Source of the DNA: an uncultured Gammaproteobacteria bacterium
GTDB lineage: Bacteria > Patescibacteriota > Microgenomatia > UBA8517 > UBA10165
Assembly (NCBI GenBank): GCA_964366515.1
Contig: CAYIUF010000002.1
Span: 1-55,532 of the forward strand
DNA length: 55,532 bases
Reading direction: 5' to 3'
In this document: piece by piece, positions 1 through 55,532 of the stretch
Layout: each line of letters begins with the position of its first letter
Numbering within the stretch: the stretch's first letter is position 1
Notes under the pieces: generated by a model
The model's database searches: none
What the model was told of the DNA's origin: nothing
What the model saw: only the letters and a program-made list of their open reading frames with translations
Made by a program: the position numbers and the translations under genes

Positions 1-1329
1 AACGTCTAGCAAATTATAGTCTTGAATTCCAGCTATGGATCCGCTAAATGGCGTTAGTACGACCTTTGGGGATGTGTTGTCGCGATCAACACCACTCCTC
101 ATGTTGAACATAACTTGCTTACTATTCAAATCAACCCATGACCCAAAAGAAGAATCAGCTGGCCAGCCCTTGAACGTCTTTCCTTCAGGAACCAAGCCAA
201 TCTCTATGGCCCTCCCTGCTTGTACGTATTTCTCAAGAGCCTCTCTTAAAAATTTTATATCAACAATATTTAGCTTGATTGGAACATTTGGATCAGCTCT
301 AAATGTTAATGATCTACCTTCCAAGCCCTCAATTTTCGCAATTATTGGAAGGTCTGCTTCTGGAGTTGGTTGGGGCTCTGGCCCTCCGGCGGCAAGTGGT
401 TTGGGTTTTAGAAATTCTGCGTCTTGAGGAACCCAGCCGAACTCTTTTAAAAGATCACCCGACAAGAACGGGGTTACACTTCCTTTAGGAGGAAGACCTG
501 GGAGAGATTCCTGAAAACATTGAAATCCTGTTCGCTGACATCTTAATCCGATAAACAATCCAAAGTCTTCCAAGCCAGTTGGGTATCCATATACTTGAGC
601 TGCATCTTCAAGACTAACTTTTCTGTCCCCAATTGTTGTAAAACGATCCTGCAGTGCAGTTATTGCCTCCTTTTCTCTTGCGGACGCATAGTTGTCTGGA
701 TTTAGTCTCATCAGAAGGTCGCGCGGAGACGCTAAGCCAACCGAATGGGCGGGAATTCCTCTTGCCTGGAGCGCCTTTCTCAAGTCAGGACTTGCTGATT
801 CTATCTCGGAGAGGTTATCGAATCCATTGCCCAGTACTATTCCATCGGGACTGCCTTGGGTTGCATTAACCTGTAAAAGTCCCCCTTGGAACACTTGATA
901 CCCAAAACCGTCTTTTGTAAAAAACTCAGAAGCAGGATAGCCAAGCGTGTTTATTCCCCCAAGCCTTTTAAAAGCATCCCAAAATCTGCCATGTCCATTA
1001 TTTGTTACGCTAAAACCTGTGTCTTTTTGGTTGCCAGTTTGTGTAAAGAAACGGCCTACTTCATTCCCATCAGTGTGTATAAGGGGTACTTCGACTCCAG
1101 GTATTTGATGAAGAGTTTCGGCGTGCGCAACACGAACGCCTTTGGATATCTCAAAATGCTGCCTTGCGAGCTCAGATGCCCCTCCTGCGGCAACAATACC
1201 CAAGGCTGCGCCGACACGACTTAAAAAACCTCGGCGAGTTGTTTCAGAGGGTTGGGAAACAGGGGACGTTACACTTGGAAGTTCTGGGGTCTGGGATTCA
1301 GGCATCGGAATTATTCGTTCTTGACTCAT
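1..1329 (-). CDS. Secreted protein of unknown function with twin-arginine (Tat) signal; C-terminus cut by window edge
   Basis: Absent from ORF track because it runs off the window. Reverse-strand ATG at 1329-1327 opens a frame with no stop in the ~190 nt checked by hand: MSQERIIPMPESQTPELPSVTSPVSQPSETTRRGFLSRVGAALGIVAAGG... TRRGFL plus a hydrophobic stretch fits the Tat motif. The + strand ORFs 35..1324 are fragmented antisense shadows. Confidence 0.6.
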   Translation of the reverse strand, partial: MSQERIIPMPESQTPELPSVTSPVSQPSETTRRGFLSRVGAALGIVAAGGASELARQHFEISKGVRVAHAETLHQIPGVEVPLIHTDGNEVGRFFTQTGNQKDTGFSVTNNGHGRFWDAFKRLGGINTLGYPASEFFTKDGFGYQVFQGGLLQVNATQGSPDGIVLGNGFDNLSEIESASPDLRKALQARGIPAHSVGLASPRDLLMRLNPDNYASAREKEAITALQDRFTTIGDRKVSLEDAAQVYGYPTGLEDFGLFIGLRCQRTGFQCFQESLPGLPPKGSVTPFLSGDLLKEFGWVPQDAEFLKPKPLAAGGPEPQPTPEADLPIIAKIEGLEGRSLTFRADPNVPIKLNIVDIKFLREALEKYVQAGRAIEIGLVPEGKTFKGWPADSSFGSWVDLNSKQVMFNMRSGVDRDNTSPKVVLTPFSGSIAGIQDYNLLDV

Positions 1330-1368
1330 AGTTCGCTAATTTTACCATAGTCTGATTAAATTTACGAG

Positions 1369-1428
1369 ATTGCTTCGTCCTTCGACACGTTTACACTGAG
1401 CTTGTCGAATGTGCTCAGGACTCGCAAT
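1369..1428. repeat. Compound palindromic intergenic element with interleaved inverted repeats
   Basis: Read directly: ATTGC(1369-1373)/GCAAT(1424-1428); GTCC(1377-1380)/GGAC(1418-1421); TTCGACA(1381-1387)/TGTCGAA(1403-1409); CTGAGC(1396-1401)/GCTCAG(1413-1418). Confidence 0.5.
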
Positions 1429-1438
1429 GACGAATATG

Positions 1439-1996
1439 TCACCTATTATTTACAAGTATCTGCCCCACTGATACTATTTCTTTTCCGCTTGCGTCAGATG
1501 ACACTGATAGGTTAACAAGAACATCGTCGCCAGCTCCCAATTCACTCCACTGGATTGGACCCCCAGATTTTGACCCCCTCAGTATATTTTCTCCGCCTAG
1601 GTTTATTGCGTTATAGATTTGGCTTCCATCAAGGGAGGTTATTTCAAGATTGTAGTTTGTCCCATTAGGAGTAATTTTCGTAATCTTCCCCTCGAGCGTG
1701 TAAACGACTGTTGCACTTTTAACAAGCTTCCCCTTTTGTGAGCTTGCATCAAGAGACGGTGTGAAAGAGTTGTCTTGCGGCACCCTTGATTTGGGTGTAG
1801 TAACCACACTCGCGGTTTTAGTATAATGCGGCAGCCAGCCGAAGACGCTTGGGTAGCTTTGGGATAATGGGAAGAAGTTGAAATAATTTAGAACCAAAGC
1901 AAGAAGAAGAACTACAACAATTGCACCTCCCAACATCACTCCTACAAACGTATCGTTTGTGTTGTTATTTCTTGATGTAAAGCTTTGATCTGCCAT
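1439..1996 (-). CDS. Hypothetical protein with N-terminal membrane anchor
   Basis: ORF track. Hydrophobic segment VGVMLGGAIVVVLLLALVLNYF near the N-terminus. No family recognised. Confidence 0.5.
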   Translation of the reverse strand: MADQSFTSRNNNTNDTFVGVMLGGAIVVVLLLALVLNYFNFFPLSQSYPSVFGWLPHYTKTASVVTTPKSRVPQDNSFTPSLDASSQKGKLVKSATVVYTLEGKITKITPNGTNYNLEITSLDGSQIYNAINLGGENILRGSKSGGPIQWSELGAGDDVLVNLSVSSDASGKEIVSVGQILVNNR

Positions 1997-2014
1997 GTTT
2001 TAATATTAATGAAG

Positions 2015-2485
2015 TTAGTTTGAAACTGCAACAGAGTTGTTGAGTGCCTTCACAATCTCATTGTATTCGGATTGATATTCAGACTTTTTAAGGGTTACAA
2101 ATAAATACTCTGCGTCTGAGGCTTTGATTATAGTAAGCCCCTCTTTCTTTTCTGACTCACCAGTTGCCTTTGAAAACAGAGTTATTGCCGAATCTCCGGA
2201 AGTTGCTTTTGCACAATCAATTCCAGAGCTCTTTGGGTTTGCAAACCATGCCGGCTCTCCACAGCGAATTATTTCCCAACCTTGAGGGAGTTTTGTTTTT
2301 ACAATTTTCTCACCCAGCGTAAGTTGAGGAGCGGTTGTGTTGGTTTGAGTATAAGCCCCAGGTTGGGACGATTTTTTAGAAGTTGTGGGGTTTTTGTAGA
2401 ATGCTAAATAACCCCAGTAGGCTCCCAAACCAATTAACAATGTTGTTACAACCACAATAATTGAATACAGGACACGCATACTCAC
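2015..2485 (-). CDS. Hypothetical protein with N-terminal membrane anchor
   Basis: ORF track. VLYSIIVVVTTLLIGLGAYWGYLAF anchor. Start is GTG at 2485 or ATG at 2479, both only 6-12 nt from the -10 box. Confidence 0.5.
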   Translation of the reverse strand: MSMRVLYSIIVVVTTLLIGLGAYWGYLAFYKNPTTSKKSSQPGAYTQTNTTAPQLTLGEKIVKTKLPQGWEIIRCGEPAWFANPKSSGIDCAKATSGDSAITLFSKATGESEKKEGLTIIKASDAEYLFVTLKKSEYQSEYNEIVKALNNSVAVSN

Positions 2486-2491
2486 ACATCC

Positions 2492-2520
2492 ATAGTATGA
2501 AACACAAATTCACCTGTCAA
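2492..2520 (-). promoter_or_regulatory. Sigma70-type promoter for the 2015..2485 gene
   Basis: Reverse strand reads TTGACA(2520-2515), 17-nt spacer, TACTAT(2497-2492). Confidence 0.55.
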
Positions 2521-2542
2521 ATTAAGGACTTTATTATCAAAA

Positions 2543-2568
2543 TATACACCTATACATATAAGTGTATA
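2543..2568. promoter_or_regulatory. 26-bp palindrome copy 1 (TATACACCTATA-CA-TATAAGTGTATA); operator and/or terminator of the TrpR-like gene
   Basis: 12-bp arms with one mismatch and a 2-nt spacer. Lies 2 nt after the stop of the 2570..3115 gene. On the reverse strand it is followed by TTTTG. It sits about 25 nt upstream of the -35 box of the next promoter. Confidence 0.6.
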
Positions 2569-2569
2569 T

Positions 2570-3115
2570 TTACAATTTCTTCTTAACTCTGTTTGCAAAC
2601 TGGGCATTAAGGTTTTCTCTTAGACTTTTATCATCAGCTGCTTTAACTCTCATACTTTCAGCGAATTTTGAAAGTTGTTTTTTCTCTCTTGAAACTAGAT
2701 ACTCTGATCCAAGAGCTAGTAGTATGTCTGGTAGACCGTACCCGATCCCGGGGGTTCTTTTTGCTCTATATATCTCTCTTCTGGATGGGAGTTTTGAAAT
2801 TACTGATCTCAAACCCTGGCCAGCATTACCTAACCACATTCTAACTTTTGTAACAGTAGCAAAGCTGCAATGAAGCTCCCTTACAATCTCTTCGTTCTTT
2901 TGTCCAGCCATCAGCAACTTTGCGATTCTTAGACGCTTGGCGAGAATCTTGACTTCGTCTTCGGTCAAAAGGTCTCTTAAAAAGAGAGTGGTATTTACCG
3001 GTGTGCGCAAGAGTGAGAACGCATTGATAAGGTCAAAGATTAGGTCTTCCTGGCTCTTGGGGGAAATTTTCTCAAGGCGTTTTCTATTCGTTTCAAAGTA
3101 ATTAAACTTACCCAT
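2570..3115 (-). CDS. TrpR-related YerC/YecD-like helix-turn-helix regulator with C-terminal extension
   Basis: LFLRDLLTEDEVKILAKRLRIAKLLMAGQKNEEIVRELHCSFATVTKV resembles the TrpR/YerC-YecD family core. Assigned by recall, not by search. Confidence 0.65.
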   Translation of the reverse strand: MGKFNYFETNRKRLEKISPKSQEDLIFDLINAFSLLRTPVNTTLFLRDLLTEDEVKILAKRLRIAKLLMAGQKNEEIVRELHCSFATVTKVRMWLGNAGQGLRSVISKLPSRREIYRAKRTPGIGYGLPDILLALGSEYLVSREKKQLSKFAESMRVKAADDKSLRENLNAQFANRVKKKL

Positions 3116-3123
3116 ATCTTAAG

Positions 3124-3149
3124 TATACACCTATACATATAGGTGTATA
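3124..3149. promoter_or_regulatory. 26-bp palindrome copy 2 (perfect 12-bp arms TATACACCTATA/TATAGGTGTATA); candidate autoregulatory operator
   Basis: Lies 9 nt upstream of the TrpR-like start codon (3115), between an AT-rich -10-like TATAAA and the ATG. Confidence 0.6.
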
Positions 3150-3242
3150 AATTTATAGTAGTTCTTTTTCTTAGGGGATAATTTTGCCGAGTCGAGTGAA
3201 AGAAAATTTTTGCCCAATTTTATCAATAAAGGGCGGAGGAAC

Positions 3243-4520
3243 CTATGGTAGGATTTTTCGGAAAAGTTCTGTTGCTCGGCCAAAAAGCCCTTTGACCGGC
3301 AAGCCGCCACGAACTCTGGAGTAAATTGCCGCTGGCGACCAGTTTGTTTGTGCACTCTGGGGATTTTGGGTTGCATATATTAATAGTCCAACACAGCCTG
3401 CAAAGGCCGGGTTTGTTACTTCATCAATTAGCCCCGTTACACCCTTTGGAACTCCAAGCCTGACCGGTAGGGAAAGCATTCTTCTTGCTGCCTCTGTTGC
3501 ACCGACGGTTTGCGCAGCGCCCCCAGTTAGAACAATGCCTGAGGGGGTTTTTCCTGCAGTTGCCGATTCCGATAGATTCATGCCGACCATTGTGAATATT
3601 TCGTTTAAGCGGGGTTTTATAATTCCCTCAATTAAGGTTTTTTCTGAAATTTTTCTATCACCTTCGTCGACGTTGTAATGTTTTAGATCTATTTCATCTT
3701 CATCTCCTTCTGATTTGCCTTTCTTTCTTTTTTCTCCTAGAAGGATTTTGATTTTTTCTGCTGAATCAAGGGAAACTCTTAGTCCTGCTGCAATGTCGTT
3801 TGTTACATTTTTTCCGCCAATTGGCAAAACAGAAGAATGGGCGATTGATCCTTCGACATAAACGACGAGTGATGTTGTACCTGCTCCAACGTCAACTAAA
3901 ACGACACCAAGTTCTCGCTCGGTATCAGAAAGCACTGAGACTGCAGAGGATAGCCCTGAGAAAACCATTCCTACCGGGGTCACTCCAACTTCTGAGACTG
4001 ACTTTTGAATGTTTTTTACAGCGGTCGTTGAGCCAGTAATTAGATGGGTTTCAACTTCGAGTCTTACACCGCTCATTCCTTCGGGATCTCGTACCTGGGT
4101 TTCGCCGTCAACTTTATATTCTTTTGGCAAGACGTGGATTATTTCCCTTGCTTCTGGAAGCGAGACTGCACGTGCAGCGTCAATTACTCGTTCAATGTCT
4201 TGGGAGGAGATTTCTCCCCCGGGATCTGCAACCGCAACTACTCCTGAGGAATTTCTTGAGTCAATGTGACCCCCGCCTATTGTTACATATGACTGGTCAA
4301 GGCTGTAGCCGGCCATGCGTTCGGCTTGTTCAACTGATTCTAAAACTGCAGCTGCTGCCTCATCGATATCTACAATCTGCCCTTTTCTTACTCCACGAGA
4401 TGGAACCATTCCAACTCCGGAGATTGATATTTTATCTTCCAGTTCGTCGTATTGGGCCACCAATGACGCGATTTTGCCTGATCCTATATCTATTCCCGCC
4501 AAGACTTTTGTTTTCGCCAT
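3243..4520 (-). CDS. ftsA: Cell division protein FtsA
   Basis: Actin-fold N-terminus AGIDIGSGKIASLVAQ. Length and position at the end of the dcw cluster fit FtsA. Confidence 0.9.
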   Translation of the reverse strand: MAKTKVLAGIDIGSGKIASLVAQYDELEDKISISGVGMVPSRGVRKGQIVDIDEAAAAVLESVEQAERMAGYSLDQSYVTIGGGHIDSRNSSGVVAVADPGGEISSQDIERVIDAARAVSLPEAREIIHVLPKEYKVDGETQVRDPEGMSGVRLEVETHLITGSTTAVKNIQKSVSEVGVTPVGMVFSGLSSAVSVLSDTERELGVVLVDVGAGTTSLVVYVEGSIAHSSVLPIGGKNVTNDIAAGLRVSLDSAEKIKILLGEKRKKGKSEGDEDEIDLKHYNVDEGDRKISEKTLIEGIIKPRLNEIFTMVGMNLSESATAGKTPSGIVLTGGAAQTVGATEAARRMLSLPVRLGVPKGVTGLIDEVTNPAFAGCVGLLIYATQNPQSAQTNWSPAAIYSRVRGGLPVKGLFGRATELFRKILP

Positions 4521-4533
4521 AGTTAAATAATTT

Positions 4534-4615
4534 CTAAATCCTAATTTCTAAATTCTAAATAAGCACGAATGTTTCGAAATTTAAATTTTAAACTTTGATA
4601 TTGTTTAGGATTTAG
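4534..4615. repeat. 11-bp perfect inverted repeat in the AT-rich ftsQ-ftsA spacer
   Basis: CTAAATCCTAA(4534-4544) and TTAGGATTTAG(4605-4615). Tandem AATTTCTAAAT-like units lie between them. Confidence 0.4.
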
Positions 4616-4634
4616 AGCTTTGTAATTTGTGCTT

Positions 4635-5276
4635 CTATTCATATTTGAGTACTGGATTCTTATACCGCAGGTCAATGCTTGTCGGTATTTTCTTGTTCAT
4701 TTTAGACTGTGTTAAGATCAATTGTAAAGAACCTGATAAAACCTGGGGGTCGCCGCTGTGTGGAAATATCACCTGTGTGTTCTCAAGATCGATTGTAATT
4801 TTGTCTTTTTCTAGGTTTGATTTTTTGATGTTTTCTATTTTTGAAACTAAAAGTAATATCCGGCCCGCATATAACGTTTTGTCGTCAATTTTTAGTCCAA
4901 CAGAAGGATTTTGTGAGTCTTGCGCAAGTTCTAAAGTTGGCAGGGCCGTTTTTTTTTCAAAAGATAGAATTGTTCCGTCTTTTGAACTTATGAAAATTCC
5001 CTGCAACCCTATTTTTGTAATTCCTATATATCCCCGTCTTTTTTCAATAAACACTAAAAGGGCAGAGGGTAAAACTTTATTTACTATTATATCTTCATTT
5101 TTGAAGTTTTGTAGAAGCTTTTCCTCAACTTGGTCTTTTTTAAGGACAATAATATTTTTTCCCTTGAATGTGTCTAATTGTTTGTGATCATATTCTTCAC
5201 ATGGGCCAAATTGTGTTTTGCAAGTAATGTTTGAAATAGAAATTAGACCCACTAAAAAAGCAAGTGCTGAGTTCAT
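4635..5276 (-). CDS. ftsQ: FtsQ/DivIB-like cell division protein (short, POTRA-like)
   Basis: N-terminal anchor, then VNKVLPSALLVFIEKRRG, which resembles the FtsQ POTRA signature. Sits between murG and ftsA, with an ATGA overlap with murG. Confidence 0.6.
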   Translation of the reverse strand: MNSALAFLVGLISISNITCKTQFGPCEEYDHKQLDTFKGKNIIVLKKDQVEEKLLQNFKNEDIIVNKVLPSALLVFIEKRRGYIGITKIGLQGIFISSKDGTILSFEKKTALPTLELAQDSQNPSVGLKIDDKTLYAGRILLLVSKIENIKKSNLEKDKITIDLENTQVIFPHSGDPQVLSGSLQLILTQSKMNKKIPTSIDLRYKNPVLKYE

Positions 5277-6367
5277 TTTTGGGATAGATCAAGAACTAGT
5301 TTTGTAACTTTTGCTGAAGCAGTGGGACTTGCTAATTCTCTGGCAGCCTTTTTAGCATTTAGATTGGGAGGATTTTTGAGCATTTCTTTTGCCGAATCAA
5401 GAAGTACTTCGGAAGTTAATGTATCTTCACTTAGCACTTTTGCTAAACCAGTTTTACCTAACGCCTTTGCATTTTTGATTTGCTCTCCCCCACCAGACCA
5501 TGAGATTGGAATTAAGATTGAGGCAGTTCCAAGAGCCGCTATTTCTAAAACAGTGTTTGCACCAGCCCGAGAGATAACTAAATCTGCATTTTTAAGTTTT
5601 GCCTCAAAATCTTGCGGGGAATAGTTTGCTGAAATTTCATAATTCTTTTGCAGTTTTTCTGGAAGTTCTTGTCTTGCATTCTTCACCCTAATAAAGTCTG
5701 TTATTCCAGTTTGGTGGGACACCACGGCTATTTCAAGCAGCTCAGGCAGCGCTGGTAAAACTGCGTTGTTTATTTTTTGCGAACCACGACTTCCTCCGGT
5801 TATCAAGATTTTAGGAATATTGTTTTTTACCCTTCTTTTGTTTTCAAAAAATGCCGGCCTTATTGGATTGCCGGTCAAAAGAGTTTTTCCTTTTGGAAAA
5901 TCGTTTTTACTTTCCGGGAAAGTTATTGCAATTGCCCTTGCCATTTTTGCAACAATTTTGTTTGCAATTCCAGGGACTGTTGTTTGCTCGTGTGTAATTA
6001 TTGGAATTCCTAGAATATATGCAGATAACGCTGGTGGAACTGCTACATAACTTCCGAACGAAAGAAGCAAGTCTGGTTTTAATTTTGAGAGCAGAACAAA
6101 GCTTTCTATAAATCCAAGAGGAAATTTCCAAAAGGTTAAAATGGTTTTGAAAATGTTTTTTTTGTGGAGCTTTGTTGAATGTATCTGGTAGAAAGGAATT
6201 CCCATTTTCGGAATCACCTGATATTCCAAAGTTTGGGATCCTGTCCCTTCAATACTTTCCTTTTCTCCAAACCAGAAGATTTCTACGTTTTCTTTTTTTA
6301 ACTCTTCAACTGTAGCCAATGCCGGCGTAGCGTGGCCGCCTGTGATCACCACTTTAAGATTTTTCAT
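5273..6367 (-). CDS. murG: UDP-GlcNAc:lipid I N-acetylglucosaminyltransferase MurG
   Basis: MKNLKVVITGGHATPALA... and ITGGSRGSQ motifs. The ORF-track start at 6742 overlaps ftsW. The ATG at 6367 overlaps the ftsW stop codon (ATGA). Confidence 0.9.
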   Translation of the reverse strand: MKNLKVVITGGHATPALATVEELKKENVEIFWFGEKESIEGTGSQTLEYQVIPKMGIPFYQIHSTKLHKKNIFKTILTFWKFPLGFIESFVLLSKLKPDLLLSFGSYVAVPPALSAYILGIPIITHEQTTVPGIANKIVAKMARAIAITFPESKNDFPKGKTLLTGNPIRPAFFENKRRVKNNIPKILITGGSRGSQKINNAVLPALPELLEIAVVSHQTGITDFIRVKNARQELPEKLQKNYEISANYSPQDFEAKLKNADLVISRAGANTVLEIAALGTASILIPISWSGGGEQIKNAKALGKTGLAKVLSEDTLTSEVLLDSAKEMLKNPPNLNAKKAARELASPTASAKVTKLVLDLSQK

Positions 6368-7461
6368 TTTCTTGCTTCGCTTTTTGCGATGTTTAATAAT
6401 ATCCCAATCCCCGACAGCGTTACAAAAAGCGACGATCCGCCGTAAGAAACCAACGGCAAGGGAACTCCTGTTAGGGGAATTATCGCAACCATTGCTGAAA
6501 GATTTATGAATGTTTGCACAGCAATCCAAGATGTTATGCCAACAGCCAATAGTTTTGCAAACGGGTCGTTGACTCTTGATGCGATCTGGTAACCGCGGAC
6601 TACCAGAAACAAAAAAGCCAAGATTACGCAAACTGCCCCAATAAACCCAAGTTCTTCTGAGATAATCGCAAATATCGAGTCTGTCGCGGGTTCCGGAAGA
6701 AAGAGATGTTTTTGTCTTGACTGACCAAGTCCTAACCCCCAAAAACCTCCGGAGCCAATTGCTATTAAAATTTGTCTTACATGATATGACGTATTTGCCG
6801 GGTCAGAATGAGGATCCAAAAAAGTCAGAATCCTTTCTCTTCTATAACTTGAGCTTAAGGCCAAGACTAAACCGCCAATAAGCCCGCTTGCTAAAACCCC
6901 GAGTATGTTTAATATTTTGGCGCCGCTTGCAAAATAAATCGCCAATGAGGAAAGAGCAACAACGGCGGTTGTACCCATGTCTGGTTCCAGCACTATTAAT
7001 AAACAGGTTAACGCGGCTGGGAAAGCGTATCTTAAAAAACTGTTGTTCCCTGAAAGCGATGCTGACAGGAATATGGTTAGCGTTAATTTTGCAATTTCCG
7101 CGGGTTGAACACCAAACGCTCCAAACCCAAGCCTGCGGCTTGCACCAAGCGCAGTTACTCCGATTCCTGGGATGAGCACTAGAACAAGCAGTACTATTGT
7201 TCCCCAAAAAAGCCAGACAGCGGTTTTTTTCCAGATTTTATAGCTGAGCTGGGATAGAGAAAACATTGCTGCCAACCCCAGCCCCGCCCACATTGCCTGT
7301 CTTTTTAGATAGAAAAACTTGTCTTGGAAAGTTCTTGTTGCGTCTGCAACAGAGGCATCAAAAACCATTGCCAAACCAAAGACCAAAAGCCCAATGGTCA
7401 AAAACAAAAGGGGTTTGTCGAGCATTACAGTTTGGACACGCAAACTTATGGAGCGCTTCAT
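6364..7461 (-). CDS. ftsW: SEDS-family peptidoglycan glycosyltransferase FtsW
   Basis: Polytopic membrane protein with the conserved PLPLVSYGGSSL motif, in dcw context. Confidence 0.9.
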   Translation of the reverse strand: MKRSISLRVQTVMLDKPLLFLTIGLLVFGLAMVFDASVADATRTFQDKFFYLKRQAMWAGLGLAAMFSLSQLSYKIWKKTAVWLFWGTIVLLVLVLIPGIGVTALGASRRLGFGAFGVQPAEIAKLTLTIFLSASLSGNNSFLRYAFPAALTCLLIVLEPDMGTTAVVALSSLAIYFASGAKILNILGVLASGLIGGLVLALSSSYRRERILTFLDPHSDPANTSYHVRQILIAIGSGGFWGLGLGQSRQKHLFLPEPATDSIFAIISEELGFIGAVCVILAFLFLVVRGYQIASRVNDPFAKLLAVGITSWIAVQTFINLSAMVAIIPLTGVPLPLVSYGGSSLFVTLSGIGILLNIAKSEARK

Positions 7462-7510
7462 ACTATATATGTGCTAGCCATATTCCGGCAGAGCCGTCAG
7501 AGTTTATCAT

Positions 7511-8566
7511 TTAAATATATGCTAACCACAGGCCAATGATTGCTAAAATTATCCCAGCAAGCCATGCTCTTGTTACAATTTTTGGCTCCTCCCAACCAAT
7601 TGCCAAGAGTGTGTGATGGAGTGGTGCAAGGGGGAAAATGGGCCGCTTGAGAATTTTCCAACCCAGTATCTGAATCGCAGAAGACGCAATTTCAACTACA
7701 AATACTCCACCTATTATAAGAAGCGCAACGATGCTTCCTGTCAAAAGCCCGATGAGCCCAAGCATTGCACCAAAAGACAACGATCCGGTATCTCCCAAGA
7801 AAATTCTTGCAGGCCAAACATTAAAATATAAAAACGCGATCAAAGCCCCAACCCAAAGCGAGATAAAAACTGATAATGGAGTATCAAGACTTCCTGCGGC
7901 GATTGGAGCAAAAGCCAAAAGACAGATCATCAAAAGGCCAGTGGACAGGCCGTCAAGGCCGTCTGTTATATTGAATGCATTTGAGAAAGCAACAATTACA
8001 AACGCACCAAACGGAACATACCAAAAGCCCAAATCTAAGACTCTTCCAAGCAATGGGATATTGAGGATATGGATTCCTAAATATTTGTAAACGACAAAGC
8101 TAACGCTTAAAGCCAGAACCCATTGAAGTAGAAATTTTATCCTTCTTGACAACCCAAACCAAATGCCTGAGGCTCCGGCTCTTCCTTTACCAAAAATTTT
8201 AATAAGATCATCAGATAACCCAAGGAGACCAAAGGAAATGAAGGTAAAGAAAAGCACAATAAGCTCAAGACTCGCATTGTATGCGGTTTGTACAAATACA
8301 CCCAAATACGTAGCCAGAGGAAAAATGATTGCAAAAAGTATTGAGACTACTGCAATTAAAAGAATTCCGCCCCCAACCGGAGTTCCGGCTTTTATGTCGT
8401 GCAGTCTGTCAAACAGTGGTATCTTGCCTTTTTTGGGAGCCTCGATTCTTCTTGTGAATTTAAACCAATATAAAAGATTTATGAACGGAATTACAAGGAT
8501 TCCGGTAATTAAAAAGGAAAAAATGACAAGCCCAAGAGCCAGGGGAAGTATGTTTGAGATGTTCAT
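7511..8566 (-). CDS. mraY: Phospho-N-acetylmuramoyl-pentapeptide transferase MraY
   Basis: NAFNITDGLDGL motif. Polytopic membrane protein. Confidence 0.95.
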   Translation of the reverse strand: MNISNILPLALGLVIFSFLITGILVIPFINLLYWFKFTRRIEAPKKGKIPLFDRLHDIKAGTPVGGGILLIAVVSILFAIIFPLATYLGVFVQTAYNASLELIVLFFTFISFGLLGLSDDLIKIFGKGRAGASGIWFGLSRRIKFLLQWVLALSVSFVVYKYLGIHILNIPLLGRVLDLGFWYVPFGAFVIVAFSNAFNITDGLDGLSTGLLMICLLAFAPIAAGSLDTPLSVFISLWVGALIAFLYFNVWPARIFLGDTGSLSFGAMLGLIGLLTGSIVALLIIGGVFVVEIASSAIQILGWKILKRPIFPLAPLHHTLLAIGWEEPKIVTRAWLAGIILAIIGLWLAYI

Positions 8567-8602
8567 CTCTAGTCTACTGTATCACACCTGTGGCCCCCAC
8601 AG

Positions 8603-9628
8603 TCACAGTCCGCGTGAAACTCTCCTTCCTTTCTCAAACATATATGTTAACCAATACAAAGGAGAGATTGGGAGATCCTGGGCTGGAAGCCAGTCTATCC
8701 TTTCCCCTCCAAAACCTTTTTTAAAAATTGTAACTCCGTAAAATCTATGTCTTGGGTCGTCAGTTGGGGCAATTCCCCAAAAATTATATCCAGTTTTACC
8801 CCTCTTTTTTGCAACTTTTATTATATTCCACTGCATAAAATATGAAAATGGCAGGTCTCTGTGGGTGCTTACCGACCCTGAATGGTGGTAGTAGGCATAA
8901 TCCCCATAAAAGACTATGATTGCTGCTGCCAGCACTTCAGACTTTAGCTTGCATACAAAGAGAGATGCTTGGTTATCTTGCCCAAAAGTCTCAAGCTGTG
9001 CCTCAAAAAGTTTTTGTGAAAAGGGGACAAACTTGTGACGTTTTACGGTTTCTTCTTGAAGTTTATACAGCATTGGAGCCATGTCGGAGCTTTTGTGCTC
9101 TTCGATTTCTAGGCCTTTTGACAGGCTTTGTCTTATCAGGTATCTAGTAGTTTTGCGCATCGCGGCAAGTATTTCTTCTTCCTCCGGCTTAAGTCTTAGA
9201 ACCCATGTATTTTGTGCATGAAGATGCATTGGGGATTTGATAAATCCAAGTTTTTTGAATTTTTCTCGGGCATCTGGGGAATCTGAGACTTCCGGCCTTA
9301 ATCTTATGAACCAAACTTTTTCTGCGAAAGCAAGATTTTTTAACTCTTTTAAGACGAAGCTCACAAGCGATTTATTGCTCCAATCAATGAGTGGGCCTCC
9401 AGGTATTAGAAAATAGGGTCCTCGACGGGCTCTTTCAATAATGACCTGTGCACATCCCACGAGTCTTCTGTTCACATTAAAGAACCCCAACCTGATAACC
9501 TGATTTCCCAGTAGCTTATTCGTTTCTCCCCAATTCCAGGACTGCAAAAAAGATTGAGGCTTTTGAGAAAGGACAAATTTTTCCCAATTCTTTTTATTTT
9601 CGATTAGTTTGCTTTGGTACGTAGCCAT
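8603..9628 (-). CDS. FemAB-family peptidoglycan interpeptide-bridge aminoacyltransferase (FemX-like)
   Basis: N-terminus FLQSWNWGE... and an overall ~340-aa two-GNAT-like layout are typical of the FemAB family. Assigned by recall. Confidence 0.75.
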   Translation of the reverse strand: MATYQSKLIENKKNWEKFVLSQKPQSFLQSWNWGETNKLLGNQVIRLGFFNVNRRLVGCAQVIIERARRGPYFLIPGGPLIDWSNKSLVSFVLKELKNLAFAEKVWFIRLRPEVSDSPDAREKFKKLGFIKSPMHLHAQNTWVLRLKPEEEEILAAMRKTTRYLIRQSLSKGLEIEEHKSSDMAPMLYKLQEETVKRHKFVPFSQKLFEAQLETFGQDNQASLFVCKLKSEVLAAAIIVFYGDYAYYHHSGSVSTHRDLPFSYFMQWNIIKVAKKRGKTGYNFWGIAPTDDPRHRFYGVTIFKKGFGGERIDWLPAQDLPISPLYWLTYMFEKGRRVSRGL

Positions 9629-10755
9629 TGTTTGATAACACTCACCACGGTTTGTGCGTCTTTTAGGGTTAAGTTTGGGTATGTTGGTAAGTTGACCACA
9701 TCGGCGTCAATTTCGTTGTACCAGTCGCCTAGAATCACACCTTTGTTTTTTGCAAACTTAAGTAAGCCTCGTGCATTTTTAACTCTTAACGGAAATCTAA
9801 GATACACTGCTTCTTTTATGTTTGGTGGCAGCACAATTGCATCCTCGTTAAGGTTTTCGAAATGAAACTTTAAATTCTCAAAATAGTATTTTGCGATCTT
9901 TTTTCTATGAAGATTAAATCTTTCGAGTTTTTTTAGCTGGTGTCTTGCAAGAGCCGCTAAAGCCACGGGCATTTTAGATGGAAACACATTTGGTTGGCCG
10001 CCCTTTTTTTCTTCAGGGTACACTGCACGAGACAGCAGATTGATTTTTTGTAATGCAAATAGAATAAGTTTGCCCAAACCAACTGAGTAAGTGGGCAAAA
10101 TTACAAACATGGCTATTGGATGAAGGAGTTGCTGGAGTGTCCACAATAGTGGGGGATTTTTGAGTTTGTCTCGAAGTGCTTTTAGTTTAACGAATAATTC
10201 GCTATCTGACACAATGATCATCCCGCCAAAAACGGATGAGATGATCTTGTCTCTTCCGAAACTAAAGAATGCAATTTCACCAGTTTTTCCAATTCCTAGT
10301 GAGTGGGCTTGATCGTCTATTATTGGCACTCTTAATTTTTTTATGTTAGCCGGTATTCCGAATGTATTTTGCTGAATAATGGCTTTTGTTTTTTTTGTAA
10401 GTTTTTTTTGTAAATCTTTTTCGTCTATGTTGTAATCACTTCCCATATCAACCCCAACTGGCTTGGCGCCAAGCCATGAGGCGGAATTAGGAACTGCAAC
10501 ACATGTAAATGTTTGGTATATTACTTCGTCTCGTTTGCCCACACCCAACGTTTTTAATATTAAGTATTCTGCACTTCTTCCACTGTTGACTGCAAGCGCC
10601 TGATACCCAGGGAACATTTCCTCAAATTCTCTCTCAAGTTTTTCGGTTTCGCTCGTGTCTTGCCACTTCAATGGATTGAAGAGAGTTTTTAGGGCAAGTA
10701 GAACATCGTCATTTTCGTAATTGGGTCCAAGGGATATGTGGATTGGTCTCTTCAT
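9604..10755 (-). CDS. DegT/DnrJ/EryC1/StrS-family PLP-dependent aminotransferase
   Basis: AVNSGRSAEYL, DDQAHSLG and FSFGRDKIIS (PLP-lysine context). Start moved to MKRPIH (10755), which directly abuts the murF stop. Confidence 0.75.
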   Translation of the reverse strand: MKRPIHISLGPNYENDDVLLALKTLFNPLKWQDTSETEKLEREFEEMFPGYQALAVNSGRSAEYLILKTLGVGKRDEVIYQTFTCVAVPNSASWLGAKPVGVDMGSDYNIDEKDLQKKLTKKTKAIIQQNTFGIPANIKKLRVPIIDDQAHSLGIGKTGEIAFFSFGRDKIISSVFGGMIIVSDSELFVKLKALRDKLKNPPLLWTLQQLLHPIAMFVILPTYSVGLGKLILFALQKINLLSRAVYPEEKKGGQPNVFPSKMPVALAALARHQLKKLERFNLHRKKIAKYYFENLKFHFENLNEDAIVLPPNIKEAVYLRFPLRVKNARGLLKFAKNKGVILGDWYNEIDADVVNLPTYPNLTLKDAQTVVSVIKQWLRTKAN

Positions 10756-12317
10756 TTCTTTTGTTTTTCTAGTTCCTTGGTAATTGAAATCGGCATCCTG
10801 CCTTCTACCAAGATTACACAATCTTGCCAAAGGTGGTATTTGACTCGATCTAATAAGTCTTGCCCCTTTTTAACTTGTAATTTGTTTTTCAGGGAAGAAA
10901 AATCCTTTTCGAAATCATTGTTGGTTAGAATTACTTCATCTGCGATACCGTCTGCTTTTGCCGCAATCTCATTATGAATTTTGTCTGTCTGACTGCCCAA
11001 TTCAATTATTCCAGAAGTTACAAGTATTTTTCTCCTCCCACCGAAGGAGGCAAGATAATCAAGAGCACTTTTGAACCCAATTGGCGTTGAGTTGTATGAG
11101 TCGTCGATTATTGTTACGCCAGATTTTGTTTTGTAAACATTCATTGTCTTACCTAATGAGTTAATCGTCTTTACAGCTTTTTTGATTTGCTCCCAGTCCA
11201 TTCCCATATGTCTTGCAACTAATATTGCACCTAGGAGGTTTTCGGCAAAGTGCGCTCCGCGAATTGGTGCTATTATTTCTGTTTCTTTTTTGTTTGATTT
11301 AACTTTTAACACAATAGAGTCTTGGGATATTGATTTTAGAGTAGCAGTAATATCAGCCAGGCCTTGTCCCACGCGGTAGGTTAAGACTTTTCTTCCTTCG
11401 CTTGCCGCACGCTTGGCTAGTCCTTCACATTCAGGATTTGTTACATTGAACACGGCAATGCCGTTTTTTGGGAGCGATTCTACAAGTTCATATTTTGCGG
11501 TTTTAATGTTTTCGACAGACCCAAAAAGTGCAAGATGCTGGGGCTCAATTCCTGTAAGAATCCCAATTTGAGGATTGATAATATTTGCGGACGTTTTAAT
11601 CTCCCCGATTTTGTAAGCACCAAGTTCTGCGACAAAGATTTGGGTATCTTTTTCAAGTTCCGTCGCTTTTTTCGCAACTCCCCAATCTGTGTTTTGATTC
11701 TTTTCAGTTTTCTCAACTTTGTATTTGGCGGACAAAATATGGGCGATGAATTCTTTAGTTGTGCTTTTCCCAAAACTTCCGGTTATTCCAATAACTATTG
11801 GTTTTACAATTTTTATTCTATCTTTTGCTTTTCGGGTAATTTCATTTTTTGACTTATTAACAAGCGGGGTTGTCCATGCGACTCCGATAAAAGGTAGGGC
11901 TAAGAGCAGCATTTCCCCAAAACTTAGATTTGATGCAACGATTCCTGAATGTAGGCTTAGGAAAACTACGATTGCAATGCCCGCGATACTTGTTCCTAAA
12001 ATTTCAACAGCTCTTAATGTAAAAACAGGAAGCCTTCTGGTTTTGTTTTTGATTTCCACCAGAAACTTTACTGATAGCCAAATAAATAGTAGATATGCAG
12101 GCCAGTATATTCCTAAGAACAAAGCAAGAAAAATAACTGCAAACTTATATATGATTGACTTCACCTCGAGATTGTTTCGCCCTTGGTTTCCTTCAATTAA
12201 AACTTGAAAACGGTCAAGCCTGTATTCTTTAAGTTGCAAAAAGTAAACCCAAATTAGAGTTTGTCTTACAGCCTGTATCGCCCAGAGTGTAAGTAAAATT
12301 AAGTTTGATTTGTCCAT
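10752..12317 (-). CDS. murF: MurF-like Mur ligase (UDP-MurNAc-tripeptide--D-Ala-D-Ala ligase) with a hydrophobic N-terminal extension
   Basis: P-loop IGITGSFGKSTTKEF at about aa 180, followed by Mur-ligase middle and C-terminal domains. The first ~170 aa form several hydrophobic helices. Confidence 0.8.
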   Translation of the reverse strand: MDKSNLILLTLWAIQAVRQTLIWVYFLQLKEYRLDRFQVLIEGNQGRNNLEVKSIIYKFAVIFLALFLGIYWPAYLLFIWLSVKFLVEIKNKTRRLPVFTLRAVEILGTSIAGIAIVVFLSLHSGIVASNLSFGEMLLLALPFIGVAWTTPLVNKSKNEITRKAKDRIKIVKPIVIGITGSFGKSTTKEFIAHILSAKYKVEKTEKNQNTDWGVAKKATELEKDTQIFVAELGAYKIGEIKTSANIINPQIGILTGIEPQHLALFGSVENIKTAKYELVESLPKNGIAVFNVTNPECEGLAKRAASEGRKVLTYRVGQGLADITATLKSISQDSIVLKVKSNKKETEIIAPIRGAHFAENLLGAILVARHMGMDWEQIKKAVKTINSLGKTMNVYKTKSGVTIIDDSYNSTPIGFKSALDYLASFGGRRKILVTSGIIELGSQTDKIHNEIAAKADGIADEVILTNNDFEKDFSSLKNKLQVKKGQDLLDRVKYHLWQDCVILVEGRMPISITKELEKQKK

Positions 12318-13009
12318 TTGTCGATTTCTGAGGCGATAGCTTGGGGGTTTTCGTATGGAAGTCTATGCCCAAAGTTCTCGTAAACTAGTAGTTTTGAATT
12401 CTTGAGATTTTTCTTGAGAAAGTACGCATCGGATACCGGTGTGATCCTGTCAATCCTCCCCCATATGACCAGAACCGGTAAAACAATCTTTGGGATCAGT
12501 GGTTTGAGGTCCTCCGAAATAACTTTTTTAAAAATCACCTTCATCTTTGAGGATGCTTTTTCGTAGTCGTGTTCTCTTGCTAGTTTGTACAATAGTTTTC
12601 TCCATAGGTTTGCAAGCGGTATAACTGCCATGAGGATTTTTCCTGCTTTGGCTAGTAAAAAGAAAACTCCGCGTTTTATCGGATTCCCCCGAGAGATTCC
12701 TCGGTTGGCACAGAGAATTACACCTTTTAGCGGATCTTTGTCTTTTGCGGCAAGCTTTAGAGCAATTCCACCGCCAAACGAGTGACCAAAAACATAATAT
12801 TTTTCTTTCCCAAATGCTTTTTTCGCAAAATTAGAAACGTATTCTGCATATTCATCCAAGGACCACTCAATGTCCGGCTCGGGGGCATCAAATCCTGGGA
12901 GTTCGGGGATCAAAACTTTCCACATTTTGACTCTTAAACTTTGAGCCAAGGGCTCAAGTTTTTTTGTGTTTGCTCCCCAGCCATGGAGTAGGACTATGTT
13001 TTTCATCAC
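12299..13009 (-). CDS. Alpha/beta-fold hydrolase
   Basis: Nucleophile elbow GHSFGGG and C-terminal FGHRLPYE histidine. Confidence 0.7.
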   Translation of the reverse strand: MMKNIVLLHGWGANTKKLEPLAQSLRVKMWKVLIPELPGFDAPEPDIEWSLDEYAEYVSNFAKKAFGKEKYYVFGHSFGGGIALKLAAKDKDPLKGVILCANRGISRGNPIKRGVFFLLAKAGKILMAVIPLANLWRKLLYKLAREHDYEKASSKMKVIFKKVISEDLKPLIPKIVLPVLVIWGRIDRITPVSDAYFLKKNLKNSKLLVYENFGHRLPYENPQAIASEIDKWTNQT

Positions 13010-14313
13010 TTTGTAACAACTTGAACTCCTAATTTTTCAAGTTTTGGGACGAAGTCTTCGTAGCCTCTTTTTAACAGTTTAATGTTTCTAATTACTGTTG
13101 TTCCGTCTGCAGAGGACGCAGCAACGACATATGAAAATCCTCCGCGAAGATCCGGGACTTCGATCTCTTCGCCATGAAGCGTAGTTCCACCATTTACAAT
13201 GGCTGTATGGAAGTGTTCATTGTTAAAGCGACATAGCGTTCCACGACATTCTTTGATAAGTTTTATATCTGCCCCCATATAATTCAGAGAATTGATATGT
13301 CCAAACCGATTCTCATAAACTGTTTCGTGCACCTGAGATTGCCCAGCACTTTGGTTTAAAAGAATCGTGAATGGCTGCTGCCAGTCTGTTGCAAATCCCG
13401 GATATACATTTGTTTCAAGTCTTGTAGGTTTAAGCTCTTTTGCCTCTCTCCAAAAAGTCATTCCGTTGTCTTGGATTGAGTATCCTCCACCGACTTCATC
13501 AAATTTTTCCAAGAAAGCTCGAAGGTGTTCTGGATTAGCGTTTTCAACAAATATTTTTCCATCGGTAGCTGCTGCCATACATGCCCATGAAACAACCTCT
13601 AAACGATCTGCAATTGGTGTGTGGTCAAAACCTCCCAGTTTTTCAACACCATGGATTGTGTATGTTCTGCCATTTAAAGTAATATCTCCTCGCATTTTAT
13701 TAAGAACTTCTACTAAATCTAAAATCTCTGGCTCGATTGCAGCATTTGAAAGGGTTGTTGTTCCATCGGCATTTGCCGCACTTAACAAAACCTGTTCTGT
13801 TGCACCAACTGACGGGTAATCAAGCTTGATTTCTGCGCCATGAAGTCTTTCTGACGCAAAATAAATTCCGTCTCCTCTTTCTTCAACTTTAGCTCCAAGT
13901 TTTCTGAGGGCTGAAATATGGAAATCAACTGGTCTATCGCCAATAACACATCCGCCGAGAGCGGGTATTAATGCTTGTCCGTGACGCGACAGAAGTGGTC
14001 CACACAACAAAATGGGTACTCTGCTTTTGCCAACAACTTCTTGGAATTTTTGATTGTCCATACCATGAAGATTTTTTGCCTCTATTCTTACATCTCTGTC
14101 TCCAGTTTTCTCAACAACACCGCCTAATGACGGAATAACATTCATCATGAGCTCTGTGTCGACAACCCAAGAAACGTTTCTTAAAATGCATGGTTCTTCC
14201 GTCAAAAGAGCAGCAACCATAATTTTGGAAACTGCGTTTTTGGCCCCATATACAGCCACAGATCCAATGATTGGTTTGCCGCCTTTTATTTTTAAAACAT
14301 CATCATTACTCAT
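13006..14313 (-). CDS. murA: UDP-N-acetylglucosamine 1-carboxyvinyltransferase MurA
   Basis: KIKGGKPIIGSVAVYGAKNA N-terminus and the catalytic Cys loop LGGCVIGDRPVD. Confidence 0.95.
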   Translation of the reverse strand: MSNDDVLKIKGGKPIIGSVAVYGAKNAVSKIMVAALLTEEPCILRNVSWVVDTELMMNVIPSLGGVVEKTGDRDVRIEAKNLHGMDNQKFQEVVGKSRVPILLCGPLLSRHGQALIPALGGCVIGDRPVDFHISALRKLGAKVEERGDGIYFASERLHGAEIKLDYPSVGATEQVLLSAANADGTTTLSNAAIEPEILDLVEVLNKMRGDITLNGRTYTIHGVEKLGGFDHTPIADRLEVVSWACMAAATDGKIFVENANPEHLRAFLEKFDEVGGGYSIQDNGMTFWREAKELKPTRLETNVYPGFATDWQQPFTILLNQSAGQSQVHETVYENRFGHINSLNYMGADIKLIKECRGTLCRFNNEHFHTAIVNGGTTLHGEEIEVPDLRGGFSYVVAASSADGTTVIRNIKLLKRGYEDFVPKLEKLGVQVVTK

Positions 14314-15611
14314 CGCATTACTCTCCTTACTGCCGCTTTGAATGCATTCCCGCGATCTTGATAGTTCTTAAATAACCCAAATGATGCACAAGCAGGCGCC
14401 AGTAAAATAACGTCCCCAGAATTTGCTTTGTCCATTGCTTGGGATACCAGATTTTCCATATTTTCAATCCCCGTGACTATTTCTTTTTTAAACCCGGCTT
14501 TTTCAAGTTCATACTTAATAATATTTGCGGATTCTCCAAGGACAAACACTGCTTTAACATTACTTGAAACCACGGCTTGGGCAAAGTTCTCAAAGGGGAC
14601 GCCTTTGAGAGAGCCGCCTGCTATTAAAATTTTAGGTTGTTTGAATGTATTTAGCGCAGCAATAGCAGATTCAGGAGTAGTTGCTGCCGAATCATTTACA
14701 AAACTAACACGGCCTATTTCTCCAACTAATTCTTGTCTGTGTTCTGCTCCCTCAAATTTACAAATTCCCTCCCACAATTTTTCTTTCTCTCCCCCTGCCG
14801 CAATTCCTGCCTGTAGCGCGGCAAGCGCATTCTCTATATTGTGTTGACCAGGCACCTTTAGTTTTTGAGCGTCCACTCCCGAGGTGTCGCCTCCCGAGAA
14901 CCAGACAACTTTTCCGTGTGCAGTTTTTGAAAACCCAACAGAGGTTTGGTCGTTTTTATTGAAAATCACTGTGTCTTTAGGTTTTTGGTATTTCCACAAA
15001 TTTTCTTTAGCTGCAACATATTCTTTTTGGTCTTTGTGCCAATTTAAGTGGTCTACCGTGATGTTTGTAACGACAGCGATCGGAGGGCTTATTTTTAGGT
15101 CAATTAATTGGAATGATGAAAGCTCCAAAATTACCCAGTCAAAGGAATCTGCATCTTCGATTCTGTCAAGCATTGGAGTTCCGATGTTTCCAAGCAAAAG
15201 TACAGATTTGCCCGCTTCCTTTAGCCCAAGTTCGAGCATTCTTGCGGTTGTGCCTTTTCCTTTCGTTCCAGTTATTCCAATTATATTTGCTTCTGATTCT
15301 TCAAAGAAAAGTTGGGTATTTGAAGTTACCTTAACTCCCATTTTTTCTGCCTCAACAATTTCTGGTATATACCTATAAAAACCTGGGGAACGGACGATGT
15401 AGTCAAAATCTTGAAGACCACTTGCAAGATAGTCTTCACCACATACAAATTCCACTCCTTTTTCTTCATACTCTTGGGTAGGAAGCATTCCTTGACCGGA
15501 TCTATCAAAAACAACTATTTTTTTGCTTTGCTGGCCTAAGAAGTACCTTGCGGCATCCTGCCCCTCAACTCCGAACCCGAGTATTGCTATTTTGTATTTT
15601 GAGTAATGCAT
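14310..15611 (-). CDS. murD: UDP-MurNAc-L-Ala--D-Glu ligase MurD
   Basis: GITGTKGKGTT P-loop and an N-terminal Rossmann-like ILGFGVEGQ. Confidence 0.9.
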   Translation of the reverse strand: MHYSKYKIAILGFGVEGQDAARYFLGQQSKKIVVFDRSGQGMLPTQEYEEKGVEFVCGEDYLASGLQDFDYIVRSPGFYRYIPEIVEAEKMGVKVTSNTQLFFEESEANIIGITGTKGKGTTARMLELGLKEAGKSVLLLGNIGTPMLDRIEDADSFDWVILELSSFQLIDLKISPPIAVVTNITVDHLNWHKDQKEYVAAKENLWKYQKPKDTVIFNKNDQTSVGFSKTAHGKVVWFSGGDTSGVDAQKLKVPGQHNIENALAALQAGIAAGGEKEKLWEGICKFEGAEHRQELVGEIGRVSFVNDSAATTPESAIAALNTFKQPKILIAGGSLKGVPFENFAQAVVSSNVKAVFVLGESANIIKYELEKAGFKKEIVTGIENMENLVSQAMDKANSGDVILLAPACASFGLFKNYQDRGNAFKAAVRRVMR

Positions 15612-16598
15612 TTAAAATTTCTCCTTAAAACCTACAAATTGAACTTCAGGTTCTAATTCTATTCCATAGGCCTCCCAAACTTTATCTTTCCACTTTTTAG
15701 CGAGTTTAAAAAAATCAACAGCTTTGCCGTCACCTAAATTTAAAAAGGTGTTTCCGTGATAGTCGTCTATTTTTATTTGTCCCATTTGGTCTCCGTTTCC
15801 ACCCAACATGTCGATGGGGTTTCCTGCTGGGATTTTCCCGAACATCACCACTGGTTTATTTCCAAACCTTGCAACATAACTTGGTGTTTTTTCAAATTTC
15901 GATATTGCTTTTCTAATTGTGGCAAGTTGCCCTGGAGTTAAATCTCTTTCAGGAATGTTCTTAAAAAAACTTCCTGGAGTTTTGTAATTTGGATTGTATT
16001 TTTTGCTTCTTTTTTCTAAAACTTCTGCTGCTTCTTTTCTGAGTCTCTCACTGTCTGCTTTTGACATACCTGCAAAAGTGACTTCCATAATTATCCAGTT
16101 TTTGTTTCTTTTGAAAATACTATCTCTATAGCCTGTGTCGTAGTCTCCTTTTGTTATAGTTTTGACGGTTTCACCATTAAAATATGTTATTTCCTTTATA
16201 AAGTCTCTAATGTTGTCGCCATATGCCCCTGCACTTCCATATACCGCTCCTCCCACTGTTCCCGGGATTCCTGTCATTGTACTCATACCATCTAATCCAT
16301 GCTCGATTGTGAAATCCACAAGTTCCTGCAAAGGTGTCCCTGCTTTTACGGTTATTTTTCCATCAATTTCTGAGATACCGGAAGCTGTAAGTTTTATTAC
16401 TAGTCCATCGAACCCATCATCTGATATCAAAAGATTGCTTCCGCCAGCGATCACAAGGTAATTTACTGATTTTTCTTTGGCCCAGGAAACTGCTTCTTCA
16501 AGCTCTTCAGTTGATTGAACTTCAACAAAGTATCTTGCTGACCCGCCGATTCCGAGAGTTGTATATTTTTTTAGAGAAATGTTTTCTAGGATATTCAT
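15612..16598 (-). CDS. murB: UDP-N-acetylenolpyruvoylglucosamine reductase MurB
   Basis: KKYTTLGIGGSARYF FAD-binding N-terminus. Confidence 0.9.
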   Translation of the reverse strand: MNILENISLKKYTTLGIGGSARYFVEVQSTEELEEAVSWAKEKSVNYLVIAGGSNLLISDDGFDGLVIKLTASGISEIDGKITVKAGTPLQELVDFTIEHGLDGMSTMTGIPGTVGGAVYGSAGAYGDNIRDFIKEITYFNGETVKTITKGDYDTGYRDSIFKRNKNWIIMEVTFAGMSKADSERLRKEAAEVLEKRSKKYNPNYKTPGSFFKNIPERDLTPGQLATIRKAISKFEKTPSYVARFGNKPVVMFGKIPAGNPIDMLGGNGDQMGQIKIDDYHGNTFLNLGDGKAVDFFKLAKKWKDKVWEAYGIELEPEVQFVGFKEKF

Positions 16599-16623
16599 TT
16601 TTTAAGCCAACACCAGGGGTTGG

Positions 16624-18045
16624 TTAGGTAGAAACCTCGGGTAACTTATCGTACAGGTGAAAGATGTCGCCTGCACCCATGGTCACGATTACATCATTTT
16701 TTTGTGTGTGTTTTGTTAGAAACTTTAAGGTTGATTTGTGATCGCCACAGTAATGCGAGTCATTGTGATATTTCCCCACTGCTTCTCTCAGTTTTTGTGA
16801 GTTCACAGTAGGGTCTACTTTTTCTCTTGCTGATGCGTAAATGTCCATCAAACCAACTACGTTTGCATTCCCAAAACTTTGCGCAAATTCGTCAAATAAA
16901 GCTTTTGTTCTTGAGTAAGTGTGTGGTTGAAAGATGGCCACGAGCCTTCTTTCTGGGTACCAGTCTCTGAGCGCTGCCAAAACTGCTTTTATTTCAGTTG
17001 GGTGATGAGCATAGTCGTCGTAGTATGTAATTCCGTCCATATCTTGCACCTTCTCAATTCTTCTGCGGCAACCGGTATAACTTTCGATTCCACGCACTAA
17101 CTCATCTTGTGGAATCTTAAAAAATTCACCTGCCACAATAGAAGCCGTTGCGTTCAAGATGTTGAATTTCCCTGGAACACTTAAAGAATAATCGTAATAT
17201 ACACCTATATGTATAAGTGTATATTTGGCTTTTTGGTTTTTGAAATCCACATTCTCAATTTTCCAGTCTGCATCTTTTGAAAATCCATAAGTTTTTACTG
17301 GAACTTTTGTGTTTTTAATTAATTCGCGGACATTGTCGTTATCTATGCACGCTACGAGTAACCCATCTGCTGGTACGCGGCTGATAAATTCTAGAAAAAC
17401 TTTTTTAGTATCTTCAAAAGTTGGGTAGATGTCGGGGTGGTCATGCTCAAGGTTGGGAATTATTAACACTTTGGGGTGCTGGAAAAAAAATCTGGGACGG
17501 TTGTCGGTTCCGGGGGAAATTGCGTATTCATCTGCTTCGGTTATAAACTCCTTCCCAGCCTTGTCATAGCGCCCAGGGGTGCCTAAAGCTTTGATATCGC
17601 CCACACCTACGGCAAAAGAGGGGTTCCTGCCTGCGCTATCAAGAAGTGTTGCCACCATAGAGGCTATAGTTGTCTTACCACCAACTCCGGCCACAGTAAT
17701 TAGGTCTTTGCCGAAAGTGAGTTCTCCCAAGGCTTCTGCGTGGCTGAGCACTGGGATGTTTAGCCTCTTTGCTTCGACCACTTCCGGGTTATCCCAGCCT
17801 CCATGCGCGCCTGTGAATATGACCAAATCTGGTCGCGGTTTCAAATGCTCCGCCGAGAAGCCCTTTAGCCACGCAAGGTCGTTCCTTGCGAGCGTGGCGT
17901 CGGTTACAAAGATTTCTTCAGTATCTGAGCCTGTGATTTTTATTCCGAGGTCCTTTAGGCACAAAGCGAGGCTGGTCATGCCTACGCCTTTGATGCCTGT
18001 AAAATGGACATGTTTTGAGGTAAAGATGTCTGGTTTTGAAGCCAT
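16624..18045 (-). CDS. murC: UDP-MurNAc--L-Ala ligase MurC
   Basis: VHFTGIKGVGMTSLA and AGVGGKTTIASM motifs. Confidence 0.95.
   Translation of the reverse strand: MASKPDIFTSKHVHFTGIKGVGMTSLALCLKDLGIKITGSDTEEIFVTDATLARNDLAWLKGFSAEHLKPRPDLVIFTGAHGGWDNPEVVEAKRLNIPVLSHAEALGELTFGKDLITVAGVGGKTTIASMVATLLDSAGRNPSFAVGVGDIKALGTPGRYDKAGKEFITEADEYAISPGTDNRPRFFFQHPKVLIIPNLEHDHPDIYPTFEDTKKVFLEFISRVPADGLLVACIDNDNVRELIKNTKVPVKTYGFSKDADWKIENVDFKNQKAKYTLIHIGVYYDYSLSVPGKFNILNATASIVAGEFFKIPQDELVRGIESYTGCRRRIEKVQDMDGITYYDDYAHHPTEIKAVLAALRDWYPERRLVAIFQPHTYSRTKALFDEFAQSFGNANVVGLMDIYASAREKVDPTVNSQKLREAVGKYHNDSHYCGDHKSTLKFLTKHTQKNDVIVTMGAGDIFHLYDKLPEVST
17198..17223. repeat. 26-bp palindrome copy 3 (TATACACCTATA-TG-TATAAGTGTATA) embedded in-frame in murC
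   Basis: 33 nt (17196-17228) match the copy at 2541-2573 except for the central dinucleotide. Encodes ..YTLIHIGVYYDY.. just upstream of the conserved PG-x-x-N motif. Confidence 0.6.
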
Positions 18046-18058
18046 TGAGGTAGCGCTT

Positions 18059-18067
18059 ATTGTACCA
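18059..18067 (-). promoter_or_regulatory. Extended -10 (TGGTACAAT) for murC
   Basis: Reverse strand reads TGGTACAAT, 13 nt upstream of the murC ATG. No Shine-Dalgarno sequence lies in between. Confidence 0.4.
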
Positions 18068-18083
18068 CATTTGTGCTCGAATA

Positions 18084-18092
18084 TGGTATACT
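18084..18092 (+). promoter_or_regulatory. Extended -10 (TGgTATACT) for islet-1 first operon
   Basis: TGGTATACT, 33 nt upstream of the TTG start at 18126. Divergent from the murC promoter. Confidence 0.45.
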
Positions 18093-18125
18093 ACAGGAAG
18101 TTAGAGGATTGTAAAGGAGGGTACT

Positions 18126-18320
18126 TTGAAAAAGCAGAAAAGCGCGGCAACGATCACAGCATCTGAAAGGAAGCCATCAGCGAGGTTCGTCCTAACTGAA
18201 GCCAAAAAACGCGAGCTTGAGGAGATGTGGCGAAAATCCGTAGCCTCAGTCAACAACGGCTTTATGCAGCTTCCAGGATATCGAGGCCGGTATCACATCC
18301 CGCCAAGGTACCCATGGTAA
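18126..18320 (+). CDS. Small basic protein, unknown function (64 aa)
   Basis: AAAGGAGG lies 6 nt before the TTG start. Confidence 0.55.
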   Translation: MKKQKSAATITASERKPSARFVLTEAKKRELEEMWRKSVASVNNGFMQLPGYRGRYHIPPRYPW

Positions 18321-18334
18321 GAAAAGGAGATCGC

Positions 18335-18529
18335 ATGAAATCGAATGAGCGCGGCACTACAGAACTCGATCAAATAATCTCCGAAGCAAACCAGGTGGGA
18401 AGCCCAACTTCGAGAGAGTGGTGGGAGTACTACGAACGCGAAGTCATTCGCCGCGTGTTAGGTCCGGTATATGACAAGGGGAGGCGGATAGGTTCCCGCG
18501 GATTAGCGATGAGGACAGTCACTTTCTGA
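18335..18529 (+). CDS. Small protein, unknown function (64 aa)
   Basis: AAAGGAG lies 5 nt before the ATG at 18335 (MKSNERGTTELDQ...). The ORF-track start at 18227 overlaps the previous gene. Confidence 0.55.
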   Translation: MKSNERGTTELDQIISEANQVGSPTSREWWEYYEREVIRRVLGPVYDKGRRIGSRGLAMRTVTF

Positions 18530-18583
18530 CCCAACGGAGCTTTCAATTTTTGTGGAAACACGAAACTTGGGAGCTCTTTTTTT
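18530..18583 (+). terminator. Candidate intrinsic terminator
   Basis: CCCAA(18530-18534)..TTGGG(18567-18571) with inner TTTC/GAAA pairing, then a T7 run (18577-18583). Confidence 0.4.
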
Positions 18584-18650
18584 GTGCCTGTTTGTTACCA
18601 CGTTCTAGAACATAGAAACATACTGCGATGATTCGAATTATCGAAGTGAA

Positions 18651-18679
18651 TTGTGTAAATTTTTCTATAGATATATACT
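18651..18679 (+). promoter_or_regulatory. Sigma70-type promoter of islet-1 second operon
   Basis: TTGTGT(18651-18656), 17 nt, TATACT(18674-18679). Confidence 0.5.
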
Positions 18680-18717
18680 AGCGATAATTCAATTTGCAGT
18701 TTAAAAAAGGAGAGAAT

Positions 18718-18960
18718 ATGTCCGGGGAAGTTAAAATCATTGTTTCCACTCGGTTGCTTTTAAAAATCATGTGGCTTTTGAGTTGGCTGCCAAGCCTTGC
18801 ATGGTTCATCCTCCTGATTGTCCGAAATCCGACACCTGAGGAATTTACCCGTACTCAACCAATGGTGATTGGGAGCTTTGCGGCGGTGTGTCTTTGGATA
18901 ATGTTAGCTGGTGTTTTTCCGCTCATCTTCGCCAAACAAGGAGATTCTGATGACACCTAA
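18718..18960 (+). CDS. Two-TM small membrane protein (80 aa)
   Basis: AAAAAGGAGAG precedes the ATG at 18718. Two hydrophobic helices (LLLKIMWLLSWLPSLAWFILLIV; VIGSFAAVCLWIMLAGVFPLIF). Confidence 0.6.
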   Translation: MSGEVKIIVSTRLLLKIMWLLSWLPSLAWFILLIVRNPTPEEFTRTQPMVIGSFAAVCLWIMLAGVFPLIFAKQGDSDDT

Positions 18961-19210
18961 GTGCATGCCGCGTTGGCCAATCTGTTCCTACATCAAGGTA
19001 GGCAAAGGAGGAAGACTGGTATTGAGCAGAAAACAACCAAACCCGTTTGCGTCGGTCTTTGCAAAGAGGCTGGCTCGTCAACCTCTGACACGTCGAGACA
19101 AGGCACTCTTGGTTCAGTTTTGGAAAGAGGCCAAGCATAGCCTTGCCGAGCGGGTTGACGAGGAGTCGCGAGCGGCTGTTGTTTGGGAAAGGCGAAGAAC
19201 AGTTGTCTAG
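18950..19210 (+). CDS. Small Arg/Lys-rich protein (86 aa)
   Basis: AAGGAG lies 6 nt before the ATG at 18950. Overlaps the previous gene by 11 nt. Confidence 0.5.
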   Translation: MTPKCMPRWPICSYIKVGKGGRLVLSRKQPNPFASVFAKRLARQPLTRRDKALLVQFWKEAKHSLAERVDEESRAAVVWERRRTVV

Positions 19211-19232
19211 TCTATCCAGAAAGGGGAGAGAA

Positions 19233-19457
19233 TTGAACATAGCCTTTGTTCCAAATGTGCGCTTGTTGAGGATTGCACTTGGGGGCATGCTCTTGGCGAT
19301 AGTTGGGGGGGTTGCTTTTGAAATCGTCAACCCTACCACAGCCAAACCAGAAATCATCGCCGCCCTCGGGATTTTGGTCGTGATTGGGCTTGCAAGCATT
19401 GTGTGCTTTGTGCTTGCAATTGCCCGCGGCCGTGTTAGGTCAGAGCGGGGAGGCTGA
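19233..19457 (+). CDS. Two-TM small membrane protein (about 74 aa)
   Basis: AAAGGGGAG precedes an in-frame TTG at 19233. Two hydrophobic helices. Start uncertain (ORF track gives 19143). Confidence 0.5.
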   Translation: MNIAFVPNVRLLRIALGGMLLAIVGGVAFEIVNPTTAKPEIIAALGILVVIGLASIVCFVLAIARGRVRSERGG

Positions 19458-19476
19458 TATTAGAAAGGAGGGAGAA

Positions 19477-19710
19477 GTGACTCAGCGGAAACAAACCCGG
19501 GACAGGGTCTATCAGATTGGAGGCGCGACTCTCTCGAGGGCTGAGCTTGACAAGATGAGGCCAAAACCTTTGTCCAAGGCTGGACAAGTTCGTCATGAGC
19601 GGTTCAAAAGAATGGCGCAGAAGCGCTGGCACAGCCTTCTGAGGGAAATGGTTGTCAGGGACTTTGAAAGCTTAGGACGACAAGGTAGATTCGGACCACT
19701 GCCAGTTTGA
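19477..19710 (+). CDS. Small Arg/Lys-rich protein (77 aa)
   Basis: AAAGGAGGG precedes an in-frame GTG at 19477. The GG..LSR segment resembles the 18950 product. Confidence 0.5.
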   Translation: MTQRKQTRDRVYQIGGATLSRAELDKMRPKPLSKAGQVRHERFKRMAQKRWHSLLREMVVRDFESLGRQGRFGPLPV

Positions 19711-19715
19711 CCAAT

Positions 19716-19768
19716 GGAGCTGTTTTTTGAAGCAGAAATGCAACAAAAGATGGCTCCTTTTTCTTTTG
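19716..19768 (+). terminator. Candidate intrinsic terminator
   Basis: GGAGC(19716-19720)..GCTCC(19753-19757), then TTTTTCTTTT. Its 5' context TGACCAATGGAGC mirrors TGACCCAACGGAGC at 18527. Confidence 0.4.
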
Positions 19769-19824
19769 AGTTTGTAAGTGCTACACTTTCCCAACGAAGC
19801 TTGCAGTTTGAAAAGGAGTAAAGG

Positions 19825-20055
19825 ATGGCTGTATTATTCAAGAACAAGAGGGTGGGGTTTGTGCTTTTTTATGTCATCACACCGCTGGTTCTGGGCTTTC
19901 TGGGTCCGCGGGTTTTAGAAAGTCTAGGTTTGGGCGTATTCATTGTGCCGGCCTTCGGCCTCTGCATTCTGGTGTTGTATTTGCGGATTGCACGGCAAGA
20001 GGCAGCCGATTCGGCAAAGCGACGAGTGGCATTTGCTTCGAGAGGGAGAGACTAG
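19825..20055 (+). CDS. Two-TM small membrane protein (76 aa)
   Basis: AAAAGGAG precedes the ATG. Two hydrophobic helices. Confidence 0.6.
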   Translation: MAVLFKNKRVGFVLFYVITPLVLGFLGPRVLESLGLGVFIVPAFGLCILVLYLRIARQEAADSAKRRVAFASRGRD

Positions 20056-20057
20056 GA

Positions 20058-20321
20058 ATGTTTGAGCAGCTAGCCGCAATATTGACGGGCAAAGTCGAAC
20101 CTGAGGCAAAAGCTATCAAGCAGATGACTTTGTGTTTTCCGGTCCTCGGAATACTTGGCGCTTTCTACTGCTTTAGGTATTTCATACCTGATCGGATCGA
20201 CCTGCTGGGGTGGTTGACCCTCCTGGTTTCTTTGATCGTGTGCTTTCTGGCCCTGAGATTCTGGTACCTTGCAATTAAGCGAGGCAAGCGAGTCAAAGTG
20301 TTTGAATGGCGGGACGACTAG
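20058..20321 (+). CDS. Two-TM small membrane protein (87 aa)
   Basis: GAGGGAGAG precedes the ATG, which lies 2 nt after the previous stop. Two hydrophobic helices. Confidence 0.6.
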   Translation: MFEQLAAILTGKVEPEAKAIKQMTLCFPVLGILGAFYCFRYFIPDRIDLLGWLTLLVSLIVCFLALRFWYLAIKRGKRVKVFEWRDD

Positions 20322-20326
20322 TTCAT

Positions 20327-20371
20327 AGAGCTGCTGATTTTTTGTTTCAAACACAAGAAATTGGCAGCTCT
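20327..20371. terminator. Bidirectional hairpin between convergent genes
   Basis: AGAGCTGC(20327-20334)/GCAGCTCT(20364-20371) with inner TGTTT-C-AAACA. T-rich on the + side. Confidence 0.5.
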
Positions 20372-20374
20372 TTT

Positions 20375-22957
20375 CTATTCTTCTGCCTCAAATATTGTGC
20401 CTTCGTTGGTTGTGGGAGGGGTTGTTGGCACAGAAGTTCGAGATTCTTCTACTTCTACTTCTACTCGCTCTGCGGACACACTAGGACTGCGATCAGGATC
20501 ACCGAACACCGGTACTTGGCGGCCCGTTTCTGGGCGCCAGACCTCGTTTACATTTTTGCTTGGGGGACGTTCTGGGCTTTTTTCACGACTCCTCTTTCGT
20601 TTAGGGCGGTCAGCATCTGAGGCAATCGGGTTATCGGGTGATCGGGTGACTTGGATATCAGGAGATCGGGGTATCGGGTTGTCTTGTACTTGATTTCCTG
20701 TTTTCCCGATATCCGTCTTTACTGGTACCCTGATTCCCTGATTAACTTGCACCGGAGGTGCAACATATGCATCTTCTCCAGCAAGCTTTGTGTATTTTGC
20801 CTCGGAGGATTCAATAACTTTTTCTCTATTGCTGTTTTTGATTTCCGGCAAAGGAAGCGTGTAGGCAAAAAAGGGCCTTGAGGTTTTTGCATCAATTGCT
20901 AGTTTTGTAATTATTTGATAATTATCCAAGGCAACCATGTCTTCTTCTTTATAGACTCCGCCAAATTCGCGCATCAGAATTTGTGCGTCTTGGGCGCCAA
21001 CAAGAAAAGTCATCAAAGTTCCAACGTTTCCGAAAATTGCATGTTGGACTTCTTCTATAACCTGGCTTATATATTGGTTTGCAACAGTTAAATTTAGGCG
21101 ATATTTTCGGGCTTCTGACAAAATCTTGATAAATGACAAAGTTGCAAAGTTTTGGAACTCGTCAACATATAGATAAAAATCTTTTCTTTTTTCTTCTGCA
21201 ACTGATGCCCTATTCATTGCGGCAAGCTGGATTTTTGTAATGATCATTGCCCCAAGAAGCGCCGCATTGTCTTCTCCAAGACGCCCTTGGGACAAATTTA
21301 AAATAACAATTTTGCCTGTATCCATTGCGTCCTCCATATCAATTGTTGATTTTGGATAGCCAATGATTTCTCGAATGGTTGGAGAGGAGACGAATTGACC
21401 GACTTTGTTCAAAATCGGAGAAATTGCTTCCGTTTGCAATTTATCATTCATCTTTTCAAACTCATTTTCCCAGAAGTTTTTAAGAACAATGTCGTCCAAT
21501 GGCGCAACAACTGTTTTTCTAAATGCACGGTCTGTTAGAAGGCGTGGCACATCCACAAGAGTTGAATTTGGCCTTAAAATAAGGGTCAAAATACAGTTTC
21601 TTAAAATATACTCAAGCCTTGGACCCCAAGAGTGGCCATACAATTTTTGAAAAATAGAAACAACCCCCGATGCAACCAATTCTCCCTGCTCGGGATTTTT
21701 TACTTCAAATAAGTTCATTCTAAAAGGTCTTCTTGCGGCTGCTGCTGCATCAAGATACACAACGTCGTTTATTCTGTAGTCTGGGATATAGTCAAGGATA
21801 ATTTCTGATAAATCTCCGTGGGGGTCAACAACTGCCAAGCCCTCCCCATTGACCATATCATTTATTGCCATATTGGCAATTAAAGTTGATTTTCCAGTAC
21901 CAGATTTTCCTACAATATAAATATGGCGACGTCTGTCGTTTTTTTTGATTCCGAAATTTGTCAGTTGATTTCTAAATTCTGTTTTTGCAAAGAAATTAAT
22001 TTGGGCAATTTCTTCAGGCGTTTGGCCAACTCCTGTTGGAAGCGTATCTGGAGGATCGCCAAGCAGAGAGCCGCCCCAGGTAACATTTTTAATTTCCGAT
22101 AAATCCAGAGAAGGGAGATGAAAAATTGTTGCGAGTTCGTCTACTGATAAATATTGTCCTCCCGGGACAAATTTTGGGCTTCTAGTCAAAACGCTTTGCA
22201 AAAATGCATTTTGCTGCCAGAATTTTGGCTTTGCAAAAACTAGCGAATTGCTCTCGCCTAAAGTTAGAGATCCAAAAGATCCGGCCAACGAGGATACAAG
22301 CTGTTTTGCTCTTTTTTCGTCGGTTGATGCGGCAAGAAGGCGAATTCCAACTCGGAAAGCGTTTTGTGTGAGTTTTTTGTCGATTAATGCCGCTTTGGGG
22401 TGGGCTTTTTTGACTCCCTCTGCGTCCATTACGCCTGCAACAACTGCTCGGTTTCCTTTTGATCGCCATCGGGAGCCTGCGGGAAGTACTATTACTTGCA
22501 CGAGGAGTGTGTCTTCATCATTTACTTTTGCCATTGTTCCTAAAACTGAAGATAAAGGATCGGAATCTGCAAATTCGCGCCATGTTTTTAGAGGCAGGTA
22601 ATTTGCGCCTGAAAGTTTAAGTTCTCCAACTACTGTAAATTTTCCTTGAATTTTCTCGGGCAATGGGTCGGGGCTTGCTACGATACTTGCTTTTGGGTAT
22701 TGAGCCGCGATCTGAGATTCTATATAAGCACTAAGGGTGTCGGGGAAATGGGCATAGAAATGGGTTTTTTGGTTTACTGAGATTATTTCAAAAACGATGG
22801 GCTCTTCTGTTCCTAAAATTCTATTGAAAATTGAAGAGCGCAAGGAAGACAAACTTGAGAAAACTTGCGAGGCTGCTTCTATCGTCACTTCTGCGGTTCT
22901 ATCAGGTCTCAGCTCAACTGTGTGTAGGGGCATATTAGGTATTTTAACACACTCCAA
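20375..22957 (-). CDS. FtsK/HerA-superfamily P-loop ATPase of the TraD/TraG/VirD4 (type IV coupling protein-like) kind, with low-complexity C-terminal tail
   Basis: Walker A IVGKSGTGKSTL and Walker B-like DFYLYVDEFQNF. Architecture resembles T4CP-like proteins (recall). The start may be ATG at 22933 (MPLHTVEL...). Confidence 0.7.
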   Translation of the reverse strand: MECVKIPNMPLHTVELRPDRTAEVTIEAASQVFSSLSSLRSSIFNRILGTEEPIVFEIISVNQKTHFYAHFPDTLSAYIESQIAAQYPKASIVASPDPLPEKIQGKFTVVGELKLSGANYLPLKTWREFADSDPLSSVLGTMAKVNDEDTLLVQVIVLPAGSRWRSKGNRAVVAGVMDAEGVKKAHPKAALIDKKLTQNAFRVGIRLLAASTDEKRAKQLVSSLAGSFGSLTLGESNSLVFAKPKFWQQNAFLQSVLTRSPKFVPGGQYLSVDELATIFHLPSLDLSEIKNVTWGGSLLGDPPDTLPTGVGQTPEEIAQINFFAKTEFRNQLTNFGIKKNDRRRHIYIVGKSGTGKSTLIANMAINDMVNGEGLAVVDPHGDLSEIILDYIPDYRINDVVYLDAAAAARRPFRMNLFEVKNPEQGELVASGVVSIFQKLYGHSWGPRLEYILRNCILTLILRPNSTLVDVPRLLTDRAFRKTVVAPLDDIVLKNFWENEFEKMNDKLQTEAISPILNKVGQFVSSPTIREIIGYPKSTIDMEDAMDTGKIVILNLSQGRLGEDNAALLGAMIITKIQLAAMNRASVAEEKRKDFYLYVDEFQNFATLSFIKILSEARKYRLNLTVANQYISQVIEEVQHAIFGNVGTLMTFLVGAQDAQILMREFGGVYKEEDMVALDNYQIITKLAIDAKTSRPFFAYTLPLPEIKNSNREKVIESSEAKYTKLAGEDAYVAPPVQVNQGIRVPVKTDIGKTGNQVQDNPIPRSPDIQVTRSPDNPIASDADRPKRKRSREKSPERPPSKNVNEVWRPETGRQVPVFGDPDRSPSVSAERVEVEVEESRTSVPTTPPTTNEGTIFEAEE

Positions 22958-22989
22958 GTGTGTCTGAGCGATCAGCGAATATCACTTTT

Positions 22990-24840
22990 TTATTGGCTGG
23001 GGGGTACTCCCAAATATACAAACATGTCTTTTGCGATGTTGAACCAAAGTGGAGCTGAGGTTTCGGAGGCCCAGGGGGAACTTGATGGTTCTTTCAAAGT
23101 TACCAGCATTACAAATTCCGGATCGTCTGCCGGGGCAAAGCCGACAAAAGAGGCAATTGTTTTTTCGGGATCGTAATGGCCTGCAATTGGAATTTGGGCT
23201 GTTCCTGTTTTTCCTGCAATAACATGTCCTTTGGGCGCAGCCCATTTTGCCTCTCCTGCTCGTACTGCATTTATCATCATTTCAGTTACTTCGTCTGCTG
23301 ATTTTTTTGAAATTATTTGTTTGTCCACCTCGGGCTTTATGTCTTGTTCAAACCCAGCTCCTTCAATTTTGTCTACAACTTGGGGGGTTGGAATTTTTCC
23401 GTCATTTGCAATTGCAGAAACTGCGCGGGTTAGCTGAATTGGGGTAATTGCAATTCCCTGGCCAAAACTAGTTGTTGCAAGATCTATTTGACCCCACTTA
23501 CCTTTAGTTCTTAGCTTTGGGGCACTTTCTCCTTGGAGATCGATTCCCGAAATCCCTCCAAAACCAAACTTTGAAAGATAGTCGTAGAATTTGTCCGCTC
23601 CCAGGCGTTGGGCAGTCCAAACCATCCCCACGTTGTCTGAATTTTTAATAATTTCCCCCGGTGTTGCATCTTTATGGTACTTTTCGTCCCATGTACGAAT
23701 TGTATATGGCCCAATTCTTAGACTTCCTGTGCATTTATCACATCTGTCGTCAAGCTTGACTGCCCCTGCGTCAAGAGCGGATGCCATTACAACAACCTTA
23801 AAAACTGAGCCCGGTTCAAAGGTTTGGGAAATAACCGGGTTTATATAATCTGCCTCTGTGTATTTTCCAAAATATATGGGGTTATATGTAGGAAATGAGG
23901 CCATTGCAAGAATTGCACCATCTTTTGGGCGCATTACAACAACTGATCCAGCCTTTGCCCCATATCTTTCAACTCCTTCCTTTAGCTTTTTTTCAACGAT
24001 ATATTGGATAGTTCGATCGATGTGGGTTTTTAGATTTACCCCGTCTAGGGCATTTATCTTTCTTGTATTTCCAACCAAAATCGGATTCCCAAGGGCGTCA
24101 ATCTCTCCTGCGTCTTCTCCTCCAACGCCCGAAAGGGCTACGTCATACTTTCCTTCCAACCCAAAATAACCTTGATCAAGACCTGCCGTGTCTTGGCCAA
24201 CAAATCCCAATAGATGCGCGCTCATTGAGGCCTCTGGGTAAATTCTTCTTGAGTTTTGGTCAAACCCAATACCTTCAATTTTCAAGTTTTCTATTTCTTC
24301 TTTTGTTTTGTTGTCAACTTTTGGCTTTAGAGAAACCCAGGCGCCCTTTTTTGAAAGTATCCCAAGAAGCCTTGTTGTTTCATTCTTGATTAACTGCTCT
24401 GGGGTTATTTGTAAGCTTCCTTCGACTCGCTCAGGACGCTCGTCCGAACTCACGCCCGCCACATTGGCTGAGTCCGTTGCCTCCTCAGTTTTTGCAATTT
24501 CCACGGGACTTTCTGCCAAATAAGGCGCAAGCTTTTCTGCAATACTTTTGGGGTCTTTAATTTTTCTTGGGTCTGCCCAAATTGTCCAACCTGGGGCTGA
24601 GGCAACAAGCGGCATGTTGTCGGAGGCCAGGATTGCGCCTCTGAGACTTGAGACATTTTTTGAGGTCTTTTGTTGGGATTTTCCTAAAAATTCAAGTTCT
24701 TCGCCGCGAACAACCTGCCAAGTGAATAGTCGTAAAATAATTAAAACCGATAGAAGAAAGAATATCCCAATAAGGATTACAACCCTACTGGCTCTCCAAA
24801 ATGACGTTTGCCTGCGCTGTACCTTTTGCAGTTTCCGCAT
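22990..24840 (-). CDS. ftsI: Class B penicillin-binding protein / transpeptidase FtsI
   Basis: N-terminal anchor, SVFK (SxxK), SDN (SxN) and KTGTA (KTG) motifs. Confidence 0.9.
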   Translation of the reverse strand: MRKLQKVQRRQTSFWRASRVVILIGIFFLLSVLIILRLFTWQVVRGEELEFLGKSQQKTSKNVSSLRGAILASDNMPLVASAPGWTIWADPRKIKDPKSIAEKLAPYLAESPVEIAKTEEATDSANVAGVSSDERPERVEGSLQITPEQLIKNETTRLLGILSKKGAWVSLKPKVDNKTKEEIENLKIEGIGFDQNSRRIYPEASMSAHLLGFVGQDTAGLDQGYFGLEGKYDVALSGVGGEDAGEIDALGNPILVGNTRKINALDGVNLKTHIDRTIQYIVEKKLKEGVERYGAKAGSVVVMRPKDGAILAMASFPTYNPIYFGKYTEADYINPVISQTFEPGSVFKVVVMASALDAGAVKLDDRCDKCTGSLRIGPYTIRTWDEKYHKDATPGEIIKNSDNVGMVWTAQRLGADKFYDYLSKFGFGGISGIDLQGESAPKLRTKGKWGQIDLATTSFGQGIAITPIQLTRAVSAIANDGKIPTPQVVDKIEGAGFEQDIKPEVDKQIISKKSADEVTEMMINAVRAGEAKWAAPKGHVIAGKTGTAQIPIAGHYDPEKTIASFVGFAPADDPEFVMLVTLKEPSSSPWASETSAPLWFNIAKDMFVYLGVPPSQ

Positions 24841-25147
24841 ATATTATTGATTCGGGCTTTGCCAATCCAAGACTTTGTGCTCTCCCCTCAATTATAGAAA
24901 GAGATGACCTTTCGGTTATTTTTTCTTCTAAAATCTGGTTTTGGCGAGAAACAAGTTGGATTTGGGTTTCAATTCTTGCCAATTCCTCCCCTTGCCCCGC
25001 AGTCATATTTGAAACATATAGCTGGAAGCTCAATGAAATTGCAAGAGGAAGAACCCAAAAAAACATTTTCTTTTTGCTGATTTTTTTGCCTGTTATTTCC
25101 CTAACGAGCATATCTTTTTTAACTTTTTGAAACTGTAATTTTGTCAT
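24785..25147 (-). CDS. ftsL: FtsL-like septum protein (single TM plus coiled coil)
   Basis: MFFWVLPLAISLSFQLYV anchor followed by a heptad-like region. Sits between rsmH and ftsI. Confidence 0.65.
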   Translation of the reverse strand: MTKLQFQKVKKDMLVREITGKKISKKKMFFWVLPLAISLSFQLYVSNMTAGQGEELARIETQIQLVSRQNQILEEKITERSSLSIIEGRAQSLGLAKPESIIYAETAKGTAQANVILESQ

Positions 25148-26097
25148 TTGTTTGTCATTTTCTCGAGAACTCGCAATTTTGCGGATCGAGCTCTTGGGTT
25201 TTCATATATTTCTGCTTCTGTTGGTACGACCGGTTTTTTTGTTAATATTTTCCCCTTTTTTTCTCTTTCCCAATCTCTAAACGCATTTTTTACTATTCGG
25301 TCTTCACCTGAGTGAAAACTAATTATTAGAAGTCGGCCGCCGGGTTTTAAGAGTTCAAAAGCCTGTGGAAGTGCAATTTTCAGATTTTCTAATTCGGAAT
25401 TGACGGCGATGCGCAAAGCCATGAATATGCGAGTGGCAGGGTGCAAATGAGTCTTATAGCGGATCTGAGATCCGATATGTCGGGACTTTGTTCCGTCATT
25501 AGACCATTTGGTCAAATTTGTCTGCTCCACAAGACTTGCTAGATCTCGTGTAGAGGTGAAAGGCTTTAGCTTCCTTCCCTCCACGATTTTGCGCGCAAGC
25601 ACGTGCGCTTTTGGTTCATCGCCAAATTCGCGAAACAAGTGTTCTAGCTCTTTTTCGGGAAGGCTATTTACTAAATCTGCCGCCGTTACCCCTAAATTGG
25701 GGTCAAGGCGCATATCTAGCGGGCCATCATTTGAAAATGAGAGACCACGGGTGGGCTCGTCCATCTGGAAGCTGGCGAAGCCAAGATCCATCAAGATTCC
25801 GTCCACGCTTGAAAAGCCATGGCTTTCTGCAACCGCTTGTATTTTGGAGAAATTGGAATTTACTAAAATGGGGAAAATACCAGGGCAGGCATTTTCAAGA
25901 TATTTTCTTGCAAAATCCAGCGATATTGGGTCTTGGTCGAGTCCCAACACTTCTCCACCAATTTTGCAGATTTCGGCACTATGGCCGCCGCTACCAACAG
26001 TTGCATCGATATATCGACCTCCACTTTTCACTTTTTGGAAGTTTAAAACTTCCAAAAAGAGAACAGTCGTGTGGGTCTGATCTGCGTTTAATGTCAT
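25144..26097 (-). CDS. rsmH: 16S rRNA (cytosine1402-N4)-methyltransferase RsmH
   Basis: DATVGSGGHS SAM motif. Follows mraZ. Confidence 0.9.
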   Translation of the reverse strand: MTLNADQTHTTVLFLEVLNFQKVKSGGRYIDATVGSGGHSAEICKIGGEVLGLDQDPISLDFARKYLENACPGIFPILVNSNFSKIQAVAESHGFSSVDGILMDLGFASFQMDEPTRGLSFSNDGPLDMRLDPNLGVTAADLVNSLPEKELEHLFREFGDEPKAHVLARKIVEGRKLKPFTSTRDLASLVEQTNLTKWSNDGTKSRHIGSQIRYKTHLHPATRIFMALRIAVNSELENLKIALPQAFELLKPGGRLLIISFHSGEDRIVKNAFRDWEREKKGKILTKKPVVPTEAEIYENPRARSAKLRVLEKMTNK

Positions 26098-26104
26098 TAA
26101 GGTG

Positions 26105-32730: not shown

Positions 32731-32760
32731 ATTATAACACCTAGAGGCAGGTTATTTCAA
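32731..32760 (-). promoter_or_regulatory. Sigma70-type promoter of the islet-3 gene
   Basis: Reverse strand reads TTGAAA(32760-32755), 18 nt, TATAAT(32736-32731), preceded by TGT. Confidence 0.55.
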
Positions 32761-32769
32761 CCTGTAGTG

Positions 32770-33327
32770 TTATTTCCTAGCGAGGGTTTTTAGGAATTTG
32801 TAGCTTTTTAGGGAAGTTCCGATTATGTCCTCTATATATGAATCAACGTCTGTTGGGACGGGCTTTGTTTTGGAGATAAAGCCAAGTTCTTCAAGTACTT
32901 CGAGCTTGAAATTTTGCACAAGGGGGTATAACTGCCAGTAGTCTAAAGCGTGCAGGGATTCTAGGCATTCTTGAAGAGAATATAAAACTTCTTTGTGTTC
33001 TTGATGCTCGACGGTTAGTTTATCTACTACTTCACAAAGATGGTAGGCAACACCAACTTTGACTAAATCATCCCGCCAGTCTTGAAAGTTATTTTTTATC
33101 TCCACGTCTGTGAGAATATCTAGATTTCGTCCACGGGCCAGTAGAAACCTGCAGAAGCTAAATATTTCAATAGCTCCCCTCTTTCTTGACGTTGTGCGAC
33201 GTACGCCTTTTGCAACAATTCGGAGTTTGCCGTAGTGTTTGGAAAATACGGTTAGGAGCCTGTCTGCTTCTCCAAAGTTTTTTCTTGCGAGAATTATGCC
33301 TTCAGTTGAATAGTTTCTTAAGTCCAC
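32770..33327 (-). CDS. recO: DNA repair protein RecO (short form)
   Basis: EGIILARKNFGEADRLLTVFSKHYGKLRIVAKGVRR, an OB-fold N-terminus typical of RecO. Confidence 0.8.
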   Translation of the reverse strand: MDLRNYSTEGIILARKNFGEADRLLTVFSKHYGKLRIVAKGVRRTTSRKRGAIEIFSFCRFLLARGRNLDILTDVEIKNNFQDWRDDLVKVGVAYHLCEVVDKLTVEHQEHKEVLYSLQECLESLHALDYWQLYPLVQNFKLEVLEELGFISKTKPVPTDVDSYIEDIIGTSLKSYKFLKTLARK

Positions 33328-33351
33328 ACGCTGATTCTAACACTTGAGGAG

Positions 33352-33612
33352 TTAGTAGCCGGTATTAACTTCGCTTTCGACTGTTCCGAAATCTGAATCT
33401 ACACTATCAAAATTCGTTGCATTTATATCTTTTTCAATTTCTGAGACGTTGTCTGAGGTTCCTTGTTCTTCGATCATCATTTCTTCCTGGCTTTTTTGAG
33501 GAACGGCAACCTCACTCTTTTCGTTAAACAAAAAAACTGCAAATGCCAAAAGTATCAAAAGGCCGAGCAGAAGAATTGTCATCGTTTGGGAACTGCTTGA
33601 TTTACTCGCCAT
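33352..33612 (-). CDS. Small membrane-anchored acidic protein, unknown function
   Basis: ORF track. MTILLLGLLILLAFAVFLF anchor. Confidence 0.4.
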   Translation of the reverse strand: MASKSSSSQTMTILLLGLLILLAFAVFLFNEKSEVAVPQKSQEEMMIEEQGTSDNVSEIEKDINATNFDSVDSDFGTVESEVNTGY

Positions 33613-34117
33613 CTTTATCTTTCTCCCCTTCTGTTGATTCTGACAAACCTTTTACAAGTCCAAGACTTGAGGAAAGGTTGGTTCGAATATCAACCAGTTC
33701 TCTTTTGACTGCCTGCATTCTCGTTTTTAAGATTTGGAAAGCAACTTTAGGCTCATTTGAGGAAATTATTTGTGGGAACTCATTTTCCAGTTTTAAGACA
33801 TCTGCTCTTGCTTGGATAATTTTGGATTTGGTTGTATCAAGTTGTGCTTGCGCCTTGGTTGTGTCTGCCCCTTTTTCTTTGAGGGTATCAATTTTTGATT
33901 GAACTCTGTCTGAGATTTTTTCAAGGCGGTTAACATGTGCATTGAGGACTTTTATTTTCCTTTGCATAAAGGAAGTCAGCGAGTTTTTTCGGTTTTCCAC
34001 GACCTTTTGGCGTGCTTCAGAGGATGCGGAGGGAGTGCTTGTTTGACCTTTTGCAGCAGCAGGGGAGGTTAGACCAAGAACTAAGAAAATTGCGAGGGCT
34101 GGCAGTAGGGCTTTCAT
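33602..34117 (-). CDS. Secreted coiled-coil protein, unknown function
   Basis: Signal-peptide-like MKALLPALAIFLVLGLTSPAAA, followed by a heptad-rich sequence. Confidence 0.5.
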   Translation of the reverse strand: MKALLPALAIFLVLGLTSPAAAKGQTSTPSASSEARQKVVENRKNSLTSFMQRKIKVLNAHVNRLEKISDRVQSKIDTLKEKGADTTKAQAQLDTTKSKIIQARADVLKLENEFPQIISSNEPKVAFQILKTRMQAVKRELVDIRTNLSSSLGLVKGLSESTEGEKDKDGE

Positions 34118-34159
34118 CTATCTTGATTTTTCTACTCTAATACTTGTTTGTCAACTGGG

Positions 34160-36136
34160 TCAAAGTGATACTTCGCGGTCGATGGTTAGCTTGAATTCTT
34201 CTTTTTTCTTGCCAGATTTGACTGTTACCATATGCCCTGCTGTTCCTGGTTGTTTTTGGATTAAGATTTTGTAGCCGTCTTTTGTTTTTATTGGAGTTTT
34301 GTATTTAAATTTAAGGTCGGTTACACCCTCTGGGCGCAATATAAAGAACCCTTCAAAAACAGTTTTTCCAAGATCTTCAGAAGTTGTTACGGGAACTTCC
34401 GAACCAGTGGAATCTACTAATGTGGATCCTTTTGGAACATATACTCTAAACCAATCGCGGAAAGGGCCGTTTAGCCAACCATCATGTTTTTGTGGGTTGT
34501 TGTATTTTATTGTTAGTTCGTTGGTTGTCCCCACATTTCCCTGGTCTACTGTGAGCTCAATTTGGTGTTGGACATATAGATTTGATTTTGCGCCGGCAAA
34601 GTTTGCGTCGTTTATATGGAGATAATCCCCCTCAGTTTCGCGAATTCTCCCTGCGAGATTAAATGATTCAAGGGCCATCTGAACTTTCTCGTCGTTTACT
34701 GAGAACATAATGTGTTTCTCCATCAAAGAGTTCCAACCTACTTCAAATAATCCTGCTAGCTTTTCTTTGGGCTGGCCAAGGGCGTTTGCGATCAGAGTAT
34801 TCATAAGGGGGCCCAGAAAGCCTTTTCTGTGGTCTGCATGCGGCGGTTTATAGACAATTTTGCCCGAAATATCGTCCCAAACTATTGGGCCTGCGACGTC
34901 TGCATAAGACTCAAGTTCGTAAATAACATTTGGACAGTTACACCGCTTGTCCTCTTCTGCTGAATAGTTTCCATAACCTGGAATTCCTAGAGTTCCCATT
35001 ACCCCAAGTAGTCCAACTAGTGGGTGTGTGTCTACAGAAATTATGCCGTCTACTTTTGGTGCATTTTTTATAGTCGAGTAGTTCTCGTAAAAAGTATTCA
35101 TAGATGTTTTGAAATCCGGAGATAAGTTCATGTCTCTCAAAAACCAATTATTGACTAGGGGGAGATACTTTTTGATTGGCTCGGGGGCAGGGAGTTTGGA
35201 ACGGAACTGACCGTCTAGTTTATAGATGTCATCTGAGACTACTTGTTCAAATTTTCCATCTTTTACTTTGATTATTGAGTATGCAGTTATAAAACCTCCG
35301 GTTGGCCTTAATTCTTTGTCGTTTTGCCACAAAAATAGATATGTTCTTTCACTGTCTATTCCCAGTAGATATGGGAGCTGTTCTAAAACCGGCTTTCCGT
35401 CTGTTAGAAGCTCGTGAAGCCTTCCTGCATCTTCAATTGCATTTTTTAGCTTGGCTCGAATTGGTTTTCCTTGGAAATATTCTGGGTATCTTCCGGCATT
35501 AATTTTCTGAAATTCAGAATTCATCTTTTCCGTTTTTTTACTTATCTCCCCCATCTTGGGAATGATGTCGTCGATCGTCTGAACGATAAAGTCTATTCTG
35601 TCTTCTGCTGTTTGGGTTCCGTCTTGTGCTTCCTTTCCTCCGTTAAGCCCTAAAAAATCACTGTATGGTTCGACAGTCTGGACTATGATATCCCCTGCTT
35701 CGAGACCCGATATTCCCCCAACTGTTAAATGCTTGGCGTCGTTCCAGTAGCCTCCAAGGCCAGGAATAAATTTGACCCAAATTATTGTATTTAAGCTTAT
35801 ATCAAGCGCATGTAAATCCTTTTTCGTTTTATCCAAGGCCGCTTTTGTTTGACCGATGTTTTGGCTTGCAGCTGCTGCCTGTAGCTCTGCTGCCGAGGCC
35901 ATAACCTTCTTTGCCGAGACTCTAATAGATAAAAGTGGTATAGCAATCAAGAGAAGTGGGATTAGAATGACAGCTGCGATAGAGCCAACAACGACTGCCG
36001 TTGACTTGCTTTTGAAGTTGGGCTTTGGAATTTTGGACCAGAAGAGTTGTTTTGGGCTTGCGTTTTGCGGCGCACCAGTAGAAGTGACTGGAGTTTCTGC
36101 TAATTCAATTCGTTTGAGCTCTTCGATTTTTGCCAT
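34160..36136 (-). CDS. DUF4012-like membrane-anchored extracytoplasmic protein
   Basis: N-terminal anchor and the segment LWQNDKELRPTGGFITAYSII, characteristic of DUF4012 (recall). Confidence 0.6.
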   Translation of the reverse strand: MAKIEELKRIELAETPVTSTGAPQNASPKQLFWSKIPKPNFKSKSTAVVVGSIAAVILIPLLLIAIPLLSIRVSAKKVMASAAELQAAAASQNIGQTKAALDKTKKDLHALDISLNTIIWVKFIPGLGGYWNDAKHLTVGGISGLEAGDIIVQTVEPYSDFLGLNGGKEAQDGTQTAEDRIDFIVQTIDDIIPKMGEISKKTEKMNSEFQKINAGRYPEYFQGKPIRAKLKNAIEDAGRLHELLTDGKPVLEQLPYLLGIDSERTYLFLWQNDKELRPTGGFITAYSIIKVKDGKFEQVVSDDIYKLDGQFRSKLPAPEPIKKYLPLVNNWFLRDMNLSPDFKTSMNTFYENYSTIKNAPKVDGIISVDTHPLVGLLGVMGTLGIPGYGNYSAEEDKRCNCPNVIYELESYADVAGPIVWDDISGKIVYKPPHADHRKGFLGPLMNTLIANALGQPKEKLAGLFEVGWNSLMEKHIMFSVNDEKVQMALESFNLAGRIRETEGDYLHINDANFAGAKSNLYVQHQIELTVDQGNVGTTNELTIKYNNPQKHDGWLNGPFRDWFRVYVPKGSTLVDSTGSEVPVTTSEDLGKTVFEGFFILRPEGVTDLKFKYKTPIKTKDGYKILIQKQPGTAGHMVTVKSGKKKEEFKLTIDREVSL

Positions 36137-36143
36137 TTGTGGG

Positions 36144-36782
36144 TCAGACTGCGCCTTTGCCCGAGAGCATTGCCCATGGAGTACGCAGGAGTATTTCTAA
36201 GTCTAGCATAAAGGACATGTTTCTTGCATACATTGCGTCAATTGCGATTCTCTTGTCAAAGTTAACATTTGACCTGCCGCTTACCTGCCAATAACCCGTA
36301 ATGCCCGGCTTCACACCTAAGGCTTCTTTTATCAATTTTTTTGTTCCGGGGTGCAAATCAGCCTGCACTTTTAGTTCTTCTGCAAAATACGGACGCGGCC
36401 CTATCAAGCTCATTTCTCCTTTAAGAATATTCACAGCTTGGGGCACTTCATCAATTGAGTATTTACGGATAAATCTTCCAACAGGAGTTACTCTCGGGTC
36501 GTCTTTAAGCTTGTAACCGCCTTTTTTGTATTGCTCAAAGAATTTCTTAAGATTGGGATTTGTGCGTATTGCAAGATATGATCCTGGGACCATTGAGCGG
36601 AACTTGTATAGCCTGAACAGCTTCCCACCTTTACCTACTCGCTTGGGGATGTCAGCAAATATGGGGCCCGGAGATGTGAGTTTTATCAAAACTGCCGTTG
36701 CCAACATTATTGGGGAAAATACTATTAATATAAGGATTGCCAGAATAACATCTTCTGCACGTTTTACACTTTCGTATGTCAT
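36144..36782 (-). CDS. Polyprenyl-phosphate sugar phosphotransferase (bacterial sugar transferase family, priming enzyme)
   Basis: IGPRPYFAEEL and GITGYWQVSGRS motifs. Confidence 0.85.
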   Translation of the reverse strand: MTYESVKRAEDVILAILILIVFSPIMLATAVLIKLTSPGPIFADIPKRVGKGGKLFRLYKFRSMVPGSYLAIRTNPNLKKFFEQYKKGGYKLKDDPRVTPVGRFIRKYSIDEVPQAVNILKGEMSLIGPRPYFAEELKVQADLHPGTKKLIKEALGVKPGITGYWQVSGRSNVNFDKRIAIDAMYARNMSFMLDLEILLRTPWAMLSGKGAV

Positions 36783-37870
36783 TTTTTCTTTGTCAGGTTG
36801 GAGATCAGTGTAGCAAAGTTTTTTTGGAATTTCTCCTCTGAGAATTTTCTTGAGTTATTTATATAATCTTCTTTTTTAAATGTTTTTCTCTCAAATCTTT
36901 TAATTGCGTCTATTAATGAGCTTTCTGTTTGCGACTCAAAAAAGACACCCGTCTTCTCATTTACTGTTTCTGTTGCCCCGCCTTTTTTGAATGCAATAAC
37001 TGGGGTACCAACCGCTTGCGCTTCCACTGCAGTGATTCCGAAATCCTCATTTTGCGGATAGATCAGTGCTTTTGCATTTTTATAATAACTCCACAGTTGA
37101 TCATCGGGAATTTGTCCAGTAAAAGTAATGTTTGAATTTGCCAGAGATCTGAGTTTTTGTTCTTCACTTCCGGTTCCCACCACGATGAGAGTTTTCTTTA
37201 ATCTATTAAAGATCTTTATCACAAAATCTACTTTCTTATATGGAATCAGTCTTGACACAATCAGATAGTAACCTTTTTGATATGACACTACACTCCTATG
37301 TAGGGGTGTAGTATTTATTCCCGTGTTAACTGGTGGGTAAATCACAGTGGCTTCTCTCTCGTAGTAGCGTTTTATTCGCTCAGAGACTGTATTTGAGATT
37401 GCCACAATTGTGTCTGGTCGTTGGGCTGACGTTTTGTCCCACCATTTAAGATAAGACACCAGAGGAGTGCTTAGTATTTTACGGATTCCGCTCAGATACT
37501 CGTCACTGCCGCTCCACAGATAACGCGTTGGTGTAAGACAGTAACATAAATGGAAGGTTGCCGGTTTTGTAATTATTCCTTTTGCCGCTTCTGAAGTTAC
37601 TGAAATTACAAAATCAAATTCTGAGAAGTCAAAACTCTCAAATGCAAATGGCATCAACGGCGCATATAAATCATGGCGAGTTTTTGCGAAAGGAAAGTTG
37701 TTTAGAAACGAGGTTACTACTTTTGGAAAAGCTGTTGCCCACTTGGCAGTTTTTGGATTGTAGACTGAGGTATATAGCGGTGCCTCTGGGAATAGTTTAT
37801 TCAATTGAAGAAGCACTCGCTCTGCCCCACCCCATTTGTTGACCCTGTCGTATACGATTGCTACCTTCAC
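36779..37870 (-). CDS. GT4-family glycosyltransferase
   Basis: EDFGITAVEAQAVGTPVIA (E-x7-E) motif. GTG start. Confidence 0.8.
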   Translation of the reverse strand: MKVAIVYDRVNKWGGAERVLLQLNKLFPEAPLYTSVYNPKTAKWATAFPKVVTSFLNNFPFAKTRHDLYAPLMPFAFESFDFSEFDFVISVTSEAAKGIITKPATFHLCYCLTPTRYLWSGSDEYLSGIRKILSTPLVSYLKWWDKTSAQRPDTIVAISNTVSERIKRYYEREATVIYPPVNTGINTTPLHRSVVSYQKGYYLIVSRLIPYKKVDFVIKIFNRLKKTLIVVGTGSEEQKLRSLANSNITFTGQIPDDQLWSYYKNAKALIYPQNEDFGITAVEAQAVGTPVIAFKKGGATETVNEKTGVFFESQTESSLIDAIKRFERKTFKKEDYINNSRKFSEEKFQKNFATLISNLTKKK

Positions 37871-38952
37871 TTGCCCAACACCTCACGATAAACTTTTAAT
37901 GTTTCTTTTGCCATTTTTTCCCAGGAATACTTTTTCAATTGTGCCTTGCCATACTTTTCCAGTTCACCTTCTAATGTCGAGCTTTTGAAGAGTTTATTGA
38001 GTGTTGTTGTTAGACTGGACGCCTTGTTAGGATCGAAATATAAAGCGGCATTACCATAGATTTCATGGAGAACAGGGATGTCGGAACAAACGACAGGGCA
38101 CCCAGCCTGCATTGCTTCCAATCCTGGCAAACCAAATCCCTCAGAGAGTGTGGGGAATACAAAAGCTTGTGCCCCAGCGTACAAACTGCCTAGCTCTTTG
38201 TCTGTGACTTGACCCAAAAATTCCACCTTATTTTCTACGCCAAGGCTCGTTGCTAGTTTTTTTGCTTTGTCATGAAATACGTTTCTTGCAGAAACCACCT
38301 TGAGTTTGAGATTGGTATCTTTGAGCGCAATAAGGACTACTTGCAGGTTTTTATGTGGATAAAGACTGCCGACGTACAAGAGGTAATCACCACTTTGTGC
38401 TTTCCCCCCATTAGGTAAAGGGTCAACGCCCTCGTAGGTTGTGTGGACTTTATTTTTTGTTTCAGGGAACCTGTAAGTCACTTCCTCCGCCACAGACTTA
38501 CTTGGAACAAATATCGCTTTTGCTCGGGAAGCTGCATTTCTTACAACTAGTCTGTAGCCTGCATATTTTGCAAGATACGTTAAGGGGGGAAGGGTTGTTA
38601 CATCAAAACCCTTTTTTGTGTGCCAAAGAATATCATGGATTGTTATTACGAATTTCTTAGGATAAAAGATTGGAACATTAAAATGTGGAACATGCAAGAG
38701 ATCTAAATTTTCCTTTAGAAAAATCTGCACAAGGCTCGTTTGCTCGCCTAAAGTGTAGTGGGGAATGTCTGCGCTAACTTTTTTCCATCCCACAGAAGTT
38801 TTGATATCGTCCTCGTCCTCGGACCTACAAAAAATTATGTATTCGTTGTTGTCTCCAATTTCTTGAAGATTTTCTACTAGCTTTTGGGTATAACGGCCAA
38901 TGCCAGTATGTTTTACTCCCCAAAGTCTGCAGTCTATGCCAATTCTTGCCAT
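37867..38952 (-). CDS. GT4-family glycosyltransferase
   Basis: SEGFGLPGLEAMQAGCPVV motif. Confidence 0.8.
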   Translation of the reverse strand: MARIGIDCRLWGVKHTGIGRYTQKLVENLQEIGDNNEYIIFCRSEDEDDIKTSVGWKKVSADIPHYTLGEQTSLVQIFLKENLDLLHVPHFNVPIFYPKKFVITIHDILWHTKKGFDVTTLPPLTYLAKYAGYRLVVRNAASRAKAIFVPSKSVAEEVTYRFPETKNKVHTTYEGVDPLPNGGKAQSGDYLLYVGSLYPHKNLQVVLIALKDTNLKLKVVSARNVFHDKAKKLATSLGVENKVEFLGQVTDKELGSLYAGAQAFVFPTLSEGFGLPGLEAMQAGCPVVCSDIPVLHEIYGNAALYFDPNKASSLTTTLNKLFKSSTLEGELEKYGKAQLKKYSWEKMAKETLKVYREVLGK

Positions 38953-38953
38953 A

Positions 38954-39883
38954 TTATGTAGTTGCCCGAAGAGCTCTAAGCCTTTCTAACAATCCAATGC
39001 CAAAAAGCACTGAACTTGTAACAATTTTTGGGTACTTGTTTTTATAATGCTTCTTGTAAAAAATGCGCATCGCGTCAGTTGATGCCTTTATTGCTCTTTT
39101 TTTTGTGCTTTGGTCTGCTGTAGTAACGTTTTGCGTCTGGTGTTTAATTCCAGATGACACGCCATGATGATGTAAAATCTTTGCTTGAGGTAAAAAGTAA
39201 ACCTTCCACCCTTTTTCTTTTAACTTAAAACAGAAATCTATATCTTCCCCATAAAGAAAATAGTCTTCGTCCCACCAGCCGACTTCCTCTCCGGCTCCTC
39301 TTCGAACAAAGAAGGCAGCGCCCGAAAGTGCGTCAACCTCGTGTGGGTTTTTATTATTCAATTCCCAGCCCATTGTGTAGCCTGCAAAGAGTTTGCTTTT
39401 TGGGAAGATTCGCCTGAGGCCTATGAAGTGAGACATTGCATTCCAGGGAGTGGGAAAACCCCTGTGTGCGGCACTTGTTAGTTCGCCATCGGGGTAAATT
39501 AAACTTGGGCCACATACTCCGACATCAGCGTTTTCTTCCGAAAATTCGAACATTTGTTTTATCGCAGACTTTGAAACTCTTGTATCTGGGTTAAGGAACA
39601 ACAAGTACTTACTATCTGTTTTCTTAACCCCTACATTGTTTCCCGCTGCAAAACCAAGATTTACTTCATTTAAAACAGTCTTTATATTTTGTTCTTTTCC
39701 TAATTTTTTAATCTCTTCTTGAGAACCATCAGCTGAGGCATTATCGACAAGAATTATTTCGTACGGTAAGTCCCTTAAATCTGATTCTTTAATCGATTGA
39801 ACACAATTTTTCAAAAAATCTTTCGCATTGAAATTTAAGATTATTATTGACAGATCAATTTTTGACATGTTTTGCTTTTTCAT
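38954..39883 (-). CDS. GT2-family glycosyltransferase
   Basis: LSIIILNFNAKDFL...VDNASADGS and a DxD-type fold signature. Confidence 0.8.
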   Translation of the reverse strand: MKKQNMSKIDLSIIILNFNAKDFLKNCVQSIKESDLRDLPYEIILVDNASADGSQEEIKKLGKEQNIKTVLNEVNLGFAAGNNVGVKKTDSKYLLFLNPDTRVSKSAIKQMFEFSEENADVGVCGPSLIYPDGELTSAAHRGFPTPWNAMSHFIGLRRIFPKSKLFAGYTMGWELNNKNPHEVDALSGAAFFVRRGAGEEVGWWDEDYFLYGEDIDFCFKLKEKGWKVYFLPQAKILHHHGVSSGIKHQTQNVTTADQSTKKRAIKASTDAMRIFYKKHYKNKYPKIVTSSVLFGIGLLERLRALRATT

Positions 39884-41045
39884 ATACTTGCGTCAGTTTC
39901 TCAGCAATCGATTCGTATGAGTATTCTTTTTCCACCAGTTTCCTTGCATTAAGCGCAATCTTTGCATACAGCTTTTTGTCGTTTAAGACTCTGACTGTCT
40001 GCTCTGCCATTTCTTCTGGGGTGTTTCCTTCCAAATAATGGACGTCTTTCTTGCCAATGCCTGCAATGCCTACCTTTGTTGTAACAACAGGAAGCCGGGC
40101 TGCCATTGATGAGAGAATTTTCAATCTTGTTCCCCCAGGTCCGTACAGTGGGGCGACCATAACTCCTGCACTTCTTATTGCTTTTTGCACTCCTGCCACA
40201 TCTTCAACGCCTAGTTCGTTTAATATGACATTTTCTGAACGTAGATTTTGAACAGATTGAGTATTTTGACCTGAAATAATTACTTTTACGTCTGGTATTT
40301 CTTTGAGAATTAATGGTAAGACTTTGTTTACTAATATTCTTGCCGCCTCGCCATTTTGTAGCCATTCGTAGTTTCCCTGAAATAGAATTGTTTTGTTGTA
40401 ATGAAGCGGCACATCATCTATAAAATCTTCACTTACTCCGTTTGGAATTACGGTCACATCTGCTTTTATTGCCTGGCTCATAAACTTTGCATCTGAGGCA
40501 GAAACAGCAACAACTTGAGCGGCTTTTTTCCAATAATATGTTTCCCAGTATTTCAATTTTGCGACATCTATGTATAGCAGGGGCTTTAAGATAGGATATC
40601 TATATGTGTCTACATAATGTTGGACAACTTGGTACTCGAGAGTTTGGTCGACAAGTACAATTGGAATGTTTACCTCGGGAATATGAGGCGATACATAGAA
40701 GGTCTCTGCATGGATAATGTCAAACTCCCCAACTTTAATTATTTCTGGCAAAGTTTTTTTCTCTTCGGCTGAGTAGTTTCTTACAACTAAAAATGGGTAA
40801 AGGCTAAATCCCGTTCTTAATATGTTTGTTATTGTCCATGGTTTTTGAGGTCTATTAAAAACATAGATTTTCTTGCAATACCTCTCCAGCATCTTTACGT
40901 TTTTTCTGTCGGTATCATGTTTGACTAAAGCACACAATGTAATCTCGTGCCTTTTTGAAAGTTCCTTTATAAGATTGTATGAGCGGATTTGACCGCCGGA
41001 AGAAGGAGGATAGGGCAAGTACGGGGTTAACATTAGTATGCGCAT
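39855..41045 (-). CDS. GT4-family glycosyltransferase
   Basis: N-terminal MRILMLTPYLPYPPSSGG and C-terminal GGTRLKILSSMAARLPVV. Confidence 0.75.
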   Translation of the reverse strand: MRILMLTPYLPYPPSSGGQIRSYNLIKELSKRHEITLCALVKHDTDRKNVKMLERYCKKIYVFNRPQKPWTITNILRTGFSLYPFLVVRNYSAEEKKTLPEIIKVGEFDIIHAETFYVSPHIPEVNIPIVLVDQTLEYQVVQHYVDTYRYPILKPLLYIDVAKLKYWETYYWKKAAQVVAVSASDAKFMSQAIKADVTVIPNGVSEDFIDDVPLHYNKTILFQGNYEWLQNGEAARILVNKVLPLILKEIPDVKVIISGQNTQSVQNLRSENVILNELGVEDVAGVQKAIRSAGVMVAPLYGPGGTRLKILSSMAARLPVVTTKVGIAGIGKKDVHYLEGNTPEEMAEQTVRVLNDKKLYAKIALNARKLVEKEYSYESIAEKLTQVYEKAKHVKN

Positions 41046-41048
41046 AGG

Positions 41049-42497
41049 TTACTTGCCCTTCTTTTTGGTTAGATCGATAATTACGTACTTGTCAGTTTTC
41101 TCGAGTGTTGTGTATTCATTCATTACCTGCCTTGTTTGGTCGTCAAAGTTAACTGAAACCCAGTATTGTGCGCCTTGCTTTTCAATCATTTCAGGAATTG
41201 GGTAAACAACGTATGGGAATCCTTTTCTTCTTGTTTGATACAAGAATGCTGTGTCGCCGTTGTATGGAGCAATAATAATCGCGTCCTTTGGCAGTAATTT
41301 ATCCGCAGCCGCTCCTGCAATCATAATCTCAGGGTGATTAACTTTATAAAATTCTTTGATTTGGTAGAAAGAAAAGAAGAGTCCTGCACTCACTGAGGCA
41401 ACCGCAAAAATTCTTGCGAGTTTTGTGTTTAGGGATTTTGTGTTCCACAAATATAGGAATCCTCCGGCAGTTGCCAAACAGACGGCGGGGATTATCAATG
41501 TTTGGTAATAGTCGTGGCGAACACTTGCTGTTGCAACTGTCAAAACAAAGGCAAACTGGCTTGCGAGCAAAACATGCATGAAGTATGGGTATTTGCCTTT
41601 TTTGAGGGTTAGCAGGCCAAGAACAAAAGCTGGTATCGCCCATACCCCTAGGATCATTCGCCCGAGGCGTTCTTCCAATATCCACCACCAGAAAGCTGGG
41701 CGGCCTCGAATGTTGTCGCCGTTGAAGGCCCATTTCCAATGTGGAATTCCTCTTATGTGGTCGCCATCCCACATCCAACCGCGCCAAAAGAAAAATGGAG
41801 AACCTACAATTGACAGAAATACCCAGAAATCGATATTCCTAAGACTGCCTTTGATCTTATATTTTTCCCAAGCAAGGTAAAGAAACGCCAGACCGTAAAA
41901 ACCAATGTATGGCTTCATCAGAAGAGCAAGTGCGAACAAAACCCCTGAAAGGTAAATGCTCCACCTTTTTTGTGTATCGATATAAAGAGAAAAGAAGTAA
42001 AGGCTTGAAACAATAAAGAAGACTGAGAGAGGTTCTGGTAAAATCGTTCGTGAAAAATAAACATTAAAAGGAAGCGCCGCGAAGAAAAAAGCTGCAAGAA
42101 GGCCACCCTCTTTTGAAATAAACCGCTTGCCCAGCAAATATACAAATACCAATGACCCAAGTGAGATAAAAACTGAACTAAGCCTTCCCCATTTATCAAA
42201 TCCGATTGCAGGATATGCTTTATACAAAACTGCGTGGATTGCATTGTATATTGGAAATTCTACAAACCTCCACCCTTCCGGATTATCAAATCCAGAGGCA
42301 ATGTTTGAAATATCATGATAGCGCGGGCGCAGAAGATCAATTCCGTCCTCAACATAAATCCTCGCAACTGATGCGGTGTCTGCTTGGCGCCAAGAGTGCC
42401 AATCTGCGACTGGATTATCGATTTTGTAAAGTCTTAATACGAGTCCTAGGGCGAGAATAAAAAAGAGGATTAGATTATGTTGAAATCTTTTGGTCAT
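41049..42497 (-). CDS. GT39/GT83 (PMT/ArnT-like) polytopic membrane glycosyltransferase
   Basis: LRLYKIDNPVADWHSWRQADTASVAR N-terminal loop plus more than 10 hydrophobic helices. Confidence 0.7.
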   Translation of the reverse strand: MTKRFQHNLILFFILALGLVLRLYKIDNPVADWHSWRQADTASVARIYVEDGIDLLRPRYHDISNIASGFDNPEGWRFVEFPIYNAIHAVLYKAYPAIGFDKWGRLSSVFISLGSLVFVYLLGKRFISKEGGLLAAFFFAALPFNVYFSRTILPEPLSVFFIVSSLYFFSLYIDTQKRWSIYLSGVLFALALLMKPYIGFYGLAFLYLAWEKYKIKGSLRNIDFWVFLSIVGSPFFFWRGWMWDGDHIRGIPHWKWAFNGDNIRGRPAFWWWILEERLGRMILGVWAIPAFVLGLLTLKKGKYPYFMHVLLASQFAFVLTVATASVRHDYYQTLIIPAVCLATAGGFLYLWNTKSLNTKLARIFAVASVSAGLFFSFYQIKEFYKVNHPEIMIAGAAADKLLPKDAIIIAPYNGDTAFLYQTRRKGFPYVVYPIPEMIEKQGAQYWVSVNFDDQTRQVMNEYTTLEKTDKYVIIDLTKKKGK

Positions 42498-42564
42498 TTT
42501 CTTCCCTTTCTATAACACCGACCGCCACACCTGCCAATGTCCAAAAGATTATATTGAAATTTTC

Positions 42565-43962
42565 TCATGCTTTTTCATCTCTGCTTACAATACCAATGGC
42601 TACCCCTGCGAGTGTCCAGAAAATTATAGCAACTTTTGAGGCTTCAAATACGTCGATAAAGGTTGCGTTAAGAAGCAGTCCTGCAAACCCCGCTGCCAAA
42701 CCGCAAACAAAGTACCAGCTCCAATTTTTTCTGACAATTTTTATGTAGCCAAATAACTTCATAAGCAGTCTTAGTATTACCAAGAAAAATGCTGAAACTC
42801 CCAAGATGCCCGTTTCCCCCAGGAGTCTTAAATAGTCATTGTCGGTTGCAAGGGTTATTGAGGAATATCCCGTTCCTAAGAGAGGATTCTTCATAAATGC
42901 ACGAATTGCGCGCGGCCACTCCACATTGAGTCTTATTGCTGTCGATCTGTCTTCGAATATACTTGGCATTTGCGGCTTTTCATTCTCTGTTTGTTTGCTT
43001 CTTGAGCGCTCAAGTGCCGCGCTTTGAGCAAATGCAGGAGCTACAAATGTAATTTTTTGCCAATAAGTCTTGATGCTATTTTTGTAGCGGACGCCAAGGT
43101 TTGTAAATAAAACTCCACACAAAATTGTTGCTATTAAGACTGGAATAATAAGTATTCTCTTTTTGATAAGCCAGAGAGAAACTGATATTCCAAACAGAAA
43201 CGAAATAAAGGATACTCGGGATTCTGCCCGCAAAATTAACCAAAAAGAAGGAAGAACCGAGAATACTAGAAACAGTATTCTATTTTTTATCTTTTTGTAA
43301 TACCAAAAGAGAGCTGTTGATATCGGGAGAAGTACAACAAGGAATGCAGACAGGTCATAATGGCCTGCAAAGGTTGAGCTAAGCCTGGCTCCGGCGATCC
43401 ATCTTAGGGCTAATCCTTTTGAATATTCTTCGTTTTGTGTCGTTATTACTGGAAAGTTAAAGTGAATTTGGCCGAAGCCAAATGTGAAGACAAAGAACGT
43501 TGCTATAAAAAGTGACGTAATTAAAAATCTTGCATGTTTTGCATATTTTATAACTTCAACTGCTGCAAAAAATGGGATTAGGTATTCGATTCTTCTTGCC
43601 CAATGGAGAAAAACGATATGGGTGGGTGCAGTTTTGGTTAGGAACACACTTGATAAGCATGATAAAAGGCCTGCCAGCAAATAAAGCAGTATTGCTTGAT
43701 TTAATTTACCTTTTAGAAAATTTGAAAATCCACTTCTAAGCACCAATAAGAACCACGCCAATGCAATTGCTGAGATTAGAAAATCTTCTGCTCTTATTGC
43801 AACATATGTCCCCGGGACATTAAAGATTGGAAATTTTGGATATAGGGGAATAACAATCAATAAAGCAGAAAGTAGGTACTTTAGCGTTGATATTAGATTA
43901 AATTGTCGAAAATGCTTTTCCATATATATTGCGTGCTTGGGGTTGTCCAAGCACAAAACCAA
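42565..43962 (-). CDS. O-antigen ligase/polymerase-like (Wzy_C-type) membrane protein
   Basis: Polytopic, with an ESRVSFISFLFG segment. The start may be the internal MEKHF at 43923. Confidence 0.5.
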   Translation of the reverse strand: MVLCLDNPKHAIYMEKHFRQFNLISTLKYLLSALLIVIPLYPKFPIFNVPGTYVAIRAEDFLISAIALAWFLLVLRSGFSNFLKGKLNQAILLYLLAGLLSCLSSVFLTKTAPTHIVFLHWARRIEYLIPFFAAVEVIKYAKHARFLITSLFIATFFVFTFGFGQIHFNFPVITTQNEEYSKGLALRWIAGARLSSTFAGHYDLSAFLVVLLPISTALFWYYKKIKNRILFLVFSVLPSFWLILRAESRVSFISFLFGISVSLWLIKKRILIIPVLIATILCGVLFTNLGVRYKNSIKTYWQKITFVAPAFAQSAALERSRSKQTENEKPQMPSIFEDRSTAIRLNVEWPRAIRAFMKNPLLGTGYSSITLATDNDYLRLLGETGILGVSAFFLVILRLLMKLFGYIKIVRKNWSWYFVCGLAAGFAGLLLNATFIDVFEASKVAIIFWTLAGVAIGIVSRDEKA

Positions 43963-44842
43963 ACATAAACATCCTCAAGAGGGCACCGATTTTCATAACC
44001 ATTCTTGCTATATCAAAATTTTCTGGATAGTGTTTTTTGTAAAATAATTTGAGGCCTTCGTATTCCCCGACAAGGCTTCTTTCCTTGCCCAAAGCACCGC
44101 CTGCGAACCTCACACCCTCACCAGAACTTGAAGCTCCACCGATATGTGTTACAGAAGTTATTGGCACAAACCAAACCGGCCACCCTTTTTTCTTAAATCT
44201 ATACGAGTATTCCACGTCTTCTGTGTACATAAAAAACTTCGTATCAAATCCTCCGACTTGGTTATATGCATCACGTTTAATTAACATAAATGCACCGGTT
44301 ACCCAGTCTAGTGGCTTTGTTTTATTGTAGAAAGCAGAGTTGGGGTGGTAGGAGCCGAATAATTCCCTCCACAAAGGAATATCATCTAGAAACAGAGACC
44401 ATGACACAACTCTCGGAAGTGTTGGGAAGTGACCACCAGTGCTTTGTGTGGATCCATCTAAGTAAGTTAGCTTGCATGTTGAGACTCCAACGTTTGAGTT
44501 AGCATCCATCCATTTGACCATTTTAGAAATCGAGTCCTCATGTAGTACTGTGTCGGAATTTAGAAGCAAAATGTATCTTCCTTCTGCTTTTTTCATACCA
44601 ATATTGTTTCCTCCTCCGAAGCCTAGGTTTTCTTTTGATCTAATTAGTTGTAAGTTCCTGTTCCTTTTTGCCAATTTTTGAATTTCCTCCTGGGATCCAT
44701 CAGTTGAAGAGTTGTCAACAATTATGACCTCGAAGAGACAAGCTTTTGTATACCTATTCACAGAGTTTATGCACTCAATTGTCAGTTTTTTGGTGTTGAA
44801 GCTGACGACTATTATTGATACATCGAGTTTCTTTTTTATCAT
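43898..44842 (-). CDS. GT2-family glycosyltransferase
   Basis: VSIIVVSFNTKKLT...VDNSSTDGS. Confidence 0.8.
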   Translation of the reverse strand: MIKKKLDVSIIVVSFNTKKLTIECINSVNRYTKACLFEVIIVDNSSTDGSQEEIQKLAKRNRNLQLIRSKENLGFGGGNNIGMKKAEGRYILLLNSDTVLHEDSISKMVKWMDANSNVGVSTCKLTYLDGSTQSTGGHFPTLPRVVSWSLFLDDIPLWRELFGSYHPNSAFYNKTKPLDWVTGAFMLIKRDAYNQVGGFDTKFFMYTEDVEYSYRFKKKGWPVWFVPITSVTHIGGASSSGEGVRFAGGALGKERSLVGEYEGLKLFYKKHYPENFDIARMVMKIGALLRMFMFGFVLGQPQARNIYGKAFSTI

Positions 44843-45384
44843 TTCTTTAAAAGTAGTTTTGTGAATGATATTAATTCACGTAACAATTCGTGAAGCAGGT
44901 AGAGGAGGAAAAGAAATGAGGGCAGAATTATTAAAATCCGAGAGTGCGGTGCGGTCGGAAGATATCGTATGGTTATTTTTCTTTCAAATGGAATTCCTTT
45001 GTATGAGATTGCATCTTTTGCGGTACTTGCTTCAAAAAAATTTACAAAAACCGATTCTCTGAATGGATGTATAATTTCGGGAAGATGGACGCTTCTTGTT
45101 TGATCGCGAATTAAAGTTTGCGAATCTTCGGGAGGGTAGCTTACCCTGTATGATGGAAAGTTAAACGGAAAGCTTTTCTGTAATTCGTTTTCATAATGGA
45201 CGAGAACTTCTTCCCTTGAGAAATTTGTAAAATAAGCTCTTCTTTCTTCGGAGTTTTCGATATCGGCTTCCTCTAAAGATTGAACGCTATCTGTGGGAGG
45301 TAGAGGATATGACGGCGAAGGAATGATTAAGTAGAAAAGCCCCACAAAAAAAATTAAGACGGCGAGTAACTTTAATATTGGCAT
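44839..45384 (-). CDS. Hypothetical membrane-anchored protein
   Basis: ORF track. 4-nt overlaps with both neighbours. Confidence 0.4.
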   Translation of the reverse strand: MPILKLLAVLIFFVGLFYLIIPSPSYPLPPTDSVQSLEEADIENSEERRAYFTNFSREEVLVHYENELQKSFPFNFPSYRVSYPPEDSQTLIRDQTRSVHLPEIIHPFRESVFVNFFEASTAKDAISYKGIPFERKITIRYLPTAPHSRILIILPSFLFLLYLLHELLRELISFTKLLLKK

Positions 45385-45386
45385 TT

Positions 45387-45989
45387 TTATTGAAAGAGAC
45401 GGGCACGACCGAGAATGTAACGAGGATTTTCTAAATTTCGCTTACCGATAACTTTTGCAGGAACCCCACCAACGATTGCAAAATCCGGAACATCTTTTGT
45501 TACAACTGCGCCAGCTGCTATAACCGCACCTCTTCCCACTTTGACTCCGGGCAATATTATTGCTCTTGGGCCGATAAATACATAGTCGCCTATTTCGACT
45601 GCTTCCTCAATTGCTGTGAAGCTTGGGTCTTCTAGATTATGTTCTGAATTATAGATTAAAACTTCTGAGGCTATTGCCGTGTGGTTTCCGATAATGAGTG
45701 GGGCTCTACCATCTAGAAAAGCGTTATTCCCGATTATTGTGTCTGCTCCGATTTCTATATTTTTGGGTTGGAAGAAGTTTGCGAACATATGGATTGTTGA
45801 ACCGTTCCCCATTCTGAGGCCTGCTAGTTGATAAAAAGTGTGGCGTACAAAATGAAGAGGTATGTGCCCTATCCAGCGCAAAAGCATTAGTTCAAAGTCC
45901 AGAAAGTAGTTATATACTCTGTTTGCCACCTTCTGGGCTACTTGTTCGGAGGTCAGATTTTTTCCTGTTCTATCTTTAACTGGTGTCAT
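45387..45989 (-). CDS. Hexapeptide-repeat (LbH) O-acetyltransferase
   Basis: Repeated [LIV]G-x4 hexapeptides: [44 protein letters not shown]. Confidence 0.85.
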
Positions 45990-45999
45990 GTGTAATGGT

Positions 46000-47094
46000 T
46001 TAAAGTTTTTCCAATATTTCTAAGGTTTTTTTGGCTGTTTTTTCCCAAGAAAACTTCTCGGCTTGGGTAATTGCGGCCCCTCTTAGCTGATTATACTTGC
46101 CTTGGGGCAGACTTACCACAAAATTTATGCCTTTTGCGATCGATTCTGTGTCGTCTGGGTCGACTAAGATGCCAGCCTCCCCTACAACTTCGGGCAAACT
46201 TCCAATTTTTGAAACAACGACTGGACATCCAGTCGCCATTGCTTCCAATACATGCATCCCGAAACCTTCCGTAAAGCTTGGCGAAACGAGACATTTGGCT
46301 CCCGCTAGAAGATCCACTTTCTCTTCCTCTTCAACAAAGTCTGTGAAAAGCACCTTATTTTCGATTTGTAGATCTTGTACTATTTTAAAAATAGACTCAT
46401 AAAGCCAACCTTTTTTCCCAATAATCACTAACGTTAAATCAAGACCTATAAGCTTTGAGAACGCTTGCAAAAGCCCCTCCACGTTTTTGCTGGGCTTTAG
46501 CGTTCCAACATACACAATATATTGCCCTTTGATTCCGTATTTTTCTTTAGATCTTTTTATTCTGGATTCTGAAAGCGGGTATCTGAATTTTGACCTGTCG
46601 TATCCGAGATATGTAACTTCAATTTTATTTTTTGCAAATGGATAATTTGAGATTATTTCGTTTTTTGTACTTTCTGAGATTGCAATGACTTTTTTTGCGG
46701 ACCTTAGAGAAATGCCTGTCCAGTATTTAAGTTGGTAGTAGTCACGTTTTGTAAACTGCTCTGGAAATTCTAGGTACCCAAGATCCATAACGCTCATTAC
46801 CATTGGGACGGGGGAGACTGGGGGAAGATAGTGGGTTGGCGCAAAATATACATCAGGACGTGGATTTGCAAACCAAAGTCTTGTTAGTTTTCCGAGCAGA
46901 CCACCTTTGCCTATTTCATATCTCCAGCCTACTCTCGGTTGCGGCATATGCTCCAATGGTGCTTTGTCTAGATAAACAACCCATTCGTGAGTTGAAGAGA
47001 TTTTTTCAAGATGGCTTAGGAGTTCTGCGGCATATTGATTAACACCGACTCGATTCTGAAGATTTGCTTCGTTACCGTCTACGGCAATTCTCAT
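46000..47094 (-). CDS. GT4-family glycosyltransferase
   Basis: [19 protein letters not shown] motif. Confidence 0.8.
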
Positions 47095-47128
47095 GGTGAA
47101 AACCCTCCGACAGCGACTTCGTTCACCA

Positions 47129-48199
47129 CTATAGTGCCCCCTCCTTGTAAACCCTTAGTGTCAGTTTTGCTGTGTACTCCCATGAAAACTCTTTTGCTCG
47201 TTCAATTCCTTTTTTTATTAACTTGTTGCGATTTTTAAGTGCGTCTTTTATGCCTTGAGCAATTTCGTCAACTTTTGTAGGATTCACAAGAATTGCGCAG
47301 TCGCCAGCAACCTCGGGCATGCTTGATACATTTGAAGTTACGACTGGGATGCCGATCTTAAAACCTTCAAGGATCGGTTGTCCGAATCCTTCATAAAGTG
47401 ATGCGTAAACCAGAGCTGACGCACCCGAATAAAGCGCTGACAAGTCGTTAAAATTAGCAAATCCTGTATATATGACGCCTCCTTCTGTATTTTCTGGCTT
47501 TTTGCCTACAACCACGAGTTCCAAGTTCTTATTGCTTAACTTTTTATAGCTTTCCAAAATTCTTGGAAGATTCTTTCTTGGATTAGTGCCGATAACGATA
47601 AGATATTCTTTTGATATTCCGTATCTATTAAGCACTCTATTGATCTTCTCTTGATTAACTTTTTTTATACGCTCGTCTCCAGCTTCTGGGATGACAATAA
47701 TTTTTTCGGGATTAATTTTTAGGAGTTCTATTGCGTCTTCTTTTGTTGATTGAGAAACAGCAATTATTTTATCTACTTCTTTTGCAACCCAGCGCAATCT
47801 GCTTTTGTGAACTTCCACTATTGATTGAGGCGTGTATTGGGGATATTTTAACGGAGCAAGGTCATGGATCGTTGTTACGTTATACGCAGATGTTGGCGGT
47901 TGGGCCCAATCGGAGGAGTGAAATACATCTACATTTCCTATAAAATTTTCAACGGGCAAGGTATGGAGCTTGTTCCAAAAGATATCTGCAAGAGTCGGAG
48001 AAAGGATTGAGGTTTTTAATTCTATATTCTTGGCTTTTGGAAACAGCTTCGGGAATTCATCTCTTCTACGCAATGAACCCCCAAACAATACAAAGGTATC
48101 GCTTTTGTCTATTGAAGTGAGTGAGTCCACCAAATTTTTGGTGTAATCACCAACTCCTGTTCCATAAACTGATTGAGAAACGTCAATTCCGACTCTCAT
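47129..48199 (-). CDS. GT4-family glycosyltransferase
   Basis: YEGFGQPILEGFKIGIPVV motif. Confidence 0.8.
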   Translation of the reverse strand: MRVGIDVSQSVYGTGVGDYTKNLVDSLTSIDKSDTFVLFGGSLRRRDEFPKLFPKAKNIELKTSILSPTLADIFWNKLHTLPVENFIGNVDVFHSSDWAQPPTSAYNVTTIHDLAPLKYPQYTPQSIVEVHKSRLRWVAKEVDKIIAVSQSTKEDAIELLKINPEKIIVIPEAGDERIKKVNQEKINRVLNRYGISKEYLIVIGTNPRKNLPRILESYKKLSNKNLELVVVGKKPENTEGGVIYTGFANFNDLSALYSGASALVYASLYEGFGQPILEGFKIGIPVVTSNVSSMPEVAGDCAILVNPTKVDEIAQGIKDALKNRNKLIKKGIERAKEFSWEYTAKLTLRVYKEGAL

Positions 48200-49553
48200 T
48201 AGTGTATTTCCATACTGTTACTCCGTTAAAATCTCGTTCTTCAACTTTTATATATCCAGCGTTTTCCACGGTTTTGCGAACGTTATCTTGGGGGTCAAAA
48301 ATGGGCTGAACGTACCTGAACAGGTATATTCTCTCAAAATTACCAGTATTAAGTCCATCTGGACCATATGCAGGTATATTTTTGGAGTAATACACATAGG
48401 GATCGCGCTGGTTGTTTGTAACGAAAATTGAGGCTGAATTCGCATTGCCGCTATCGGATTCCAGCCACGAAACTGTGCCTTTCCAATCTTCTCTCCAAAA
48501 TCGGGGATTAGCTATAAATATCAAAACTGCCAGCATATTTAGACCAATCCGAAAATACAACTTACCCGCTCTTGACTTTTCTGACATGGAAAGGCCATGG
48601 GCAACCAGCAAATAGAACGGCGGCAACAAAAATAAGAGTCTGAAGTAGGAAAACCCTGACATTATAAGGCCAAACACAAGGGCTACAGCGAGGGGAATTG
48701 AAAACCAAAGCCATATAAATCTACTTTCTTTAAATTTCTTCAGAGAATAAAAAGCGGAGATCCCAAATTCAAATGCATACAATAATACGATGCTTGCATA
48801 GACTACTTTGTCTTGAAAAGAGATTCTACCGATCAGGAACTTGACTGGAACTAGCGCAATTTGTTTAAGGTTTATACGGCCCAAAGTTTCCCACCATATT
48901 GGTGCGTTTTCTTTGACAAGCGCACCTACCTCCAGTTGTTGACGAAATATTGGAATCCAAGGGACAAAGGAGACAGCAATTGCTGCAAATGAAATGAGCC
49001 ACGAACCTTTGTAAGCCTGGAAGTTTTTCTTCTCAAGGAGTAAGAACGCAACACAGAAAAGGAGTGTTATTGCGGGCAAATAATCGGTGTATATCAGCAA
49101 TACTGCCGCGGCCACAAATGATGTCCAGTTGAAAATGTTCGGTTTTTTGCTTTGCAAAATATTAACGAAGCACAGAATGACCAGGATGGTAAAAAAGGTA
49201 GACATTGCATACATGCGCGCCTCATGTGCGTAGTAGAAAAATAACGGTCCGGTTGCAAGAAGTCCTGCGCTGGCAATCCCCACAAACCGATTGAAAAGTT
49301 TTTTCCCGATTAAATAAAGACACCACACAGATAGTGCTGAGAATAAGACAGATAACGATCTAACAGAAACTTCGCTATTGCCGAAAATACTAATCCACAG
49401 TTTTAACGTCAGATAATAAAGCGGAGGGTGGAAGTCTCCAACTGAAAATGTAAGTATCAAATCCTTAAAGCTTAGTGTGCTTGCTTTAACAACGCTTGTT
49501 GCTTCATCAAGCCATAAAGATTGATTGAACACTCCTAGTAAGTTATTTTGCAC
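48183..49553 (-). CDS. GT39/PMT_2-like polytopic membrane glycosyltransferase
   Basis: SLWLDEATSV...DFHPPLYYLTLKLW N-terminal region. Polytopic. Confidence 0.65.
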   Translation of the reverse strand: MQNNLLGVFNQSLWLDEATSVVKASTLSFKDLILTFSVGDFHPPLYYLTLKLWISIFGNSEVSVRSLSVLFSALSVWCLYLIGKKLFNRFVGIASAGLLATGPLFFYYAHEARMYAMSTFFTILVILCFVNILQSKKPNIFNWTSFVAAAVLLIYTDYLPAITLLFCVAFLLLEKKNFQAYKGSWLISFAAIAVSFVPWIPIFRQQLEVGALVKENAPIWWETLGRINLKQIALVPVKFLIGRISFQDKVVYASIVLLYAFEFGISAFYSLKKFKESRFIWLWFSIPLAVALVFGLIMSGFSYFRLLFLLPPFYLLVAHGLSMSEKSRAGKLYFRIGLNMLAVLIFIANPRFWREDWKGTVSWLESDSGNANSASIFVTNNQRDPYVYYSKNIPAYGPDGLNTGNFERIYLFRYVQPIFDPQDNVRKTVENAGYIKVEERDFNGVTVWKYTNESRN

Positions 49554-50385
49554 TTGACCCTCCGAACAGTGATGTTAGAGCACCTAAAAACACTCCGAAA
49601 TCGTATACTGTTTTGAACACTAAGAAAGCAGGTTGGTTGTTGGTTATCGATTTATAAACACCCACAGCGATTGAGATGGGTAGGCAAGCACGAATTGAAG
49701 CGACTATTTTGCCAATAAGTCCAAGTTTGTATCTTCTTTTACCTATCCATTTTGCTTGATTGAATATTTCGCCTAGAGATTCTGGGTTTTTGTGATAAAA
49801 GACAGCACCTGGTGCGTTATCAGCTAGATACCCTAGCTTCTCACTTAAAGTCCAGTCGTCTGTATATTCACCAGTTGGAGAGAAACCAGAAACCCTGTCG
49901 AATTCACTTTTTAAAATTGCGCGAAAGACTTTTTGTTTGTCCGGGTAATTCTTGGGGTGACGCTTTCCTTCTTCCCACCCCTCATTTATTGTCCAGCATT
50001 TAGACCATACATTTTCTGGATTTGCAACAAATTCTTCTTTTGAAAAAGTCCCTTTTGTTTCGCCTTCCACTATTGGTTTTGTCAGTTTTTCAATAAAATC
50101 GGGCGCAAAAGTCATGTCCGAATCTACAAATACGAGTATTTTGCCGGAGGCGGCCTCAGCACCCAGGTTTCTTGCGGGACCTGGCCCTTTGTGGTTGGCC
50201 TTTAAGAGGGATAGGCGGCTATTTTGTTTTGCATATTGTGCGACTAAGGTATTTGTTTTGTCGGTTGATCCGTCGTCTACAACGGTAATTTCCAAATCTT
50301 TGTGAGTTTGTTTTAGTAATGATTCAAGACACTCCCCTATCTCATTTTCTTCATTGAAAGAGGGGATTATGATTGAGATTTTCAT
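49543..50385 (-). CDS. GT2-family glycosyltransferase
   Basis: ISIIIPSFNEENEI...VVDDGSTDKT and FVDSDM. Confidence 0.8.
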   Translation of the reverse strand: MKISIIIPSFNEENEIGECLESLLKQTHKDLEITVVDDGSTDKTNTLVAQYAKQNSRLSLLKANHKGPGPARNLGAEAASGKILVFVDSDMTFAPDFIEKLTKPIVEGETKGTFSKEEFVANPENVWSKCWTINEGWEEGKRHPKNYPDKQKVFRAILKSEFDRVSGFSPTGEYTDDWTLSEKLGYLADNAPGAVFYHKNPESLGEIFNQAKWIGKRRYKLGLIGKIVASIRACLPISIAVGVYKSITNNQPAFLVFKTVYDFGVFLGALTSLFGGSSAK

Positions 50386-51458
50386 GGTTCGACTCCGCTC
50401 ACCACAAGTTCCTTAAAAAGTTTATCGTATTGTTTTGCAATTTCATCCCAGGAAAATTTCTCTGCTTGTTTTTTTGGTTTGCTCCCCCACTCCGACGACA
50501 ATGCTTTTTCTAAAGCTCGTACATATTGGCTTGTATCTTTAGGATCAATAAATAATCCTGCATTGCCCACAACCTCTCGGCGAATGGGGTCATCTGTTGC
50601 AACAACGGCAAGTCCTGATGCCATAGCTTCAACCATTGCTATCCCAAATGATTCCCACTCAATTGTGGGAAAGGTAAATAGATCTGCTGCCTGGTAGGCT
50701 TTGGGCATTTCCGAAAACGGGAGAGATAGTATTTTGAATCTTCCGGGTAGAAGTTTATCTCCGAGAGCTTGCAGTTTCTCTTTTTCTGGACCATTGCCAA
50801 CTAAAAGGAGGGATGCTTTTTCTAATTTTGAGACTGCTTTTATTGCTAAATCTAGTCTTTTGAGAGGAATAAGGGCTGCCGCGGCTAGAATAATTGGTTT
50901 GGGTAACTCTACTGACAGGGCACTTGTCCCACCTTTGGCAAACCTATCAAGATCAACTCCGTTGGGAATCTTTACAGTTTTGACAAGAGGATTTGCGTTA
51001 TTTGCCCACTTTTCTTGATGTTTTGTTAATGCAATATATCTATCAGGAAATGTAAACAAATTAATTCTGTCATCTAATCCTGCGCCTGACTGACCAGGGA
51101 TGACGATCTTCTTTTTGTTTTTCATTGCCCACGACTTACAAAGAACGCTCTGCCAACGACCATTTGTGGGAACAATAATATTTGTATCGGCGTCTATCTT
51201 TTCAAGAACTTTTTTGGTGAATTCTTTAACTTTTCCTACTAGGTAGAGCATTCCTGTGAGTGTTTCGGAGTTTTTCTTCCAATCAACTTCATTGGGAATT
51301 TTAACCGTTTTGTATCTGGTGTTTAAGAATTTAGGCCCACATTGATATACGGTTACATCATGACCTAATCGCACAAGTCTATTTGAAAGTTCGTGCACAT
51401 AAGTCTCTACTCCACGAGGAAGAACACCACTGTAGAAACTTAGAAATGCAATTTTCAT
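50382..51458 (-). CDS. GT4-family glycosyltransferase
   Basis: WESFGIAMVEAMASGLAVV motif. Start set at MKIAFLSF (51458), giving an ATGA overlap with the upstream stop. Confidence 0.8.
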   Translation of the reverse strand: MKIAFLSFYSGVLPRGVETYVHELSNRLVRLGHDVTVYQCGPKFLNTRYKTVKIPNEVDWKKNSETLTGMLYLVGKVKEFTKKVLEKIDADTNIIVPTNGRWQSVLCKSWAMKNKKKIVIPGQSGAGLDDRINLFTFPDRYIALTKHQEKWANNANPLVKTVKIPNGVDLDRFAKGGTSALSVELPKPIILAAAALIPLKRLDLAIKAVSKLEKASLLLVGNGPEKEKLQALGDKLLPGRFKILSLPFSEMPKAYQAADLFTFPTIEWESFGIAMVEAMASGLAVVATDDPIRREVVGNAGLFIDPKDTSQYVRALEKALSSEWGSKPKKQAEKFSWDEIAKQYDKLFKELVVSGVEP

Positions 51459-52831
51459 GGTTCGACTCCGCTCACCACCTTCGGTTTTTTCCTCCATACC
51501 AAAATTCCGGGTCTTAGTTCTGTTTCTCTAAAATAATTTTGTTGTATCCAGTCTACAATCTTTTTGGGCTCGTAGGTACCTAGGTCGAACTGGTTGCCTT
51601 GGTTTGGGGTACGCCACACTATTGTCTCTGGTGGATTTTGTTCCCACCTTATTAGCGTCGCTTCTTGGATTCCTGGAACTTCATAGTACCAACCAAAGTT
51701 ATCTCCCCAGGGTTTTGGGGGTAAGGTGTTTGAAAACACATAAATTCCGGATTGGATTCCTTGTAAAAATACTGTGTCACTTTTTGAAATATCACTGAGT
51801 TTGTTTGCAAAATCAATTTCTTCAGATCCGTAAAACCGGGCTTCTTTTCCCCACTCTAGTTTTATCTGCGGCCACATTAATACCAAGATTAATGGCAATG
51901 ATATGACTGGAAACATTAAGAGTTTTTTATTTTGAGCGATCACAGTACCTAGCAAAACTGCAGAAAGTGCGATTGTGGTTTGAAGGTGAAAGAAAGAGAA
52001 ACGTGGGTAAACGGAAATGAGGCTTAACACAGTGAAAAGCATCAAAACGATTAAGTTTTTATCTCGTTTGCCTATTGATCTGATTGATAACCACACAATA
52101 GGCGCGATAAGGAGTCCAATAATCAATATCTCTCGCGGGGTAACCGACATCTGAACATAACCCGGGAATTTGCTCCAGAATTTTGCTGGATAGTATACAA
52201 CCCAGTTCCAAAAGCCGATCACAGCGCTTTCTTGCATAAGCCTGATTAAAAGCGGGATGCCGAAAATAAATGGTCCAATAAGATAGTTTTTAAGTTGTTT
52301 GCCCGGCGCCTTGGTGAGAATCAAGTAGCACAGTACGGACAAGTAGAATAGGCCTCCGGTTTGTTTGATAAAGCCGGCCATAGATAAAAAGATTCCGCCC
52401 AATAGCAAGTTTCCACGCAAGAGCATATACGCTCCCAAAAGGAGTGGCGGGACTATCGCAATATCAAACCAAAGCATATTGCCTTCAAGAACGGGTTGGA
52501 GGAATACATAAACTGCTAACGAAAGAATTGCCGCTGTATCTTTTTTAGTAATTTCACGAGCGAGAAGCCAAACACAGAGGTCTGAGAAGAGAATAATTGC
52601 CCACGAAAAGGTTTTTAGCACGATAAGGTCATATCCAAAAGCTTTATACACATACGAAAGCACTAGTGTTAGCACTGGAGGGTAGGGGTGGATCATATCT
52701 TTGTAGAGGAGAAACCCGTGGTTTTTGAGATAGGCATATGAGAGCATTTCAGGCCAAGCCGTAAAGCGAAGCTGAGCAAGTAAAAACAAATGAAACGACA
52801 ATAGTAGTATGATTGGTATGTATTTCTTCAC
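51455..52831 (-). CDS. Polytopic membrane protein, GT39/PMT_2-like
   Basis: More than 10 hydrophobic helices. N-terminal region resembles the two other PMT-like genes. Confidence 0.5.
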   Translation of the reverse strand: MKKYIPIILLLSFHLFLLAQLRFTAWPEMLSYAYLKNHGFLLYKDMIHPYPPVLTLVLSYVYKAFGYDLIVLKTFSWAIILFSDLCVWLLAREITKKDTAAILSLAVYVFLQPVLEGNMLWFDIAIVPPLLLGAYMLLRGNLLLGGIFLSMAGFIKQTGGLFYLSVLCYLILTKAPGKQLKNYLIGPFIFGIPLLIRLMQESAVIGFWNWVVYYPAKFWSKFPGYVQMSVTPREILIIGLLIAPIVWLSIRSIGKRDKNLIVLMLFTVLSLISVYPRFSFFHLQTTIALSAVLLGTVIAQNKKLLMFPVISLPLILVLMWPQIKLEWGKEARFYGSEEIDFANKLSDISKSDTVFLQGIQSGIYVFSNTLPPKPWGDNFGWYYEVPGIQEATLIRWEQNPPETIVWRTPNQGNQFDLGTYEPKKIVDWIQQNYFRETELRPGILVWRKKPKVVSGVEP

Positions 52832-53526
52832 CGTTTGATAGCGACCACAGATAGGCCGGTTCCCAGTTTAAGCTGTGTTATAAACCATGCTGGTATTGCC
52901 GTTAGCAGATTTCTGAAAAATCTCTTTTTGAGTTGAGCTAGACTTTGCCAAACTTCTAGAATGGGATTGTCATATTCCCAAACTCCGGATGTAGCACTCC
53001 ACTCTAATACTTTGAATCCCGAATCATTAAGTAACTTAAAAAGTGCGTTTGGCGTAAATTGCCAAATGTGCTCCTCAGGCAATAAGTATTCCCATGATTT
53101 TCCGTAGATTCTGGCAGATAAACTGCCCGCATTGGGAACATTGATTACTATAATCCCCCTAGAATTAAGTAACTTGTGTATTTTATTTAACACATTTGTT
53201 GGGCTTTCCATGTGTTCGAGAACGTGATTTAGAATTACTACGTCAAATTTGTTTGTGAATTTGGCCTTTTCGAATGTTTCGCGAATTGTGGGAATCCCAC
53301 GTTCTATTGAAAAAGAAGAGGATATTGCTGATGGTTCTATACCTCGCACAACCCACCCCGCATTTTTGAACTCGCCAAGCAAAAGTCCTGTTGATGATCC
53401 TATTTCTAATACCAAGCCCCGTTTCTTGTACTTCAAAACTTTTTTGAAAGTAAATCTAAAAATGTTTCTAAACTGGTCTTGGTTTTTAAGATACACCTCG
53501 TCTCTATGGTAATTTTTGACCCCCAC
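52828..53526 (-). CDS. Class I SAM-dependent methyltransferase
   Basis: VLEIGSSTGLL motif I and VVILNHVLEHM. Confidence 0.8.
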   Translation of the reverse strand: MGVKNYHRDEVYLKNQDQFRNIFRFTFKKVLKYKKRGLVLEIGSSTGLLLGEFKNAGWVVRGIEPSAISSSFSIERGIPTIRETFEKAKFTNKFDVVILNHVLEHMESPTNVLNKIHKLLNSRGIIVINVPNAGSLSARIYGKSWEYLLPEEHIWQFTPNALFKLLNDSGFKVLEWSATSGVWEYDNPILEVWQSLAQLKKRFFRNLLTAIPAWFITQLKLGTGLSVVAIKR

Positions 53527-53528
53527 GA

Positions 53529-55532: not shown

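Follow-up and report, generated by a model that had tools for sequence, protein, structure and literature searches.

Small membrane toxins can form modules with a protein partner, as in GhoT/GhoS, and class II holins are characterized by two transmembrane (TM) segments, an N-in/C-in orientation and a charged C-terminal tail. A small two-TM protein is also known in connection with cell division: Escherichia coli YmgF is division-associated and encoded near division genes. Here, we describe an array of eight small open reading frames (ORFs; g1-g8), several of which encode products of comparable design, in the genome of a groundwater ultra-small CPR bacterium that is Blackburnbacteria-like. The array occupies the spacer between a T4CP-like ATPase gene and murC, within the division and cell-wall (dcw) gene cluster, and was analyzed in the context of a contiguous stretch of 55,532 nucleotides, which we refer to as the window.

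With strain-specific orphan-gene islets in variable spacers of genomes that are syntenic elsewhere, the array has in common its absence from relatives with conserved flanks, its distinct composition and its orphan products; likewise, further spacers of this cluster are occupied by differing inserts in neighboring genomes. It differs from such islets in that it is GC-richer instead of AT-richer than the core genes, has no recombinase or tRNA landmark, lies inside a division and cell-wall gene cluster, and possesses a promoter block and a terminator hairpin that are matched at the same site in relatives. We describe it, with about an even chance of being right, as a lineage-specific accessory small-protein gene array in a variable spacer, which has grown largely or at least partly in place.

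Organization of the array

The eight ORFs tile the plus strand at positions 18126-20321 in non-overlapping frames, except that g3 and g4 overlap by 11 nt, and encode products of 64-87 aa (Table 1). All un-nested ORFs of at least 150 aa in the window lie on the minus strand; therefore, the array constitutes its sole coherent plus-strand coding. An earlier note on this sequence had come to the same view, and its eight ORFs are confirmed here with corrected coordinates. They are organized in three plus-strand units of two to four ORFs each (g1-g2, g3-g6 and g7-g8). In every unit, a -10 or extended -10 element of the host type and a leader of 30-40 nt are combined with strong Shine-Dalgarno (SD) sites and, at the end, a long G.U-containing hairpin with a U-run. 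The three promoter-to-terminator units proposed earlier are thus recovered, in the form of promoter-like elements, whose role is assumed from consensus, and of the hairpins H1-H3.

Table 1. Coordinates and properties of the features in and around the array
Feature	Position	Strand	Description
murC extended -10	18067-18059	-	TGGTACAAT; consensus match, 13 nt upstream of murC ATG; putative promoter
Unit 1 extended -10	18084-18092	+	TGGTATACT; consensus match, back-to-back with murC promoter; putative promoter
g1 ribosome-binding site		+	AAAGGAGGG; 4-5 nt upstream of g1 start
g1	18126-18320	+	64 aa, TTG start; basic, pI 10.5, net charge +9; no TM segment
g2	18335-18529	+	64 aa, ATG start; soluble, pI 9.4; AAGGAG 5 nt upstream of ATG
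H1	18536-18584 (hairpin 18536-18577)	+	Predicted intrinsic terminator of unit 1; 18-pair stem followed by TTTTTTT
Unit 2 palindrome	18626-18643	+	CGATGATTCGAATTATCG; 18 bp, once in the window, 0.09 chance matches expected
Unit 2 promoter	18651-18679	+	TTGTGT-17 nt-TATACT; consensus match; putative
g3	18718-18960	+	80 aa; two TM segments, acidic tail
g4	18950-19210	+	86 aa; very basic, pI 11.2, net charge +13; 11-nt overlap with end of g3
g5	19233-19457	+	74 aa, TTG start; two TM segments, basic C-terminal tail LAIARGRVR
g6	19477-19710	+	77 aa, GTG start; very basic, pI 11.7, net charge +12
H2	19716-19767 (hairpin 19716-19757)	+	Predicted intrinsic terminator of unit 2; hairpin and T-run
Unit 3 extended -10	19779-19787	+	TGCTACACT; consensus match; putative promoter
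g7	19825-20055	+	76 aa; two TM segments, basic C-terminal tail
g8	20058-20321	+	87 aa; two TM segments; start 2 nt past g7 stop
H3	20327-20379 (hairpin 20327-20371)	+	Predicted intrinsic terminator of unit 3; hairpin and T-run

The array is not an assembly artefact, because independent assemblies yield the same sequence (99.95-100% identity) and the same junctions: the boundary with the ATPase gene is present in three more contigs from other samples or runs, and that with murC in one further contig (L081). Population data contain a single SNP in the array, a nonsynonymous Cys to Gly change at position 18889 in g3. Short direct repeats are more frequent within the array than in shuffled sequences (p about 0.00-0.03).

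As noted before, the array is GC-richer than its surroundings (0.47-0.51 vs about 0.38-0.42 in the flanks), and its GC3 is 0.55 vs 0.36 in core genes. The per-codon usage scores of its ORFs range from -0.16 to +0.09, whereas core genes score +0.19 and wrong frames -0.22. Its codon usage is not native, which fits either import or very young sequence. Since the scores of g4, g6, g7 and g8 fall inside the wrong-frame range, these four cannot be confirmed by codon statistics, and codon usage alone does not prove the ORFs to be coding. Antisense ORFs score lower, from -0.12 to -0.44. Many ORFs overlap across both strands of the region, and gene callers have dealt with it differently: g2, g3, g7 and g8 were predicted independently in other assemblies, while the caller used for the source assembly skipped g4 and chose an antisense 144-aa ORF over g4/g5.

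Properties of the encoded proteins

Hydropathy analysis reveals two hydrophobic segments each in g3, g5, g7 and g8, with a positive-inside charge distribution, in agreement with the four two-TM mini-proteins of 74-87 aa reported earlier. Their characterization as paralog-like can be upheld only in part. A BLAST search for paralogs among the array proteins found none, and a paralogous relationship is suggestive at most and limited to g5, g7 and g8, which are weakly alike over the loop, TM2 and an LAI[AK]RG motif (Smith-Waterman scores of 42-44 for g5 against g7 and g8, against 24-28 with reversed partners).

A second group is formed by g1, g4 and g6, with pI values of 10.5-11.7. In unit 2, two of the two-TM genes directly precede a gene for a small, very basic protein. 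The similarity between g4 and g6 is at chance level, and the GG..LSR segment that these basic proteins had been proposed to share is not a significant match; the Gly-Gly of g4 is encoded by an internal, SD-like AAGGAGG, after which an alternative in-frame TTG start is located at position 19022. AlphaFold models are of low confidence, both for g1, which is modeled with a single helix at residues 25-47 (pLDDT 68.7), and for g4, which is modeled with a β-hairpin at residues 15-25 followed by helices (pLDDT 49.6). The proposal of a ribbon-helix-helix-like fold for the basic proteins finds no backing in Pfam or PDB: g4, g6 and g1 have no Pfam or NCBIfam profile match as ribbon-helix-helix or AbrB-like proteins, and phmmer searches of the PDB returned nothing relevant for these candidates, with no match for g1 and g6.

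Searches for more distant relatives gave a uniform picture. None of the array proteins has a match in Pfam (E<=1), NCBIfam (E<=0.1), PHROGs or the anti-phage defense models of PADLOC, which agrees with the earlier statement that no product belongs to a recognized family and speaks against a known defense system. In large protein collections, which were searched with g2, g4, g6 and g8, no homolog of any of the four was found. The sole database entry for g2 is g2 itself, from the same groundwater population; g4 has no homolog among 5.8 billion proteins, g6 none in the collections searched, and when 1.84 billion representatives were searched exhaustively with HMMER, g8 retrieved only itself and two repetitive spurious matches. 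Scans of viral contigs with g2, g6 and g8 retrieved no viral relative, and blastn against phages and plasmids yielded no match to the array. Together with the empty PHROGs results and a search for tRNA genes, which found none, these scans do not identify the array as part of a prophage or mobile-element remnant.

Ribosome-binding sites and promoters

Ribosome-binding sites of the AAGGAG type precede seven of the eight array ORFs, compared with 6/43 core genes. The strong SD sequences previously attributed to all eight genes are hence found in seven, the site of g8 being weaker (GAGGGAG/TAGGA). On the plus strand of the array, nine of ten AAGGAG/AGGAGG motifs lead, within 3-10 nt, into an ORF of 60 aa or more, whereas elsewhere on the plus strand of the window this is the case for only 1/19 such motifs, so that the arrangement in the array greatly exceeds chance expectation. 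The minus strand of the array harbors a single AAGGAG, inside hairpin H2. The short intergenic gaps and the g3/g4 overlap suggest translational coupling, and the 2-nt gap suggests it for g7 and g8 in particular.

The putative promoters of the array belong to the extended -10 type that the host itself uses, and the leader of unit 3 resembles those of units 1 and 2. The palindrome upstream of unit 2 is a candidate operator. For murC, the extended -10 element is present in identical form upstream of the gene in the relative L003, and comparable -10 elements lie a short distance upstream of murC in L012, L001 and L002; none of these genomes carries the array, contrary to the idea that the insertion forced murC onto a promoter of its own. 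On the strand opposite the murC element, L003 also features a block akin to the unit 1 promoter region (TGCTACACTACAGG...GTAAAGGAGGGT), and the block TGnTAnACTACAGG...GTAAAGGAGGGT is common to L003 and the region upstream of g1.

A family of putative terminator hairpins

H1, H2 and H3 start 5-6 nt past the stops of g2, g6 and g8 and have the features expected of intrinsic (Rho-independent) terminators: each is a stable stem-loop that follows the final stop codon of its unit, leads directly into a U-run on the transcribed strand and is strand-specific in its stability. On the plus strand, their predicted folding energies are -22.3 kcal/mol (z -4.7), -22.1 kcal/mol (z -3.5) and -25.3 kcal/mol (z -5.9), respectively; on the minus strand, they are weaker (-14.2, -15.7 and -18.3, the last without a U-run), because the stems contain G.U pairs. 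They differ from common terminators of this type in their unusually long stems of 18-19 pairs, which are rich in A/U and G.U and have a GGAGCU/AGCUCC base, and in being paralogs of each other and of one hairpin in a relative rather than unrelated sequences.

This counterpart is found at the same position in L012 (9583-9634) and is homologous to H3; the apical part of H2 resembles it as well. A covariance model of the hairpins assigns 48-62 bits to H1-H3 and the L012 hairpin (61 for H1, 61.5 for H2 and 49.7 for the L012 hairpin), while everything else in about 1.03 Mb scores at most 22 bits. Stem pairing is kept, with compensatory changes in 9/18 stem pairs. As judged from these results, the three predicted terminators and the L012 hairpin are shown to be one family, confined to the ATPase|murC spacer within the ~1.03 Mb searched. 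H3 adjoins the stop codon (20375-20377) of the convergent ATPase gene, and had been regarded as a hairpin shared with it; its G.U pairs and a T-run on that side only indicate instead that it is built for the plus strand.

Small same-strand orphan ORFs punctuated by related imperfect inverted repeats also bring to mind an integron-like cassette array, with the hairpins as attC recombination sites. We find this scarcely credible, given that there are three hairpins for eight genes, that each is followed by a U-run and, due to its G.U pairing, is stable only as plus-strand RNA, that each unit has a promoter-like element of its own, that inspection of the sequence revealed no RYYYAAC...GTTRRRY core sites, and that no integrase domain is encoded by the nearby called genes (15.8-29.3 kb).

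The ATPase|murC spacer in relatives

The gene order ftsI-ATPase-murC is kept in 5/5 Blackburnbacteria relatives (L012, L001, L002, L004 and L003), in which the T4CP-like ATPase shows 64-80% identity and is separated from murC by 145-392 nt. Accordingly, the ATPase is native to the cluster and not foreign, and the notion that it had, together with the array, split a contiguous ftsI..murC cluster has to be abandoned. The array itself is indeed extra DNA, as had been supposed: all five relatives are without g1-g8, and tblastn searches in 163 related loci, including these five, gave no match at E<=0.01 and three chance-level matches at E<=1. The synteny of ftsI..murC thus speaks against g1-g8 as a conserved component of the dcw cluster.

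In place of the array, the closest relative, L012, has a different spacer ORF on the same strand, which is AGGAG-led, begins with GTG, encodes 59 aa with one TM segment and ends in the hairpin described above. The spacer is variable throughout the Blackburnbacteria-like clade, and its ORF content is entirely different from relative to relative. The similarity between the array edges and the relatives rests on short motifs (-10 element, SD and hairpin) and may in part be of convergent origin.

The array adjoins the ATPase gene and converges with it, with a hairpin between them, and encodes small two-TM proteins. One could thus imagine its products as additional subunits of the ATPase or as factors that determine its specificity, such as membrane proteins of the VirB3 or entry-exclusion type. 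This is very improbable, because co-occurrence, which the earlier note had suggested checking, is lacking: the ATPase is found without array genes in 85 loci, i.e. in the five relatives and 80 other CPR loci. In addition, its downstream side is variable, with a median gap of 212 nt and a next gene on either strand about equally often, and the array proteins have no family match of any kind.

Origin of the array

The entire 2.3 kb might have been imported horizontally as a block, as a mobile-element or prophage remnant between the ATPase gene and murC, which is essentially what the earlier note proposed. In favor of such an import are the elevated GC content (against a value of about 0.41) and GC3, the non-native codon usage, the strong SD use against a background of core genes that mostly have no SD site, and the absence of the array from all relatives. 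Furthermore, at 27.5-30.7 kb the window contains another island of GC-rich, SD-led orphan sequence, which is also missing from L012 and L003. We nevertheless consider the import of a complete block rather unlikely. Among the genes called between 15.8 and 29.3 kb, the domains recognized are limited to those of Mur ligase, DUF8128/TrwB, PBP, MraW and MraZ, the other genes having none, and no integrase or transposase domain is present; there is no tRNA gene and there are no convincing flanking repeats, and nothing similar was detected among the phage, plasmid and viral contigs or proteins checked. Moreover, the promoters are of the host type, relatives possess counterparts of the terminal hairpin and of the first promoter/SD block at the corresponding site, and within the ~1.03 Mb searched the hairpin family is restricted to the spacer. 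Other spacers in relatives likewise hold GC-richer, SD-led orphan genes, and a GC-rich composition may be a general mark of accessory genes in this clade.

Alternatively, most of the ORFs might not be functional genes, but proto-genes or chance frames in a fast-evolving spacer with expression signals. This would agree with the missing homologs of g2, g4, g6 and g8 in large protein collections, with the wrong-frame codon scores of g4, g6, g7 and g8, with the overlapping ORFs on both strands, among which the source caller preferred an antisense one, and with the complete difference in spacer ORF content between relatives. It is, however, quite unlikely in view of the correctly spaced SD sites before 7/8 starts, the tiling of one strand with a sole short overlap and gaps that suggest translational coupling, and the terminators just past the final stop of each unit. 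The same two-TM, positive-inside design recurs in four products, and the antisense ORFs have lower codon scores and, on their strand, a single AAGGAG within H2.

Growth of an accessory array largely or partly in place, the reading we prefer, could have started from an ancestral mini-unit of promoter, small ORF and hairpin, directed away from murC and toward the ATPase gene. This mini-unit would then have multiplied and diverged in this lineage, perhaps with the addition of some imported sequence. Growth in place is favored by the L012 ORF and its hairpin, the block common to L003 and the g1 upstream region, the restricted hairpin family with its compensatory changes, the short direct repeats and the motif of g5, g7 and g8, while the non-native composition and the weak paralogy of the proteins count against it. 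A more far-reaching version, which we regard as unlikely, holds that the ATPase|murC spacer is a persistent, expression-competent 'nursery', in which a conserved promoter/SD block and a dedicated terminator hairpin persist and the small ORFs between them are completely exchanged from one relative to another. In the present genome, the unit would have been amplified three-fold, giving rise to two new small-protein families, the two-TM hairpins and their very basic, helical partners. If true, the array would record how small-protein genes arose and multiplied in place in a minimal CPR genome, and would point to a general division between core genes, which are leaderless and have no SD, and accessory genes, which are SD-led.

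Possible functions

We assume that each of the eight ORFs is translated. Of the products, the four with two TM segments would insert into the membrane as N-in/C-in hairpins with basic cytoplasmic tails, while the three very basic ones would remain in the cytoplasm. By analogy, the array might comprise accessory modules of the conflict type, each pairing a membrane-acting mini-protein with a basic partner that neutralizes or regulates it, and resembling small membrane toxin/antidote pairs or phage-exclusion proteins. This suggestion, drawn from the architecture of the products, is tentative and on the doubtful side.

In common with GhoT/GhoS-type modules and class II holins, the two-TM products have a size of 74-87 aa, short external loops and basic cytoplasmic tails. 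The typical architecture of class II holins and small membrane toxins (60-150 aa, two TM segments, N-in/C-in, charged tail) is seen, by hydropathy and charge distribution, in g5, g7 and g8, whereas the tail of g3 is acidic. The succession of a two-TM gene and a gene for a small, very basic protein, seen twice in unit 2, is a further parallel. By contrast, the array products show no sequence or profile similarity to these families, no endolysin-like ORF is present in the array or nearby, the membrane protein comes first, unlike in GhoT/GhoS-type modules, and unit 3 lacks a basic partner. The resemblance to holins and toxins is thus one of architecture, not of membership.

YmgF-type proteins are similar to the array products in size, two-TM hairpin design and, with ftsI and murC close by, location, but there is no sequence similarity between them. 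The lack of conservation of the array even in close relatives speaks against a core role in division, and we consider its products unlikely to be cell-division components or ATPase partners. As for the neighboring genes, the strong terminators would stop transcription of the array from running antisense into the ATPase gene.

Genomic setting and authenticity of the array

The window comes from a bacterium of the Candidate Phyla Radiation (CPR), Microgenomates group, whose MurC is 60-74% identical to that of Candidatus Blackburnbacteria; contigs identical to it originate from 0.1 µm-filtered Hainich groundwater (well H43, to which the assemblies ERZ1292632, ERZ1292626 and ERR3858116 belong). 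The long ORFs that are not nested in another all lie on the minus strand, where the gene order is murB, murC, the array, a T4CP-like ATPase gene, ftsI, ftsL, mraW and mraZ. The array itself consists of eight small plus-strand ORFs, g1-g8, which are convergent with the ATPase gene. Its sequence is not an assembly artefact: three additional contigs, obtained from other samples or runs, contain the junction with the ATPase gene at 99.95-100% identity, and one of them, the independently assembled L081, also spans the junction with murC. Across the population, the other contigs are 99.95-100% identical, with a single SNP inside the array, so that dN/dS cannot be estimated. The earlier note, written from the sequence alone, had reported an orphan array of eight genes at this site, and the tiled ORFs, SD sites, hairpins and independent assemblies show that array to be real and accurately described.

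Layout and expression signals

The eight ORFs are tiled head to tail, with an 11-nt overlap of g3 and g4 as the sole exception. As had been noticed before, the array is GC-richer than its surroundings (0.47-0.51 versus about 0.38-0.42 in the flanks), and its GC3 reaches 0.55, compared to 0.36 for a set of 42 core genes. Chance alone readily produces ORFs of this length here, and overlapping ORFs abound on both strands; unlike the lengths, however, the set of signals around the array ORFs is not a matter of chance. The plus strand of these 2.3 kb carries ten AAGGAG/AGGAGG motifs, nine of which are followed at 3-10 nt by a start codon that opens at least 60 codons, versus 1 of 19 on the plus strand of the rest of the window. 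The strong SD sites once ascribed to all eight genes are thus found in the array generally, but not at g8, which has a weaker site and starts 2 nt past the g7 stop.

Three hairpins, H1-H3, start 5-6 nt past the stops of g2, g6 and g8, respectively. On the plus strand, they fold with -22.3, -22.1 and -25.3 kcal/mol (z -4.7, -3.5 and -5.9), with T-runs after them; owing to several G.U pairs, their minus-strand folds are weaker, at -14 to -18 kcal/mol, and lack a U-run. Given this strand-specific stability and the T-runs, H1-H3 are predicted plus-strand terminators that delimit units g1-g2, g3-g6 and g7-g8. A -10 element of this genome's type precedes each unit (see table), which upholds the three-unit organization proposed earlier, and the leaders are 30-40 nt long. 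Just 8 nt upstream of the predicted -35 element of unit 2 lies a unique, near-perfect 18-bp palindrome, which may be an operator. Rfam and tRNA scans of the window gave no match.

Coordinates of the features discussed, in the window and in relatives
Feature	Sequence	Position	Strand
Array g1-g8	window	18126-20321	+
Predicted -10 element of unit 1, TGGTATACT	window	18084-18092	+
18-bp palindrome CGATGATTCGAATTATCG, candidate operator	window	18626-18643	
Predicted promoter of unit 2, TTGTGT-17-TATACT	window	18651-18679	+
Predicted -10 element of unit 3, TGCTACACT	window	19779-19787	+
C-terminal tail of the ATPase	window	20375-20700	-
ATCGGGT-type repeats in the tail	window	20615-20679	
Second GC-rich island	window	27500-30750	-
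Upstream modules, 92% identical	window	29018-29080, 30104-30166	
Upstream modules, 86% identical	window	28459-28514, 30206-30261	
Looser third module copy	window	near 28360-28390	
127-aa orphan ORF	window	32314-32697	-
26-bp palindrome TATACACCTATACATATAGGTGTATA, three copies	window	2543-2568, 3124-3149, 17198-17223	
Spacer with palindromic units	L002	9669-9977	
Spacer with palindromic units	L004	9601-9977	
Insertion between ftsI and ATPase gene	L002	4194-7001	
197-aa ORF	L001	2914-3507	

The encoded proteins and their coding potential

Hydropathy confirms the four two-TM products recognized before (g3, g5, g7 and g8), each with a short loop, and g5, g7 and g8 also have basic C-terminal tails, whereas g1, g4 and g6 have a pI of 10.5-11.7. 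The array would therewith encode small N-in/C-in membrane hairpins with basic tails. Within this set, the loop, TM2 and an LAI[AK]RG motif of g5 are similar to those of g8 and g7, with Smith-Waterman scores of 42-44 versus 24-28 for a reversed partner sequence, a likeness that escapes BLAST. An A[RG]..L[T]...K..L...W helix allows g1, g4 and g6 to be aligned, albeit not significantly. The 'GG..LSR' segment that g4 and g6 had been said to share is a chance-level match, and the Gly-Gly of g4 stems from an internal AAGGAGG in its gene, with an in-frame TTG after it at 19022. Since the AlphaFold models are weak as well (pLDDT 49.6 for g4; 68.7 for g1, a single helix), the ribbon-helix-helix fold suggested on the basis of this segment is unsupported. 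An attC/integron reading of the array and a double-glycine bacteriocin-leader reading were both dropped on sequence inspection.

To what extent these ORFs use codons like the rest of the genome was scored per codon with a model trained on core genes, stop codons excluded. Core genes score +0.19 and their wrong frames -0.22; the eight array ORFs range from -0.16 to +0.09, and the array's antisense ORFs from -0.12 to -0.44. The best frame is the ORF frame in only five of the eight. An earlier codon test, which counted stops and favored all eight frames, is biased towards open frames and was discounted. As the calibrated scores are intermediate, the codon usage of the array is not native, and by itself it cannot confirm g4, g6, g7 or g8 as coding. 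The gene caller of the source assemblies called g2, g3, g7 and g8, missing half of the array, and placed an antisense ORF of 144 aa over g4/g5, which has no SD site and scores -0.20. That the array ORFs are proto-genes or chance frames is a live alternative; judging by the signals for initiation and termination, by how the ORFs are tiled and by the membrane architecture that recurs among them, the eight are probably genes.

Homologue searches

In agreement with the earlier impression that no product belongs to a recognized family, searches of Pfam, PHROGs, PADLOC and NCBIfam with all eight proteins gave nothing above noise. Word-indexed searches found no homologue of g4 or g6 among 5.8 billion proteins and returned only g2 itself for g2, while an exhaustive HMMER search of 1.84 billion representatives with g8 retrieved only g8 and two repetitive artefacts; in a cluster look-up, the proteins are singletons from the same population. 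Scans of viral contigs with g2, g6, g8 and a 278-aa protein of a second island were all negative, a blastn comparison of the whole array with phages and plasmids gave no match, and PDB sequence searches with g1, g2, g4 and g6 returned nothing. No further copies of the two-TM or basic proteins were found in the window, and nothing relevant in the literature on Blackburnbacteria and on Patescibacteria islands.

The ATPase-murC spacer in relatives

Five Blackburnbacteria genomes (L012, the closest, and L001, L002, L004 and L003) share the order mraW-ftsL-ftsI-ATPase-murC-murB, with ATPases 64-80% identical to that of the window. In this clade, the ATPase therefore belongs natively to the cluster and is no part of an insertion, which corrects the picture of a foreign ATPase plus cassette splitting the dcw cluster: in practical terms, this T4CP-like gene resides clade-wide between ftsI and murC. 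Among CPR loci at a greater distance, 80 have the ATPase (identity at most about 68%) outside this arrangement and with a variable downstream neighborhood. A tblastn search of g1-g8 in 163 loci yielded no match at E<=0.01 and three chance-level matches at E<=1. Array and ATPase accordingly do not co-occur, as relatives have the ATPase without g1-g8. Nor is the promoter of murC a consequence of the insertion, as had been thought. Its predicted -10 element, TGGTACAAT, lies 13 nt before the ATG and is identical in L003, and comparable elements occur at the same short distance in L012, L001 and L002; the promoter therefore predates the array.

The N-terminal part of the window's ATPase corresponds to Pfam DUF8128 (contig look-up). 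Its C-terminal ~130 residues form a GC-rich low-complexity tail, with short ATCGGGT-type repeats in the DNA, that cannot be aligned with the relatives, whose tails differ (e.g. Gln/Pro-rich in L002).

In the relatives, the spacer between the ATPase gene and murC measures 145-392 nt and is different in each. That of L012 holds an AGGAG-led GTG ORF of 59 aa on the strand opposite to murC, with one TM segment and a Cys-rich tail, followed by a hairpin, GGAGCTGTTGATTAAACAGAAATGTTTGAAAGACAGCTC plus TTTTT, that abuts the ATPase stop. L003 has the blocks T(A/C)ACTACAGG and GTAAAGGAGGGT in common with the region upstream of g1, and a 39-aa TM ORF there. At this site, relatives therefore have counterparts to either edge of the array. 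The spacers of L002 and L004 contain short palindromic units (e.g. GTCATCCCTGCATAGGCAGGGATCC, CATTCCCACGGAAGTGGGAATGACA), which may be small repeat elements, and no SD-led ORF.

Origin of the array

The L012 hairpin can be aligned with H1-H3. In a covariance model built from these four, they score 48-62 bits; no other site scores above 22 bits, either across the window plus close loci (273 kb) or across 754 kb from other CPR loci. Changes on both sides that leave the pairing intact affect nine of the 18 stem pairs, which, in four sequences only, is suggestive but no proof. Moreover, short direct repeats in leaders, SD regions and a few coding stretches of the array exceed those in shuffled sequences (p about 0.00-0.03). 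We propose that an ancestral mini-unit in the variable spacer would have been amplified and diversified in this lineage; part of the array's sequence may have been imported. The hairpins, as a same-site family, provide a tangible test case for the question of how new small genes emerge and multiply in place.

Core and accessory genes

A strong SD site precedes any plausible start in only 6 of 43 core genes. Where core genes have a recognizable extended -10 element (murC, glycyl-tRNA synthetase, recO-like and 7511-8566), its distance to the start codon is mostly 6-13 nt, suggesting that the mRNAs are leaderless. Orphan accessory genes, on the other hand, combine strong SD sites with 30-40-nt leaders, and this split between a leaderless, SD-less core and SD-led, GC-richer accessory genes could help to flag the latter.

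A second GC-rich island on the minus strand (GC 0.51-0.53) comprises orphan genes of 181, 100, 82, 278 and 138 aa as well as short TM ORFs, most of them AAGGAG-led; the orphans have no significant Pfam or PHROG match. It is missing in L012 and L003, where the glycyl-tRNA synthetase gene adjoins a 250-aa gene. Between the recO-like and glycyl-tRNA synthetase genes, the window has an AAGGAG-led orphan ORF of 127 aa (GC 0.55), and L012 a different SD-led ORF of 163 aa. Other spacers of this region in the relatives contain SD-led, GC-richer orphans of their own, and the array is thus one case of a clade-wide habit of placing accessory genes in spacers; among the cases observed, it is the largest, and it alone is on the opposite strand.

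Upstream modules are repeated within the second island; they include a small hairpin, GAAAACGAATCGTCGTTTTC, before AAGGAG-led starts and may be a common operator or leader sequence. L002 and, at the equivalent position, L004 have a different insertion, of ~2.9 kb, that separates ftsI from the ATPase gene; in L002, its GC is 0.50-0.53 and it encodes, on the same strand, an Ala/Gly/Gln-rich protein of 823 aa and an acidic one of 110 aa. At this place in L003 are about 870 nt, which contain an SD-led ORF of 89 aa. In L001, a 197-aa SD-led ORF occupies a 1.2-kb spacer (GC 0.56) between the 250-aa gene and mraZ, an insertion missing in the window.

Possible functions

The array is a lineage-specific accessory islet of a familiar kind, to which homology assigns no function. 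A core division role of g1-g8 is unlikely because the genes are not conserved, and a role with the ATPase because the two do not co-occur. Two of the two-TM proteins are directly followed by a very basic small protein, the units are insulated and strongly signaled, and the presence of the array differs between strains. By analogy, it might most resemble small membrane-acting toxin/antidote, immunity or phage-exclusion modules, a doubtful assignment. The genome is a tiny CPR genome, yet it gives 2.3 kb of an essential division and cell-wall cluster to eight orphan mini-genes with unusually strong expression signals; if these are real, such small membrane and basic proteins would form a hidden accessory layer in these organisms. 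The significance of the array lies mainly in its same-site hairpin family and in the contrasting SD use of core and accessory genes.

A repeated palindrome elsewhere in the window

Three copies of the 26-bp palindrome TATACACCTATACATATAGGTGTATA, allowing up to three mismatches, are present in the window, against a chance expectation of none. Two of them are situated between genes, each just upstream of a gene; the remaining copy falls within the murC coding sequence and encodes KYTLIHIGVYY, in a stretch that differs from the relatives.
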